IMG/VR virus record: IMGVR_UViG_3300017965_000003
Location: 1 to 46,440 of that record
Reading direction: 5' to 3' (one strand)
Length of the DNA stretch: 46,440 nucleotides
Source of the DNA: a virus
Taxonomy: Duplodnaviria; Caudoviricetes
Shown: in pieces, positions 1-46,440 of the stretch
How positions within the stretch are numbered: the first letter of the stretch is position 1
Layout: each line of letters opens with the position of its first letter
Position numbers and translations under genes: made by a program
The notes under the pieces: model-generated
What the model saw: the letters and a program-made list of their open reading frames with translations, nothing else
Told to the model about the DNA's origin: nothing
Database searches by the model: none

Positions 1-53
1 GGCGGACTCATTCGGGGAAGCGTTGACGATTTTTTTTAGACCCGAGGCACACC

Positions 54-566
54 ATGGCAAGCCGTACCGGACCCCCACCGAAACCCACCGCGCTGCGGCT
101 CATCGAAGGCGGCGGCCGCATGCGGGGTCGCTTCGCCGCGCGTGCCAAACGAGAACCGAAACCCACCCTCGGCCTGCGCGACCCACCAAAGTCGTTCACA
201 GCCGAACACCTTGCGATCTGGAACCGTCTCATCGAGGACACGCCCGATGGCCTGCTGACGCGGGTCGATCAGGACCTGTTCACGAACTACTGCGTCTCGC
301 TCGCCATCCGCGACCACGCGATCGAAAAGCTCGTCGCCACCGGCGGCCAGATTCTCGTCAAGGCGATGAACGGCGACGCGAACCGCTTCATCGTCAACCC
401 GTACGTCAAGGAGTTCCGCCGCATCTGCGAAACGATCCGCGTGATGCAGCAGGAGCTGGGCTACACCCCGGCCTCGCGCACGCGGATTGCCGTCGCTGCA
501 GGCAACGAAGACGACCCGCTCGATCGCTTCCTGAACCCCCCGCCGCGTAAGGGTCCCGCGAAGTGA
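54..566 (+). CDS. terS: Terminase small subunit (P27 family-like)
   Basis: N-terminal PPPKPTALRLIEG motif; C-terminal NPY...QELGYTPASRTRI motif typical of P27-type TerS; lies directly upstream of TerL. Confidence 0.9.
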   Translation: MASRTGPPPKPTALRLIEGGGRMRGRFAARAKREPKPTLGLRDPPKSFTAEHLAIWNRLIEDTPDGLLTRVDQDLFTNYCVSLAIRDHAIEKLVATGGQILVKAMNGDANRFIVNPYVKEFRRICETIRVMQQELGYTPASRTRIAVAAGNEDDPLDRFLNPPPRKGPAK

Positions 567-570
567 CCTC

Positions 571-2283
571 ATGCCGCGTAAGCAATCCCTCGCCCCACGC
601 GATCCCGTCAGCACCTATGCCCGCAACGTGCTCGCCGGCCGCATCGTCGCCGGCCCGCACGTGCGCGCTGCCTGCTCCCGCCACGTCGACGACCTCGCGC
701 ACGCCGCCGAACGCGGCTTCGTCTTCGACCCGCAGCGCGCCCGACTCGCGCTCGACTTTTTTCCCGAGGTCCTGTGCCTGAACTCCGGTGAGTTCGAGGG
801 CCTGCCCTTCGAGCTGGCCGCGTGGGAGACCTTCATCGTCGGATCGATCTTCGGCTGGGTCGACCCCGCCGGCCGCCGCCGCTACCGGGTCGCCTATGTC
901 GAGACGGGCAAGGGCAGCGGCAAGAGCCCGCTCGCGGCCGGCATTGGTCTCTACATGCTGGTCGCGGACGGCGAAGCGCGTGCCGAGGTCTACGCCGCTG
1001 CCTCGAAGAAGGATCAGGCGATGATCCTGTTCCGCGACGCGGTCGCCATGGTCAACATGAGCCCGTCCCTGCACCGCCGCGTACACCAGACCGGCGGCGC
1101 GCAGGTCTGGAACCTGTCCTTCGGCGCGAGCTTCTTTCGCCCGATCGCGAGCGACGAAGGCCAGTCGGGTCCGCGCCCCCACTGCGGCCTCATCGACGAG
1201 GTGCACGAGCACCGCGACGACAACGTCATCGAAATGATGCGCGCCGGCTTCAAGCACCGCCGCTCCCCGCTGCTGTTCCTCATCACGAACGCCGGCGTCG
1301 ACCGCGAGTCGGTCTGCTGGCGGTACCACGACAAGGCGACGAAGGTCGCGGCCCGGCAGCTCGAAGACGACCGGTTTTTCTCCTACGTCTGCGCGGTCGA
1401 CGCCGACGAGGACCCGCTCTACGACGAGCGCTGCTGGCCGAAGACCAACCCGAACCTCGGCGTCAGCATCCAGCCCGACTACCTGCGCGATCAGGTGCGC
1501 GAAGCGCGCCAGATGCCGAGCAAAGAGTCGACCGTTCGCCGGCTGCACTTCTGCCAGTGGGTCGACGCCGTGAGTCCGTGGATCAGCGGCGAAGCGTGGC
1601 GCGCCTGCGAGGTCGAGGTGCCGGTGCCGATCGAAGTGCAGTTCATGAAGCGCGCCGTGACGCTCGCAATCGACCTGTCGCTCACGACCGACCTGACCGC
1701 GCTCGCGCTCGTTTTCGACAACGACGACGGTGAGATGGAGGCAGCGGTCGAGTTCTGGACGCCGGCGGACACGATGCGCGCGCGCGGCGAGCGCGACGGC
1801 GTCGACTACGCGCTCTGGGCCTCGCAGGGCTGGCTGCACGCCGTGCCCGGAAAGACCCTCGACTACGAGCCGATTGCACTTCGTATCCTGGAGCTGAGCG
1901 AGGTTTTTGAGATTCGCCGTCTCGTCTTCGACCGCTACCGCATGCCGTACCTCCGCACCGAACTCGAAGCGCAGCACGTCGATATCGAACTCGTCGAGCA
2001 CCCGCAAAGCTACGTGAAGCCGGCGCGCTCGGTGCTGTGGATGCCGCAGTCGATCAACGAACTCGAAGCCGCGATCCTGCACGGCACCTTGCACATCCGC
2101 CGCAACCCGATCCTGACCTGGGCCGCCGCGAGCGCGGTCGTAGAGGTCGATCCGCACCAGTCGCGCATCTTCTCCAAACGCAAGTCCACCGGCCGCATCG
2201 ACGGGGTGGTCGCGCTCGCGATGGCGGTCGGCGCGGCGCGCGCGCCGGGGCTCGATGTCGACATCGCCGCGATGGTGGCCTGA
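571..2283 (+). CDS. terL: Terminase large subunit (HK97/lambda-like cos type)
   Basis: Walker A ETGKGSGKS, Walker B LIDEVHEH, LITNAG coupling motif, nuclease motifs IDLSLTTDLTA and RIDGVVALAMA. Confidence 0.97.
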   Translation: MPRKQSLAPRDPVSTYARNVLAGRIVAGPHVRAACSRHVDDLAHAAERGFVFDPQRARLALDFFPEVLCLNSGEFEGLPFELAAWETFIVGSIFGWVDPAGRRRYRVAYVETGKGSGKSPLAAGIGLYMLVADGEARAEVYAAASKKDQAMILFRDAVAMVNMSPSLHRRVHQTGGAQVWNLSFGASFFRPIASDEGQSGPRPHCGLIDEVHEHRDDNVIEMMRAGFKHRRSPLLFLITNAGVDRESVCWRYHDKATKVAARQLEDDRFFSYVCAVDADEDPLYDERCWPKTNPNLGVSIQPDYLRDQVREARQMPSKESTVRRLHFCQWVDAVSPWISGEAWRACEVEVPVPIEVQFMKRAVTLAIDLSLTTDLTALALVFDNDDGEMEAAVEFWTPADTMRARGERDGVDYALWASQGWLHAVPGKTLDYEPIALRILELSEVFEIRRLVFDRYRMPYLRTELEAQHVDIELVEHPQSYVKPARSVLWMPQSINELEAAILHGTLHIRRNPILTWAAASAVVEVDPHQSRIFSKRKSTGRIDGVVALAMAVGAARAPGLDVDIAAMVA

Positions 2284-2390
2284 GGTTTTTCGTTTGCCGA
2301 CGTTCGTTGGCCAACGGTTCGTCGCTTGACTTCTAGCGTTCCGCAAAATCCGGGTCTACACTTCGCGACCATGACGGCAGCCGCCCCCAG

Positions 2391-2592
2391 CAGCCTCCGG
2401 TCTCGTCCCATGCGGCGAGCGACGGTGCCCGCGTCCGCGCGGATGGCCCTGGCCCCGTGACCAGCAGCAGCACCAACCGCAGCCGCCCTCCGCAAGCCGA
2501 ACGCTCCGCGCTCCCCGCGCCGAGCCCGTGCCCGTCTCCACAACCTCCGGTCTCGCCCACGCGAGCGACGGTGCCCGCCTCCGCGCGGATGG
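2391..2592 (+). repeat. Imperfect direct repeat (~55 bp) at 2391-2446 and 2541-2592 in the terL-capsid intergenic region
   Basis: CAGCCTCCGGTCTCGTCCCATGCGGCGAGCGACGGTGCCCGCGTCCGCGCGGATGG vs CAACCTCCGGTCTCGCCCACGCGAGCGACGGTGCCCGCCTCCGCGCGGATGG. Confidence 0.9.
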
Positions 2593-2604
2593 AGCACTGT
2601 CGCG

Positions 2605-4674
2605 ATGGGCCACGCTCATGACCTCCCGGAGATCGTCTACAAGGTCTGCGACACCGACTGCGGTCTGATCGTCAAGGCGGCGCGTGCCGCCGATGAGCCG
2701 CTGACGTTCGTGATTTCGAGCGAGTCGGTCGACCTCGCGGGCGACGTCGTCGTGCAGGACGGGATGAAGCCCGCCCGCGTGCCGATCCCCGCGCAGACCG
2801 ACCACGCCGGGAAGGTGGAGAAGCAGATCGGGACGTGGCGCAACTTCGTGCGCAAGGGCCGGCAAACGCTGGCCGACCTCTACCTGCTGCCGCCCGGCAT
2901 CAGTCCGCAAGCCGACCTCGTGCGCGCGCTCGCCGACGCGGGGCTGCGGCTCGCGGCCTCGATCGGCTTCGCGCCGAACTGGGCCAAGACCGAAGAGATC
3001 ACGGACAAGGACAAGCACATCACGGGCTTCAAGTTCCTCGAAACGAGGCTGCTGGAGGTCTCGGTCGTCGTGGTCCCTGCCCAGCCCGAAGCCCTGCAAG
3101 TGCGTTCGTTGCTTCGAAACGAACGCGACCGCGCGACGCTCGATCAGATGATCGCAGAGCGGCGTCGCGGACTCGTCTCCCCCTCAGTCACCGCAGGCCG
3201 TACCCAGCCGGGTCGGCCGACCCCCGCGCTGCTGCAGCGCTCGGGGCTCGCCCGAACGGAGTCACCCACCATGAAGCTCTCCGAGAAAATCGTCGCCACG
3301 CAGGCGGAACTGAACACCCTGCGCGACGAGCAGAAGGTCACGACCGACAAGCTCTGCGAGGAAGGCACCGACGAGGAACGCGCCGCGCTGGAGGAACAGG
3401 CCAAGACGCTCGCCGATCAGATCATTCTCAAGGCGCAGTCGCTCGACACGCTCAAGGCGGCCGAGGACTCGCTCAAGCCCCGTGAGACCTCGCTGATCGT
3501 GCGCGGCGCGCAGCAGGCGGCGGCCGGCGGCGGCAGCTCCGGCGGCGAAGGGCTCGGCCCGCGCAGCCTCGCCCGCGTGCGCGCGCACCGCGACGAGGAC
3601 GTCGACGGGATGCACGTGATTCGCGCCGCCGGCGTCGTGATGGAGGCGTTCATCAAGCGCGTGCCGGTGTCGATGATCCTGGAGGAACGCTACCCAGGGC
3701 GCGAAATCATCGAGCTGGTGACGAAGGCAGCGCAGAACCCCGCGATGACCAACGTCCCCGGCTGGGCCCAGGAGCTGGTCCGCGAAAACTTCGGCGCGTT
3801 CATGGACCTCCTGCAACCCGAATCGATCGTGCCGCGCATTCCGATGCAGAAGTTTTCGTTCGACGGCTACGGCAAGATCACGATCCCGCGCCGCGCGAGT
3901 CGCACCCCGAGCCTCGCGGCCGCGTTCCGTGCCGAAGGTGCGCCGATCCGCGTCGGCCGCATCGCCCTCACGAGCGCGTACCTGACGCCGAAGTCGATGG
4001 CCGTCATCGCCGAGTTCACCCAGGAGATGTTCGACCGCTCGACGCCGAACATCGAGCAGGTCTGCCGCGACGCGATGCTCGGCGACACCGCCGTCGCGCT
4101 CGACATGGCGTTCCTCGGCGCGACCGCCGGCACGCCGACGAACCCGGCCGGCCTGCAGACCTACGCGACCGGCACCAACACGGCCGCGAGCACCGGCAAC
4201 ACGGTCGCGCAGATCACGGCCGACCTGCGCGCGCGCGTCTCGGTGATGACCAGCAAGGGTTTCGGCCGCCGCCCGGTCTGGGTCATGAGCCCCGACCGCT
4301 TGGTCGGCCTGCAGCTCGCGACGACTGCCGCCGGCACGCCCGCTTTCGCGAGCGCGGCCAACGGCATCCTGCTCGGGTTCCCGGTCTACACCTCGCTCAC
4401 GGTGCCGTCGACGATCGTCTACCTGATCGACGCGGCCGAGGTCGCTTTCGCGGGCGGCACGCCGGTCTTCAAGGCATCCGACCAAGCCACGGTGCACGAA
4501 GAAGACACGACCCCGCTGCCGATCGGCAGCACCGGCGCGCCGGCGGTCGTCGCCGCACCGGTGCGCAGCTTCTTCCAGACCAACACGCTCGGCCTGCGCG
4601 CCGTGTGGGAAGTGGACTGGAACGTGCTGTCGGCCGACGGCCCCGTGCAGACCATCACCGCCGTCGCGTGGTAA
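2605..4674 (+). CDS. Prohead protease - HK97-fold major capsid protein fusion
   Basis: N-terminal HK97-type protease motifs (VDLAGDVV, DH, ASIGFAP, LLEVSVVVVPAQPEA), coiled-coil delta-like segment, C-terminal capsid motifs (AEGAPI, LTPKSMAVI, LLGFPV, SFFQTNTLGLRA). Confidence 0.93.
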   Translation: MGHAHDLPEIVYKVCDTDCGLIVKAARAADEPLTFVISSESVDLAGDVVVQDGMKPARVPIPAQTDHAGKVEKQIGTWRNFVRKGRQTLADLYLLPPGISPQADLVRALADAGLRLAASIGFAPNWAKTEEITDKDKHITGFKFLETRLLEVSVVVVPAQPEALQVRSLLRNERDRATLDQMIAERRRGLVSPSVTAGRTQPGRPTPALLQRSGLARTESPTMKLSEKIVATQAELNTLRDEQKVTTDKLCEEGTDEERAALEEQAKTLADQIILKAQSLDTLKAAEDSLKPRETSLIVRGAQQAAAGGGSSGGEGLGPRSLARVRAHRDEDVDGMHVIRAAGVVMEAFIKRVPVSMILEERYPGREIIELVTKAAQNPAMTNVPGWAQELVRENFGAFMDLLQPESIVPRIPMQKFSFDGYGKITIPRRASRTPSLAAAFRAEGAPIRVGRIALTSAYLTPKSMAVIAEFTQEMFDRSTPNIEQVCRDAMLGDTAVALDMAFLGATAGTPTNPAGLQTYATGTNTAASTGNTVAQITADLRARVSVMTSKGFGRRPVWVMSPDRLVGLQLATTAAGTPAFASAANGILLGFPVYTSLTVPSTIVYLIDAAEVAFAGGTPVFKASDQATVHEEDTTPLPIGSTGAPAVVAAPVRSFFQTNTLGLRAVWEVDWNVLSADGPVQTITAVAW

Positions 4675-4744
4675 CGCGGACCTCCGACGAGGCGACAGCC
4701 ACTGCTTGATCGAGAGCGGAAAGCAGTTGCCGCCTCTTCTCCGT

Positions 4745-4773
4745 GCCCCGGCCTGAACCGCCGGGGCTTTTTT
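4745..4773 (+). terminator. Rho-independent terminator after the capsid gene
   Basis: GCCCCGGC-CTGAACC-GCCGGGGC followed by TTTTTT. Confidence 0.88.
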
Positions 4774-4789
4774 CCAAGGAGCACGCACG

Positions 4790-5245
4790 ATGGACGTCGA
4801 CATTGCGCCGCGCGAGGGCGAGTCGCCCTGGGGACCGGACGACCACCCGGTGCTGATTTGGGCGTACAAGCCGCTCGACGAACTGTTCGGCCTGACCGGG
4901 CAGGTGCGCGTTCCGGAAAGCATCGCGCGCCCGCTGATCGACGCGGGCGAGGTGCAGGAGTGGTCGAAGACGGACGGCCAGGACCTGAAATGGATCGAGG
5001 CCGCCGCGCCGCCGCCCGCGCCCGCGCCGGCACCCGAACCCGCTCCCGCACCCGAACCCGCGCCGGCACCTGCGCCGACCCCGGCACCCACGCCACCGGC
5101 CCCGACCCCCGCGCCGACGCCGCCCGCACCGGCACCCACACCGCCCGCGCCGACGCCTGCTCCTGAGCCCGCGCCTGCGCCCGAACCTGCACCGGCACCG
5201 ACGCCGACTCCTGCGCCGCCGGCGCGTCGTCAGGCACCGGCATGA
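4790..5245 (+). CDS. Hypothetical head-region protein with long Pro/Ala/Thr-rich tail
   Basis: AAGGAG RBS; ~65 aa globular N-terminus then PAPAPEPAP/PTPPAPTP repeats. Confidence 0.75.
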   Translation: MDVDIAPREGESPWGPDDHPVLIWAYKPLDELFGLTGQVRVPESIARPLIDAGEVQEWSKTDGQDLKWIEAAAPPPAPAPAPEPAPAPEPAPAPAPTPAPTPPAPTPAPTPPAPAPTPPAPTPAPEPAPAPEPAPAPTPTPAPPARRQAPA

Positions 5246-5574
5246 ACGCGGACGCGATGACGATCGTGTGGGCGTTCCAACCGCTCGACGAGCTGGAGGG
5301 AAAGACCGAGTTCGTCGAATGCGACGAGGCCCTGGCCCGCCGGCTCATCGACGCGGACTTGGTCGACGATCCGCGCGTTGGCGCGCACCACCTGCGCTAC
5401 GTGCAGGCTGACGCGCGCAAGCCGACGCGGGAGACCCCGCCCGCCGAGCCCGAGCCGCCCGCGCAGACTTACGCCACGCGCGAGCTGCGCGCCGCCCCGC
5501 AGCGGCCGCAGCCGCCCGCGCCGCTCGCGCCGCAGGTCAAGCGCAAGCCGGGTCGGCCTCGTAAGGTGCGCTGA
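5242..5574 (+). CDS. Hypothetical head-region protein, paralogue of 4790..5245
   Basis: ATGA overlap; shares WA(Y/F)xPLDELxGxT...ARxLIDA; C-terminal KRKPGRPRK basic motif. Confidence 0.75.
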   Translation: MNADAMTIVWAFQPLDELEGKTEFVECDEALARRLIDADLVDDPRVGAHHLRYVQADARKPTRETPPAEPEPPAQTYATRELRAAPQRPQPPAPLAPQVKRKPGRPRKVR

Positions 5575-5576
5575 TC

Positions 5577-6983
5577 GTGGCGACCCTCGGCGCACTCGTC
5601 ATGCGCGCCGCGCAGGCGGTGCGTAAAGGTCTCGGCTTCGGGCCCGAGGGCAGCTACCGGGGGCCCGCGACCGGGGTTGGTGAGTTCGGCGGCTGGTATT
5701 CGATCCCCTTCGGCAACGGCTGGGAGCGGGGCCTGGAGATCGTCGGCCACGAGGCGCGGGACATTCCGGCGGCGTACGCCTCGGTGATGGCGAACGCGCG
5801 CGCGGTGTCGCAGTGCTACGCGAGCCACAAGCGCATCAACGCCGAGACCGGCAAGCACGAGATCGTGACCACCTCGCCGGCAGCGCGAATCCTGCGCGAC
5901 CCGAACGACTATGAGACGTGGCCGCAGTTCATCCTGTCGATGATTGCGGCGATGCAGTTCGACGGCGAGGCGTTCGCCGTTGCGCTGCGCGACGACCGGG
6001 GGGCGATCGTGTCCCTGCACCGCTTGATGCGGCGCGGCGCGAGCCCCTACGTCGACCCGTCCGAGAAGGCGATTTTCTACACCATCGGGCACACCGACCT
6101 CGTGCCCGACGAGGCCGATTTCATGGTGCCGGGCCGCGACATGCTGCACCTGCGCCAGTACTGCCCGCGCCACGCGCTGATCGGTGAGTCACCGATTCGC
6201 GCCGCCGCGCTCGCCGCCGGCATCAACGTCGCGCTCTCGCGCTCGCAGGCGGCTTTCTTCACTCGCATGAGTCGCCCGTCCGGGGTGCTCACCACCGACC
6301 AGCCGCTTACCGGCGACAACGCACGCAAGCTGCGCGAGGCGTTCGAGGAAAGCTCGAAGCAGTGGGCGCAGGGCGGGCTGCCAATCCTCACGCACGGACT
6401 GAAGTTCGATGCGGTGGCGATCAACAGCCAGGACGCGCAGCTCATCCAGGCGCAGCGGCTGTCGATCGAGGACATTGCGCGCGTCTACGGCGTGCCGCTC
6501 CCCGTCATCGGGGACCTCTCGCACGCGACGCTGAACAACGTCGAACAACTGATCGGCATGTGGCTGTCGATCTCGCTCGGCGCGCTGCTGGAGAACATCG
6601 AGCGCTCGCTCGATCGCCTCTTCGCGCTGCCGCGCGCCGAGTACGTGGAGCTGGACGTCTCCGCGCTGCTGCGCACCGACTTCCTGCAGCGTGTGGACGG
6701 TCTCACGAAGGGCATTCAGGGCGGCCTCTTCACGCCCGACGAAGCGCGCGGGCGCGAGGGTCTGCCGCCCGTGCCCGGTGGCGACCGCCCGTATCTGCAG
6801 GCGCAGATGGTGCGCATGGGCACGCCGCCGCCGGCACCGCCGCCGCCCGTCGCGCCGCCTGCGGACCCGAACGCCGAGCCGCCGCCGGACGAACCCGCCG
6901 CCGACCCGCCGCTCGACGATGACGGGGCCGCGAAGCTCGTCGCCGAGATCATCGAACGCATGCGTCTGGAGGCCCGGCCATGA
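5577..6983 (+). CDS. Portal protein (HK97 family)
   Basis: ILRDPNDYET, GEAFA, MLHLR, IGESPI, RPSGVL, EDIARVYGVP, FTPDEARGREGLPPVPGGD motifs. Confidence 0.95.
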   Translation: MATLGALVMRAAQAVRKGLGFGPEGSYRGPATGVGEFGGWYSIPFGNGWERGLEIVGHEARDIPAAYASVMANARAVSQCYASHKRINAETGKHEIVTTSPAARILRDPNDYETWPQFILSMIAAMQFDGEAFAVALRDDRGAIVSLHRLMRRGASPYVDPSEKAIFYTIGHTDLVPDEADFMVPGRDMLHLRQYCPRHALIGESPIRAAALAAGINVALSRSQAAFFTRMSRPSGVLTTDQPLTGDNARKLREAFEESSKQWAQGGLPILTHGLKFDAVAINSQDAQLIQAQRLSIEDIARVYGVPLPVIGDLSHATLNNVEQLIGMWLSISLGALLENIERSLDRLFALPRAEYVELDVSALLRTDFLQRVDGLTKGIQGGLFTPDEARGREGLPPVPGGDRPYLQAQMVRMGTPPPAPPPPVAPPADPNAEPPPDEPAADPPLDDDGAAKLVAEIIERMRLEARP

Positions 6984-8035
6984 AGCGTGAACTAGAAATC
7001 GTGGTGGACACGATCGCCGGGCAGATGGCCGAGCAGCGCAGGCAGGTCGAAGCGGTCGTGCAGCAGGCGATCACGGCGCGCATCGACCACATTCGCCTCG
7101 CCTTCGATGAGCTGCGCGGCGCGGTGCGCGACGAACTCGCGCGCGGCCTGGACGCTCAACGCGCCGAGGTCGAGGACCTGCGAAAGGAAGCGCAGCGCGT
7201 GACCCTGGAGCTGCGGCTCGCGGTCAGCACCGAGCTGCAGCGGCTGGCCGATGCCCGCGAGGCGATGGCCGAGGTCGCGCGCACGGTGCGCAACGGGCTC
7301 GACGGCGCGCCGGGCGAACGCGGGGAGCGAGGCGACAGCGGGCCGCCCGGCGCACGCGGCGAGCGTGGCGAACGGGGCGAGCCAGGACCTGCCGGCGAGC
7401 GCGGAGAACGGGGCGAGTCGGGCCCCGCCGGGCGCGACGGCATCACGGGCGAGCGCGGCATGCCGGGCCGCGACGGCGCGGGCATCGATGCCCCGGTCTG
7501 GGCGGCGGGGGTCTTTCGCGAGGGCTCGGTCGTGCAGCACCACATCGGGCAGCACTATCGCGCGCTGCGGGACACCGTCGCCGAACCCGCGCCGGCCGAC
7601 CACGCCGAGGTCGGGCCCGACTGGGAGCGCATCGGGTGCGCCGGCTGGCGGCACTGTGGCGCGTTCGTCGAGGGCCGCAGCTACTCCGAGGGCGACCTCT
7701 ACATCCGCGACTGGAGCACGTTCGTTCTCGCGGGCGGCGCGGTGCGTCTCTTCGGCGCGCGTGGCAAGGCGGGCCCGGCGGGCGAGCGTGGCGCGGCAGG
7801 CCGCGACGGCATCAACGGCAAGCCGGGGCACGACGGGCGCGGGGTCGCCGAGCTGATGTGGGCCGAGTACGGCTGGGCCGTGCGCATGACGGATGGCGAG
7901 GTCCAGACCTGGAACGTGCTGCCGGTGCTGGAGCGCATCGAAGAGAAGGCCACCCGCGATTTCGAGCAGCGTATCGACGAGGTCCTGAGCCGGCCGCGCC
8001 CGCGCACACGCGCGCGCAAGGGGGATTTGTCGTGA
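6980..8035 (+). CDS. Collagen-like (Gly-X-Y) protein with N-terminal coiled coil, probable head fibre/decoration
   Basis: ~20 uninterrupted G-X-Y triplets (GERGERGDSGPPGARGERG...), a second short G-X-Y tract and an aromatic-rich module between them. Confidence 0.8.
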   Translation: MKRELEIVVDTIAGQMAEQRRQVEAVVQQAITARIDHIRLAFDELRGAVRDELARGLDAQRAEVEDLRKEAQRVTLELRLAVSTELQRLADAREAMAEVARTVRNGLDGAPGERGERGDSGPPGARGERGERGEPGPAGERGERGESGPAGRDGITGERGMPGRDGAGIDAPVWAAGVFREGSVVQHHIGQHYRALRDTVAEPAPADHAEVGPDWERIGCAGWRHCGAFVEGRSYSEGDLYIRDWSTFVLAGGAVRLFGARGKAGPAGERGAAGRDGINGKPGHDGRGVAELMWAEYGWAVRMTDGEVQTWNVLPVLERIEEKATRDFEQRIDEVLSRPRPRTRARKGDLS

Positions 8036-8652
8036 ACCACCACGTCGACCGCGACATTCCGGTACCGGTCCCGCTGCTCGACGAGGACCAGCTCGCCGCG
8101 CTGCTCGGCATCGACGTTGCGGACCTCACCGACACCGACCGGATCGCGGCACTCGCCACGAGCGCGCTGATCCAGAACTACACCGACCGGCAGCTCGTGC
8201 GCGGCACGTACACCGAGCGGCACCTCGGGCAGCTCCAGGGCTCGGTGCAGCTGCTGGAATATCCGGTCGTCTCGATCACCAGCATCCGCGAGGTCATCAA
8301 CGGCAGCGCGAGCGCGACCGACGTGGTCGGCTACCGGCTCGTGCGCCCGACCGGGATAGTGCTCGGCTGGTGGGGCTGCGAGCTGGAGGTCGTCTACGTG
8401 GCCGGCTACGACCCGCTGCCGGCCGACCTCGTCGCGGCGTTCATGGAAGGGTTCCGCACCGTGCGTGCGGTGCAGGCCATGCCGGACGGCGCGTCGCTGG
8501 TCAAGCGGGTGGCGGTCACCGGCGTCGGCTCGGTCGACTATGACCTCGGGGCGAGCGGCCTCGCGGGCTCGGGCGGCTGGGCCTTCCTCCCGCCGACCTC
8601 CGTCGCGCTGCTCGCGCCGTACCGCAACACCGCCCCGATGGGAGTCGGCTGA
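8032..8652 (+). CDS. Head-tail connector/adaptor (gp6-like)
   Basis: GTG start overlapping upstream TGA; IQNYTDRQL...LLEYPVVSITSI...YVAGYDPLPADL...LLAPYR pattern; synteny. Confidence 0.75.
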   Translation: MNHHVDRDIPVPVPLLDEDQLAALLGIDVADLTDTDRIAALATSALIQNYTDRQLVRGTYTERHLGQLQGSVQLLEYPVVSITSIREVINGSASATDVVGYRLVRPTGIVLGWWGCELEVVYVAGYDPLPADLVAAFMEGFRTVRAVQAMPDGASLVKRVAVTGVGSVDYDLGASGLAGSGGWAFLPPTSVALLAPYRNTAPMGVG

Positions 8653-8981
8653 TGGCGATGCTCGGACCCCACCCGCGCCTGCTGCTGCAGCAGATGGGCC
8701 GCCCGTTCACGTTCAAGCGCGACGCGCTCGAGGTGCCGGTGACGGCTTTCCTGCGCGGGCTGCGCGCCGCCGAACTGGTGAACAGCGAGGTCCAGGCGGA
8801 CGCGAGCATCACGGTCGACGCCGCGCCGCTGACGGCCGCCGGCGTGCCCTACATGCTGAAATTCGACCGCCTCGTGTCGGCCCTCGGCGAGTCCTACACG
8901 GTGCAGGACTCGCACACGGCGTACGACGGCGAAGCGTTGGTGTTCCACGAAGCGCTGGTGCGCGGCGGGGGCGGGTCATGA
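8652..8981 (+). CDS. Putative head-closure / head-tail joining protein
   Basis: Size, beta-rich character and position after the adaptor; coupled start. Confidence 0.55.
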   Translation: MAMLGPHPRLLLQQMGRPFTFKRDALEVPVTAFLRGLRAAELVNSEVQADASITVDAAPLTAAGVPYMLKFDRLVSALGESYTVQDSHTAYDGEALVFHEALVRGGGGS

Positions 8982-9427
8982 GCGAGCACGTCCGCACGGT
9001 CTTCCGCACCGCGATCGTGGCCGCGACCCCGCTGCCGTACTTCGAGACCATCGCGCAGTCGCTCGACCTGAACACGGTCCCGAGCCTCTGGTGCACGCTC
9101 GAATTCCCGCTCGTGACCTCCACTCGCACGACGATCGGTTATCCGGCCTGCTTTCGCGAGGGCGGAACCGTGCTGCTGCGGGTGCTCGCGCGCAGCGGGC
9201 GCGGCGACACCGAAGCGATCCACGCGGCGGAGCTGCTGCGCGAATTCTTCGACCAGCCGTACATCGACGACGTCCGCATGCTCGCCACCAGCCCGCCCGC
9301 GCTCGCGCCGGTGGACAACGGCGAGTGGATCGACGTCATCGTCGCCGTCGACTACGAGTGGGACTACACCGTTCCGGCGTCGCTCGCCAAGACGCGCCGC
9401 ATGCAATCCGAAGGAGTGATGCCATGA
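8978..9427 (+). CDS. Putative tail terminator protein
   Basis: ATGA-coupled start; FREGGTVLLRVLARSGRG...AELLREFF pattern; immediately precedes the tail tube. Confidence 0.65.
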   Translation: MSEHVRTVFRTAIVAATPLPYFETIAQSLDLNTVPSLWCTLEFPLVTSTRTTIGYPACFREGGTVLLRVLARSGRGDTEAIHAAELLREFFDQPYIDDVRMLATSPPALAPVDNGEWIDVIVAVDYEWDYTVPASLAKTRRMQSEGVMP

Positions 9428-10533
9428 CGACCTCTGCTGACCTCGTGCGTCTGGCCGAAGTGCCGGAAGTGACCTACGGCGTGACGCCCGCGACCCCGGC
9501 GTTCAAGGTGATTCGCACCAGCGGCGAATCGCTCGCGTTCGCACCGACGACGACGCAGTCGGCGAACATGAATCCGCTGCGGCAGACCACCGACTCGATC
9601 CTCACCGGCGGCAACTCGGCCGGCGCGATCAACTACGAGCTGGCGAAAGAGGTCTGGTTCGAGGACCTGCTCTCGGGCGCGATGTGCAACGACTGGGTCA
9701 CCAACGTGCTGACCATCGGCGTCAAGCTCAAGTCCTTCACGATCGAGAAGACGATCCCGATCACGACCTCGACGTTCGACTACCACCGCGTGCCCGGCGC
9801 GATCATGAACGGGTTCAGCATGACGATCGCGCCGAACGCGCCGATCACGTCGACCTTCGACATTCTCGGGAAGGACTACATCACCGCCTCGGCGATCGTG
9901 ACCGGCGCGACCTACGGCACGCTCGCAATGAAGCCCGTCTTCACCGCGCCGCTGGTCACGAACATTTCGATCACGGGCATCGCGGCCGGCACGCCGTGCT
10001 TCAACAACATCACGCTGACGCTGAACAACAACGACCGCGCGCTCGAATGCATCGGCAGCCTCGGCGCGCGCGAGATGGCCCTCGGCCGCGCAGAGGTCAC
10101 GATCGCGTTCAGCCTGTACTACTACGACAAGGCCCTGCTGGACCTGCTCAAGGCGCAGACCGCATTCGCGATGAGCTTCACCATCGTCGACAGCGACACG
10201 GTCCCGAACTCGTACCAGTTCGACCTGCCGAAGTGCAAGCTGACGCAGTGCACCGTCGTTGCCGGCGGCACCGGGCAGGACGTCGTCGCGGACTGCATCG
10301 CGACCGCGCTGCTCGACACCGTGACGGGGACGTCGCTCAAGATCACGCGACTGCCGGGCGCAGCCACGCTCGGCGAAGCGATCGTTGTCGACGACGAGGA
10401 CGAAGGTGCCGCGCGCGAAGTCGAGCGCGAGGACGCCACGCGCGACGACTTGCTGCCGCCCGACGAGCTGCCGCTTGGAGAGCCCGGGCACCCCGAGCCC
10501 GTGCCGCCGTCGCTGCTGACCGAAGCGAGGTGA
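9424..10533 (+). CDS. Major tail tube protein
   Basis: EVTYGVTPATP, GAINYEL, KSFTIEK, LTLNNN, YQFDLPKCK motifs of siphophage tail tube; ATGA-coupled start. Confidence 0.85.
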   Translation: MTTSADLVRLAEVPEVTYGVTPATPAFKVIRTSGESLAFAPTTTQSANMNPLRQTTDSILTGGNSAGAINYELAKEVWFEDLLSGAMCNDWVTNVLTIGVKLKSFTIEKTIPITTSTFDYHRVPGAIMNGFSMTIAPNAPITSTFDILGKDYITASAIVTGATYGTLAMKPVFTAPLVTNISITGIAAGTPCFNNITLTLNNNDRALECIGSLGAREMALGRAEVTIAFSLYYYDKALLDLLKAQTAFAMSFTIVDSDTVPNSYQFDLPKCKLTQCTVVAGGTGQDVVADCIATALLDTVTGTSLKITRLPGAATLGEAIVVDDEDEGAAREVEREDATRDDLLPPDELPLGEPGHPEPVPPSLLTEAR

Positions 10534-10537
10534 TTCG

Positions 10538-10957
10538 ATGGACCTGCGCAAGAAGTTCGGCGGCGACCGCGCGATGGAGGTCGACGGTGTCGACCTGCAC
10601 CTGGGCGGCGATGCGTACATCACGATCGCGCGCGCGGGCGGCACCAACGTCGCCTATGCGCGCGCGGTGCAAAAGTACCTGCGCCCGATTCGCAAGCGCG
10701 ACCGCTTCGAAAGCGAAGACCTCGACCTGGAGGAATACGCCGACGTCCAGCGGCAGGCGTTCGCCGACACGATCGTGCTCGGCTGGCGGGGGATCGAACT
10801 CGACGGCGCGCCGCTGCCGTTCACACGTGACAACGCGCTGCGTCTCATGCGTGACCTGCCCGACCTGTGGGAGGTCGTGAAGGCACACGCCGAGAAGCTG
10901 GCGAACTTCCAAAGGGAGGACGTTGAAGAGATGGGAAAAGCATCGCCCGCCACCTGA
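10538..10957 (+). CDS. Tail assembly chaperone (gpG-like)
   Basis: ITIARAGGTN...ADTIVLGWRGI...LPDLWE; follows the tail tube; slippery site near the end. Confidence 0.85.
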   Translation: MDLRKKFGGDRAMEVDGVDLHLGGDAYITIARAGGTNVAYARAVQKYLRPIRKRDRFESEDLDLEEYADVQRQAFADTIVLGWRGIELDGAPLPFTRDNALRLMRDLPDLWEVVKAHAEKLANFQREDVEEMGKASPAT

Positions 10958-11250
10958 TCTGGTGGGCGCAGTGGGGCACGCATGTCGACAAGCTGCTCGT
11001 GGTCGCGCGCAGCGGCTCACCGGTCAAGGCACTCGACAACGCGCCGCCGTCGAGACCGGACCTCGCGCTGTACCTGCGCTGCTACTCCGACACGGCAAGC
11101 GAGCGCAACGCACACGGGCGCATCCCGTTCGGCGCAGTGGCCGGGTGGTGCGAGGTCTACGGGGTCCAGGTCGATGAATGCTGGGACGTCATTCGGATTG
11201 CTGACGCAGAGGTGCACAAGTGGCAGAGCACTACCGCTACGAGCAGGTGA
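10933..11250 (+). CDS. -1 frameshift extension of the tail chaperone (gpGT-like)
   Basis: G GGA AAA slippery heptamer at 10933-10939; the -1 frame is open to 11250 (…SIARHLIWWAQWG…GRIPFGAVAGWCEVYG…). Confidence 0.8.
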   Translation, partial: GKSIARHLIWWAQWGTHVDKLLVVARSGSPVKALDNAPPSRPDLALYLRCYSDTASERNAHGRIPFGAVAGWCEVYGVQVDECWDVIRIADAEVHKWQSTTATSR

Positions 11251-11969
11251 AGGAAACGAAGGACATGGTGAAGTTCGTCCACGAGACTTTGCCGAAAGAT
11301 GTGCGCACCACGATCAAGAACATCTTTGCGATCGAGGTCGAGGGACAGGCGCGGCTCGGGCAGAAGCCGCAAAGCATGCTGATCGACGGGAAGCGAAACC
11401 AGCTCGACAACGTGCAGCGCAAGGCCCAGGCGATCTTCTCCGACCCGGTGCGCGTCATGCGCGCGCTGGAGCACGCATGGGACCAGCTCATCAAGCGCAC
11501 GCGCTACCTGAACCCGGTCGACTACTGGCCCTGGCCGCCGAAAAAAGAGCCCGGCACCGCGCGTAAGTCGTACGCGCTGTACCTGAACGGGAAGCCGGTC
11601 GGCGAGCGCGGCGACATTCAGCGCGTGGTCGAGGGCATGGGCCCGCAGGACCGCATCTCGATCGTCGGGCCCGGCGTCGCGTACGGCCGGAAGATGTACT
11701 GGCGACCCGCCGGCAAGGCCCGGAAGATCAAGAAGAAACGCGGCCACTTCGACCCGCGCGAAGGCACGAAGGTGCATGGCACCTACGACGAGCCGATTCA
11801 TCGCTACGTGATGCGTCTGATCCAACGGCAGTTCCGCGACCTCTACGTCGCCGACAACTGGGTCGAGCTGCGCCACTTCGTGCGCGGCTACGCAAGCGAC
11901 CGCGTGAAGCTCGGCACCCGCTGGCCCGCGATCACGATCGGCCCGAAGTGGAAAGGACGGGTGCACTAA
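11220..11969 (+). CDS. Hypothetical basic protein, possible displaced tail-completion/neck protein
   Basis: 249 aa ORF with phage-like codon usage; TAATG-coupled to the tape measure gene; function inferred from position only. Confidence 0.5.
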   Translation: MAEHYRYEQVKETKDMVKFVHETLPKDVRTTIKNIFAIEVEGQARLGQKPQSMLIDGKRNQLDNVQRKAQAIFSDPVRVMRALEHAWDQLIKRTRYLNPVDYWPWPPKKEPGTARKSYALYLNGKPVGERGDIQRVVEGMGPQDRISIVGPGVAYGRKMYWRPAGKARKIKKKRGHFDPREGTKVHGTYDEPIHRYVMRLIQRQFRDLYVADNWVELRHFVRGYASDRVKLGTRWPAITIGPKWKGRVH

Positions 11970-14224
11970 TGGCCGCCGAAGCCGTCACCCGCCGTGTCAT
12001 CGAAGTCGTCGTGCAGGCGTCGGCGGACGCGAATCGCCAGATCAAGGCGATCGAGAAGCAGATGAAGGGGGTCGAAGACCAGATCACGAAGACGCAATCG
12101 GTGGCGCGGAATTTCGCCGTCGCTTTCGGCCGTGCGTTCGTCGGCGCGCTCGTCGCGCAGCAGACGATTGATGGCATCCGCTCGCTGATCGACGGGATCG
12201 ACAAGCTCGGCGACGAATCGCAGCAGCTCGGCATGAGCGTCAGCGAACTCACGCGCTGGCAGCACGCCGTCACCATGTCCGGCGCGTCGAGCGAGGACTT
12301 TGCGAAGGGGGTCGTCGCGATCTCGAAAGCGATGGACGACCTCGAAGGCAAGTCGAAGGGGGCGTCGTTTCTGCGCAGTGCCGGAGTGAAGGAAACGGAC
12401 AGCGCGACCGAGGCACTGCTCAAGTTCGCCGACGCGTACAAGGCGATGCCGAACAGTCCGCAGAAGCTCGCGATCGTGATGGACGTGCTCGGCAAGTCCG
12501 GCCGCGCGCTCGGCCCCGCGATGAACGAAGGGGCGGCCGGCCTCAAGAAATTCTTCGACGAGTCCGACCGCGTCGGCAGCACCGTCAACGAGCAGACGGC
12601 GAAGGACGCGCAGGAGTACGGCGACAACGTGCAAAAGATCGGCGAGAAGGGCACGGCAGCAGGCCGCGCGCTCATTGCCGAGCTACTGCCCGCACTCGTG
12701 GCGATCACCGGCGAACTCGCAAAGAGCCCGAGCGACAACGGGTTCCTTGGCCGCCTCGGGCAGGCCACTGGCCGCACGGTAGTCGCGGTGACGAATGCCG
12801 CGCGTGGCACGAAGGACGCTTTCCGGGGAGCGGGCAAGGAAGTCGAGAACCTGTACCGGGCCGGCAAGGCACTCGCAGACGGCAACGGCGACCGCGCGCT
12901 CGATCGGCTTACGCAGGCCGGGAGCAGGTTTACGCGCACGATGAAGGAATCCGCCAAGGCGAGCGAGAAGCTGACCGACGAGGTCGAGGACCGCTACGAC
13001 CCTGCGCTGCGCGCGCAGGCGATCGCAGACGCCGAGGCGGCCAAGAAGGCGGCCGACGAGCAGGCGAAGGCGGCCGATGCGGCGCGCAAGCAGCGCGAGA
13101 AGGACGACGTCGAGAAGCGCGCGCAGGCCGAGAAGGCCAAGCAGTTCCACGAGCAAAACCTCGCGCGCTTGAAGCAGCAGGGCGACGCGCTGGAGCGCGC
13201 AGGCGAAAGCTACAAGACGCTGTCGCACGCTGAACAGCTCGAAGCTGACGTGAAGGCCGGTCGCATCGTCGCGACGACCGCTGCTGAGAAAGCTGAACTC
13301 GAAGAGAACCGCCGCAAGGCTGCGCTCGCTGACGCCACCGAGTTCCTGAACAAGGCGCAGGAGGAAGCGAAGAAAGTGCTGGATGACTCGGCGCAGTCCG
13401 CGCGCGAGCACACTGACGCGATCGAGAAAGCGCGCACCGCATACGCGGACATGAGCGATCCGCTGCGCGAGACGCGCCGTCAGCTCGCGGAACTCGATGC
13501 GATCCTCGCGGACACCAAGCCGAGCGATGAACGGTATGCCGCACTCATGAAGACGCGCGACGCGCTCGTCCAACAGCTTCTGCCTGCAGTGTCGATCGTG
13601 GGCGACGAAATGACCGACGCCGAAAAGTCCGCGAAGGAATTCGCCGACACGATGAAGCAGGGCGTCACCGATGCTGCGATGCAGACGTCCGACGCGATCG
13701 TCGACGCATTCAGCGGCGCGAAGATCGAGATCGATCAGATCATTCGATCGATCCTGTCGGGCATCGCGAAAGTCATGCTGCAACGCGCGATCATGCGCGG
13801 ACTCGACGCTGTCTTCGCTCCGCAGTCGGCGGTCCGTAGTGACAGCATCATGTCGGTCTACGGGGCGAAAGGTCTTGTCGTTGACAGAGGCGGCGTGACG
13901 GCGTTCGCCTCTGGCGGCATCGTGAGCGCGCCGACCATGTTCGCGCACGGCGGCGGGCTCGGCGTGATGGGCGAAGCGGGACCCGAGGCAATCATGCCGC
14001 TCAAGCGCAGCGCGTCGGGCGACCTCGGCGTCGCCGCCTCGCCGCTGAAAGTCGTCATCAACAACATGAACGGCTCGGCGGTGAAGACCGAAGAGTCGAG
14101 CGGCCCGAACGGCGAGCAGCAGCTCCAGATCATGATCGACCGCGCGGTCGAGGAAGGTCTCGGGCGCGGCCGCTACGACCGCGTTCTGTCGACCTCCTAC
14201 GGCGTGTCGCGCAGGGGACGCTAG
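11969..14224 (+). CDS. Tape measure protein
   Basis: Long Ala/Lys/Glu helical protein; C-terminal FASGGIVSAPTMF...GVMGEAGPEAIMPLKR lambda-type motif. Confidence 0.93.
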   Translation: MAAEAVTRRVIEVVVQASADANRQIKAIEKQMKGVEDQITKTQSVARNFAVAFGRAFVGALVAQQTIDGIRSLIDGIDKLGDESQQLGMSVSELTRWQHAVTMSGASSEDFAKGVVAISKAMDDLEGKSKGASFLRSAGVKETDSATEALLKFADAYKAMPNSPQKLAIVMDVLGKSGRALGPAMNEGAAGLKKFFDESDRVGSTVNEQTAKDAQEYGDNVQKIGEKGTAAGRALIAELLPALVAITGELAKSPSDNGFLGRLGQATGRTVVAVTNAARGTKDAFRGAGKEVENLYRAGKALADGNGDRALDRLTQAGSRFTRTMKESAKASEKLTDEVEDRYDPALRAQAIADAEAAKKAADEQAKAADAARKQREKDDVEKRAQAEKAKQFHEQNLARLKQQGDALERAGESYKTLSHAEQLEADVKAGRIVATTAAEKAELEENRRKAALADATEFLNKAQEEAKKVLDDSAQSAREHTDAIEKARTAYADMSDPLRETRRQLAELDAILADTKPSDERYAALMKTRDALVQQLLPAVSIVGDEMTDAEKSAKEFADTMKQGVTDAAMQTSDAIVDAFSGAKIEIDQIIRSILSGIAKVMLQRAIMRGLDAVFAPQSAVRSDSIMSVYGAKGLVVDRGGVTAFASGGIVSAPTMFAHGGGLGVMGEAGPEAIMPLKRSASGDLGVAASPLKVVINNMNGSAVKTEESSGPNGEQQLQIMIDRAVEEGLGRGRYDRVLSTSYGVSRRGR

Positions 14225-14227
14225 GCC

Positions 14228-14629
14228 ATGAGCCCGAACCAATCTTCGCCGCTTGCCGCCGGCCCCGTGCCGTTCGATGCGCCGCCGCTCACGTGGCCCG
14301 CCAGCCTGCCCGACTGCCCCGGTTCGTGGGCCGAGCAGGCCGAGCCCGTGAGCGTGCGCACGAACGTCGAGGAAGGCACACCGAAGGTGCGCAAGCGCTT
14401 CACCAAGCGCATCGTGCGCATGCAGGTCGGAATGACCATGACGATCGCGCAGCGCAACACGCTCGACGACTTTTTTTACACGACCCTGGACGGCGGGGTG
14501 CTCAGCTTCAACTTTCGGCACCCGTGGCTGAACGTGCTGACGCCGTTCCGCATGACCGAGGCACCGCAGTTCGCGAACGAAGGACCGATGGCGGTCAACG
14601 TGTCGATGGTCTGGGAGATCGCATCGTGA
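14228..14629 (+). CDS. Distal tail protein (Dit/gpM-like)
   Basis: WPASLP...VRTNVEEGTPKVRKRFT...FFYTTLDGGVLSFNFRHP; follows the tape measure gene. Confidence 0.75.
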   Translation: MSPNQSSPLAAGPVPFDAPPLTWPASLPDCPGSWAEQAEPVSVRTNVEEGTPKVRKRFTKRIVRMQVGMTMTIAQRNTLDDFFYTTLDGGVLSFNFRHPWLNVLTPFRMTEAPQFANEGPMAVNVSMVWEIAS

Positions 14630-15099
14630 CCCGCGCGCTGTCGGCCCGCGCGCTCGCCAGCCTGCTCGCGCATGAGTCGCGCGATGCGTTCCTGCTGCTC
14701 GCGACGCTGACCGACCCCGTCACCGGAACGGTCTACCGCGTCGCGAACAACACCGAGGACGTGGTCAGCAGCGGGCAGACGTTCAGCGCGTGCGCGTTCG
14801 GCTTCGCGTTCCCGCCCGACGACGACGAAGCCCCGAAGGGGGTGCAAATCCAAATCGACAACGTCGACCTGCGGCTGATCGGCATGCTGCGCTCGGTGAC
14901 CAAGCCGATCGCCTGCGCGCTGCAGGTCGTCGTCGCGGCGACGCCGAGCGTCGTCGAAATGGAACTGCCGTACCTGCAGATCGTCGAGGTCGAGTGGAAC
15001 GAACTCGTGGTGACCGGCAAGCTCGCGAGCGACGACCCGCTCAACCAAAAGTACCCGGCGCACATCTATGAGCCCAGAACTTTCCCGGGCATGTTCTGA
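14626..15099 (+). CDS. Minor tail-tip protein (DUF1833/gpL-like)
   Basis: GTGA-coupled start; RVANNTEDVVS...QIDNVD...YEPRTFPGMF pattern. Confidence 0.75.
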   Translation: MTRALSARALASLLAHESRDAFLLLATLTDPVTGTVYRVANNTEDVVSSGQTFSACAFGFAFPPDDDEAPKGVQIQIDNVDLRLIGMLRSVTKPIACALQVVVAATPSVVEMELPYLQIVEVEWNELVVTGKLASDDPLNQKYPAHIYEPRTFPGMF

Positions 15100-15469
15100 C
15101 CATGTCGGCGTGCCCTACGTCGAGCACGGTCGCACGCCGGCCGGCTGGGACTGCTACGGCCTCGTGTACTACATGAGTCGCCGCTACCTGCACCACGCGG
15201 TGCCGAGCTACACGCTGAGCTACACGCGCGCGACGCAGGCCGACGACGCCTTCGTCGAGCACCTGCCCGAGTGGCAGCGCGTGGAGGTGCACGCCGTCGC
15301 GCCGGGCGACGTGCTGGTGCTGAACGTGCTCGGGCTGCCGATCCACTGCGGGCTCGTGGTCGACGACGAGACGATGCTCCACTGCATGCGTGGCCGCGCG
15401 ACGGTGCTGGAGCGGTTCACCTCGTTCGCGTGGTCGCGCCGGATCGAGGGGGCGTACCGATGGACGTAG
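15068..15469 (+). CDS. NlpC/P60 tail-tip protein (gpK-like)
   Basis: GVPYVEHGR...WDCYGLV, PGDVLV, HCGLV, MLH catalytic pattern; start uncertain. Confidence 0.85.
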   Translation: MSPELSRACSDHVGVPYVEHGRTPAGWDCYGLVYYMSRRYLHHAVPSYTLSYTRATQADDAFVEHLPEWQRVEVHAVAPGDVLVLNVLGLPIHCGLVVDDETMLHCMRGRATVLERFTSFAWSRRIEGAYRWT

Positions 15470-18400
15470 TCGTTCGCCCGCACGTGCTCAGCGACCGCGA
15501 GGCCGCGACGCTAGACTGCGCCGAGGGCACGACCCTGGCGCAGATGGTCGCGGCCTTCCCGTGGCCCGATGGCGTCGAGCGGCATGTCGTCGCGCTCGTC
15601 AACGGGCAGTGCGTGCCGCGCGAGTGGTGGCCTCGCGTGCGCCCGCTCGCCGGCGCGCGGGTCCTGCTCGCGCTGGGCCTGTCGAACGGCGAGGGCGACA
15701 AGCAGACCCTCGCGCTGATCGCCTCGATTGCGGTCTCGGTCGCGTCCATGGGCGCGGCCTCGTCGATGATGGCGGCGGGCTACACGTCGTTCGCCGCCGG
15801 CATCGCATCCGCCGGCATCGCGATCGTCGGGAACCTCGCCATCGCGGCGATCTTCAAGCCGCCGCCGGTGCGGTTCGACCAGAACCCGGGGCAGTCGGTC
15901 AGCAAGCAATACACGTTCGGCGGCCAGAGCAACGCGCTTCGGCCTTACGGCGTGCTGCCGCGCGTGCTCGGCAAGCATCGCGTGTACCCCGACCTGATCG
16001 GGACCCCGTACACCGAGATTAAGGGCGACGACCAGTGGCTGAAGGCCCTCTACTGCTTCGGCTACGGCGGCGTCACCATCGAAGCGATCTGCATCGGCGA
16101 CAACCCGATCGACAACTACGAGTCGATCTACCGACCCTGGCCCGACTACAAGCGCGGCGACCCGCTGGAGCTGTATCTGACCGACGTCGCGATGGATCAG
16201 TACGCGCTCGCGACCTCGCTGAACACTGCGGTCTTCGTCCGCACGCGCCCGGACACGAACAGCGCGACGCTGGACATTTCGTACCCGAGCGGGCTCGGGA
16301 AGCTGAACATGACGAACGGGGGGATCGACCCCGTGTCCGCGCTCACGCGGCTGTACTTCCGCGCCGCGAGCGCTGCCGCAGGCGACCCCTGGCTGCCGGT
16401 CGTCGCCGCGCCCTGGTGGTCCATCAGCGAAGGCGTGATGAGCGGCCGCTACCCCGCGACGATTACCGCGACGCTGGTGCAGGCCACCGACCCGGCCGCG
16501 CCCCGCTACGCAACGATCCCGAAGGGCACGACGACGGTCACTCTCACGGCATGGGACACGACGCGGCCGCCGAAAAAGGACGACTACCTGCGGTTCGGCG
16601 GCTACGCGCGCGCGCTCGTGCTCTCGTTCGCCCCGCCGGTGGTCACGCTGACCGCGCCGACCGCGATCGCGATCAGCATCCCCGACTACGGCAGCGGGAG
16701 CACCGCGTCGATCGCAGCGGCCTACGACACGACGGACCCGTCGATCTGGACCGTCACGCGCCACCAGTACGAGCCCTTTATCACTGCGTTCACGATCCAC
16801 TTTCCGAGCAGCGGGCAGTGGGACATTCAGATCATCCAGGTCACGCCGCCGGACGGGTCCGCGAGCGCGGATCGGACGGTCACGGGCCTGCGCTCCGAGA
16901 AGCTGGGATCGATCCCCGTCTACCCCGACATCGGCGTGCCGCTCGCGCTGCTCGAATTGAAGATCAAGGCGACGGCGCAACTGTCGGGCGTGGTCGCGAC
17001 GCTGAACGCGATCGTCACGACGAAGGTGCCGACGTGGACCGGCTCGGCCTGGACGGCAGCCGACGTGGTCGGTGCGAGCAACCCCGCGTGGCAGTTTTGC
17101 GAGCTGCTGCGCGGGGTCGCGAACACCCGCGCGATCGATGCGAACCCGGCGGTCGCGCCGACGCGGCTCGACATGGTCACGATCAAGCGCTGGGCCGACT
17201 ACTGCGACACGGTGGCCGCCGGGTTCACCGAGCCGAACGGGCGGTGCAACTTCGTGGTCGATCGCCCGTACACGCTGTGGGAGCTGCTGTCGTCGGTCTG
17301 CACCGCCGGACGTGCGATGCCGACGATGAAGGACAACCGTTACTCGGTCATCATCGACGAAGAGGTGAAGCCCGAGATTCAGATTTTTTCCTCGCGCAAC
17401 TCGTGGGGCCTGTCGGCGCGCCGCAAGTACCTGCCGCTGCCGCACGCGCTGCGCGCGAAGTGGGTCAACCCGAAGGCCGGCTACGTCGAGGACGATGCGC
17501 CGATCTACGCGGCCGGCTACAGCGAGCAGGGCGAAGCCGGCGGCACCGTCGCGGCGCGGGTCTTCGAGGACCTGACGCTGTTCGGGTGCACGAGCTGGGA
17601 GCAGGCGAATCGGGACGGGCGGCTGTGGTTCGCGCGGGCGCAGCTACAGCAAGAAGAGTTCAGCATCTCGACCGATATCGAGAACGTCGTGTGCACGCGC
17701 GGCGACCTCATCGGCATCGCGCACGACGTGTTGCAGGTCGGCGGCTGGTCGGCACGCATCGCGGCGCGCACCGGTGCAGACCTGCAGTTCGACTCGACGC
17801 TCAAGCCCTTCGCGACCCCCTGGGCGTTGCGACACCGCAGCGCGGCGGGAGCAATCTCGGCAGCGCTGCCGTTCATCGCCAAGGTGGGCTCGCCTGGGTG
17901 GTTCACCGTGACCGGCCTGCCGGCGTCTGCAGCGGTCGGCGACCTCGTGCTGTACGGGACCTCGGGCGTCGAGCAGGGACGCTACATCGTCAAGGCGGTC
18001 ACGCCCGGCAACGACCTGACCGCGACGATCGACTGCATCGAGTACGCGCCGGGCATCTACGCCGCCGAGAAGGGGCCGATCCCGCCGTACGTGCCGCAGG
18101 GCCAGAGCCCGCAGACGTTCAACCCGCAGCCGGTGCTGGGCCTGACGGCGACGGTCACTGCGTGGACGGACGGCCGCTACCCGCATGCAAGCGTGACCCT
18201 GCAGTGGACGCCGCCGGCATCGACGCTGCCGCCGGTCAACTACATCGTCAGCAGCGTGGCCGCTGACGGGACCTCGCGCGAGATCGCTCGCACGACGAAC
18301 CTGACATACACGCCGCTGCCGGATGCGGAAACGTGGCATGCGCCGTACTCGGGCGCGGTGGTCAGGTTCTCCGTCACGCCGCAGTGGCAGGGCCTCGTCG

Positions 18401-19899
18401 GGCCCGCGTCGATCGTCAGCGCGACCCTGCCGGTCGGCTCGGTCGCGCCGCTCGGGGCGATCACCGGACTCACAGCGACGCCCGAAGCGCGCCGGGTCTT
18501 CGTGCAGTGGACCGCGAGCGGCACGACTGACACCGCGTTCTACGTCGTGCGCTACGGCCCGGCAGGCAGCACCTGGGCGAGCACGGCGGCGACGGAGCAG
18601 AAGATCAAGGCGAACCAGCTCGACCTGCCAGCCGCGAAATTCATCGCCGGCAGCTGGCTCGTTTTCGTGCTGCAGGAGGACGCAGCCGGGCAGCGCAGCG
18701 CGTCGATCAGCGCGCCGTTCACCGTGCTCCCGCCGCGTGCGGTGAACATCGTCGGGACGGCGGTCCAGAACACGGTCTTCTTGAGGTGGGGCTCGCTCTC
18801 GGGCATCCCGGCCGGCGACTGGACCTCACAGACCACGTTCCAGGTCGAGTATTACGAGGTGACGAAAACGAAGCTCGCGGGCCTCGATGCAGCCATGCGC
18901 GTGCTGCCGGGCGGCCTCGGCACCATCGCGGCCGAACTGGTCACGGCGCAGGACCTTGCGCAGCAGCGCGCCGAGGAACGCAGCGACCCGCCGGTCGACC
19001 TCGGTCGCTACGCGGGCGAATTCGCGGTGCTCTCCGAGCAGCAGGTCGGGAACTGGCACTACTGCATGCGGGGCGTCGACGTGCCCGGCAACTTGGCACC
19101 GCAGGCGTGCATCGATATCGCGGTCTTCGCGCCGTCGAATTACCTGCTGCTCGACACGCTCGCGAACATCCTGAACACGCCCGAGTGCATCAAGACGAAC
19201 GCGGTCCAGAACCCCGACCTGTCCTGGCTCGCGCCGGTGAACGAAACGGAGACCTGGGCGCAGCACTACACGTCGCACGCCTGGGTGAAGCCGGCCGACC
19301 AGATCGCGGCGGGGTTCCCCGTCTACGCGCAGCCGCCCGGCACGACGAAGGGCACGTTCTCGTGGACCCACGACTACGGGACCGCGCTGCCGAGCTTGCG
19401 GCTGACGGCCGCCGCGTACTACAGCGGGATCGGCGGGACGCCGGTGGTCACCGTCATCCTGTTCTCGAAGATCAACGCGGGCGACGCATGGGGCGAACTC
19501 GCGCGCACGAACACGTCGGTCACCGCGCTGCTGCCGCCGACGACGCGCTACATCCGAATCGACACCGAGGTGCTGTCGGACTCGCCGACGAACAAGGCCC
19601 TCGCTCAGGTCGACCGCGTGCAGTTCATCCTGGACGTGCAGTTCAAGGACGACAGCGGGGTCGTGACGGTGCCGTCCGTGACCGGCACGCCACCCGGCGC
19701 GGTCGCGGGTGTCGCAACGGTCGTCTTCAACGTGCCGTTCCTCGACGTGCGTTCGGTGCAGCTCACGAGCAACGATCCCGCGATCGCGTACGCGCGATAC
19801 GACCTCGCGCCCGACGACCAGTCGATGACGGTCTATTCGTTCAACGCAAGCGCGGTGCCGACCGGCGGCAAGGTCGCGTGGAGCGCACGCGGCATCTGA
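15460..19899 (+). CDS. Central tail fibre / tip attachment protein (gpI-gpJ-like fusion)
   Basis: N-terminal ubiquitin-like/gpI region, PRVLGKHRVYPD, SNPAW, RGDLIGIAHD, FN3-like repeats; GAGGGG RBS before ATG at 15460. Confidence 0.88.
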   Translation: MDVVVRPHVLSDREAATLDCAEGTTLAQMVAAFPWPDGVERHVVALVNGQCVPREWWPRVRPLAGARVLLALGLSNGEGDKQTLALIASIAVSVASMGAASSMMAAGYTSFAAGIASAGIAIVGNLAIAAIFKPPPVRFDQNPGQSVSKQYTFGGQSNALRPYGVLPRVLGKHRVYPDLIGTPYTEIKGDDQWLKALYCFGYGGVTIEAICIGDNPIDNYESIYRPWPDYKRGDPLELYLTDVAMDQYALATSLNTAVFVRTRPDTNSATLDISYPSGLGKLNMTNGGIDPVSALTRLYFRAASAAAGDPWLPVVAAPWWSISEGVMSGRYPATITATLVQATDPAAPRYATIPKGTTTVTLTAWDTTRPPKKDDYLRFGGYARALVLSFAPPVVTLTAPTAIAISIPDYGSGSTASIAAAYDTTDPSIWTVTRHQYEPFITAFTIHFPSSGQWDIQIIQVTPPDGSASADRTVTGLRSEKLGSIPVYPDIGVPLALLELKIKATAQLSGVVATLNAIVTTKVPTWTGSAWTAADVVGASNPAWQFCELLRGVANTRAIDANPAVAPTRLDMVTIKRWADYCDTVAAGFTEPNGRCNFVVDRPYTLWELLSSVCTAGRAMPTMKDNRYSVIIDEEVKPEIQIFSSRNSWGLSARRKYLPLPHALRAKWVNPKAGYVEDDAPIYAAGYSEQGEAGGTVAARVFEDLTLFGCTSWEQANRDGRLWFARAQLQQEEFSISTDIENVVCTRGDLIGIAHDVLQVGGWSARIAARTGADLQFDSTLKPFATPWALRHRSAAGAISAALPFIAKVGSPGWFTVTGLPASAAVGDLVLYGTSGVEQGRYIVKAVTPGNDLTATIDCIEYAPGIYAAEKGPIPPYVPQGQSPQTFNPQPVLGLTATVTAWTDGRYPHASVTLQWTPPASTLPPVNYIVSSVAADGTSREIARTTNLTYTPLPDAETWHAPYSGAVVRFSVTPQWQGLVGPASIVSATLPVGSVAPLGAITGLTATPEARRVFVQWTASGTTDTAFYVVRYGPAGSTWASTAATEQKIKANQLDLPAAKFIAGSWLVFVLQEDAAGQRSASISAPFTVLPPRAVNIVGTAVQNTVFLRWGSLSGIPAGDWTSQTTFQVEYYEVTKTKLAGLDAAMRVLPGGLGTIAAELVTAQDLAQQRAEERSDPPVDLGRYAGEFAVLSEQQVGNWHYCMRGVDVPGNLAPQACIDIAVFAPSNYLLLDTLANILNTPECIKTNAVQNPDLSWLAPVNETETWAQHYTSHAWVKPADQIAAGFPVYAQPPGTTKGTFSWTHDYGTALPSLRLTAAAYYSGIGGTPVVTVILFSKINAGDAWGELARTNTSVTALLPPTTRYIRIDTEVLSDSPTNKALAQVDRVQFILDVQFKDDSGVVTVPSVTGTPPGAVAGVATVVFNVPFLDVRSVQLTSNDPAIAYARYDLAPDDQSMTVYSFNASAVPTGGKVAWSARGI

Positions 19900-19912
19900 C
19901 AGGAGAACCCTC

Positions 19913-21865
19913 ATGGCATCGCCCGACCTCTCGCATCCCGTCGAAGCCGACCGCTACGACGGAGGGCTCGCCGGCACCGGCTGGCCCGGCTACCTCAACG
20001 CGAACATGGGCGCGCTCGCCACGTGGCTGGAGACCGACGCGGCGAACAAGCCGGTCGGTACGAAGCGCGTCAGCGGCGGCGAGGTGCAGCGCTGGGACGG
20101 CGCAGCGTGGCAGACCCTCGCGCTCAACTACCTGCGCTCGACCGGCGGCAGCGCGAGCGCGCCGATCAGCTTTCCGCTCGGCACTGCACCGCTGCCGTCG
20201 ATCTACTTCGCGACCGACACCGATACCGGGTTCTATTCGCCCGGCGCGGATCAGGTCGCCATCACGACGGGCGGCATCCGGCGACTGCACGTCGGCGCGG
20301 CCGGCGGGATTTCGCAAGGCACCCCTACCCCGTCGTCCACCTACGGTTATCGACAACTGCTGACGCTGACCGGTGGCACGACCGGGCGCGGGTTCCAAGC
20401 GGAGAACACCTTCGCCTCTGACGTCACGACTTCCGGTGTCGGCTACGACACATCGATCACGACTGCAGCGGCGACCTTCACGCTGGCGCAGATGGTTCAC
20501 TTTCGCGCGAACCAAGCCGCGATTGGCGCGGGCTCGACGGTCACGGCTCAATACGGCTTTCTCGCGCAGTCGAGTCTGACCGGCGCGGGTCTGAACTTCG
20601 GCTTTTACGCCAACCTGACGTCCGCGACGGGTCGCTGGAACTTCTACGCGAACGGCACCGCTCCGAGCTTCTTCGAGGGCATGCTGATGGTCGGGCAGTA
20701 CGACGTGGTTATCCCCGGCATCACGCAGAGCTATGGGACGATGCTGGGGGGCACGAGCGCGGCCAAGCACAACCTGCTGATGGTCCGCTTTAACGCCGAC
20801 AACAACGGCGTCGAGTTGTTCATGGCGAAGTCCAAAAGTTCGACGCTCGGCACCTTCGCCGCGCCCGCGAGCGGCGACGTGCTCGGGCGGCTTCGCTTCA
20901 TGGCCGATGACGGCGCGTCGACCTTCACCGAGCCCGCGCGCATCGAAGCGCAGGCCGATGGCGCGATGAGTTCGACCAGCATGCCGGGCCTGCTCCGCTT
21001 CATGACGACACCGGTCGGCGCGGTCCTGCCGATCGAGCGCGCCAGGGTCGACAACGCGGGCAACGTGCTGGTCAACACGACGACTTCGCTCTACGGGCTC
21101 ACCGGGCGCGGCATCGTCGAAATCAACGGGACGGCCGCCGCTGCGGTGGGCTTGAAGGTCGCGAGCGTGGGCGCGGGGTACCTCATCGCCGGCGCGACGA
21201 ACGTCGACCTCTTCGCGAGCGCGGGCCGCATCCTGACCTTCGGCGCGAACGGCGCGGAGGGGATGCGACTCGACACCGCGATGAACCTCGGGGTCGGCAC
21301 CGCGCCGGGCAGCGGCATCCGCTTGCACGCGAAGGTGACGGGCGCGTCCGCCGTCGTGCAGATCGAGAACGACATCAACTCCGACGCATCGTTCCGCGCG
21401 AAGACGGCGATCGGCTACTGGGGCATGGGCTGCGGCATCGGTGCGAACGCAAACGCCTTTATCGTCTACGACTTCAACGCCGGCGCGCAGCGCATGTCGA
21501 TCGACTCGAATGGGCGCATCGCGGATGGCGCGGGCAACGAGTTGGGCTATCGCGGCGCGCCGCTCGTCGGCTACACGGGGGCGAGTTCGCTTGCGCTGAC
21601 CGACCGGGGCAAGACCCATTTCAAGAACGACGCCACCCAGGTGACGGTGCCGGCCGGCGTGTTCACCGGCGGCGACGTCGTGTCGATTCTCAATTTTTCG
21701 GCGTCGAATATGACGATTATCGGGACTGCGTTGGCGGGTGTCGGCGGGGCCCTGATGCTCAGCGGCACGGCCCTGTCGGGCAATCGAACGCTGCTGGCCT
21801 ACGGGGTCTGTACGCTGATTTTTCTTGGCCCGAACCACGCGATGATCTCCGGGTCGGTGACATGA
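19913..21865 (+). CDS. Tail fibre / receptor-binding protein
   Basis: AGGAG RBS; Gly/Thr/Ala-rich; PSIYFATDTDTGFY, ERARVDNAGNVLV and RMSIDSNG fibre motifs. Confidence 0.85.
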   Translation: MASPDLSHPVEADRYDGGLAGTGWPGYLNANMGALATWLETDAANKPVGTKRVSGGEVQRWDGAAWQTLALNYLRSTGGSASAPISFPLGTAPLPSIYFATDTDTGFYSPGADQVAITTGGIRRLHVGAAGGISQGTPTPSSTYGYRQLLTLTGGTTGRGFQAENTFASDVTTSGVGYDTSITTAAATFTLAQMVHFRANQAAIGAGSTVTAQYGFLAQSSLTGAGLNFGFYANLTSATGRWNFYANGTAPSFFEGMLMVGQYDVVIPGITQSYGTMLGGTSAAKHNLLMVRFNADNNGVELFMAKSKSSTLGTFAAPASGDVLGRLRFMADDGASTFTEPARIEAQADGAMSSTSMPGLLRFMTTPVGAVLPIERARVDNAGNVLVNTTTSLYGLTGRGIVEINGTAAAAVGLKVASVGAGYLIAGATNVDLFASAGRILTFGANGAEGMRLDTAMNLGVGTAPGSGIRLHAKVTGASAVVQIENDINSDASFRAKTAIGYWGMGCGIGANANAFIVYDFNAGAQRMSIDSNGRIADGAGNELGYRGAPLVGYTGASSLALTDRGKTHFKNDATQVTVPAGVFTGGDVVSILNFSASNMTIIGTALAGVGGALMLSGTALSGNRTLLAYGVCTLIFLGPNHAMISGSVT

Positions 21866-22242
21866 GCGGCGTCCAGATGCTGATGCTTGCCGGCGGCCTG
21901 CCCGAGCTGCAGGTCAGCGTCGCGCCGACGACCGTCAGCGGCAACGGCAGCACGACGACCTCGGGCGGGAGCTGCGCCGCGACGACCGGCGCAGCCGTCG
22001 TGACCGCGAACGGCGGCGGCTCGGTGACCTACGCCTGGGCCTTCGTCAGCGGCACGACAGCCGGAGTCAATGCGACGTTCTCGGCGTCGACCACCTTCAC
22101 GCGCAACGCCGCCGCCGGCACCGCAGCGGGCGTGCCCCGCAACTACACCGGCGTGTACCGCTGCACGGTCACGCCGTCCTACGGCGCGGCGAAGACAGTC
22201 GACGTGACCGTGTCGACGAACCACACTTACACCGGCACCTGA
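21862..22242 (+). CDS. Small fibre-associated beta-sandwich-like protein
   Basis: ATGA-coupled; Thr/Gly-rich with VTYAW...YRCTVT Ig-like pattern. Confidence 0.65.
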   Translation: MSGVQMLMLAGGLPELQVSVAPTTVSGNGSTTTSGGSCAATTGAAVVTANGGGSVTYAWAFVSGTTAGVNATFSASTTFTRNAAAGTAAGVPRNYTGVYRCTVTPSYGAAKTVDVTVSTNHTYTGT

Positions 22243-22253
22243 AAGGCCACCCC

Positions 22254-22520
22254 ATGAACAAGCTCCCCGACCGCTTCCTGCTGCCTGTCACGGCGCAGGG
22301 CTGGAACTACATCCGGCAGCTTCTCGACGGCCGCCCGCACGGCGAGGTGCGCGGGCTGGTCGACGCGCTCGACGCCGCCGTCGCGCAGCAGATCGAGCAG
22401 GCGAACGCGCCGCCGCAGCAGCCGGACGAGCCGTACCGGCCTGAGCAACCGGAGCACACAATGGGTGGCAAAGCGAACGGGCGCGCCGCGCCGGCCGCAG
22501 AACAGGAGCACAAGAAATGA
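22254..22520 (+). CDS. Hypothetical protein (possible fibre chaperone)
   Basis: Short helical ORF (WNYIRQLLDGRPHGEVRGLV) typical of proteins that follow fibres. Confidence 0.55.
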   Translation: MNKLPDRFLLPVTAQGWNYIRQLLDGRPHGEVRGLVDALDAAVAQQIEQANAPPQQPDEPYRPEQPEHTMGGKANGRAAPAAEQEHKK

Positions 22521-22975
22521 ATGTCACGCTGATCAACATGACGACCGTCGAGGTCCCGCTGAGCTGCACCCAGGGAGACGGCTTCGCGGTGCAGCTCGAC
22601 CCGGGTGCGGCCTACGCAATCGACGATGACCGGGTGACTGTCGTCACCGTGGGCGAGAACGCGTCGCTGCGCGAGGACGTCACCGACTTTCTCGACGACG
22701 TGCGCGACGCGCTGCTGCGGCTCGTGACCTTCTGGCGCGCGCACGCACCGAAGGCCGAGCCGATGACCAGCGGCGCGCACCCGGCACCGGTCGTGAAAGT
22801 CATGATCGACAACTCGCGCGGCGTGCGGGGTCTGCGTGTCCTGCAGGGGGACGACCGCACGAACGACTTCGAGATCGGACCGCGCGAGAAGGCCGAAGCC
22901 ACCGGCCTCGATTACGTCGAGCTGCGCGAGCTGGGCGTCGGCGAAGCCGAAGACAACACCGACCAGACGGGGTGA
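22517..22975 (+). CDS. Hypothetical acidic protein
   Basis: AGGAG RBS, ATGA overlap, codon usage. Confidence 0.65.
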   Translation: MNVTLINMTTVEVPLSCTQGDGFAVQLDPGAAYAIDDDRVTVVTVGENASLREDVTDFLDDVRDALLRLVTFWRAHAPKAEPMTSGAHPAPVVKVMIDNSRGVRGLRVLQGDDRTNDFEIGPREKAEATGLDYVELRELGVGEAEDNTDQTG

Positions 22976-22980
22976 CCACC

Positions 22981-23121
22981 ATGACCGTACACGCACTGCT
23001 CCTGTTCGCCGCCCTGGTGCTGTTCGTCCTGGCCGCGATCGGCGTGCCGGCCGGGCGGGTCAACCTCACCGCTGCGGGGCTCGCATGTCTCGCCCTCGCG
23101 CTGCTTTTGCCTGCGCTGTAG
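22981..23121 (+). CDS. 46-aa two-TM membrane protein (holin-like candidate); not in the ORF track
   Basis: MTVHALLLFAALVLFVLAAIGVPAGRVNLTAAGLACLALALLLPAL*; at the end of the late operon. Confidence 0.6.
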   Translation: MTVHALLLFAALVLFVLAAIGVPAGRVNLTAAGLACLALALLLPAL

Positions 23122-23294
23122 CCGCAACGATCGCCGCCGCTTGCGCGTTCGTGTCGGGGCCGTGCACGCTCAGCAAGGGCGTCGCGATCGCGACCGTGCA
23201 CTGCGAGGTCGGCGGCCGGGTGCTGATCATCCCGGCGACCGTCATCGAAGAGATCGGCGACGCGGCCGACCCGCGACCGATTTTCAAGCCCTAG
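23085..23294 (+). CDS. Small hypothetical protein with hydrophobic N-terminus
   Basis: MSRPRAAFACAVAATIAAACAF...; overlaps the 46-aa ORF. Confidence 0.35.
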   Translation: MSRPRAAFACAVAATIAAACAFVSGPCTLSKGVAIATVHCEVGGRVLIIPATVIEEIGDAADPRPIFKP

Positions 23295-23349
23295 AAGGGG
23301 GTCGGCCCGGTCGCAGGTAGCACGACAAGGGCCGCCCCTGGATCGCCGC

Positions 23350-23637
23350 TCACAGCTCGGATTTCGGGCCCCCGTCCCCCACCTTGCGCTGCTCATCATT
23401 GCGCATGTACTCCACGATCGCGCCGTACAGCCAACGCCGCGCGCCGCGCGCGCTCGTGCGCAGCGGCTTCGGGAAGTCGGGCAGGTGTTGCAGGCGCGTC
23501 AGACCGCGCGGTGAGACCCCGAGCATTTCGCAGACTTCGGACGCGACTAGCACGCGCCAATACTCGATTGCGGGATCGTTCGGAAAAAGGTCATCCTCGA
23601 CGCCTTCACGAGGCGGTCGGTCTTTGCTCTTGGGCAT
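23350..23637 (-). CDS. AlpA/excisionase-like winged-HTH protein
   Basis: SEVCEMLGVSPRGLTRL...DFPKPLRTSARGARRWLYGAIVEYM; GGAG RBS before ATG at 23637. Confidence 0.8.
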   Translation of the reverse strand: MPKSKDRPPREGVEDDLFPNDPAIEYWRVLVASEVCEMLGVSPRGLTRLQHLPDFPKPLRTSARGARRWLYGAIVEYMRNDEQRKVGDGGPKSEL

Positions 23638-23756
23638 GTCACGCTCCGGTCGTTGTCCACCGTCGCATGACGTCTCCGTTCTTGCTGTTGTTCTGCATGT
23701 GGCCGACCTCTCATAAACTGCAAACCCAAGTGCGGCCCTCGGACATGAAGTGCAGC

Positions 23757-23838
23757 AATCTGGCCCTGCCACCCTCGCGTGTCAACTGAGTGACCCCACA
23801 CTGACTCGGGTTTACACGAGTGCTGTTTTACGCATAAT
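23757..23838. promoter_or_regulatory. Divergent sigma70-like promoter pair
   Basis: Plus strand: TTTACA (23811) -16- CATAAT (23833). Minus strand: TTGACA (23785-23780) -17- CAGATT. An ACTCG-N8-CGAGT inverted repeat spans the plus -35. Confidence 0.5.
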
Positions 23839-23893
23839 GGCGCGGGCTTTCTGCCCGCTTGAGACACCCCACTCATCGAAAGGAATTCACCCC

Positions 23894-25210
23894 ATGCCCA
23901 CCGATGTGATCCGCTGGACACGCGCCGAATGGCACGCCGTGCTCGTGCGCGCCGTCCCGCTTGCCGCGCGCACCAATCGCCTGCTGTATCAGGCGATGGC
24001 CGAGGCTCAGGATGTGCTCTCGGAGGGTCGACGACGAGAGGTCGACCAGATTCGTTTTTCGGTGCAGCGGGGGAAGCATGCGCGGTACCTCGACGAGCTG
24101 AACGCTATGACCCACGTCGAGCGCGATGCGCTGCTGCCTGAGGGCGAACGATCGGACCCGTCGGCACCGGAGCCGATCCGCACCTACAAATTCAAGCACG
24201 CGTCTCCCGAGGTTCGCGCGATGCGCGCGACCTACACCGGCCGCGAGTGGACGTCGAGCGATTGGGCACGTATCGCGAAGCGCGTCGACGAACGGCGCGC
24301 TGCTGGAGATAGCCGCAATGAGGACATTGTCGTTATCGATGCACAGGACGAGGTCCTGCCACAGGATCGGCGCAGGAAGGGCCACGGCATACGCAAAGCG
24401 TTCATGCGGAATATCTCGGCGTGGACCGAGCACATGCGCAAGGGCCGCGCCGATGCGTGGACACTCTCCGAGCCGACTCCAGAGAGCACAGCGGCCGATC
24501 TCTCGACGCGCAGCGCGATCGAGTTCGTCGAGGCTCAGCTCGACGCCGAGCCGGCTCTCGTCATTCACACGAACGGGCAGGATCGCACTGCCGAGCTGGC
24601 GCGCGCATTCGAGTTCCACCCCGCTGGCGTCCAACGCTCGCCGGTGGCGGTGCAGTTTGCCGAGTCGATGGCTGGTCTCGTCGACCAGCTCCTGGCCGAG
24701 CAGCGGCGCAGCGTGCTCGCGGAGCTGGCCGAGCGCATCCCGCAGCAGGTCGCCGAGATCGTCACGCGGGACCTGCAGGCGATGCTGACCGCGACGGTGC
24801 ACCGGCTCATCGAAGCCGAGTTGGGGCCCGTCGCCGCGCCGCCGGCCGCAGTCCAACCGCAATCCAAGCAGACTGTTCCGAGCATGTCGCCGCCGGCTGC
24901 GCCCGCGCGCCCGAAGCGCATCCCGATCGACGTCGTCGGCCTGTCCGGGCATCCTGTGACGGAGGTTCAGGACGCGCTCGACAGCCTCGATTCGATCGAC
25001 CTGCGGTTCGTGCCACCCGAGAAGGTCCCGAGCACGCACCTAAGGGCGAACGTCATCGCGGTGACGAAGTTCGTAGGGCATGACGTCTACGCCCGCGCGA
25101 AGAAACACGGCGCGACGGTGACGCGGGTCAACGGCGCGGCCGAGACGGTCATCGCCGCAGTCCGGCAGCTCGTCGAGCAGCAGCATGTCGAAGCGGCCCC
25201 CGTCCACTAG
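23894..25210 (+). CDS. Hypothetical protein: two N-terminal repeated modules, coiled coil and DUF2325-like C-terminal alpha/beta domain
   Basis: AAGGA RBS; RWTRAEW...EAQDVLSEGRRR and EWTSSDW...DAQDEVLPQDRRR; C-terminal IDVVGL...VIAVTKFVGHDVYARAKK. Confidence 0.7.
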   Translation: MPTDVIRWTRAEWHAVLVRAVPLAARTNRLLYQAMAEAQDVLSEGRRREVDQIRFSVQRGKHARYLDELNAMTHVERDALLPEGERSDPSAPEPIRTYKFKHASPEVRAMRATYTGREWTSSDWARIAKRVDERRAAGDSRNEDIVVIDAQDEVLPQDRRRKGHGIRKAFMRNISAWTEHMRKGRADAWTLSEPTPESTAADLSTRSAIEFVEAQLDAEPALVIHTNGQDRTAELARAFEFHPAGVQRSPVAVQFAESMAGLVDQLLAEQRRSVLAELAERIPQQVAEIVTRDLQAMLTATVHRLIEAELGPVAAPPAAVQPQSKQTVPSMSPPAAPARPKRIPIDVVGLSGHPVTEVQDALDSLDSIDLRFVPPEKVPSTHLRANVIAVTKFVGHDVYARAKKHGATVTRVNGAAETVIAAVRQLVEQQHVEAAPVH

Positions 25211-25284
25211 GCGTGCGAAGGTCAAGCCGGGACAATCCTGCTCGCGTCGGTCTCACCGGAGACCGGGCGAACAGGAGTACACCC

Positions 25285-27363
25285 ATGCGACGCATCATCC
25301 AAGCATGCGGCCTGCTGCTGGCGATGGCGGCCAGCCTCGTCAGCGGTGCCGACGTCTCGGTCACACCGGGGCCATCCGACCTCTTCAAGGGAAGCGCGAA
25401 GCTCTCGACGCACAGCAGGGTCGAGCAGTGCATCGACGCGGCGATTCACGCGGGCGACGGCGCGTATGCGTGTCTCACCGCGTCAACGGTCGCGGTGCAG
25501 GCAGGGACACCGAACGTCTGCGGCGCGGGCGATATCGGCGGCTGGACCGTGCCGGTGCCGACGCCGCTCGACACGACGGTGCTGGCGGCGACCGACAAGG
25601 CGCAGCCGGGTTCGCGTCTGTACTACATCAGCGCGGCGACGGGCAACGACGCGACGGGCGTCGTCTACTTCTGGGACGGCACGCAGGTGGTCGATGCGGC
25701 TGGCGCGACCTACGGGACTGACCCGATGAACCCGGTCGGCGTGAAGCCCTTCAAGCGCTGGTCGTGGGTCGCACCGCGCCGTGCGACGAACACCGACATT
25801 GGCACGACCGGCTACTTCGGCGACGCGTGGCCCGGCTTCCGTGGCGGCTACCCTGACTGGTGGCTGTTCCGGCGCGGTGAGACCTACGATATCAAGGCCG
25901 ACGTCGAGTCGTTCGACGCCGAGAAGCAGCAGGTCGGCACGAACAAGTATGCCGGCCTGACGATCCCGGGCGGCCGCAGCGCGACCGAGCGGCAGATCAT
26001 GGGCGCATACGGCGACCTCTGCGCGGCGCGCCCGCGCTTCGTCCATCCGCTGAGCGGCTTCGCCAACCGGGGCGCGCGTTCAGGCATGTTCGATTTCAAG
26101 CACGCCATGTACCAATCGCTCCACTTCGACGCGCACGACCGCCCGGCGGGCACGCACATCGGCATCAGCTGGAACACGATGACCGAGGCCAGCGTCGATA
26201 TCGTCATGGAGGACGTGTGGATCGACGGCAGCGGACTCGGCATCGGCGACGACAACGCGGGGCAGTTCCTGCTGCGTCGCGTGCTCATCACCGACAGCTT
26301 CATGGAGCACAACGAGTCGCACGCCCAGGGCCTGTACTACGAAGGCGCGCGCGTCGGCTGGCTGCGCGTCGAGGACTCGATCCTGATGCGCAACGGCTTC
26401 ACCAACGGCGACCCGTCGAAGACGCCTTGGCCGCCGACCGGCACGCAAATCTGGGACCTCTACAGCCGCAACCAGTACATCAACGGCATGTACGACTCGT
26501 CGAAGTCGGGCCTGTTCGACTCCGTGTCGATGATCGGCGCGAGCGGCGACCAGTGGCGCGGCGGCGGGCGCATCCAGCGCAACTTCCTTTACAACGGCTA
26601 CTTCAACGTCGGCGCGCGCGGCGGCTATCCCGACGAGGAAGGGTACTCGGGGCAGGTGCTGAACAACGTGTTGCAGCGCTTCGTTGGCACCGGCACCGAT
26701 GACAACAGGGGCCAGCCTGGGTGGGGCTTCGACGTCTCGGCAGGATCGGCCTTCGTCTACGTCGCGGGCAACATCGTGACCGGCGCGCAGCACCCGTCGA
26801 AATACTGGGGGCTCAAGTTCAGTCCGATCCAGCAGGACTGCTACGCGCAGCCGGTGCACCCGACGCGGAACAACAAGGCGGTCGCGAACATCGTCGATAG
26901 CGGCAGCGCGAGCGCGGGCCTGCAGGTGCTCGACGGGACGACGACCGATTGCTTCGTCGACACGATCCCCGTGCCCGGCGTGGTCGGCAACAAGATGGCC
27001 GACAACGTGGTGGTCAACGACAAGAGCGTGGAGCACGAATACGTCGCGACCGGCAAGGCACCGCCGACGACCGACACGCAGTTCAGCGGAAACCGGGTCT
27101 TCGCGAGCCGCGCCGAAGCCGCCGCCGCGCTTGGCTGGCCGGACCCGAATCGCACGCTCAAGACGTACATGAAAGCGCGGGGCGTCGACGTGAAGTCGGT
27201 CGACGGGTTCCCGGAATACTTCGCGCGCGCGACGAAGCTGCAGCGGGGCAAGTGGGACCCGCAGTGGACCGCGCGACCCATGGTCGATTACGTGCGCGAG
27301 GGCTTCGGCATGGGGCCCATCGGCGCGCAGCTCGCGGACCCGACCAGGAGCAAGACACGATGA
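25285..27363 (+). CDS. Secreted protein with probable parallel beta-helix (pectate-lyase-like) fold
   Basis: AGGAG RBS; Sec-type signal MRRIIQACGLLLAMAASLVSG; YYISAATGNDA motif; Asn/Gly-rich strands (LRVEDSILMRNG, IQRNFLYNG, VLNNVL, VAGNIV). Confidence 0.7.
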   Translation: MRRIIQACGLLLAMAASLVSGADVSVTPGPSDLFKGSAKLSTHSRVEQCIDAAIHAGDGAYACLTASTVAVQAGTPNVCGAGDIGGWTVPVPTPLDTTVLAATDKAQPGSRLYYISAATGNDATGVVYFWDGTQVVDAAGATYGTDPMNPVGVKPFKRWSWVAPRRATNTDIGTTGYFGDAWPGFRGGYPDWWLFRRGETYDIKADVESFDAEKQQVGTNKYAGLTIPGGRSATERQIMGAYGDLCAARPRFVHPLSGFANRGARSGMFDFKHAMYQSLHFDAHDRPAGTHIGISWNTMTEASVDIVMEDVWIDGSGLGIGDDNAGQFLLRRVLITDSFMEHNESHAQGLYYEGARVGWLRVEDSILMRNGFTNGDPSKTPWPPTGTQIWDLYSRNQYINGMYDSSKSGLFDSVSMIGASGDQWRGGGRIQRNFLYNGYFNVGARGGYPDEEGYSGQVLNNVLQRFVGTGTDDNRGQPGWGFDVSAGSAFVYVAGNIVTGAQHPSKYWGLKFSPIQQDCYAQPVHPTRNNKAVANIVDSGSASAGLQVLDGTTTDCFVDTIPVPGVVGNKMADNVVVNDKSVEHEYVATGKAPPTTDTQFSGNRVFASRAEAAAALGWPDPNRTLKTYMKARGVDVKSVDGFPEYFARATKLQRGKWDPQWTARPMVDYVREGFGMGPIGAQLADPTRSKTR

Positions 27364-27686
27364 GCGACGACGACGACTCGGTGCGCAAGCTGCCGGTCGA
27401 AAAGAAGGACCCACCGAGCGGCGAGCGCATGCTCGTCGAGGTGCCTTACAACGCATGCCAGCACTGGCCCGCTCAGTTCCAGGTCGATGTGAAAGGCGGG
27501 CGGTGCCTGTGCATGCTGTGCAAGGCCGAGGTCTCACCGTGGTTCGTGCTCGAAAGCCTGATGCACGAAGAAAGTCGATGGATGCGGGAGCGGCGCGCGT
27601 ACCAGGACGAAATGCAACGGCTGGCCGAGCGCACCCGCACGAAGTGTCAGCACTGCGGGCAACTGACCCGCATATCACGGAGGTGA
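27360..27686 (+). CDS. Cys-rich (zinc-finger) hypothetical protein
   Basis: CQH, CMLC, CQHC motifs; ATGA-coupled. Confidence 0.7.
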   Translation: MSDDDDSVRKLPVEKKDPPSGERMLVEVPYNACQHWPAQFQVDVKGGRCLCMLCKAEVSPWFVLESLMHEESRWMRERRAYQDEMQRLAERTRTKCQHCGQLTRISRR

Positions 27687-27691
27687 AGAAA

Positions 27692-28084
27692 ATGAACGGC
27701 CCGAACTACCTCGACAAGCTGCTGCCGCCGAACCGACCGAGTCGCGTGCTGCTGCGTGCAGACGGCACGGCGCAGGTGCTCGACGACCCGCTGAGCATGC
27801 GCGAGCTGGCCGAGCTGATCGACGCGCAGACGGTCGACTCGGTCCTGCTGCGCCACCTCGGCCATCCGCTGCACGTGATGATCGTCGACGACCATGGATG
27901 GGAGTTCGAGACCGTCGAGGTCAAGCCAGCGCATTACGAGAACCGTCCGACGCGCGCGCTCAAGCCGATCAACGCCGCCGCGACGGTGCTGTACCACCGC
28001 AACTGCCAGCCGGGCACGACGCACGAGATCGCGGGCGACGTCGTCGTGGTGCCTGACTCGGACTTTGGTGGGGTCGGCGAATGA
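27692..28084 (+). CDS. Hypothetical protein (DUF3846-like)
   Basis: GGAGG RBS; MIVDDHG...KPINAAAT...IAGDVVVV pattern. Confidence 0.6.
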   Translation: MNGPNYLDKLLPPNRPSRVLLRADGTAQVLDDPLSMRELAELIDAQTVDSVLLRHLGHPLHVMIVDDHGWEFETVEVKPAHYENRPTRALKPINAAATVLYHRNCQPGTTHEIAGDVVVVPDSDFGGVGE

Positions 28085-28425
28085 GCGATGACGAGGTCAC
28101 GACGATCTTCATCACCCGCGATGAAGCGCTCGTGAGTCTGACCGGCATGCACCGCAACATGCTGCAGCTCGTGCGCCGGCACGCATGGATGATCGCGGCA
28201 TGCGCGGGATGCGCGCTCGTCTGCAGCGCGATCGCGCTCGACTCGATGCTGCGATGGTGGCAGGCCGGCGGCGACACGACGTTGATGGCCGCCTGCCTGA
28301 ACATCGCGAGCGCGGCGACGTGCGCGTGGCGCGCCGGCGTCATGACGCACACCGTCGTCGAGTGGCGACGCACGCTCGCGGGCATGCGGCGCACGATCGA
28401 GTCGATCAAGCGGGGCACGGATTGA
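28081..28425 (+). CDS. Hypothetical membrane protein (2 hydrophobic segments)
   Basis: ATGA-coupled; hydrophobic stretches. Confidence 0.55.
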   Translation: MSDDEVTTIFITRDEALVSLTGMHRNMLQLVRRHAWMIAACAGCALVCSAIALDSMLRWWQAGGDTTLMAACLNIASAATCAWRAGVMTHTVVEWRRTLAGMRRTIESIKRGTD

Positions 28426-28724
28426 ACTTCGACCTCAAGCGGCCCTGCGCTAACTGCCCGTTCCGCAAGGTCGGTGCGATCGACCTGCACCCCGACCGCC
28501 TGCCGAGCATCGTCGACGGCCTGCTGCGCGACGACCGCTCGTGGTTCATCTGTCACAAGACCTCGCGCCTGCGACCCGTCGCGCGCCGGTCGCAGTGCGT
28601 CGGCTCGATGGTCTACCTGCTCAAGCTCGACGCGCCGAGCGTATCGATGCGCATGGCGGCCGCGCTCGGCATGCTGGACTACGGCGCGTTGCGCGCGCTG
28701 CACTCGGAGGTGATAGACCCATGA
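28422..28724 (+). CDS. Cys-rich hypothetical protein (PCxxCPFR...FICHK...CVG)
   Basis: TTG start overlapping upstream TGA; metal-binding pattern common in phage small proteins. Confidence 0.65.
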   Translation: MNFDLKRPCANCPFRKVGAIDLHPDRLPSIVDGLLRDDRSWFICHKTSRLRPVARRSQCVGSMVYLLKLDAPSVSMRMAAALGMLDYGALRALHSEVIDP

Positions 28725-28918
28725 AGCGACGTGACGTGGCCGTGCCGTACGCGCCCATCGTGTTTCCCCGCGCCGATCCGAAAGCGCTCGCGCGCTTCGA
28801 CCCGGACACCAAGCTGTGCGTGATGAACTGCGGCCCGCACCGCGACGATCCGCGCGATCGGAAAGAGCGCAAGTACCTGTGTCACGACTGCTGGCCCGTG
28901 AAGAAAGACGAGACATGA
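28721..28918 (+). CDS. Small Cys-containing hypothetical protein
   Basis: ATGA-coupled; CVMNC...CHDC. Confidence 0.55.
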   Translation: MKRRDVAVPYAPIVFPRADPKALARFDPDTKLCVMNCGPHRDDPRDRKERKYLCHDCWPVKKDET

Positions 28919-29268
28919 GCGACGACAAAGACAAGACCGAGCTGCTGAAAAACCTGACGATGGAGGCCCTGGTCGTGCGCATCTTGCGCAGCCTGAACCT
29001 GACGGCCAGTCAGACCCATTCGATGCCGGGCTTCCTGCGTGGCATCGCGATCGCGCTGGCCGAGACCATCGTCGACGATATGGTCGTGCCCGAAGGCGAG
29101 GACTTCTGGAAGACGTTCACCACGATGGTCGAATCGCTCGCGCAGCAGCATCGCGAGCAGCAGCAGGTCGGCGATGCGATCGCGGCCTTGCTGGGGGTTG
29201 TCGCGCAGGAGCTGGACGACGACGCGAAGGACGAGCCCGAGCCCGACGCCGCGCCGACTGCGCACTGA
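28915..29268 (+). CDS. Hypothetical acidic helical protein
   Basis: ATGA-coupled start MSDDKDKTELL; codon usage. Confidence 0.6.
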   Translation: MSDDKDKTELLKNLTMEALVVRILRSLNLTASQTHSMPGFLRGIAIALAETIVDDMVVPEGEDFWKTFTTMVESLAQQHREQQQVGDAIAALLGVVAQELDDDAKDEPEPDAAPTAH

Positions 29269-29287
29269 CCCTCCTGCACTCCACCCC

Positions 29288-29314
29288 GAAACCGGCCTCG
29301 CGCCGGTTTTTCTT
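29288..29314 (+). terminator. Terminator preceding repeat unit R1
   Basis: AAACCGGC-CTCGC-GCCGGTTT followed by TTCTT. Confidence 0.8.
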
Positions 29315-29328
29315 CGACTGTGCATTGT

Positions 29329-29400
29329 TAACGCAAAAAGCTAGACCACAGTGCGCACGAGTTAACTTTTGGAGTTACTATCTCTTTGTCGCAAACATCA
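29329..29400 (+). promoter_or_regulatory. Repeated promoter/operator unit R1
   Basis: Operators TAACG-CAAAA-AGCTA (29329-29343) and TAACT-TTTGG-AGTTA (29363-29377); -10-like TACTAT; conserved CTCTTTGTC leader. Confidence 0.85.
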
Positions 29401-29422
29401 ACCCGCACAGAGAGAACGCACC

Positions 29423-29758
29423 ATGAACACCACGACCCTCACGACCCAGAACTACGCGAACCAGATCGGCTACTCCGATGTGTCCCCCTTCGAGATCGTG
29501 CGCCGCGTCTCGGAGAAGGTCATCGAAATCCGCCCGATGACCGCCGAGCGCGACAAGACGGTCAAGCTCGACTTTCAGGTCGGCGGCTTCATGGCGCACT
29601 GCTCCAACCAGGACGACCAGAAGTGGACCATCACCAGCGACCCGGCCGCCGAGGTCCGCCGCATCCGCCTGCACAAGGATGGCTGGTGGCGTGACTCGGG
29701 CCGCAACCGCTACCGCCTCGCCGCCGAGCCGCGCCGCTTCTACGACTTCAACTTCTGA
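29423..29758 (+). CDS. Hypothetical phage protein
   Basis: First ATG downstream of R1; GYSDVSPFEIV...GGFMAHCSNQ...RFYDFNF. Confidence 0.75.
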   Translation: MNTTTLTTQNYANQIGYSDVSPFEIVRRVSEKVIEIRPMTAERDKTVKLDFQVGGFMAHCSNQDDQKWTITSDPAAEVRRIRLHKDGWWRDSGRNRYRLAAEPRRFYDFNF

Positions 29759-29813
29759 ACCCCGACCGGCTTCGCAAGGGGCCGGCATCCCAACCACCGA
29801 CCGGAACCTCACC

Positions 29814-30008
29814 ATGAATCGCAAGCCCGCCAAGACCACCGCCGCCGACTACGTCGAAACGATGATCGCCATGAAAGCTCAGATCGACGGCGCGCGCGCC
29901 TGCGGCAAGCTGGATCGCGTCGACCAGTTGTACCTGACCCGCGATGCCTACGCGGAGCAGTTCGAAGCCGAGTTCCCCCGAGAGTTCGCCGCCTACATGG
30001 CCGACTGA
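29814..30008 (+). CDS. Small hypothetical protein
   Basis: MNRKPAKTT...; codon usage. Confidence 0.6.
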   Translation: MNRKPAKTTAADYVETMIAMKAQIDGARACGKLDRVDQLYLTRDAYAEQFEAEFPREFAAYMAD

Positions 30009-30010
30009 CC

Positions 30011-30310
30011 ATGACCAAGTCACTCGCCCGCATGCTGACCGCGACCTTCCGGCCCGAGCCGGCGCGCAGGACCGACCCGCACCGCAAGCACCGCGAGCAG
30101 GCCAAGCGGCTCGCGAAGCTGCACGGCGTCGAGATCGAGCAGCTTCGCCCTGGCTACAACGTGTGGCCGCCGAGGGGGTACCCCTACGCGGACCCGTGCG
30201 AGGGCGACCACTACTGCCACGACTGGGAGGAAGTCCTCGGCGCGGTGCGCTGCTACACCGACGTGCTGGAGGGGGTCCCGAGCGAGGCGAGCCGGGTCGA
30301 CCCCGCGTAG
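30011..30310 (+). CDS. Small hypothetical protein
   Basis: Starts 2 nt after the upstream stop; codon usage. Confidence 0.65.
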   Translation: MTKSLARMLTATFRPEPARRTDPHRKHREQAKRLAKLHGVEIEQLRPGYNVWPPRGYPYADPCEGDHYCHDWEEVLGAVRCYTDVLEGVPSEASRVDPA

Positions 30311-30338
30311 CACGCGACCTGCCTTCCAACCTCCCACG

Positions 30339-30363
30339 CGCCGGCACTTTGCCGGCGTCTTTG
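30339..30363 (+). terminator. Hairpin/terminator preceding R2
   Basis: CGCCGGCA-CTT-TGCCGGCG followed by TCTTT. Confidence 0.65.
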
Positions 30364-30378
30364 CGTTGTGAGACAAAT

Positions 30379-30450
30379 TAACTAAAAAAGCTAGACTAGA
30401 GTGCGCACGAGCTAACTCTTGGAGTTACTATCTCTTTGTCCGCAACATCA
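30379..30450 (+). promoter_or_regulatory. Repeated promoter/operator unit R2
   Basis: 51/55 identical to R1 over 30386-30440 vs 29336-29390; operators TAACT-AAAAA-AGCTA and TAACT-CTTGG-AGTTA. Confidence 0.85.
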
Positions 30451-30468
30451 CTACCACGAAAGCACACC

Positions 30469-30684
30469 ATGACTACCTCCCCGACCTTCACCGTCATCAC
30501 AACCTTCGCCACGAGCTGCGGCTCGACAGACACGATGAAGAAAGTGTTTGCAAGCGCGAAAGGTGCCGAGCGCTACTGCACCGAAGAGATGAAGTGGGAA
30601 AGCACCGTTCGCGTGCAGTGCACCGAGCTGAGCATCGACGTCGAGGGGGATTTCGTGGGGGTCTCCCATACCTTCACGCGCTAG
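30469..30684 (+). CDS. Small hypothetical protein (paralogue of 31629..31835)
   Basis: First ATG after R2; TVRVQCTELSIDVEG. Confidence 0.7.
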   Translation: MTTSPTFTVITTFATSCGSTDTMKKVFASAKGAERYCTEEMKWESTVRVQCTELSIDVEGDFVGVSHTFTR

Positions 30685-30752
30685 AGGCTTCTGAGAGCGG
30701 CGCGCGCGCCGCTCCACTGAACCCTCCCGACCCACTACTCGAAAGCACAACC

Positions 30753-31268
30753 ATGACGACCCAAAAACTCACCCCCCTCGAAGCGCGCGCGATGGAAGCG
30801 GCGCGCATCAGCAGCGCAGGCAACGGCCACGACTTCGGTTTCGTCGAGGACATCATCGAGGCGATGAGCGACCTCCGACCGCAGGCTGTCGGCGGCATCG
30901 TCACCTCGCTTTCCCGCAAGCGTCTGATCTACGTCAGCGCGCCGCTCACGACCGACACGGGGACGTGGACGCAGTTCACCCTGGCCGAGGTCGAGGCAGC
31001 TCGCGAGGCGAAGGACGAGAAGCCCGCCCAGGGCATCACGGTAGACCAGTACGACGTGGCCCGCATCGCCGCCCTGGCATCCGCTGCACACGACCCGCAG
31101 ACGAACACCGAGACCGACATGCACCTGCAGCTCGCCTACGTCGCGCAGTGGCTGGCCGAGCAGGACGACGAGAACCTGCTCGAAGCCGCCCGGATCGCGA
31201 CCGGCGCAATCGAGCACATCCGCAGCGTCTACGAGCGCGAGCACGACGCCGATTTCCCGACCCTCTGA
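30753..31268 (+). CDS. Hypothetical protein with winged-helix-like N-terminus
   Basis: LTPLEARAM...QAVGGIVTSLSRKRLI pattern. Confidence 0.65.
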   Translation: MTTQKLTPLEARAMEAARISSAGNGHDFGFVEDIIEAMSDLRPQAVGGIVTSLSRKRLIYVSAPLTTDTGTWTQFTLAEVEAAREAKDEKPAQGITVDQYDVARIAALASAAHDPQTNTETDMHLQLAYVAQWLAEQDDENLLEAARIATGAIEHIRSVYEREHDADFPTL

Positions 31269-31296
31269 CCGACCCCCACGACCAGGAGAACCCACG

Positions 31297-31632
31297 ATGA
31301 ACAAGACCCGCCGCAAGGCCCTCCACCAGATCATCGAGCGCGTCAACGAACTGCGCCCGCAGCTCGACGAGCTGGCATCGCTCGCCGAGTCCTTCGAGGT
31401 GTTGAAGGACGACCTTGCGGCCCTGCGCGACGAGGAACAAGAGGGCTTCGACAACCTGTCCGAGAAGGCCCAGGAGGGCGAGCGCGGTGAGGGCATGGCG
31501 GCCGTGATCGAGCACATGACGGCCGCGCTCGACGCCATCGAGAACGTGTCTGACTCCCTCAACGGCCTCGACTTCGATCCCGACAACGTCGTCGAAGAGT
31601 TGGACAACGCATGCGGGGACTCCGAGCTGTGA
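31297..31632 (+). CDS. Acidic coiled-coil phage protein
   Basis: AGGAG RBS; MNKTRRKAL...EEQEGFDNL...ERGE, a common small phage family. Confidence 0.8.
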   Translation: MNKTRRKALHQIIERVNELRPQLDELASLAESFEVLKDDLAALRDEEQEGFDNLSEKAQEGERGEGMAAVIEHMTAALDAIENVSDSLNGLDFDPDNVVEELDNACGDSEL

Positions 31633-31835
31633 ATCGCAACCGACCCTGGGACGGCCAGATGTACTCCGTCACGACGACCTTCCTGAACCTCGACGGCCAG
31701 CCCGAGCAGGTCTACCACCGACTGTTCCATGTGAACCAAGCGCTGGCCTACGTGGCTGCCGAGACGACCTGGGCGCGCACGGTGCGCGTGGTCTGCCCCG
31801 AGCTGGCAGTCGATGTGAAGGGGCCGGCAGCCTAA
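31629..31835 (+). CDS. Small hypothetical protein (paralogue of 30469..30684)
   Basis: GTGA-coupled start (alternative ATG at 31659); TVRVVCPELAVDVKG. Confidence 0.65.
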   Translation: MNRNRPWDGQMYSVTTTFLNLDGQPEQVYHRLFHVNQALAYVAAETTWARTVRVVCPELAVDVKGPAA

Positions 31836-31863
31836 GGCCCTTCTCCCCTCCTGCACCCCCACG

Positions 31864-31892
31864 AACGCGCCGGCTTCACGCCGGCCGTTTGT
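31864..31892 (+). terminator. Hairpin/terminator preceding R3
   Basis: GCCGGC-TTCAC-GCCGGC with AACG/CGTT extension and TTTGT tail. Confidence 0.6.
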
Positions 31893-31906
31893 CGTCTGTG
31901 ATTTAT

Positions 31907-31976
31907 TGACTTAAAAAGCTAAGCCAAGCCCCCCTGTACTTAGCTTTTGGAGTTAATATCTCTTTGTCCGCAAACA
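31907..31976 (+). promoter_or_regulatory. Repeated promoter/operator unit R3
   Basis: Operators TGACT-TAAAA-AGCTA (31907-31921) and TAGCT-TTTGG-AGTTA (31941-31955); TAATAT; same spacing and leader as R1/R2 but a divergent spacer. Confidence 0.85.
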
Positions 31977-31998
31977 CAACTCCCCGAGAAGCACCACC

Positions 31999-32190
31999 AT
32001 GAAGACCTCCACGAACAACACCGCCCCGATCACCCTGGTCATCGTCCGCCACATGGATGGCCAGTACGCGATCTGGAACACCTCGCACAAGCCGGTGGTC
32101 GCGCAGACCTTCAGCAACCGGCACGCCGCCCGGGTGCTGGCCTCGCGGATGAACGCAGGCCGCGTGATTCTCCACACCCGTTCGCTGTAA
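31999..32190 (+). CDS. Small hypothetical protein
   Basis: First ATG after R3. Confidence 0.65.
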   Translation: MKTSTNNTAPITLVIVRHMDGQYAIWNTSHKPVVAQTFSNRHAARVLASRMNAGRVILHTRSL

Positions 32191-32222
32191 CTCCTACCCC
32201 CTGCACCCACCGAGACCGAATC

Positions 32223-32453
32223 ATGAATATGTCCTACTGCCAGTGGCAAAACACCGCGCTCGCGCTCCAGCAGGTCGCGGCCGACTACGAGGAACGCCTC
32301 GCCGGCGAGGCCGAGGAAAAGCTCAGCCGCGACGAGGCCGCTGCCCTGGTCCGCTGCTTCCAGCTCATGCAGGACATGCTGGAAGCAGCGAACTTCGATG
32401 AAGACACGCGCGACGCCGGCGAGCAGGCCCTCGCGATGCTTTCCACCGACTGA
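32223..32453 (+). CDS. Small acidic phage protein (MSYCxxxNT family)
   Basis: MNMSYCQWQNTALAL...LSRDEAAA. Confidence 0.7.
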   Translation: MNMSYCQWQNTALALQQVAADYEERLAGEAEEKLSRDEAAALVRCFQLMQDMLEAANFDEDTRDAGEQALAMLSTD

Positions 32454-32465
32454 CCTGGACCCCCC

Positions 32466-32690
32466 ATGACCTACGACCAAACCACCGTCCGCATCCTGCT
32501 CGACAGCAAGCTCACCGCCGCGCAGAAGCAGGGCCGCATCGAAGCACTGCTCCAGCACGCGCGCCAGCAGGCCGGCGAGGAATGCCCCGAGTGCGAGAGC
32601 ACCGACGTCGAGTGGAACGGTTGCACCGGCCGCGAAGCGGGCTACCGCTGCACCGCCTGCGATTTCCACTTCGGCCCCGACAACGAATGA
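32466..32690 (+). CDS. Zinc-ribbon protein
   Basis: CPECES...YRCTACDFHF. Confidence 0.7.
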   Translation: MTYDQTTVRILLDSKLTAAQKQGRIEALLQHARQQAGEECPECESTDVEWNGCTGREAGYRCTACDFHFGPDNE

Positions 32691-32760
32691 GGTTCCTGCG
32701 AGCAGCGCGCGCGCTGCTCCACTGGACCCTTACCTGCTCCCAAACCGAGACCACCGACCC

Positions 32761-32997
32761 ATGATTGCCTACCTCGTCAACGGCGACGATTACATCCACT
32801 ACGCCACCTTGGCCGAAGCCCACGAGGCCGCCCGCTTCATGGGCGACGGCGCGAGCATCGAGCGACTGAAGATCGCCACCGACAAGGCGACCATCCTCCG
32901 CATCCTGAACTGCCAGGGCGGCTACGTCACCGCGACCCTCGCGCGCTGGGAGCTGACCGCCTCTGGCGACCTGCTCGCTGTCGCCGTCGAGGCGTGA
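32761..32997 (+). CDS. Small hypothetical protein
   Basis: Codon usage; position in the small-gene array. Confidence 0.6.
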   Translation: MIAYLVNGDDYIHYATLAEAHEAARFMGDGASIERLKIATDKATILRILNCQGGYVTATLARWELTASGDLLAVAVEA

Positions 32998-33026
32998 CTC
33001 CACGCAACCAAGAAGGACCCCGCACC

Positions 33027-33239
33027 ATGAACATCCCGACCCCCGCCAAGGTCCGCGAGGCCCGCCTCGCCGCCGGCCTGAACCAATCCGAGGCAGCCGC
33101 GCTGGTGCACTTCTGCCACCTCACGCGCTGGTCGGAGATCGAACGCGGCGTGAAGCCGATGAGCCTTCCGCGCTGGGAACTGTTCCTCATCAAGACCGGC
33201 CAGCATCCGAGCATCGCAGTCCGGGCCATCACGACATGA
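33027..33239 (+). CDS. XRE-family HTH regulator (Aca-like position)
   Basis: PTPAKVREARLAAGLNQSEAAALVH...RWSEIERG...WELFLIK; AAGGA upstream. Confidence 0.85.
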   Translation: MNIPTPAKVREARLAAGLNQSEAAALVHFCHLTRWSEIERGVKPMSLPRWELFLIKTGQHPSIAVRAITT

Positions 33240-33541
33240 GGTCGACGCACCACCTCTACCTGCTGCCGCGCGCCGAGCGTGTGGCCGCGCTGCGCAAGAT
33301 GCGTGCGGCGGTCATGGCGCGCCATGCGCCGGCCGACCTCGCGCTGCTGTACGTGAACTGGGTCGACCACGAGCGCGACCTCGCCACCGTCACCGTCGAC
33401 GAAATCCGCGACGCCCTTTTCCAACACGTGCGCGCCTGCTGCCGGCGCGCGAAGGTCGCCGCCTCGGACGTCTTCGTGCGCCCGACCGCCGGCCTGCGCC
33501 TAGTCCTTTCCCCCACCACCACCAACCCTGCTACGACATGA
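33236..33541 (+). CDS. Hypothetical protein
   Basis: ATGA-coupled on both sides. Confidence 0.55.
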   Translation: MRSTHHLYLLPRAERVAALRKMRAAVMARHAPADLALLYVNWVDHERDLATVTVDEIRDALFQHVRACCRRAKVAASDVFVRPTAGLRLVLSPTTTNPATT

Positions 33542-34047
33542 GCATTCAACTGACAGACCAGCCCGCCATCTACGTGGGCACGTACGAGAAGTACAACGAT
33601 GGGAACCTCTTCGGCGCGTGGTTCCAGCTCGATCGATTCGAGAACGCGGAAGCCTTCTGGGAGGCGGCGCGCGCGCTGCACCGCGACGAGGCCGACCCGG
33701 AACTGATGTTCCAAGACTGGCAGTCCATCCCCGAGGGCATGGTCGGCGAGTCGCACACGAGCGACGACCTCTGGCCCTGGCTCAAGCTCGACGCCGAGAC
33801 CCGGGAGATCGTCCGCGTGTACCGCAAGCGGGTCAACGCCGAAGGCAGCATCGCCGACGCGCTCGACGCGTTCAGCGGGCAGTACAAAAGCCGCGCCGCC
33901 TTCGCCGAGCGGGATTTCGAGGACCAGGGTCTGGTCGTGCCCGAGCACCTGCAGGGCTTCGTCGACTGGGATCGCATGGCACTCTCACTGGAGTCCGGCG
34001 GCGTGACCTTCGCTCTCGAGGACGGAAAGCTGTGGGTGTTTGCATGA
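33538..34047 (+). CDS. ardA: Antirestriction protein ArdA (DNA mimic)
   Basis: PAIYVGTYEKYNDGNLFGAW...DEADPELMFQDW...FSGQY...FVDWDRMA; strongly acidic. Confidence 0.93.
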   Translation: MSIQLTDQPAIYVGTYEKYNDGNLFGAWFQLDRFENAEAFWEAARALHRDEADPELMFQDWQSIPEGMVGESHTSDDLWPWLKLDAETREIVRVYRKRVNAEGSIADALDAFSGQYKSRAAFAERDFEDQGLVVPEHLQGFVDWDRMALSLESGGVTFALEDGKLWVFA

Positions 34048-34415
34048 AGGACGCTGCGAAGCTGCGGACCGCGCTGGCGCACTACACCGGGACCGTTCAC
34101 TACTATCGGCACCCGTTCAGCCGCTGCACGTACACCGACGGCGTGAAGTTTTTCGCCCAGAACGCCGGCGGCGGCGCGTACTGGCTGCTGGACATTCTCC
34201 TGACCCAGCCGGAGGTCCTGCAGGCCCAGCGCGAGCACGGCATGGTGTTCTGCTGGCTCACGGTGACCCCCGACCGTAAGGCGGTGCTCCATGTCGAGCG
34301 CGATGGCGGCGAGCCCGAGCTGTACCGGCGCGCGATCGACTGGACCGACTGCCCCGAGGGCAAGTGGCTGTTCTACTTCGTCGACGACATTCTGCTGATC
34401 CCCTCGGAGTATTGA
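34044..34415 (+). CDS. Hypothetical protein (DUF6876-like)
   Basis: LAHYTGTVHYYRH...YTDGVKFFA...AYWLLD...WTDCP...ILLIPSEY. Confidence 0.75.
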   Translation: MKDAAKLRTALAHYTGTVHYYRHPFSRCTYTDGVKFFAQNAGGGAYWLLDILLTQPEVLQAQREHGMVFCWLTVTPDRKAVLHVERDGGEPELYRRAIDWTDCPEGKWLFYFVDDILLIPSEY

Positions 34416-34418
34416 CCC

Positions 34419-34880
34419 ATGCGGCTGTTCACCATGCATCAGGCAAGGGCGGCCGCGACCGCGATCGCGATCCCGGTCGGCTTCATCTTAGTCGTGGGCG
34501 GGCTCATGAGCTGGAACGACACGACGCGCCGTGAGGCACGCGCCCGGATGACACCGGCCGAGCGCGCCGCCGGCGCGGCCGAGCGAGCTGCGCGCCGACA
34601 AGCCGAGGCGGCACGGCCCGCCGGGCGTGCAGGCCAGCGCGCGATCCTCGCCCGGCTGCGTGACCCCGACTCGTTCCAGCTCGTCGCCGCGAAGCTCGTG
34701 CCGGCCACTGGCACGATCTGCTACGAGTACCGGGCGCGCAATGGCTTCGGGGGGATGAACGTCGGCGCAGCGATCTACCACCCGTCGACCTACCTCCAGA
34801 TGCGGCAGGACACGCCGGCCGGCTTCGCCGAGGACTGGCGCGCCAAGTGCTCGGACGCCGGTATCCTGCTCGACCTGTGA
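34419..34880 (+). CDS. Membrane-anchored hypothetical protein
   Basis: N-terminal TM; LRDPDS...ICYEYRARNGFGG motif. Confidence 0.7.
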   Translation: MRLFTMHQARAAATAIAIPVGFILVVGGLMSWNDTTRREARARMTPAERAAGAAERAARRQAEAARPAGRAGQRAILARLRDPDSFQLVAAKLVPATGTICYEYRARNGFGGMNVGAAIYHPSTYLQMRQDTPAGFAEDWRAKCSDAGILLDL

Positions 34881-34894
34881 CCGGAGGGCATCCC

Positions 34895-35146
34895 ATGACC
34901 GCGATCTGCTACACGACTTCGATCGACACGATGGGCGAGGCGACCGACGCCGAAGCGCGTCGCTTCCTCGACGCGCTGCAGGCCGAACTGGAGCGCTGCT
35001 ACCCGGACGCCGACGTGGAGGTCAGACGCGACGACCGCGTCAGCTCGACGGTGGTTTGGACCTCCGGGGAGGTCGACGCGGTCGAGGTCAGTCGCGTCGC
35101 GCATCGCGTTTGGGACCGGGGTGACTTCGACCTGGACCCTCCCTAG
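34895..35146 (+). CDS. Small acidic hypothetical protein
   Basis: GGAGG RBS; last gene before the terminator. Confidence 0.7.
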   Translation: MTAICYTTSIDTMGEATDAEARRFLDALQAELERCYPDADVEVRRDDRVSSTVVWTSGEVDAVEVSRVAHRVWDRGDFDLDPP

Positions 35147-35184
35147 ACCCCCGATTGGGCGCGCTCGAAGCGCGTCAGGAGCAT

Positions 35185-35215
35185 TGAAAACGGCCCTCGC
35201 GGGGGCCGTTTTTCA
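35185..35215. terminator. Bidirectional Rho-independent terminator
   Basis: TGAAAACGGCCC-TCGCGG-GGGCCGTTTTTCA. Confidence 0.85.
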
Positions 35216-35531
35216 TGGCTGCGAGCAGCGCTCGCCTAGCACAGATTTCCGGGAATTCAACGACAGGTATGTGCCAGCGTGAAGTCCTTCCAGGTGCTGA
35301 GCAGGCGCGGCCACGAGACGGGCAATGGGGGGTGGGGCCTTCCGAATATCTCCGCCTTGGCCTCGTCGCGTTCGCGTGATGCCCGGCTTTCCCCAAACTA
35401 TCCCCAGAGCCGGCGCGGGATTCGCATAGCGGGGTTTGCGATCCGGTGCAAGTTGTCCCCAACGCATGCACACCCTGTGGAAAACGCAAAACCGGGGCCG
35501 CGCAAATTGGGACAAACCCCAGGTGCCCATG

Positions 35532-35554
35532 AGAAACGGCCCCGCAGGGCCGTT
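35532..35554 (-). terminator. Terminator downstream of the recombinase
   Basis: Minus strand AACGGCCC-TGCG-GGGCCGTT followed by TCT. Confidence 0.55.
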
Positions 35555-35581
35555 CGTGTCGAGGTCGGGAGGGGAAGGTTT

Positions 35582-37276
35582 TCAGACCTCGGGATCGATG
35601 GGCGGGAGGGGGTCGACGTCTTCGCCGATCTCGATGTAACCGCCCTTCCGGTCGACTCGGAGCAGTCGGGATATGCCGCTCCGGGCCTTCAATTCGACGT
35701 CGACGGAGGTCCCGTCTGTCGGCCCCTTCGCGCTCCCCTTCGCGAAAATCAGGATCGATGCGAAGGTGTCGGCGACCAGTTGCCGGGCCTGCAGCCGGGC
35801 GGCGTTGTCGTGGTTTGCGACCCCCTCGGCCAGTTCGCGCCAGCGCGCGGACACGTCTTTCAGGTCGGCGCGCTGCGTGGCATGCATCTCGCGCTCGGCA
35901 TGGTCGTACTCGGCGCGCGTCTGCTTGATCTGCGCGGCGGTGGTGCGCATCCGGTCGACCACGACCTCGGGGGTCTCCTGGTCTTCGGCCTGCGCCGCGA
36001 GGTGCAGGTCGAGCAGGGTTTTCTGTTGCTTCTCCAACTTCTCCAGCCGGGCGCGCGCCGTGGCCATCTTCGCGCGCGTCTCGATGCTGCGGTCTTCGCC
36101 GTACAGCGACTGGAGGTTGATCAGCTCGCTGCAGTAGGCCATCACGGCGCGCTCGACGGCGAAGGCCGAGGTCGTCGCGTAGCCGGGGCAGTCGGGGACC
36201 GGGTTCGTCAGCAGCCGGCGGCCCATGCAGCGCAGGACCACTGCGCGCGGTCGGATGCTGCCGTCCTTGGCGAACATGCGTTGCGTGTTGGCCATCATCG
36301 TCGCGTCGCAGTAGCCGCAGCGCGCAATCTGCATGCCGGTCAGCACGTGGGTCATGAGTCCTTTGCTGCGCCGCCTGCCTCGCGACTGGCGCGCGTCCTG
36401 CAGCTCGTGCCACTGGCCCTCGGTCAGCGCGGCGGGGTAGTAACCCTCAAGAACGTAGGTCTTCTCCGTCATCGTGTCGTCCGGCATCCGGCGGCGCACC
36501 GTGACGTGCTTCTCACCGATCAGCGCGCGGCTGCGGATGGTCTTCTCGATGTGCGGCACCGAGTTCCCGTCGTCGGTCATCGCGAGCCCGCAGCGCGTCA
36601 GCTCCTTGGCGATCGCGTCGGGTCCGTGGCCCTGCAGGTAGAGCTTGACCGCTGCGCGGACGGCCAGCACCCGGTCCTCGACCAGGGTCGCGTCGTCGCG
36701 GGTGACTTCCAGCCACGCCGGGTCTTGGCCGACCAGGGGGCGTCGCTCCCGCTTGCCCTCGTTGACCCAGCGCTCGCATTCGAGCGTCAGGGTCTCCGTC
36801 TTGCGCCGCGATTTCGTGCGCGACTCTTCGTGCGCCCGGCAGGCAACGATGGTCAGCATCATGAGCTTGCCGAGGTCGTCGTTGACCGTCTCCCAGGTGT
36901 ACTCCTGCCGATCGCTCTGCGTGACGATCTTGACGCCGGCCTGCAGGATTTCGCTGAAAAGGCCCTGGGCGATGAGCGGCTTGGCGCGTGACAGCCGGTC
37001 GAGGCTTTCGACCACCAGCACCGACAGCGGCGGGACCCGACCCGTCCGGCAGGCACCGACGAAGACCCCGAGCGCGCCTTTCGTCAGGTGCTCCCCCTTG
37101 AACGCCGACAGGGCCTTGTCGGTCATGGTCAGCATGGTGTCGAGACGGAGATTGTTTTCGCGCGCGTACTGTGCGGCGTAAGCGGACTGCCGCGCTAAGC
37201 TAGTGCCCTCGCTCTGCGCGAGCGACGAGAACCGGCTGTAGCTGTAGACGAGGCCGGCAGATTGGACGGGGGTCAT
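35582..37276 (-). CDS. Large serine recombinase (integrase)
   Basis: YSYSRFSS catalytic motif, VESLDRLSR, RAHEESRTKS, recombinase domain YYPAAL, zinc ribbon CGYC...C...C, coiled coil. Confidence 0.95.
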   Translation of the reverse strand: MTPVQSAGLVYSYSRFSSLAQSEGTSLARQSAYAAQYARENNLRLDTMLTMTDKALSAFKGEHLTKGALGVFVGACRTGRVPPLSVLVVESLDRLSRAKPLIAQGLFSEILQAGVKIVTQSDRQEYTWETVNDDLGKLMMLTIVACRAHEESRTKSRRKTETLTLECERWVNEGKRERRPLVGQDPAWLEVTRDDATLVEDRVLAVRAAVKLYLQGHGPDAIAKELTRCGLAMTDDGNSVPHIEKTIRSRALIGEKHVTVRRRMPDDTMTEKTYVLEGYYPAALTEGQWHELQDARQSRGRRRSKGLMTHVLTGMQIARCGYCDATMMANTQRMFAKDGSIRPRAVVLRCMGRRLLTNPVPDCPGYATTSAFAVERAVMAYCSELINLQSLYGEDRSIETRAKMATARARLEKLEKQQKTLLDLHLAAQAEDQETPEVVVDRMRTTAAQIKQTRAEYDHAEREMHATQRADLKDVSARWRELAEGVANHDNAARLQARQLVADTFASILIFAKGSAKGPTDGTSVDVELKARSGISRLLRVDRKGGYIEIGEDVDPLPPIDPEV

Positions 37277-37567
37277 CGGGAAGGTCGGCGCGGCGCGCGC
37301 CGTCAGAGTGGTGGTGCTCTGGATTCTAGATTACGGGCACGATCTCTGGAGATCGTAATCGCAATGGTGCATGGCAAGTCTGTGACTTTTGCCCGCCTTC
37401 ATCCCGACCGTTTACCGGGCGTCAAGGCCCGATCCAGCAGGCAGCTCCGATGGACAGCAGGTACTCGCAGTGCCTGCGAAGGATCGGCGCGCACCGAGTG
37501 ACGCGGCCGCCCTCGACGACGAAGCCGGCGACGTAGCGCGCCGCCACGACCCGATACAGCCCGTCCC

Positions 37568-37837
37568 TCATGTCTTCGCGTCGGGAGGGATCGGCGGCGC
37601 GTAGACCCGCAGCCAGCCCTTCGACTCCAGAAAATTCCGGTAGCTGTTCACCGCGACGGCGCGCAGCTCGCGCGCGACCTCCGTCCCCGACGCGTAGACG
37701 TTGCCCTCATCGTCGAGCAGCGCGACGCGGCCCGGCTTGCCGTGGATGCTGACGGCGAACCCGTTGTACGCAACCGCACTGACCTCCGCGCCTTCGATTT
37801 CGCCGGTGGGTTGGGGGCCGATCAAGGTTCCGCTCAC
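37568..37837 (-). CDS. Hypothetical protein
   Basis: GTG start coupled to the upstream stop, GGAGG RBS. Confidence 0.6.
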   Translation of the reverse strand: MSGTLIGPQPTGEIEGAEVSAVAYNGFAVSIHGKPGRVALLDDEGNVYASGTEVARELRAVAVNSYRNFLESKGWLRVYAPPIPPDAKT

Positions 37838-38346
37838 GATGCACCTCCGAGGACGGCGGCGGTACGCGACCGCATCGCCAGCAGGTTTAGGAGCTGCGCC
37901 ATCGGACGAAGTTCGTCGCGCAGCCGGTAGTGGGACACGATGCCGTAGCCGAACTCGGCGACCGGCATCAAGGCCATGATCGATCGCGTCTCCCAGCCGA
38001 CCAGCACGATCGCGTCGCGGTCGCAGTGCGCCAGCACGTAGACGTCTGCGCCGGCCCCGCGCACCAGCTCGGCCTGCTTCACGAGCAGATGGATCGGGTT
38101 GCGGAAGGTCTTCACGTCGATGGTCATCGCGCGCGCGCCGAAGCAGACCCGGAAGTCGACCCCCTCGTCGCCGTTGACCCGCACCGCGCGGTCGACGTCG
38201 AGGCCGAAGGCGGTCGCGAAGCACATTTCGCCGCGCGCTCCGATCCGGTCTTCTTCGTCAGGGTCGGCGAAAAATCGGGGCGTGCTGTTGCCGGCGTGCG
38301 CGGCGTTGCGGTCGCGCCCGATCCGGTCGGCTTCGTCCCAGTCCAA
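37834..38346 (-). CDS. PD-(D/E)XK restriction-endonuclease-like protein
   Basis: GARGE...GDEGVDF...TIDVKT motif. Confidence 0.7.
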   Translation of the reverse strand: MDWDEADRIGRDRNAAHAGNSTPRFFADPDEEDRIGARGEMCFATAFGLDVDRAVRVNGDEGVDFRVCFGARAMTIDVKTFRNPIHLLVKQAELVRGAGADVYVLAHCDRDAIVLVGWETRSIMALMPVAEFGYGIVSHYRLRDELRPMAQLLNLLAMRSRTAAVLGGAS

Positions 38347-38844
38347 TCACGCCACCTTCGGCGGGTCGAGCTGCACGTACACGTCGCGTTCGATCTGCAT
38401 CGCGAGCTGGCCGATCTTGAGTTCGCTCAGGTCGTGCACGCACGAGACCGAGAAACGCAGCTCGACGCTGCCGCCGGCCATGACCGTCCATGCGATCTTG
38501 TGCACCCGGCAGTCGGCCAGTTCGATGTTGGACTTCCTGCCGCCGAGCCCTCGGTCGAGCGTCAGCGCGTATCCCTCGCTTTCGCCGTTCCACTTCCCCG
38601 AAGGGTCGAGGTCGGGGAACCGAAGGTCGGCCTTCTCGGCGACCTGCGGCACCCCGTTCAGTTGTCCCTGCCGGCACTCGTAGAAGGTCGCCGGCAGGGC
38701 GGGATCGAGCATCGCCAGGACGTCGTTGCCGGTCTCGATCTCCAGCCGCAGGTCGATCGCCGGCACGATCGTCTCGCCGTGTTTCTCGGCGCGTGGGTTC
38801 ACGTGGATCAATCGGGCTTTCGTTCCCTCGGCAAATCTCAGCAT
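38347..38844 (-). CDS. Hypothetical phage protein
   Basis: GGAG RBS; NPRAEKHGETIVPAIDL...GGSVELRF. Confidence 0.7.
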   Translation of the reverse strand: MLRFAEGTKARLIHVNPRAEKHGETIVPAIDLRLEIETGNDVLAMLDPALPATFYECRQGQLNGVPQVAEKADLRFPDLDPSGKWNGESEGYALTLDRGLGGRKSNIELADCRVHKIAWTVMAGGSVELRFSVSCVHDLSELKIGQLAMQIERDVYVQLDPPKVA

Positions 38845-38858
38845 GGTCGTTCTCCGGT

Positions 38859-39269
38859 TCAGCCCGTGATCGTTCCGACGAGCGCTGGCGGCGGGAGCGG
38901 GATCGACGCGCGCAGCGGCCGCCACAGGTGCAGGCACATCGGGTGGTTGTTGACCCACTGCGAGCGCGGCGGGTGGAGCTGCATCACGGCGTCGTCGTCA
39001 TCCCAGAAAAATGCCTTGACGAGGTCCATCTCGTTCCACGTCGGGCAACGGTGCGGCAAGCTGACCGACACGTGCTCCCAGCCGAGCAGGTCCTCGGGCT
39101 CGTCGGCCTCGCGCCGAACGCCATCGCTCGCGATGACAGAGAACGGCGCACGCGGCTCGGTCTTCGACGCGAACGGGTTCGGGATGAAGAACGCACCCAG
39201 GTTGCCGTTCGACTCGTCGCTCGCCATGCGGCCGGTGCGGATGCGGTACTGCTCGGGGACGTGGAACAT
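38859..39269 (-). CDS. Conserved phage protein (DUF7694-like)
   Basis: GWEHVSVS...RCPTWNEM...QLHPP...VNNHPMCLHLWRP. Confidence 0.8.
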   Translation of the reverse strand: MFHVPEQYRIRTGRMASDESNGNLGAFFIPNPFASKTEPRAPFSVIASDGVRREADEPEDLLGWEHVSVSLPHRCPTWNEMDLVKAFFWDDDDAVMQLHPPRSQWVNNHPMCLHLWRPLRASIPLPPPALVGTITG

Positions 39270-39271
39270 GC

Positions 39272-40438
39272 TCAGCCCTCCGTCCAGTGCTTCCGGTAAA
39301 TCCCGATGAGCGCGTTCAGCGCGTCGGTCGGCCAGCCGAGCGAGCGCGCCGCGTCGAGTTCCAATCCGGCCTGCTCCTTGTCGGGCGCGCTGCGGATCGC
39401 ATCGGCGATGCGGTCGAACTCGGCCGCGCTCGGGCTGCCGGCGGCGGCAGCGGGGGGAGCAGGCACAGCCGCTTCGTCACGCTGAACCTCTGCTGGAGGT
39501 CCACCGGTGGGCGAAGACTCTGCGGGCTGGCCTGCTCCTTGTTCGGGTTCGGACTTCGCGCGGGCCTTGGCGGCGCGCCGGTCGGCGGCCACCTTCCGCA
39601 ACGAGGCTGCGACGCCGGCCTGCTGCGTCACCGGCTTGCCCTCGGCATCGCGCGGCAGCTCGAAAAAGTCCGCGACGGTGCCCATCTCGTCGCGCAACGA
39701 AGCGTAGACCTTCTTGAGGTCGACCACCTGGGCGGGGTCGATCGCATCGATCTTGCGCTGGATGCGCTGCTCGATCATCGCCCTCGTCACGCCGAAGTTG
39801 GCGAACGAGTCGAGCATCTTGGCGATGGCCTCGGGGGTCACGTCCGAGCCCCGCAGCCGCAACGTCGCTTCGACCTGCTCGATCACCATCTGCTTCACGG
39901 CGGTCGGGACCATGTCCAGGATGCATTCGCGCAGCCGGCGCGCAGCTTGGTTCGCCTCGTTCTCGTAGATGTCCCGCTCGTCCGTCAGCGGGTACCCGGG
40001 CCGATCCTTGAGGTCGCGCCAGTGCCGCACCGGGAACTGGAGCGAAGACCGGTTGCCGTTCTGGAGGTCGAGGCAGAAGGCTTGGATGACCGAGTTCCAC
40101 ACGCCGTGCTCGTCCTTCTGGCGGGAGACCACGCGCCACCCGCTGTCGAGCCGACCCCACTCGCGTTTCGTCTCTTCGGCCGCCCGGATGCTGAGCCCCT
40201 TGATCGGCGTCCCGCCGCGCGCGAAAGCGTACTGCGCGACCTCGGCCAGGGCCTGAATCTGGAACGCTTGTCGGATGCGGTCGGCCGCCGCAACCGCGTC
40301 GCGCGGGTTCAGCATGGCGAACTGCATCATCGTGATGACCTCGCTCGCTTCGCGCGTGGTGACCTGCTGCATGCCGATCGAGCGCGATGACGAATCCACG
40401 CGCTGCAGCTCGAAGGGGTTCGCGACGACGTCGTTCAT
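39272..40438 (-). CDS. Putative single-strand annealing / recombination protein
   Basis: GGAGG RBS; PRD...YAFARGG...SIRAAEE...WG core with disordered C-terminus; directly downstream of the exonuclease. Confidence 0.55.
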   Translation of the reverse strand: MNDVVANPFELQRVDSSSRSIGMQQVTTREASEVITMMQFAMLNPRDAVAAADRIRQAFQIQALAEVAQYAFARGGTPIKGLSIRAAEETKREWGRLDSGWRVVSRQKDEHGVWNSVIQAFCLDLQNGNRSSLQFPVRHWRDLKDRPGYPLTDERDIYENEANQAARRLRECILDMVPTAVKQMVIEQVEATLRLRGSDVTPEAIAKMLDSFANFGVTRAMIEQRIQRKIDAIDPAQVVDLKKVYASLRDEMGTVADFFELPRDAEGKPVTQQAGVAASLRKVAADRRAAKARAKSEPEQGAGQPAESSPTGGPPAEVQRDEAAVPAPPAAAAGSPSAAEFDRIADAIRSAPDKEQAGLELDAARSLGWPTDALNALIGIYRKHWTEG

Positions 40439-40460
40439 GGTGTTGGCTACCTCCGGTGTT

Positions 40461-41366
40461 TCACATGAAACGGCCCACGCGCGAGAGCGGATGCCAGCGC
40501 GGGGGATCGAGTTCGCGCACGCCGACGCCGTAGCCGGGCCACGCGCCGGCGCGCTCGCACTCGGCGTAGAGGTCCAGCGCGGCCCGGCAGTCGTCCCACC
40601 CGAAGGTGCGCCAGGACTGCGGCAGCGTGTAGAGGGCGGTCGCGTACGGGAACTCATGCTCGACGCACGCGAAGAGGAACGCATGGACCGGCCGGCCCGT
40701 CGCCTGCGCCCACCCAACGGTGTAGTAAGCGTCCTGCATGTCGTAGCGGAAGTTCGCGACCGACCGGTTGAACTCGTCCGGCTTCGCGCTCGCGGTGGTC
40801 TTCACGTCGACCAGCACGTCGCCGAGATCGGCACCGACGCCGACCGTCGCGGAGGCGTCCGGTCGGCACTTGCAGAAAAGGCCCGTTTTCTCGTCGCGCC
40901 AATAGCCGGTGCATTCGCAGCTCGCGCCGTCGAGCAGGTCGCCGAGCGTCCCGTCGTCGGGGCTGTCGCCCATCGGAGTGCCGCGCAACGCGCCGGCCTG
41001 CGCGAAAGCGATCTCGGCCTGCAGCGGCGTGATGCACTCGCGCTCCGGATGCGCGGCGGCGAATTCCTTCCACAGCTTCGCGGCGCGGGTCGCGACGACG
41101 GGGCCGATGACGTACCGCTTGAGGAACGCATCGGGCTCCAGCAACGCGCAGTGCAACAAGGTCCCCGCGAACATCGCAACAGACGGTTCGGGGCCCGGCG
41201 GCCGATCGACGTTTTCGGCTTCGAGCGCGTGCGTGTGGAACGGGGTCTTCGTCAGCAGGCGCACAAGCGTCGAACGCGACAGGCCAGGACTGCTCAGGTA
41301 CTCGGCGTGCGGCATGCCGTAGACGACCGCGTTGTCGCGCACCCGTTGGGGCAGCGCAGCCATCAC
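40461..41366 (-). CDS. RecE/exonuclease VIII-like PD-(D/E)XK exonuclease
   Basis: GLSRSTL, GTLLHCALLEP, CKCRPD, DVKTT, YDMQDAYY, FLFACVE. Confidence 0.9.
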   Translation of the reverse strand: MMAALPQRVRDNAVVYGMPHAEYLSSPGLSRSTLVRLLTKTPFHTHALEAENVDRPPGPEPSVAMFAGTLLHCALLEPDAFLKRYVIGPVVATRAAKLWKEFAAAHPERECITPLQAEIAFAQAGALRGTPMGDSPDDGTLGDLLDGASCECTGYWRDEKTGLFCKCRPDASATVGVGADLGDVLVDVKTTASAKPDEFNRSVANFRYDMQDAYYTVGWAQATGRPVHAFLFACVEHEFPYATALYTLPQSWRTFGWDDCRAALDLYAECERAGAWPGYGVGVRELDPPRWHPLSRVGRFM

Positions 41367-41662
41367 AGTGCACCCTGGTCGGCGAGCTGCTGCACCGCGC
41401 GGTCGGCGTAAGCCCGCGCCACGATGCGCAGGAGCCGGACGCAGGCCGGGTCGTAGCGGGACATGGCGTGCAGCATGGACACGAGCACCGTGCCGTCGTC
41501 GTCGCGCAGGACCTCCGCGAGCGCGCCGATCACGGTGATTTGTTCGCCCTCGTCGCCGACCGGGATGCGCGAAATCATTCGCATCGGGTCACGGCGCAAC
41601 ACCGCGTTCGTGAACTCGTCTTCGAGCAGCGCGTGCGCGCTCTGCGTCTCGCGCGCGTTCAT
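41363..41662 (-). CDS. Hypothetical protein
   Basis: Coupled ORF; codon usage. Confidence 0.6.
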   Translation of the reverse strand: MNARETQSAHALLEDEFTNAVLRRDPMRMISRIPVGDEGEQITVIGALAEVLRDDDGTVLVSMLHAMSRYDPACVRLLRIVARAYADRAVQQLADQGAL

Positions 41663-41838
41663 CGCGCCGGCACCCAGTAGGACGCGATCGCGAACAGCGC
41701 GATGATCGCCAGCACGAGCAGGATGGACAGCAGCACCGGCGGCCTGCGCTCGGGCGGTCCTTCGAGCCAGTCGAGCGGATCGGGGTCGATCTCGCGCGCT
41801 TCGCGCTTCCAGCGATGGGTCAGCGGATCGGTCTTCAT
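41659..41838 (-). CDS. 59-aa membrane protein; not in the ORF track
   Basis: GGAGG RBS; MKTDPLTHRWKRE...VLLSILLVLAIIALFAIASYWVPAR*; ATGA-coupled to the next gene. Confidence 0.7.
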   Translation of the reverse strand: MKTDPLTHRWKREAREIDPDPLDWLEGPPERRPPVLLSILLVLAIIALFAIASYWVPAR

Positions 41839-41970
41839 CGCGTCACACCTCCAGCAGAGGGACGCGATTTAAATCCCGGCCTGCATGCGTTGGTGAACAA
41901 GGCATCGACCCACGAAAGGTCATCTTGCAAATGGTTCGGGTCCGCTGTAACCCACACCTTGTTACCCGCC

Positions 41971-42020
41971 GCGCCAAGTCGCGCCAAGACGCGCCAAGAC
42001 GCGCCAGGATGCGCCAAACT
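41971..42020. repeat. Five tandem 10-bp repeats, consensus GCGCCAAGAC
   Basis: GCGCCAAGTC GCGCCAAGAC GCGCCAAGAC GCGCCAGGAT GCGCCAAACT. Confidence 0.95.
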
Positions 42021-42135
42021 GAAACCTTATTACGGGTTTTGAAATGGCCTTCGTAACTCGGTTTTTCTCGAAAAAAAATCGTCGTGCAATGAGCGCTTGC
42101 GGTGCGAAGTGGCGCGCAGTGAAATGCGCTCCGCC

Positions 42136-42438
42136 ATGCACAGAGAAACCGCATACGCCCTTCTCGGAACTCGCGACCGCAACCTCGTGTCGAGGCTTTG
42201 CGGCCTGTCGCTGAGCTGCGTCGACCACTGGCCGGAATGGCTTCCGCGCCGCAGCTCGGACGCTGTCGTGGCGGCCGCCGTGCGGCTCGAATGGACCGAG
42301 GGCGTGCGACGCCGCCCGGCGATCAAGGACCGTCTGCCGCCCCACATCGTCGAGATTCTGGCCGACGTGTCCGACGAGTACGTGCCCGTGGCACCAACCG
42401 GGCCGTTCGTGCCGGAAGTCGAGAGCGCGTCGGCCTGA
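42136..42438 (+). CDS. Cro-like HTH protein
   Basis: AYALLG...LVSRLCGLSLSCVDHWPEWLP; first gene of the rightward early operon. Confidence 0.6.
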   Translation: MHRETAYALLGTRDRNLVSRLCGLSLSCVDHWPEWLPRRSSDAVVAAAVRLEWTEGVRRRPAIKDRLPPHIVEILADVSDEYVPVAPTGPFVPEVESASA

Positions 42439-42467
42439 CGCAACCTGCCACGATCTCGGTCGTCTCC

Positions 42468-43409
42468 ATGCGTGCGCGCAGCATCAAGCCGGGGTTTTTC
42501 GTCAACGAGGACTTGGCCGAGTGCACGCCGTTCGCGCGGCTGTGCTTCATCGGGCTGTGGATGCTGGCCGACCGCGAGGGCCGTCTCGAAGACCGACCGA
42601 AGCGCATCAACGGCGAGCTGTTCACGTTCGACGACGTCGATATCGACGCGCTGCTCGCCGAGCTGGTCACGCACGGCTTCATCATCCGGTACCGGGTCGG
42701 CCGCGATCGCTACATCCAGGTCCTGAAATTCCGCGAAAACCAGTCGCCGCACTACGCGGAAAAGGCGAGTGTCATCCCCGGTCCGTTGACTGAGCGCGAG
42801 CCCGAGATCGTGCCTCGGGCCATGCCTGAGTCGAAGCCGCAGACGAAGCCTGAGGCAGAGCCCGAGGCAGGACCGCAGACAGACCCCCCGATCGAGCCTG
42901 AGGCCGAGCCCCAGGCACAAAACCCCCTGACTCCTGACTGCGGACTCCTGACTCCTGACTCCGGACTGCTGACTCCTGACTCCGTATTCCCTCCGGTCCC
43001 TACGGGACCTCCGGGAATCGTCGACGATGCTGGCGCATCGCCGCCCGGCAACGGCATCGCCCGATGCCCGACCGACGAACTCGTCGGCCTATGGCACGAG
43101 CTGTGCGCGCCTCCGCTTCCGACCGTCGGGGTGCTCAGTCCAACGCGCCGGAAAGCGGTCTCGGCGCGATGGCGGGAGGTCTGCTCGGCCGAGCACTTCG
43201 ACCGCGCCCACGGCGTCGACTGGTTTCGCTGGCTGTTCGCCGAGCGCATCGCGACGAGCCCGTTCCTCATGGGCCGCGTCAACGGTCGAGGCGAGCCGTT
43301 CCGCGCATCGTGGGACTGGGTCATGCGGCCTACGAACTTCGCGAAGGTCGTGGACGGCAACTACGCGAACCGCAACGGCAACGGCAACGGCAACGGGAGC
43401 CACCCATGA
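42468..43409 (+). CDS. Replication initiator / replisome organiser
   Basis: MRARSIKPGFF...ARLCFIGLWMLADREGR N-terminus; C-terminal ASWDWVMRPTNFAKVVDGNY. Confidence 0.88.
   Translation: MRARSIKPGFFVNEDLAECTPFARLCFIGLWMLADREGRLEDRPKRINGELFTFDDVDIDALLAELVTHGFIIRYRVGRDRYIQVLKFRENQSPHYAEKASVIPGPLTEREPEIVPRAMPESKPQTKPEAEPEAGPQTDPPIEPEAEPQAQNPLTPDCGLLTPDSGLLTPDSVFPPVPTGPPGIVDDAGASPPGNGIARCPTDELVGLWHELCAPPLPTVGVLSPTRRKAVSARWREVCSAEHFDRAHGVDWFRWLFAERIATSPFLMGRVNGRGEPFRASWDWVMRPTNFAKVVDGNYANRNGNGNGNGSHP
42927..42982 (+). repeat. Eight tandem heptamers C(T/G)GACT(C/G), candidate origin iterons
   Basis: CTGACTC CTGACTG CGGACTC CTGACTC CTGACTC CGGACTG CTGACTC CTGACTC inside the initiator gene. Confidence 0.8.
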
Positions 43410-43771
43410 GCGGGTACGGCAAGGCACGCGACGAGTCGAAGACCGATCCCCGCGAGGTCCAGTCGACGCAACGGCACCCGGAGCTGATGTGCCGCGTGGA
43501 CGGATGCCCGAACCGCTGGAGCGTGCATCGCGAGGGCTGGAAGCCGATGTGTTCGGCGCATGCGTGGAGCGACCCGCACCTGTGGCCGCAGATCACGGTC
43601 GAGCAGGTCCAGATCGTCGAGCAGCATCGGCTGTACGGCGCAGCACGCGAGGCAGCACGCACCAGCCCGAGCGTGCCGGTACCGCGCAGTACGCCGCGAC
43701 CTGCATCGACGAGCCGCGCCTATCGCGAGCTGCAAGGCTTCGATGACGTCGAGCACGATCGCGAGCCGTGA
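43406..43771 (+). CDS. Small Cys/His hypothetical protein
   Basis: ATGA-coupled; CRVDGCPNRW...CSAH. Confidence 0.65.
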   Translation: MSGYGKARDESKTDPREVQSTQRHPELMCRVDGCPNRWSVHREGWKPMCSAHAWSDPHLWPQITVEQVQIVEQHRLYGAAREAARTSPSVPVPRSTPRPASTSRAYRELQGFDDVEHDREP

Positions 43772-44256
43772 CCACCTCGGGCCGCTTCACCTTCACGATC
43801 CGGGGAGACGCAGCCGGCAAGGCGAACAGCCGCGACCTCGTGACGAACCCGAAGACGAAGCGGCCGATGTTCATCAAGTCCGAGAAGGCCCGCAGCTTCG
43901 AGCGCATCGCCCGACTCCAGATCCCGTCGAGCGCGAAACGCATGCTGAGCGGCCTCGTGCGGGTGCGCATCCGCATCTGGTACGCGAGCCACCGGCAGGA
44001 CCTCGACGAGTCGGTCGTGCTCGACGTGATGCAGGCCCGTTACTCGAAGCGCGACAGGAAGGGCAATCGCAAGCTGCTGCAGCGCGGGGTCTACCTGAAC
44101 GACAAACAGGTCGATGTCAAGCACGTCTACCGCTACCACGACCCGAACGATCCGCGCGTCGAGATCACGGTGTGGCCGCTCGGATTCGAGCAGGCCGAGC
44201 TAATGCTCGACCCGTACGTCGCGTACGACACGACCACGGGCGAGGTCGTCTGGTGA
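43768..44256 (+). CDS. rusA: RusA-like Holliday junction resolvase
   Basis: FTIRGDAAGKANSR...RQDLD...LDVMQ...NDKQV...DPRVEITV. Confidence 0.8.
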   Translation: MTTSGRFTFTIRGDAAGKANSRDLVTNPKTKRPMFIKSEKARSFERIARLQIPSSAKRMLSGLVRVRIRIWYASHRQDLDESVVLDVMQARYSKRDRKGNRKLLQRGVYLNDKQVDVKHVYRYHDPNDPRVEITVWPLGFEQAELMLDPYVAYDTTTGEVVW

Positions 44257-44356
44257 ACCCGATCGGTCATGGCACCACTGCCGGCGCACGATCCACGAAA
44301 GGCGATCCTGTGCAGCGCGTCGGTACGTGCCTGACCGACCGAACCGATGGAGGACG

Positions 44357-45244
44357 ATGATGGTCAGCCGAGCAGCCAAGCAGACGACGGCCCAGGCCGG
44401 CATGCAAGCGGTCTACCGCAAGACGGCCGACCTCGTGCCCTACGCCCGCAACGCCCGGGTCCACACGCCCAACCAGATCGCGCAGATCAAGTCGCTCATC
44501 GTCGAGTACGGGTGGACGAATCCGGTACTGGCCGATACCGATGGCATCGTGGCAGGTCACGGTCGAGTCATGGCCGCCAACGAGCTGTACGAAGCCGGCG
44601 TGTCGATCCGCCTTCCAAGCGGTGACCTGCTGCCGGCCGGCACGGTGCCGGTCATCGACTGCACCGGTTGGTCGCAGACGCAGCGGCGCGCGTACATCAT
44701 CGCGGACAACAAGTCGGCCCTGAACGCGAGCTGGGACAACGAGCTGCTGCAGCTCGAATTGGCCGAGCTGAACGCGCTTGCCTTCGACATGAACCTGATC
44801 GGCTTCACCGAGGACGAGCTGATCGAAATGGTCGAGGGCGAGGCCGACGAAGCCTCGTTGCGGCACTACGCCGAGACGGTGAACACGCCGGTCTACAGCC
44901 CTAAGGGAGACAAGCCGACGACGAGCGCGCTGGTCGACTCCACGAAGCGGCAGGAGCTGACCGACGCGATTCGCGCATCGTCCGAAATCACCGAAGACGA
45001 ACGTGCGTTCCTGCTGCTGGCAGCGGCGCGTCACAACGTCTTCGATTACCACCAGATCGCGGAGTATTACTGCCACGCGAGCCCGGCCATGCAGTGCCTG
45101 ATGGAGGACTCGGCCCTGGTCATCATCGACTTCAAGAAGGCCATCACGGCCGGCTTCGTGCGCATGAGCGAAAGGCTCGGCGAGGTCTTCCAGGACAGCT
45201 ACCCCGATGCGGACGACGGAGGCTCGGATGACGATGCGCAGTGA
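44357..45244 (+). CDS. ParB/Srx N-terminal domain fused to an uncharacterised C-terminal domain
   Basis: LVPYARNARVH...YGWTNPVL...AGHGRV...YIIADNK...WD; C-terminal FLLLAAARHNVFDY...LMEDSALVIIDF. Confidence 0.85.
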   Translation: MMVSRAAKQTTAQAGMQAVYRKTADLVPYARNARVHTPNQIAQIKSLIVEYGWTNPVLADTDGIVAGHGRVMAANELYEAGVSIRLPSGDLLPAGTVPVIDCTGWSQTQRRAYIIADNKSALNASWDNELLQLELAELNALAFDMNLIGFTEDELIEMVEGEADEASLRHYAETVNTPVYSPKGDKPTTSALVDSTKRQELTDAIRASSEITEDERAFLLLAAARHNVFDYHQIAEYYCHASPAMQCLMEDSALVIIDFKKAITAGFVRMSERLGEVFQDSYPDADDGGSDDDAQ

Positions 45245-46085
45245 CTTCGCCGCGCTGATCCTCACGCATGGCCGACCCGACCGCGTGCTGACGTTCAACA
45301 CGCTGCGTCGCTGCGGGTACACGGGCCGCATCATCATCGTCGTCGACAACGAGGACAAGACGTACGACCAGTACCGGGCGCGCTTCGCCGAGGTCGTGGT
45401 CTTCGACAAGAAGGCGGTCGCGGCACGCATCGACGAAGGCGACAACTTCAACGATCGGCGCGCGATCATCTACGCGCGGAACGCGAGCTTCGACGTCGCG
45501 CGTGACCTCGGCCTGCGGTACTTCATCCAGCTCGACGACGACTACACGCGGTTCAACCACAAGCGCAAGCCGGACAACACGTACCACGATGCGCGCATCC
45601 TGAATCTCGATGCGGTCTTCACGGTCATGGTCGACTACTTCGAGCAGGCACCTCGGGTGCATGCCCTCGCGATGGCGCAGGGCGGCGACTTCATGGGCGG
45701 GCCTGCAGGCACCAACTGGCGCAAGCCGAGTCGCAAGTGCATGAACAGCTTCATCTGCGCGGTCGATCGGCCCTTCGAGTTCTCGGGTCGGATCAACGAG
45801 GACGTGAACACGTACACGCACCTCGGCTCGCGCGGTGGTCTGTTCCTGACGACCATGTGCGTCGGCCTGCAGCAGCTCATGACCCAGGCCAACCCAGGTG
45901 GCATGACGGAGATGTACCTCGCGAGCGGGACCTACGTGAAGTCCTTCTACAGCGTGATGTACCAGCCTTCGTCGGTCACGATCGGCCTCTACCCGACCGA
46001 GAACACCCGCCTGCACCATGTCGTCGAGTGGCGCAACACGGTCCCCGCGATCCTCGACGAGAGCTGGAAGAAAGTCCCTGCATGA
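45228..46085 (+). CDS. GT-A fold glycosyltransferase (TET-associated/GREB1-like type)
   Basis: ILTHGRP, IVVDNED, YARN, QLDDDY (DxD), MNSF, GRINEDVN, TQANPGGMT, YVKSFY, RLHH. Confidence 0.85.
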   Translation: MTMRSDFAALILTHGRPDRVLTFNTLRRCGYTGRIIIVVDNEDKTYDQYRARFAEVVVFDKKAVAARIDEGDNFNDRRAIIYARNASFDVARDLGLRYFIQLDDDYTRFNHKRKPDNTYHDARILNLDAVFTVMVDYFEQAPRVHALAMAQGGDFMGGPAGTNWRKPSRKCMNSFICAVDRPFEFSGRINEDVNTYTHLGSRGGLFLTTMCVGLQQLMTQANPGGMTEMYLASGTYVKSFYSVMYQPSSVTIGLYPTENTRLHHVVEWRNTVPAILDESWKKVPA

Positions 46086-46440
46086 GCCACCCGTTCTACG
46101 GCACGACGGCATGGAAGGCCGCACGATTGGCCTGCCTCAAGCGGCAGGGCTTCGCGTGTGACTTCTGCGGATGCTCGATCGCGGGTCGTGGCGCGGCGCG
46201 CGTCGACCACATCAAGCGACGCGACACGCACCCGCAGCTCGCCCTGGCCTCGACGAACCTGCGCGGCCTCTGCCCCGAGTGCGACAACCGCAGGCACGCC
46301 GAGAAGGGCGGGCAGGACGTCGCGCTGCGGCGTGCCGACGCGGACGGCATGCCCACCGACCCGCGCCACCACTGGAACGCCCCGGGGCACCAGCTCGGTG
46401 CAGGGGGGGAGGACGGCCGGCTTTGTCACGAAGCCTCTAC
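46082..46440 (+). CDS. HNH endonuclease (packaging-associated), no stop within the window
   Basis: FYGTTAWKAAR...CDFCG...VDHIK...NLRGLCPECDNRRH...DGMPTDPRHHW; ATGA-coupled; missing from the ORF track because it lacks a stop. Confidence 0.85.
   Translation, partial: MSHPFYGTTAWKAARLACLKRQGFACDFCGCSIAGRGAARVDHIKRRDTHPQLALASTNLRGLCPECDNRRHAEKGGQDVALRRADADGMPTDPRHHWNAPGHQLGAGGEDGRLCHEAS

Follow-up and report, generated by a model that had tools for sequence, protein, structure and literature searches.

Known Aca Regulons and the Phage Locus

The search for anti-CRISPR and other counter-defense genes is guided mainly by Aca genes and the operators that go with them. Aca10, the closest described relative of the regulator considered here, belongs to the acrIC7-acrIC6-aca10 operon of Pseudomonas citronellolis; its structure is available (PDB 7XI5), and its α3 recognition helix is described as "completely conserved" (PMC9410881). 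The design in which one repressor serves several neighboring operons is also known: In the regulons of Aca1, Aca2, Aca11, Aca13, and Aca14, one Aca has sites before up to three neighboring operons of small, mostly unannotated genes, and intergenic RNA hairpins occur there too (PMC13551039). Promoters with two repeats each have likewise been published.

A plasmid analogue is the IncN CUP regulon (ArdK/ArdR, ardA/ardB), reportedly first described by Delver and Belogurov in 1997. As set out in PMC5371602, repeats carrying a promoter and a repressor site lie before several co-oriented operons that include antirestriction genes, and recombination can run through the repeats. The likeness to the present locus is architectural, drawn from layout rather than sequence kinship: The CUP regulon lies in a plasmid leading region and uses ArdK, whereas here a phage carries an Aca10-like HTH and short, 73-nt repeats.

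The window, the whole 46,440-nt stretch of DNA analyzed here, comes from a soil-type bacterial virus, and its terminase, capsid, tail, and serine recombinase genes are those of a tailed phage. Between positions 29423 and 35146 lies a cluster of 17 ORFs on the + strand, 9 of them with products of pI below 5.5—in keeping with the initial annotation, which had described about 17 small, often acidic ORFs. A large serine recombinase (35582..37276, − strand; 37% to Burkholderia phage Bcep176) borders it. Compared with the multi-operon Aca regulons, which it resembles in layout, the cluster differs in that the whole 73-nt cassette is triplicated, terminator included; its regulator clade and operator are absent among the compared sequences, and no acr gene was found in it.

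Three Repeat Cassettes Carry Six Palindromes

The 73-nt unit occurs in three copies, R1, R2, and R3, at 29328, 30378, and 31906 (100, 88, and 68% identity). The palindrome TAACT-N5-AGTTA, with up to two mismatches, has exactly six matches in the 46,440 bases (29329, 29363, 30379, 30413, 31907, and 31941), against a chance mean of 1.16; none of 100 shuffles reached six, and the scan of the whole 46-kb phage contig gave no site outside the three cassettes. Operator 1, which has no assigned strand, spans 29329..29343 in R1 (center about −52), 30379..30393 in R2, and 31907..31921 in R3, and operator 2 follows at 34 bp in all three units. Repeat search and palindrome count thereby reproduce the layout first proposed from inspection. 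In R3, only 7 of 19 spacer bases are the same as in R1 and 5 of 19 as in R2, whereas 26 of 30 bases of the two operators are kept (Fisher P = 5e-4 and 4e-5 for R1 and R2, respectively), so that the earlier claim of a diverged spacer between conserved operators also stands.

The proposed overlap of operator 2 with a TACTAT/TAATAT box was exact: In each unit, the −10 box begins at the last TA of operator 2. On the + strand, the combined elements are 29363..29381 in R1 (operator 29363–29377, TACTAT 29376–29381), 30413..30431 in R2 (TACTAT), and 31941..31959 in R3 (TAATAT). The CTCTTTG previously called a leader is instead probably a discriminator plus start site. A strong consensus −35/−10 promoter is an Aca trait (PMC9410906); here the −10 is present, whereas no sigma70 −35 lies 16 to 18 nt 5′ of the box in R1, R2, or R3. 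The strength of these promoters is not evident, because none of the three has a TTG −35; the same trinucleotide stands at −35 in 4 of the 16 promoters of the clade (defined below) vs. 15 of 16 for canonical Aca10 (P = 2e-4).

The GC hairpins assigned to each unit are present, but with their U-rich tails they resemble terminators that would close the unit before. The R1 hairpin, with a U-tract (29288..29314, +; −13.2 kcal/mol, z −2.5), is a predicted terminator of the upstream unit; the R2 hairpin, with a U-rich tail (30338..30366, +), is predicted to terminate unit R1, and the R3 hairpin (31862..31896, +) is a predicted weaker terminator of unit R2. A strong hairpin with a U-tract ends the cluster (35185..35217, +; −23.7 kcal/mol, z −4.6).

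A Predicted Regulator from a Sister Clade of Aca10

The gene at 33027..33239 (+) encodes a 70-aa, Aca10-like XRE HTH of a clade with the helix RWxE(Y/I)ExG, the predicted repressor of R1–R3. Its initial assignment as an XRE HTH agrees with a Pfam HTH_31 match lying just below the cut-off (E = 2e-5). The best PDB match of the protein is Aca10, 7XI5 (E = 1e-9), as is that of the clade profile (E = 5e-16), and the protein has the HTH_31 match and WELF helix characteristic of Aca10 homologs. Kinship with Aca3 or KorC, considered at first, was given up once Aca10 emerged as the best match.

Aca10 forms a homodimer by way of helix 4. Dimer residues H30, E52, and K57, which include the salt-bridge residues, and the DNA residue Q22 are the same as in Aca10 (residue roles: PMC9410881). 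The DNA-reading residues R34, Q37, and R44 are replaced by T, S, and K, and the dimer residue G49 by P; the clade also has a one-residue insertion, and the protein departs from the conserved Aca10 recognition helix at these three positions and at the inserted residue. In the HTH tree it falls outside the supported canonical Aca10 branch (96/93). By sequence comparison, the protein is an Aca10 relative of a sister clade, not a canonical Aca10.

No cultured phage of this clade was found; the search yielded only four records, from Ralstonia phages, and these have canonical Aca10. Raharianne was the positive control. Single-protein locus searches returned two loci for the HTH, two for ArdA, and none for the integrase. 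In metagenomes, the RWSEIERG helix variant gave two loci: the source record itself, which was excluded, and one with only 119 nt of upstream DNA.

The Clade Has Its Own Operator

In related phage loci, the operator of the clade is a 15-bp site, TAACGC-N3-GCGTTA. A matrix of this site (matrix A) was built with the window left out; its seed word ranked near the top of the palindromes found de novo, although it was picked with the window known. Of 33 non-redundant clade loci, 20 have a match in their upstream DNA at the cut-off of 13 bits set for relatives, and none has one downstream. One of 21 canonical loci and one of 46 unrelated phage loci were matched. No operator was seen in 13 of the 33 clade loci, two of these with less than 40 nt of upstream DNA. 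The published 19-bp Aca10 site (matrix B) showed the converse distribution, with 18 of 21 canonical and 0 of 33 clade loci, and a leave-clade-out repeat left the counts unchanged. On the HTH tree, operator type requires one change (shuffled mean 13.9).

In the window, the six R1–R3 palindromes lie within the genome's top seven matrix A sites (null mean 1.6 sites, maximum 4). Operator 1 and operator 2 score 19.0 bits—the genome's best site—and 11.5 bits in R1, 12.7 and 12.2 in R2, and 9.0 and 10.1 in R3; five of the six, at 9.0 to 12.7 bits, are below the 13-bit cut-off, and these five have T/A at positions where the clade consensus has G/C. The best matrix B score in the window was 6.2 bits, in coding DNA, and the 19-bp site ATACGCTCA-N-TGAGCGTAT was not found in the promoters or elsewhere in the genome. 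As is general for Aca proteins, an inverted repeat lies in the core promoter of the regulator's own operon, where R3 operator 2 overlaps the −10. Together, the matrix A ranking and the pairing of clade with operator make it likely that the HTH represses all three units.

The −10 begins at the operator's last TA in relatives too. The two closest, L015 and L016, have one copy each of the hairpin–operator–operator/−10 cassette; operator pairs at 33 to 35 bp occur in 5 of 33 clade loci and 0 of 18 canonical sites, and 7 of 33 clade loci have several operator clusters. In the reverse test, whose control passed, 121 genome loci were chosen for the operator pattern without regard to their genes; 80 of them had full flanks, and 0 of 121 encode the HTH. 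The pattern has ~950 matches in 596 Gb, near the estimated chance of ~1,100, so this zero carries no information on the pairing. The exact operator-2/−10 string had four single matches in viral contigs.

With Aca10 the locus shares a homologous 65- to 70-aa XRE HTH (at the end of a small-gene operon), a palindrome that covers part of the −10 and keeps the same register to it, and a common operator core, C-T/G-C-N-N-N-G-A/C-G. Unlike Aca10, it pairs operators in three promoters, and its identified cargo is ArdA rather than AcrIC6/7.

Gene Content of the Cluster

All genes in the cluster lie on the + strand. Unit R1 opens with a 111-aa ORF (29423..29758; phrog_19789) modeled as an all-β SH3/Tudor-like barrel (pLDDT 91, best Z 3.4), with 44 homologs, itself counted, followed by a 64-aa acidic ORF and a 99-aa ORF (29814..30310), the latter with a 38% homolog in L092. 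Unit R2 holds a 71-aa ORF (30469..30684; 52% to the first gene of L016) that is a paralog of the 31659 ORF (35%, E = 6e-11), a 171-aa ORF (30753..31268), and, within 31297..31835, a 111-aa acidic coiled-coil ORF (phrog_4068) and a 58-aa ORF (start 31659 or 31611). The 171-aa product, a second HTH-like protein overlooked initially, has a winged-helix-like N-terminal 80 aa as a lead, every match being below the bar for naming; a single weak PADLOC match to PtuB (E = 5e-5) was not taken as real.

In unit R3, four small ORFs precede the HTH gene (31999..32997): 63 aa and basic, 76 aa and acidic (phrog_8760), 74 aa with a zinc ribbon, and 78 aa. Downstream lie a DUF6876 protein with a DUF960-like fold (34044..34415; 2R41, Z 8.1, rmsd 3.1, 90 aligned) and, within 33236..35146, a 101-aa ORF (33236), a membrane-anchored 153-aa ORF (34419), and an acidic 83-aa ORF (34895).

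The ArdA family inhibits type I restriction-modification. The ardA gene named at the outset (33538..34047; 169 aa, pI 4.4, 32 D+E) matches Pfam PF07275 over the full length of the family (1–152 of 155, 77.9 bits, E = 2e-21) and also phrog_2059, with a weak match to 2W82. No other Acr or inhibitor model in Pfam, PHROGs, and NCBIfam, libraries that hold part of the Acr families only, matched the 17 ORFs, and none in Pfam and NCBIfam matched 60 cargo proteins of the relatives, which gave DUF932, DUF7249, ProQ-C-like, NinX, HD, AlpA, and one Aca2/YdiL-like match. Foldseek and VIA-align listed no inhibitor among the matches of the 29423 and 34044 folds, an absence that does not exclude one. By these searches, ArdA is the only identified inhibitor in the cluster. 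Comparison gives good support to the regulatory half of the original interpretation, through Aca10 kinship and a clade operator whose matrix singles out these six sites, and does not extend its anti-defense half beyond ArdA.

Regulatory Model and Alternatives

We consider it probable that the cluster forms three predicted operons, of 3, 4, and 10 genes, divided by the hairpin–operator–operator/−10 cassettes. The third would supply the Aca10-like HTH, which as a dimer would occupy all six palindromes and repress the R1, R2, and R3 promoters, whose transcription starts are predicted near 29388, 30438, and 31966. On DNA entry, a burst of ArdA and other likely counter-defense proteins would be expected, then shut-off; anti-defense roles for the 15 genes besides ardA and the HTH gene are conjectural, as is this timing.

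An HTH acting as a dual switch, by analogy with a restriction-modification controller protein, would recruit polymerase from operator 1 and block the −10 from operator 2, producing a delayed pulse. The scarcity of TTG −35 elements and the recurrence of 33- to 35-bp pairs in the clade alone fit this arrangement, but −35 loss does not track operator 1, because the single-operator clade promoters L014, L019, and L029 lack a −35 too and the paired promoters L031 and L046 have one. An A-tract in operator 1 could serve as an UP element, and every tested Aca protein represses (PMC9410906), leaving the switch improbable. It would be more surprising still if another protein bound the palindromes—the 30753 product, a host factor, or an unrecognized immunity repressor. 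The winged-helix structural neighbors of 30753, the departure of the window operators from the clade consensus, and the lack of a CI-like gene at the early divergence near 41.9–42.1 kb speak for such a binder; yet from phage to phage the operator type goes with the clade of the HTH, and a 30753 homolog occurs in none of these phages, and the palindrome is absent from the rest of the genome, unlike an immunity operator.

Regulator and repression could be as proposed, with a cargo serving more generally in early accessory or host-takeover functions and ArdA its sole defense inhibitor; "anti-defense island" would then be overstated. We regard this as unlikely, although neither the 15 ORFs nor the relatives' cargo includes an inhibitor family, the two folds match no Acr, no clade locus has an ArdA homolog, and acr genes are often missing beside Aca-like genes (PMC9410906). 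Against it, ArdA shares an operon with the regulator, small acidic products make up 9 of 17, over half of the genes under Aca control in the published sets have no annotation (PMC13551039), and most divergent inhibitors escape profile libraries.

Reach of the Clade and a Second Repeat

The HTH clade with its shorter operator, apparently undescribed, the lack of a TTG −35 in the promoters, and an additional repeat appear to be new. A broader reading, which we hold tentatively, is that the 33027 protein represents an undescribed Aca family, a sister of Aca10 in which the one-residue helix insertion accompanies the shorter, 15-bp site. In many uncultured phages this family would serve promoters that have paired operators and no −35, perhaps both activating and repressing them, and the 15 ORFs, with their repeated intergenic hairpin, would include new immunity inhibitors. 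If so, protein and operator together would point to a large and still unexplored stock of early genes. The operator of the sister clade is distinct and can be predicted; the clade thereby extends the Aca guide to phage clusters unlisted by Aca10-based searches, and with canonical Aca10 it forms a natural pair for relating a one-residue helix change to operator length. Clade and binding site could flag new immunity blockers, and the cluster itself offers 15 probably co-regulated candidates besides ArdA.

The second repeat, which the initial annotation overlooked, is a 43-nt irregular hairpin with intergenic copies at 30684..30726 (z −3.0) and 32689..32731 (z −3.5), both on the + strand. It had no match in viral contigs or, by regular expression, in the collected relative loci. 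A comparison with Rfam gave no match. The two copies differ by compensatory changes.

Three Repeated Promoter Units in the Small-Gene Region

On sequence evidence, the window carries a genuine three-promoter regulon, predicted to work like an Aca regulon. The repeated units proposed in the initial annotation are real: a 73-nt unit occurs in three copies (R1–R3, at 29328, 30378, and 31906), and the palindrome described for them, TAACT-N5-AGTTA, has six genome matches, all inside the three units and 34 bp apart (1.16 expected; none of 100 shuffles reached six). The divergence noted in the R3 spacer was borne out as well, with 5–7 of 19 spacer bases kept versus 26 of 30 operator bases (P = 4 × 10−5 to 5 × 10−4), a comparison in which the promoter confounds operator 2 but not operator 1. 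Because every unit begins with a GC hairpin and U-rich tail, the three predicted operons (3, 4, and 10 genes) are probably insulated from one another by these units; a strong hairpin at 35185 closes the cluster. In R1–R3 the last TA of operator 2 is the start of the −10 hexamer, and a TTG −35 is absent 16–18 nt upstream of the −10 in all three. If transcription starts near 29388, as predicted, the operator centers lie at about −52 and −18.

Known systems offer parallels. In Feussner et al. 2026, most Aca families have sites before up to three neighboring operons, and multi-operon control is demonstrated for Aca14 (PMC13551039); Shehreen et al. 2022 describe two repeats per promoter, Aca10 included (PMC9410906). 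The IncN CUP regulon is a plasmid analogue (PMC5371602).

The Predicted Repressor and Its Clade

The predicted repressor, a 70-aa XRE HTH protein (33027–33239, plus strand), is Aca10-like, yet two defining Aca10 features are absent: the conserved recognition-helix residues (R34, Q37, and R44) and, in the window, the published operator. Its only solved relative is PDB 7XI5 (E = 1 × 10−9), identified as Aca10, which binds the site ATACGCTCATTGAGCGTAT between −35 and −10 (PMC9410881). The window HTH retains Aca10 residue Q22 and dimer residues H30, E52, and K57, adds one residue before the recognition helix, and carries R34 to T, Q37 to S, and R44 to K changes. A full-library search returned 741 representative homologues at E ≤ 0.001; by eye, the insertion and an RWxEYExG helix are common to many of the best 150 of these, indicating a broad clade rather than a one-off. 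The window HTH is accordingly placed, by sequence, in a broad sister clade of canonical Aca10. In several homologues (P0003, P0005, P0018, P0019, P0033, and P0059), a single chain contains two or three Aca10-like HTH domains in tandem.

Among the helix words in the sequence supplement of Shehreen et al. 2022, 66 are canonical and none is RWSEYE or RWAEYE (PMC9410906). The AcaFinder supplements also contain neither word, and neither the clade nor its operator was described in the open-access literature searched. The comparison covered supplement text rather than motif figures or the 1,508 proteins behind the AcaFinder Aca10 model, so published Aca sets may already include the clade without its having been noticed.

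A Clade-Specific Operator

Clade alignment was used to fetch 48 viral loci, of which 37 with an RWxE(Y/I)E helix formed set A (33 after near-copy removal) and 11 with other helices were excluded; set B comprised 31 canonical-helix loci (21 after near-copy removal). The final clade (A) and canonical (B) operator matrices were derived from relatives only, replacing an initial window-informed pattern, although the matrix A seed, which ranked within the first twelve palindromes obtained de novo from set A, was picked with knowledge of the window. Sites for matrix A (TAACGC-N3-GCGTTA) of at least 13 bits lay in the upstream 4 kb of 20/33 A loci, leaving 13 without a site, versus 0/33 downstream and 1/21 B loci; the counts were unchanged when each locus was left out together with its tree neighbors. 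Among unrelated phage loci, 1/46 had a matrix-A hit. With matrix B, the published Aca10 site was found in 18/21 B loci versus 0/33 A loci. Across a tree built from 63 HTH proteins, a single change explains the operator labels (support 96/93), against a shuffled mean of 13.9; the tree uses few columns, its support is rough, and the window's label was assigned by us. The window HTH falls outside the canonical branch. Seven excluded-helix loci were also placed: six have neither operator, and one matrix-A match lies on a long branch.

All six window palindromes rank within the genome's top seven matrix-A positions (null mean 1.6, maximum 4), scoring 19.0, 12.7, 12.2, 11.5, 10.1, and 9.0 bits; the best matrix-B score in the window is 6.2 bits. 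Five of the six carry T/A at position three counted from the center and for this reason fall below the 13-bit line; the variant occurs one-sidedly in two clade loci, L019 and L046. The seventh position, at 24388 (15.2 bits), lies within a coding sequence, lacks a −10 in register, and was taken as chance.

Cassette Architecture and Promoters in Relatives

The window's nearest phages by cargo and recombinase, L015 and L016, each carry a single copy of the hairpin, operator, operator/−10 cassette, with spacings of 35 and 33 bp. Across set A, 5/33 loci have operator pairs 33–35 bp apart and 7/33 have several operator clusters. The three window copies therefore seem to have arisen by triplication of a cassette that the relatives share. 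Two window ORFs, 30469 and 31659, are likewise paralogues.

A TTG −35 is present in 4 of 16 clade promoters versus 15 of 16 canonical Aca10 promoters (P = 2 × 10−4), counts that left out sites without TANNNT in two tested registers (10/26 A sites and 2/18 B sites). Activation by the HTH at promoters without a −35 is the less likely alternative: −35 loss does not track the presence of operator 1, which argues for −35-independent rather than HTH-activated clade promoters.

Canonical Aca10 also occurs in Ralstonia phages (locus L007, 8058–8095 and 9001–9156): the gene is unannotated in Raharianne, Albius, and Hyacinthe, and the small-gene operon upstream of it in Raharianne has a near-perfect Aca10 operator between its −35 and −10.

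Cargo Genes

The proposal that the cluster is an anti-defense island is supported by ArdA, which is full length and acidic; no inhibitor family besides ArdA matched any cluster ORF in Pfam, PHROGs, or NCBIfam. The proposed anti-defense role of the other 15 genes, ArdA and the HTH aside, is thus guilt by association only. Nine of the 17 cluster products have pI < 5.5. Relatives' cargo likewise gave no inhibitor family in Pfam or NCBIfam among the 60 of 72 selected ORFs searched, 12 overlapping or doubtful ORFs being omitted. ORF 29423 has a predicted SH3/Tudor-like barrel with no clear structural match; the DUF6876 protein (ORF 34044) has a predicted fold similar to 2R41, itself of unknown function; and ORF 30753, which has no homologues in clade loci, gives a winged-helix lead from structural neighbors.

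A related phage cluster (L092, 2200–4500) encodes homologues of ORFs 30011 and 34044 and, by eye, 32761. Its three cassettes carry a different palindrome (GTTA-N5-TAAC) and adjoin a small gene judged RHH-like by eye. Comparison of L092 with the window suggests that the regulator and operator can be exchanged while the cargo comes from a common pool.

Phage Setting and a Second Repeat

The window, a whole 46,440-base contig of 67% G+C, has a temperate tailed phage-like layout (structural labels by eye from translations): terminase, protease-capsid, portal, and tail genes precede the small-gene region, followed by a serine recombinase and then recombination and replication genes. The large serine recombinase (35582–37276, minus strand) borders the small-gene region. 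Its closest source of matches is Burkholderia phages (37%), the terminase is 53% like a Paraburkholderia copy and 64% like a copy from a contig assigned by binning to an actinobacterium, and Pararobbsia is the one named genome encoding the HTH clade; we infer a betaproteobacterial host. The recombinase faces the small-gene cluster in the window and is co-oriented with it in L015 and L016 (39% identity). Despite this recombinase, no CI-like repressor gene was seen at the early divergent region (41840–42440). A 716-aa gene with a signal-peptide-like start (25213–27363), between the tail genes and the small-gene region, has no family match in Pfam or PHROGs. At 44327–46085 lie, by eye, ParB-type and glycosyltransferase-like proteins without NCBIfam matches, a pair known from phage DNA-modification loci.

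A 43-nt intergenic hairpin occurs directly after stop codons at 30684–30726 and 32689–32731. Both copies are predicted to fold alike (z = −3.0 and −3.5) and differ by two changes affecting both sides of the stem and one G-C to G-U wobble change, covariation that rests on two copies and is thin evidence. It has no Rfam match, and no further copy was found in viral contigs or, by regular expression, in the fetched loci. Leads for its role are a candidate RNase III site, stabilizer, or Aca-type RNA site; T7 early RNA contains RNase III sites, to which it is possibly akin. In unit R1, L015, and L016, simpler GC hairpins stand behind the first gene, and a 13-nt piece of the 43-nt repeat recurs near 35221.
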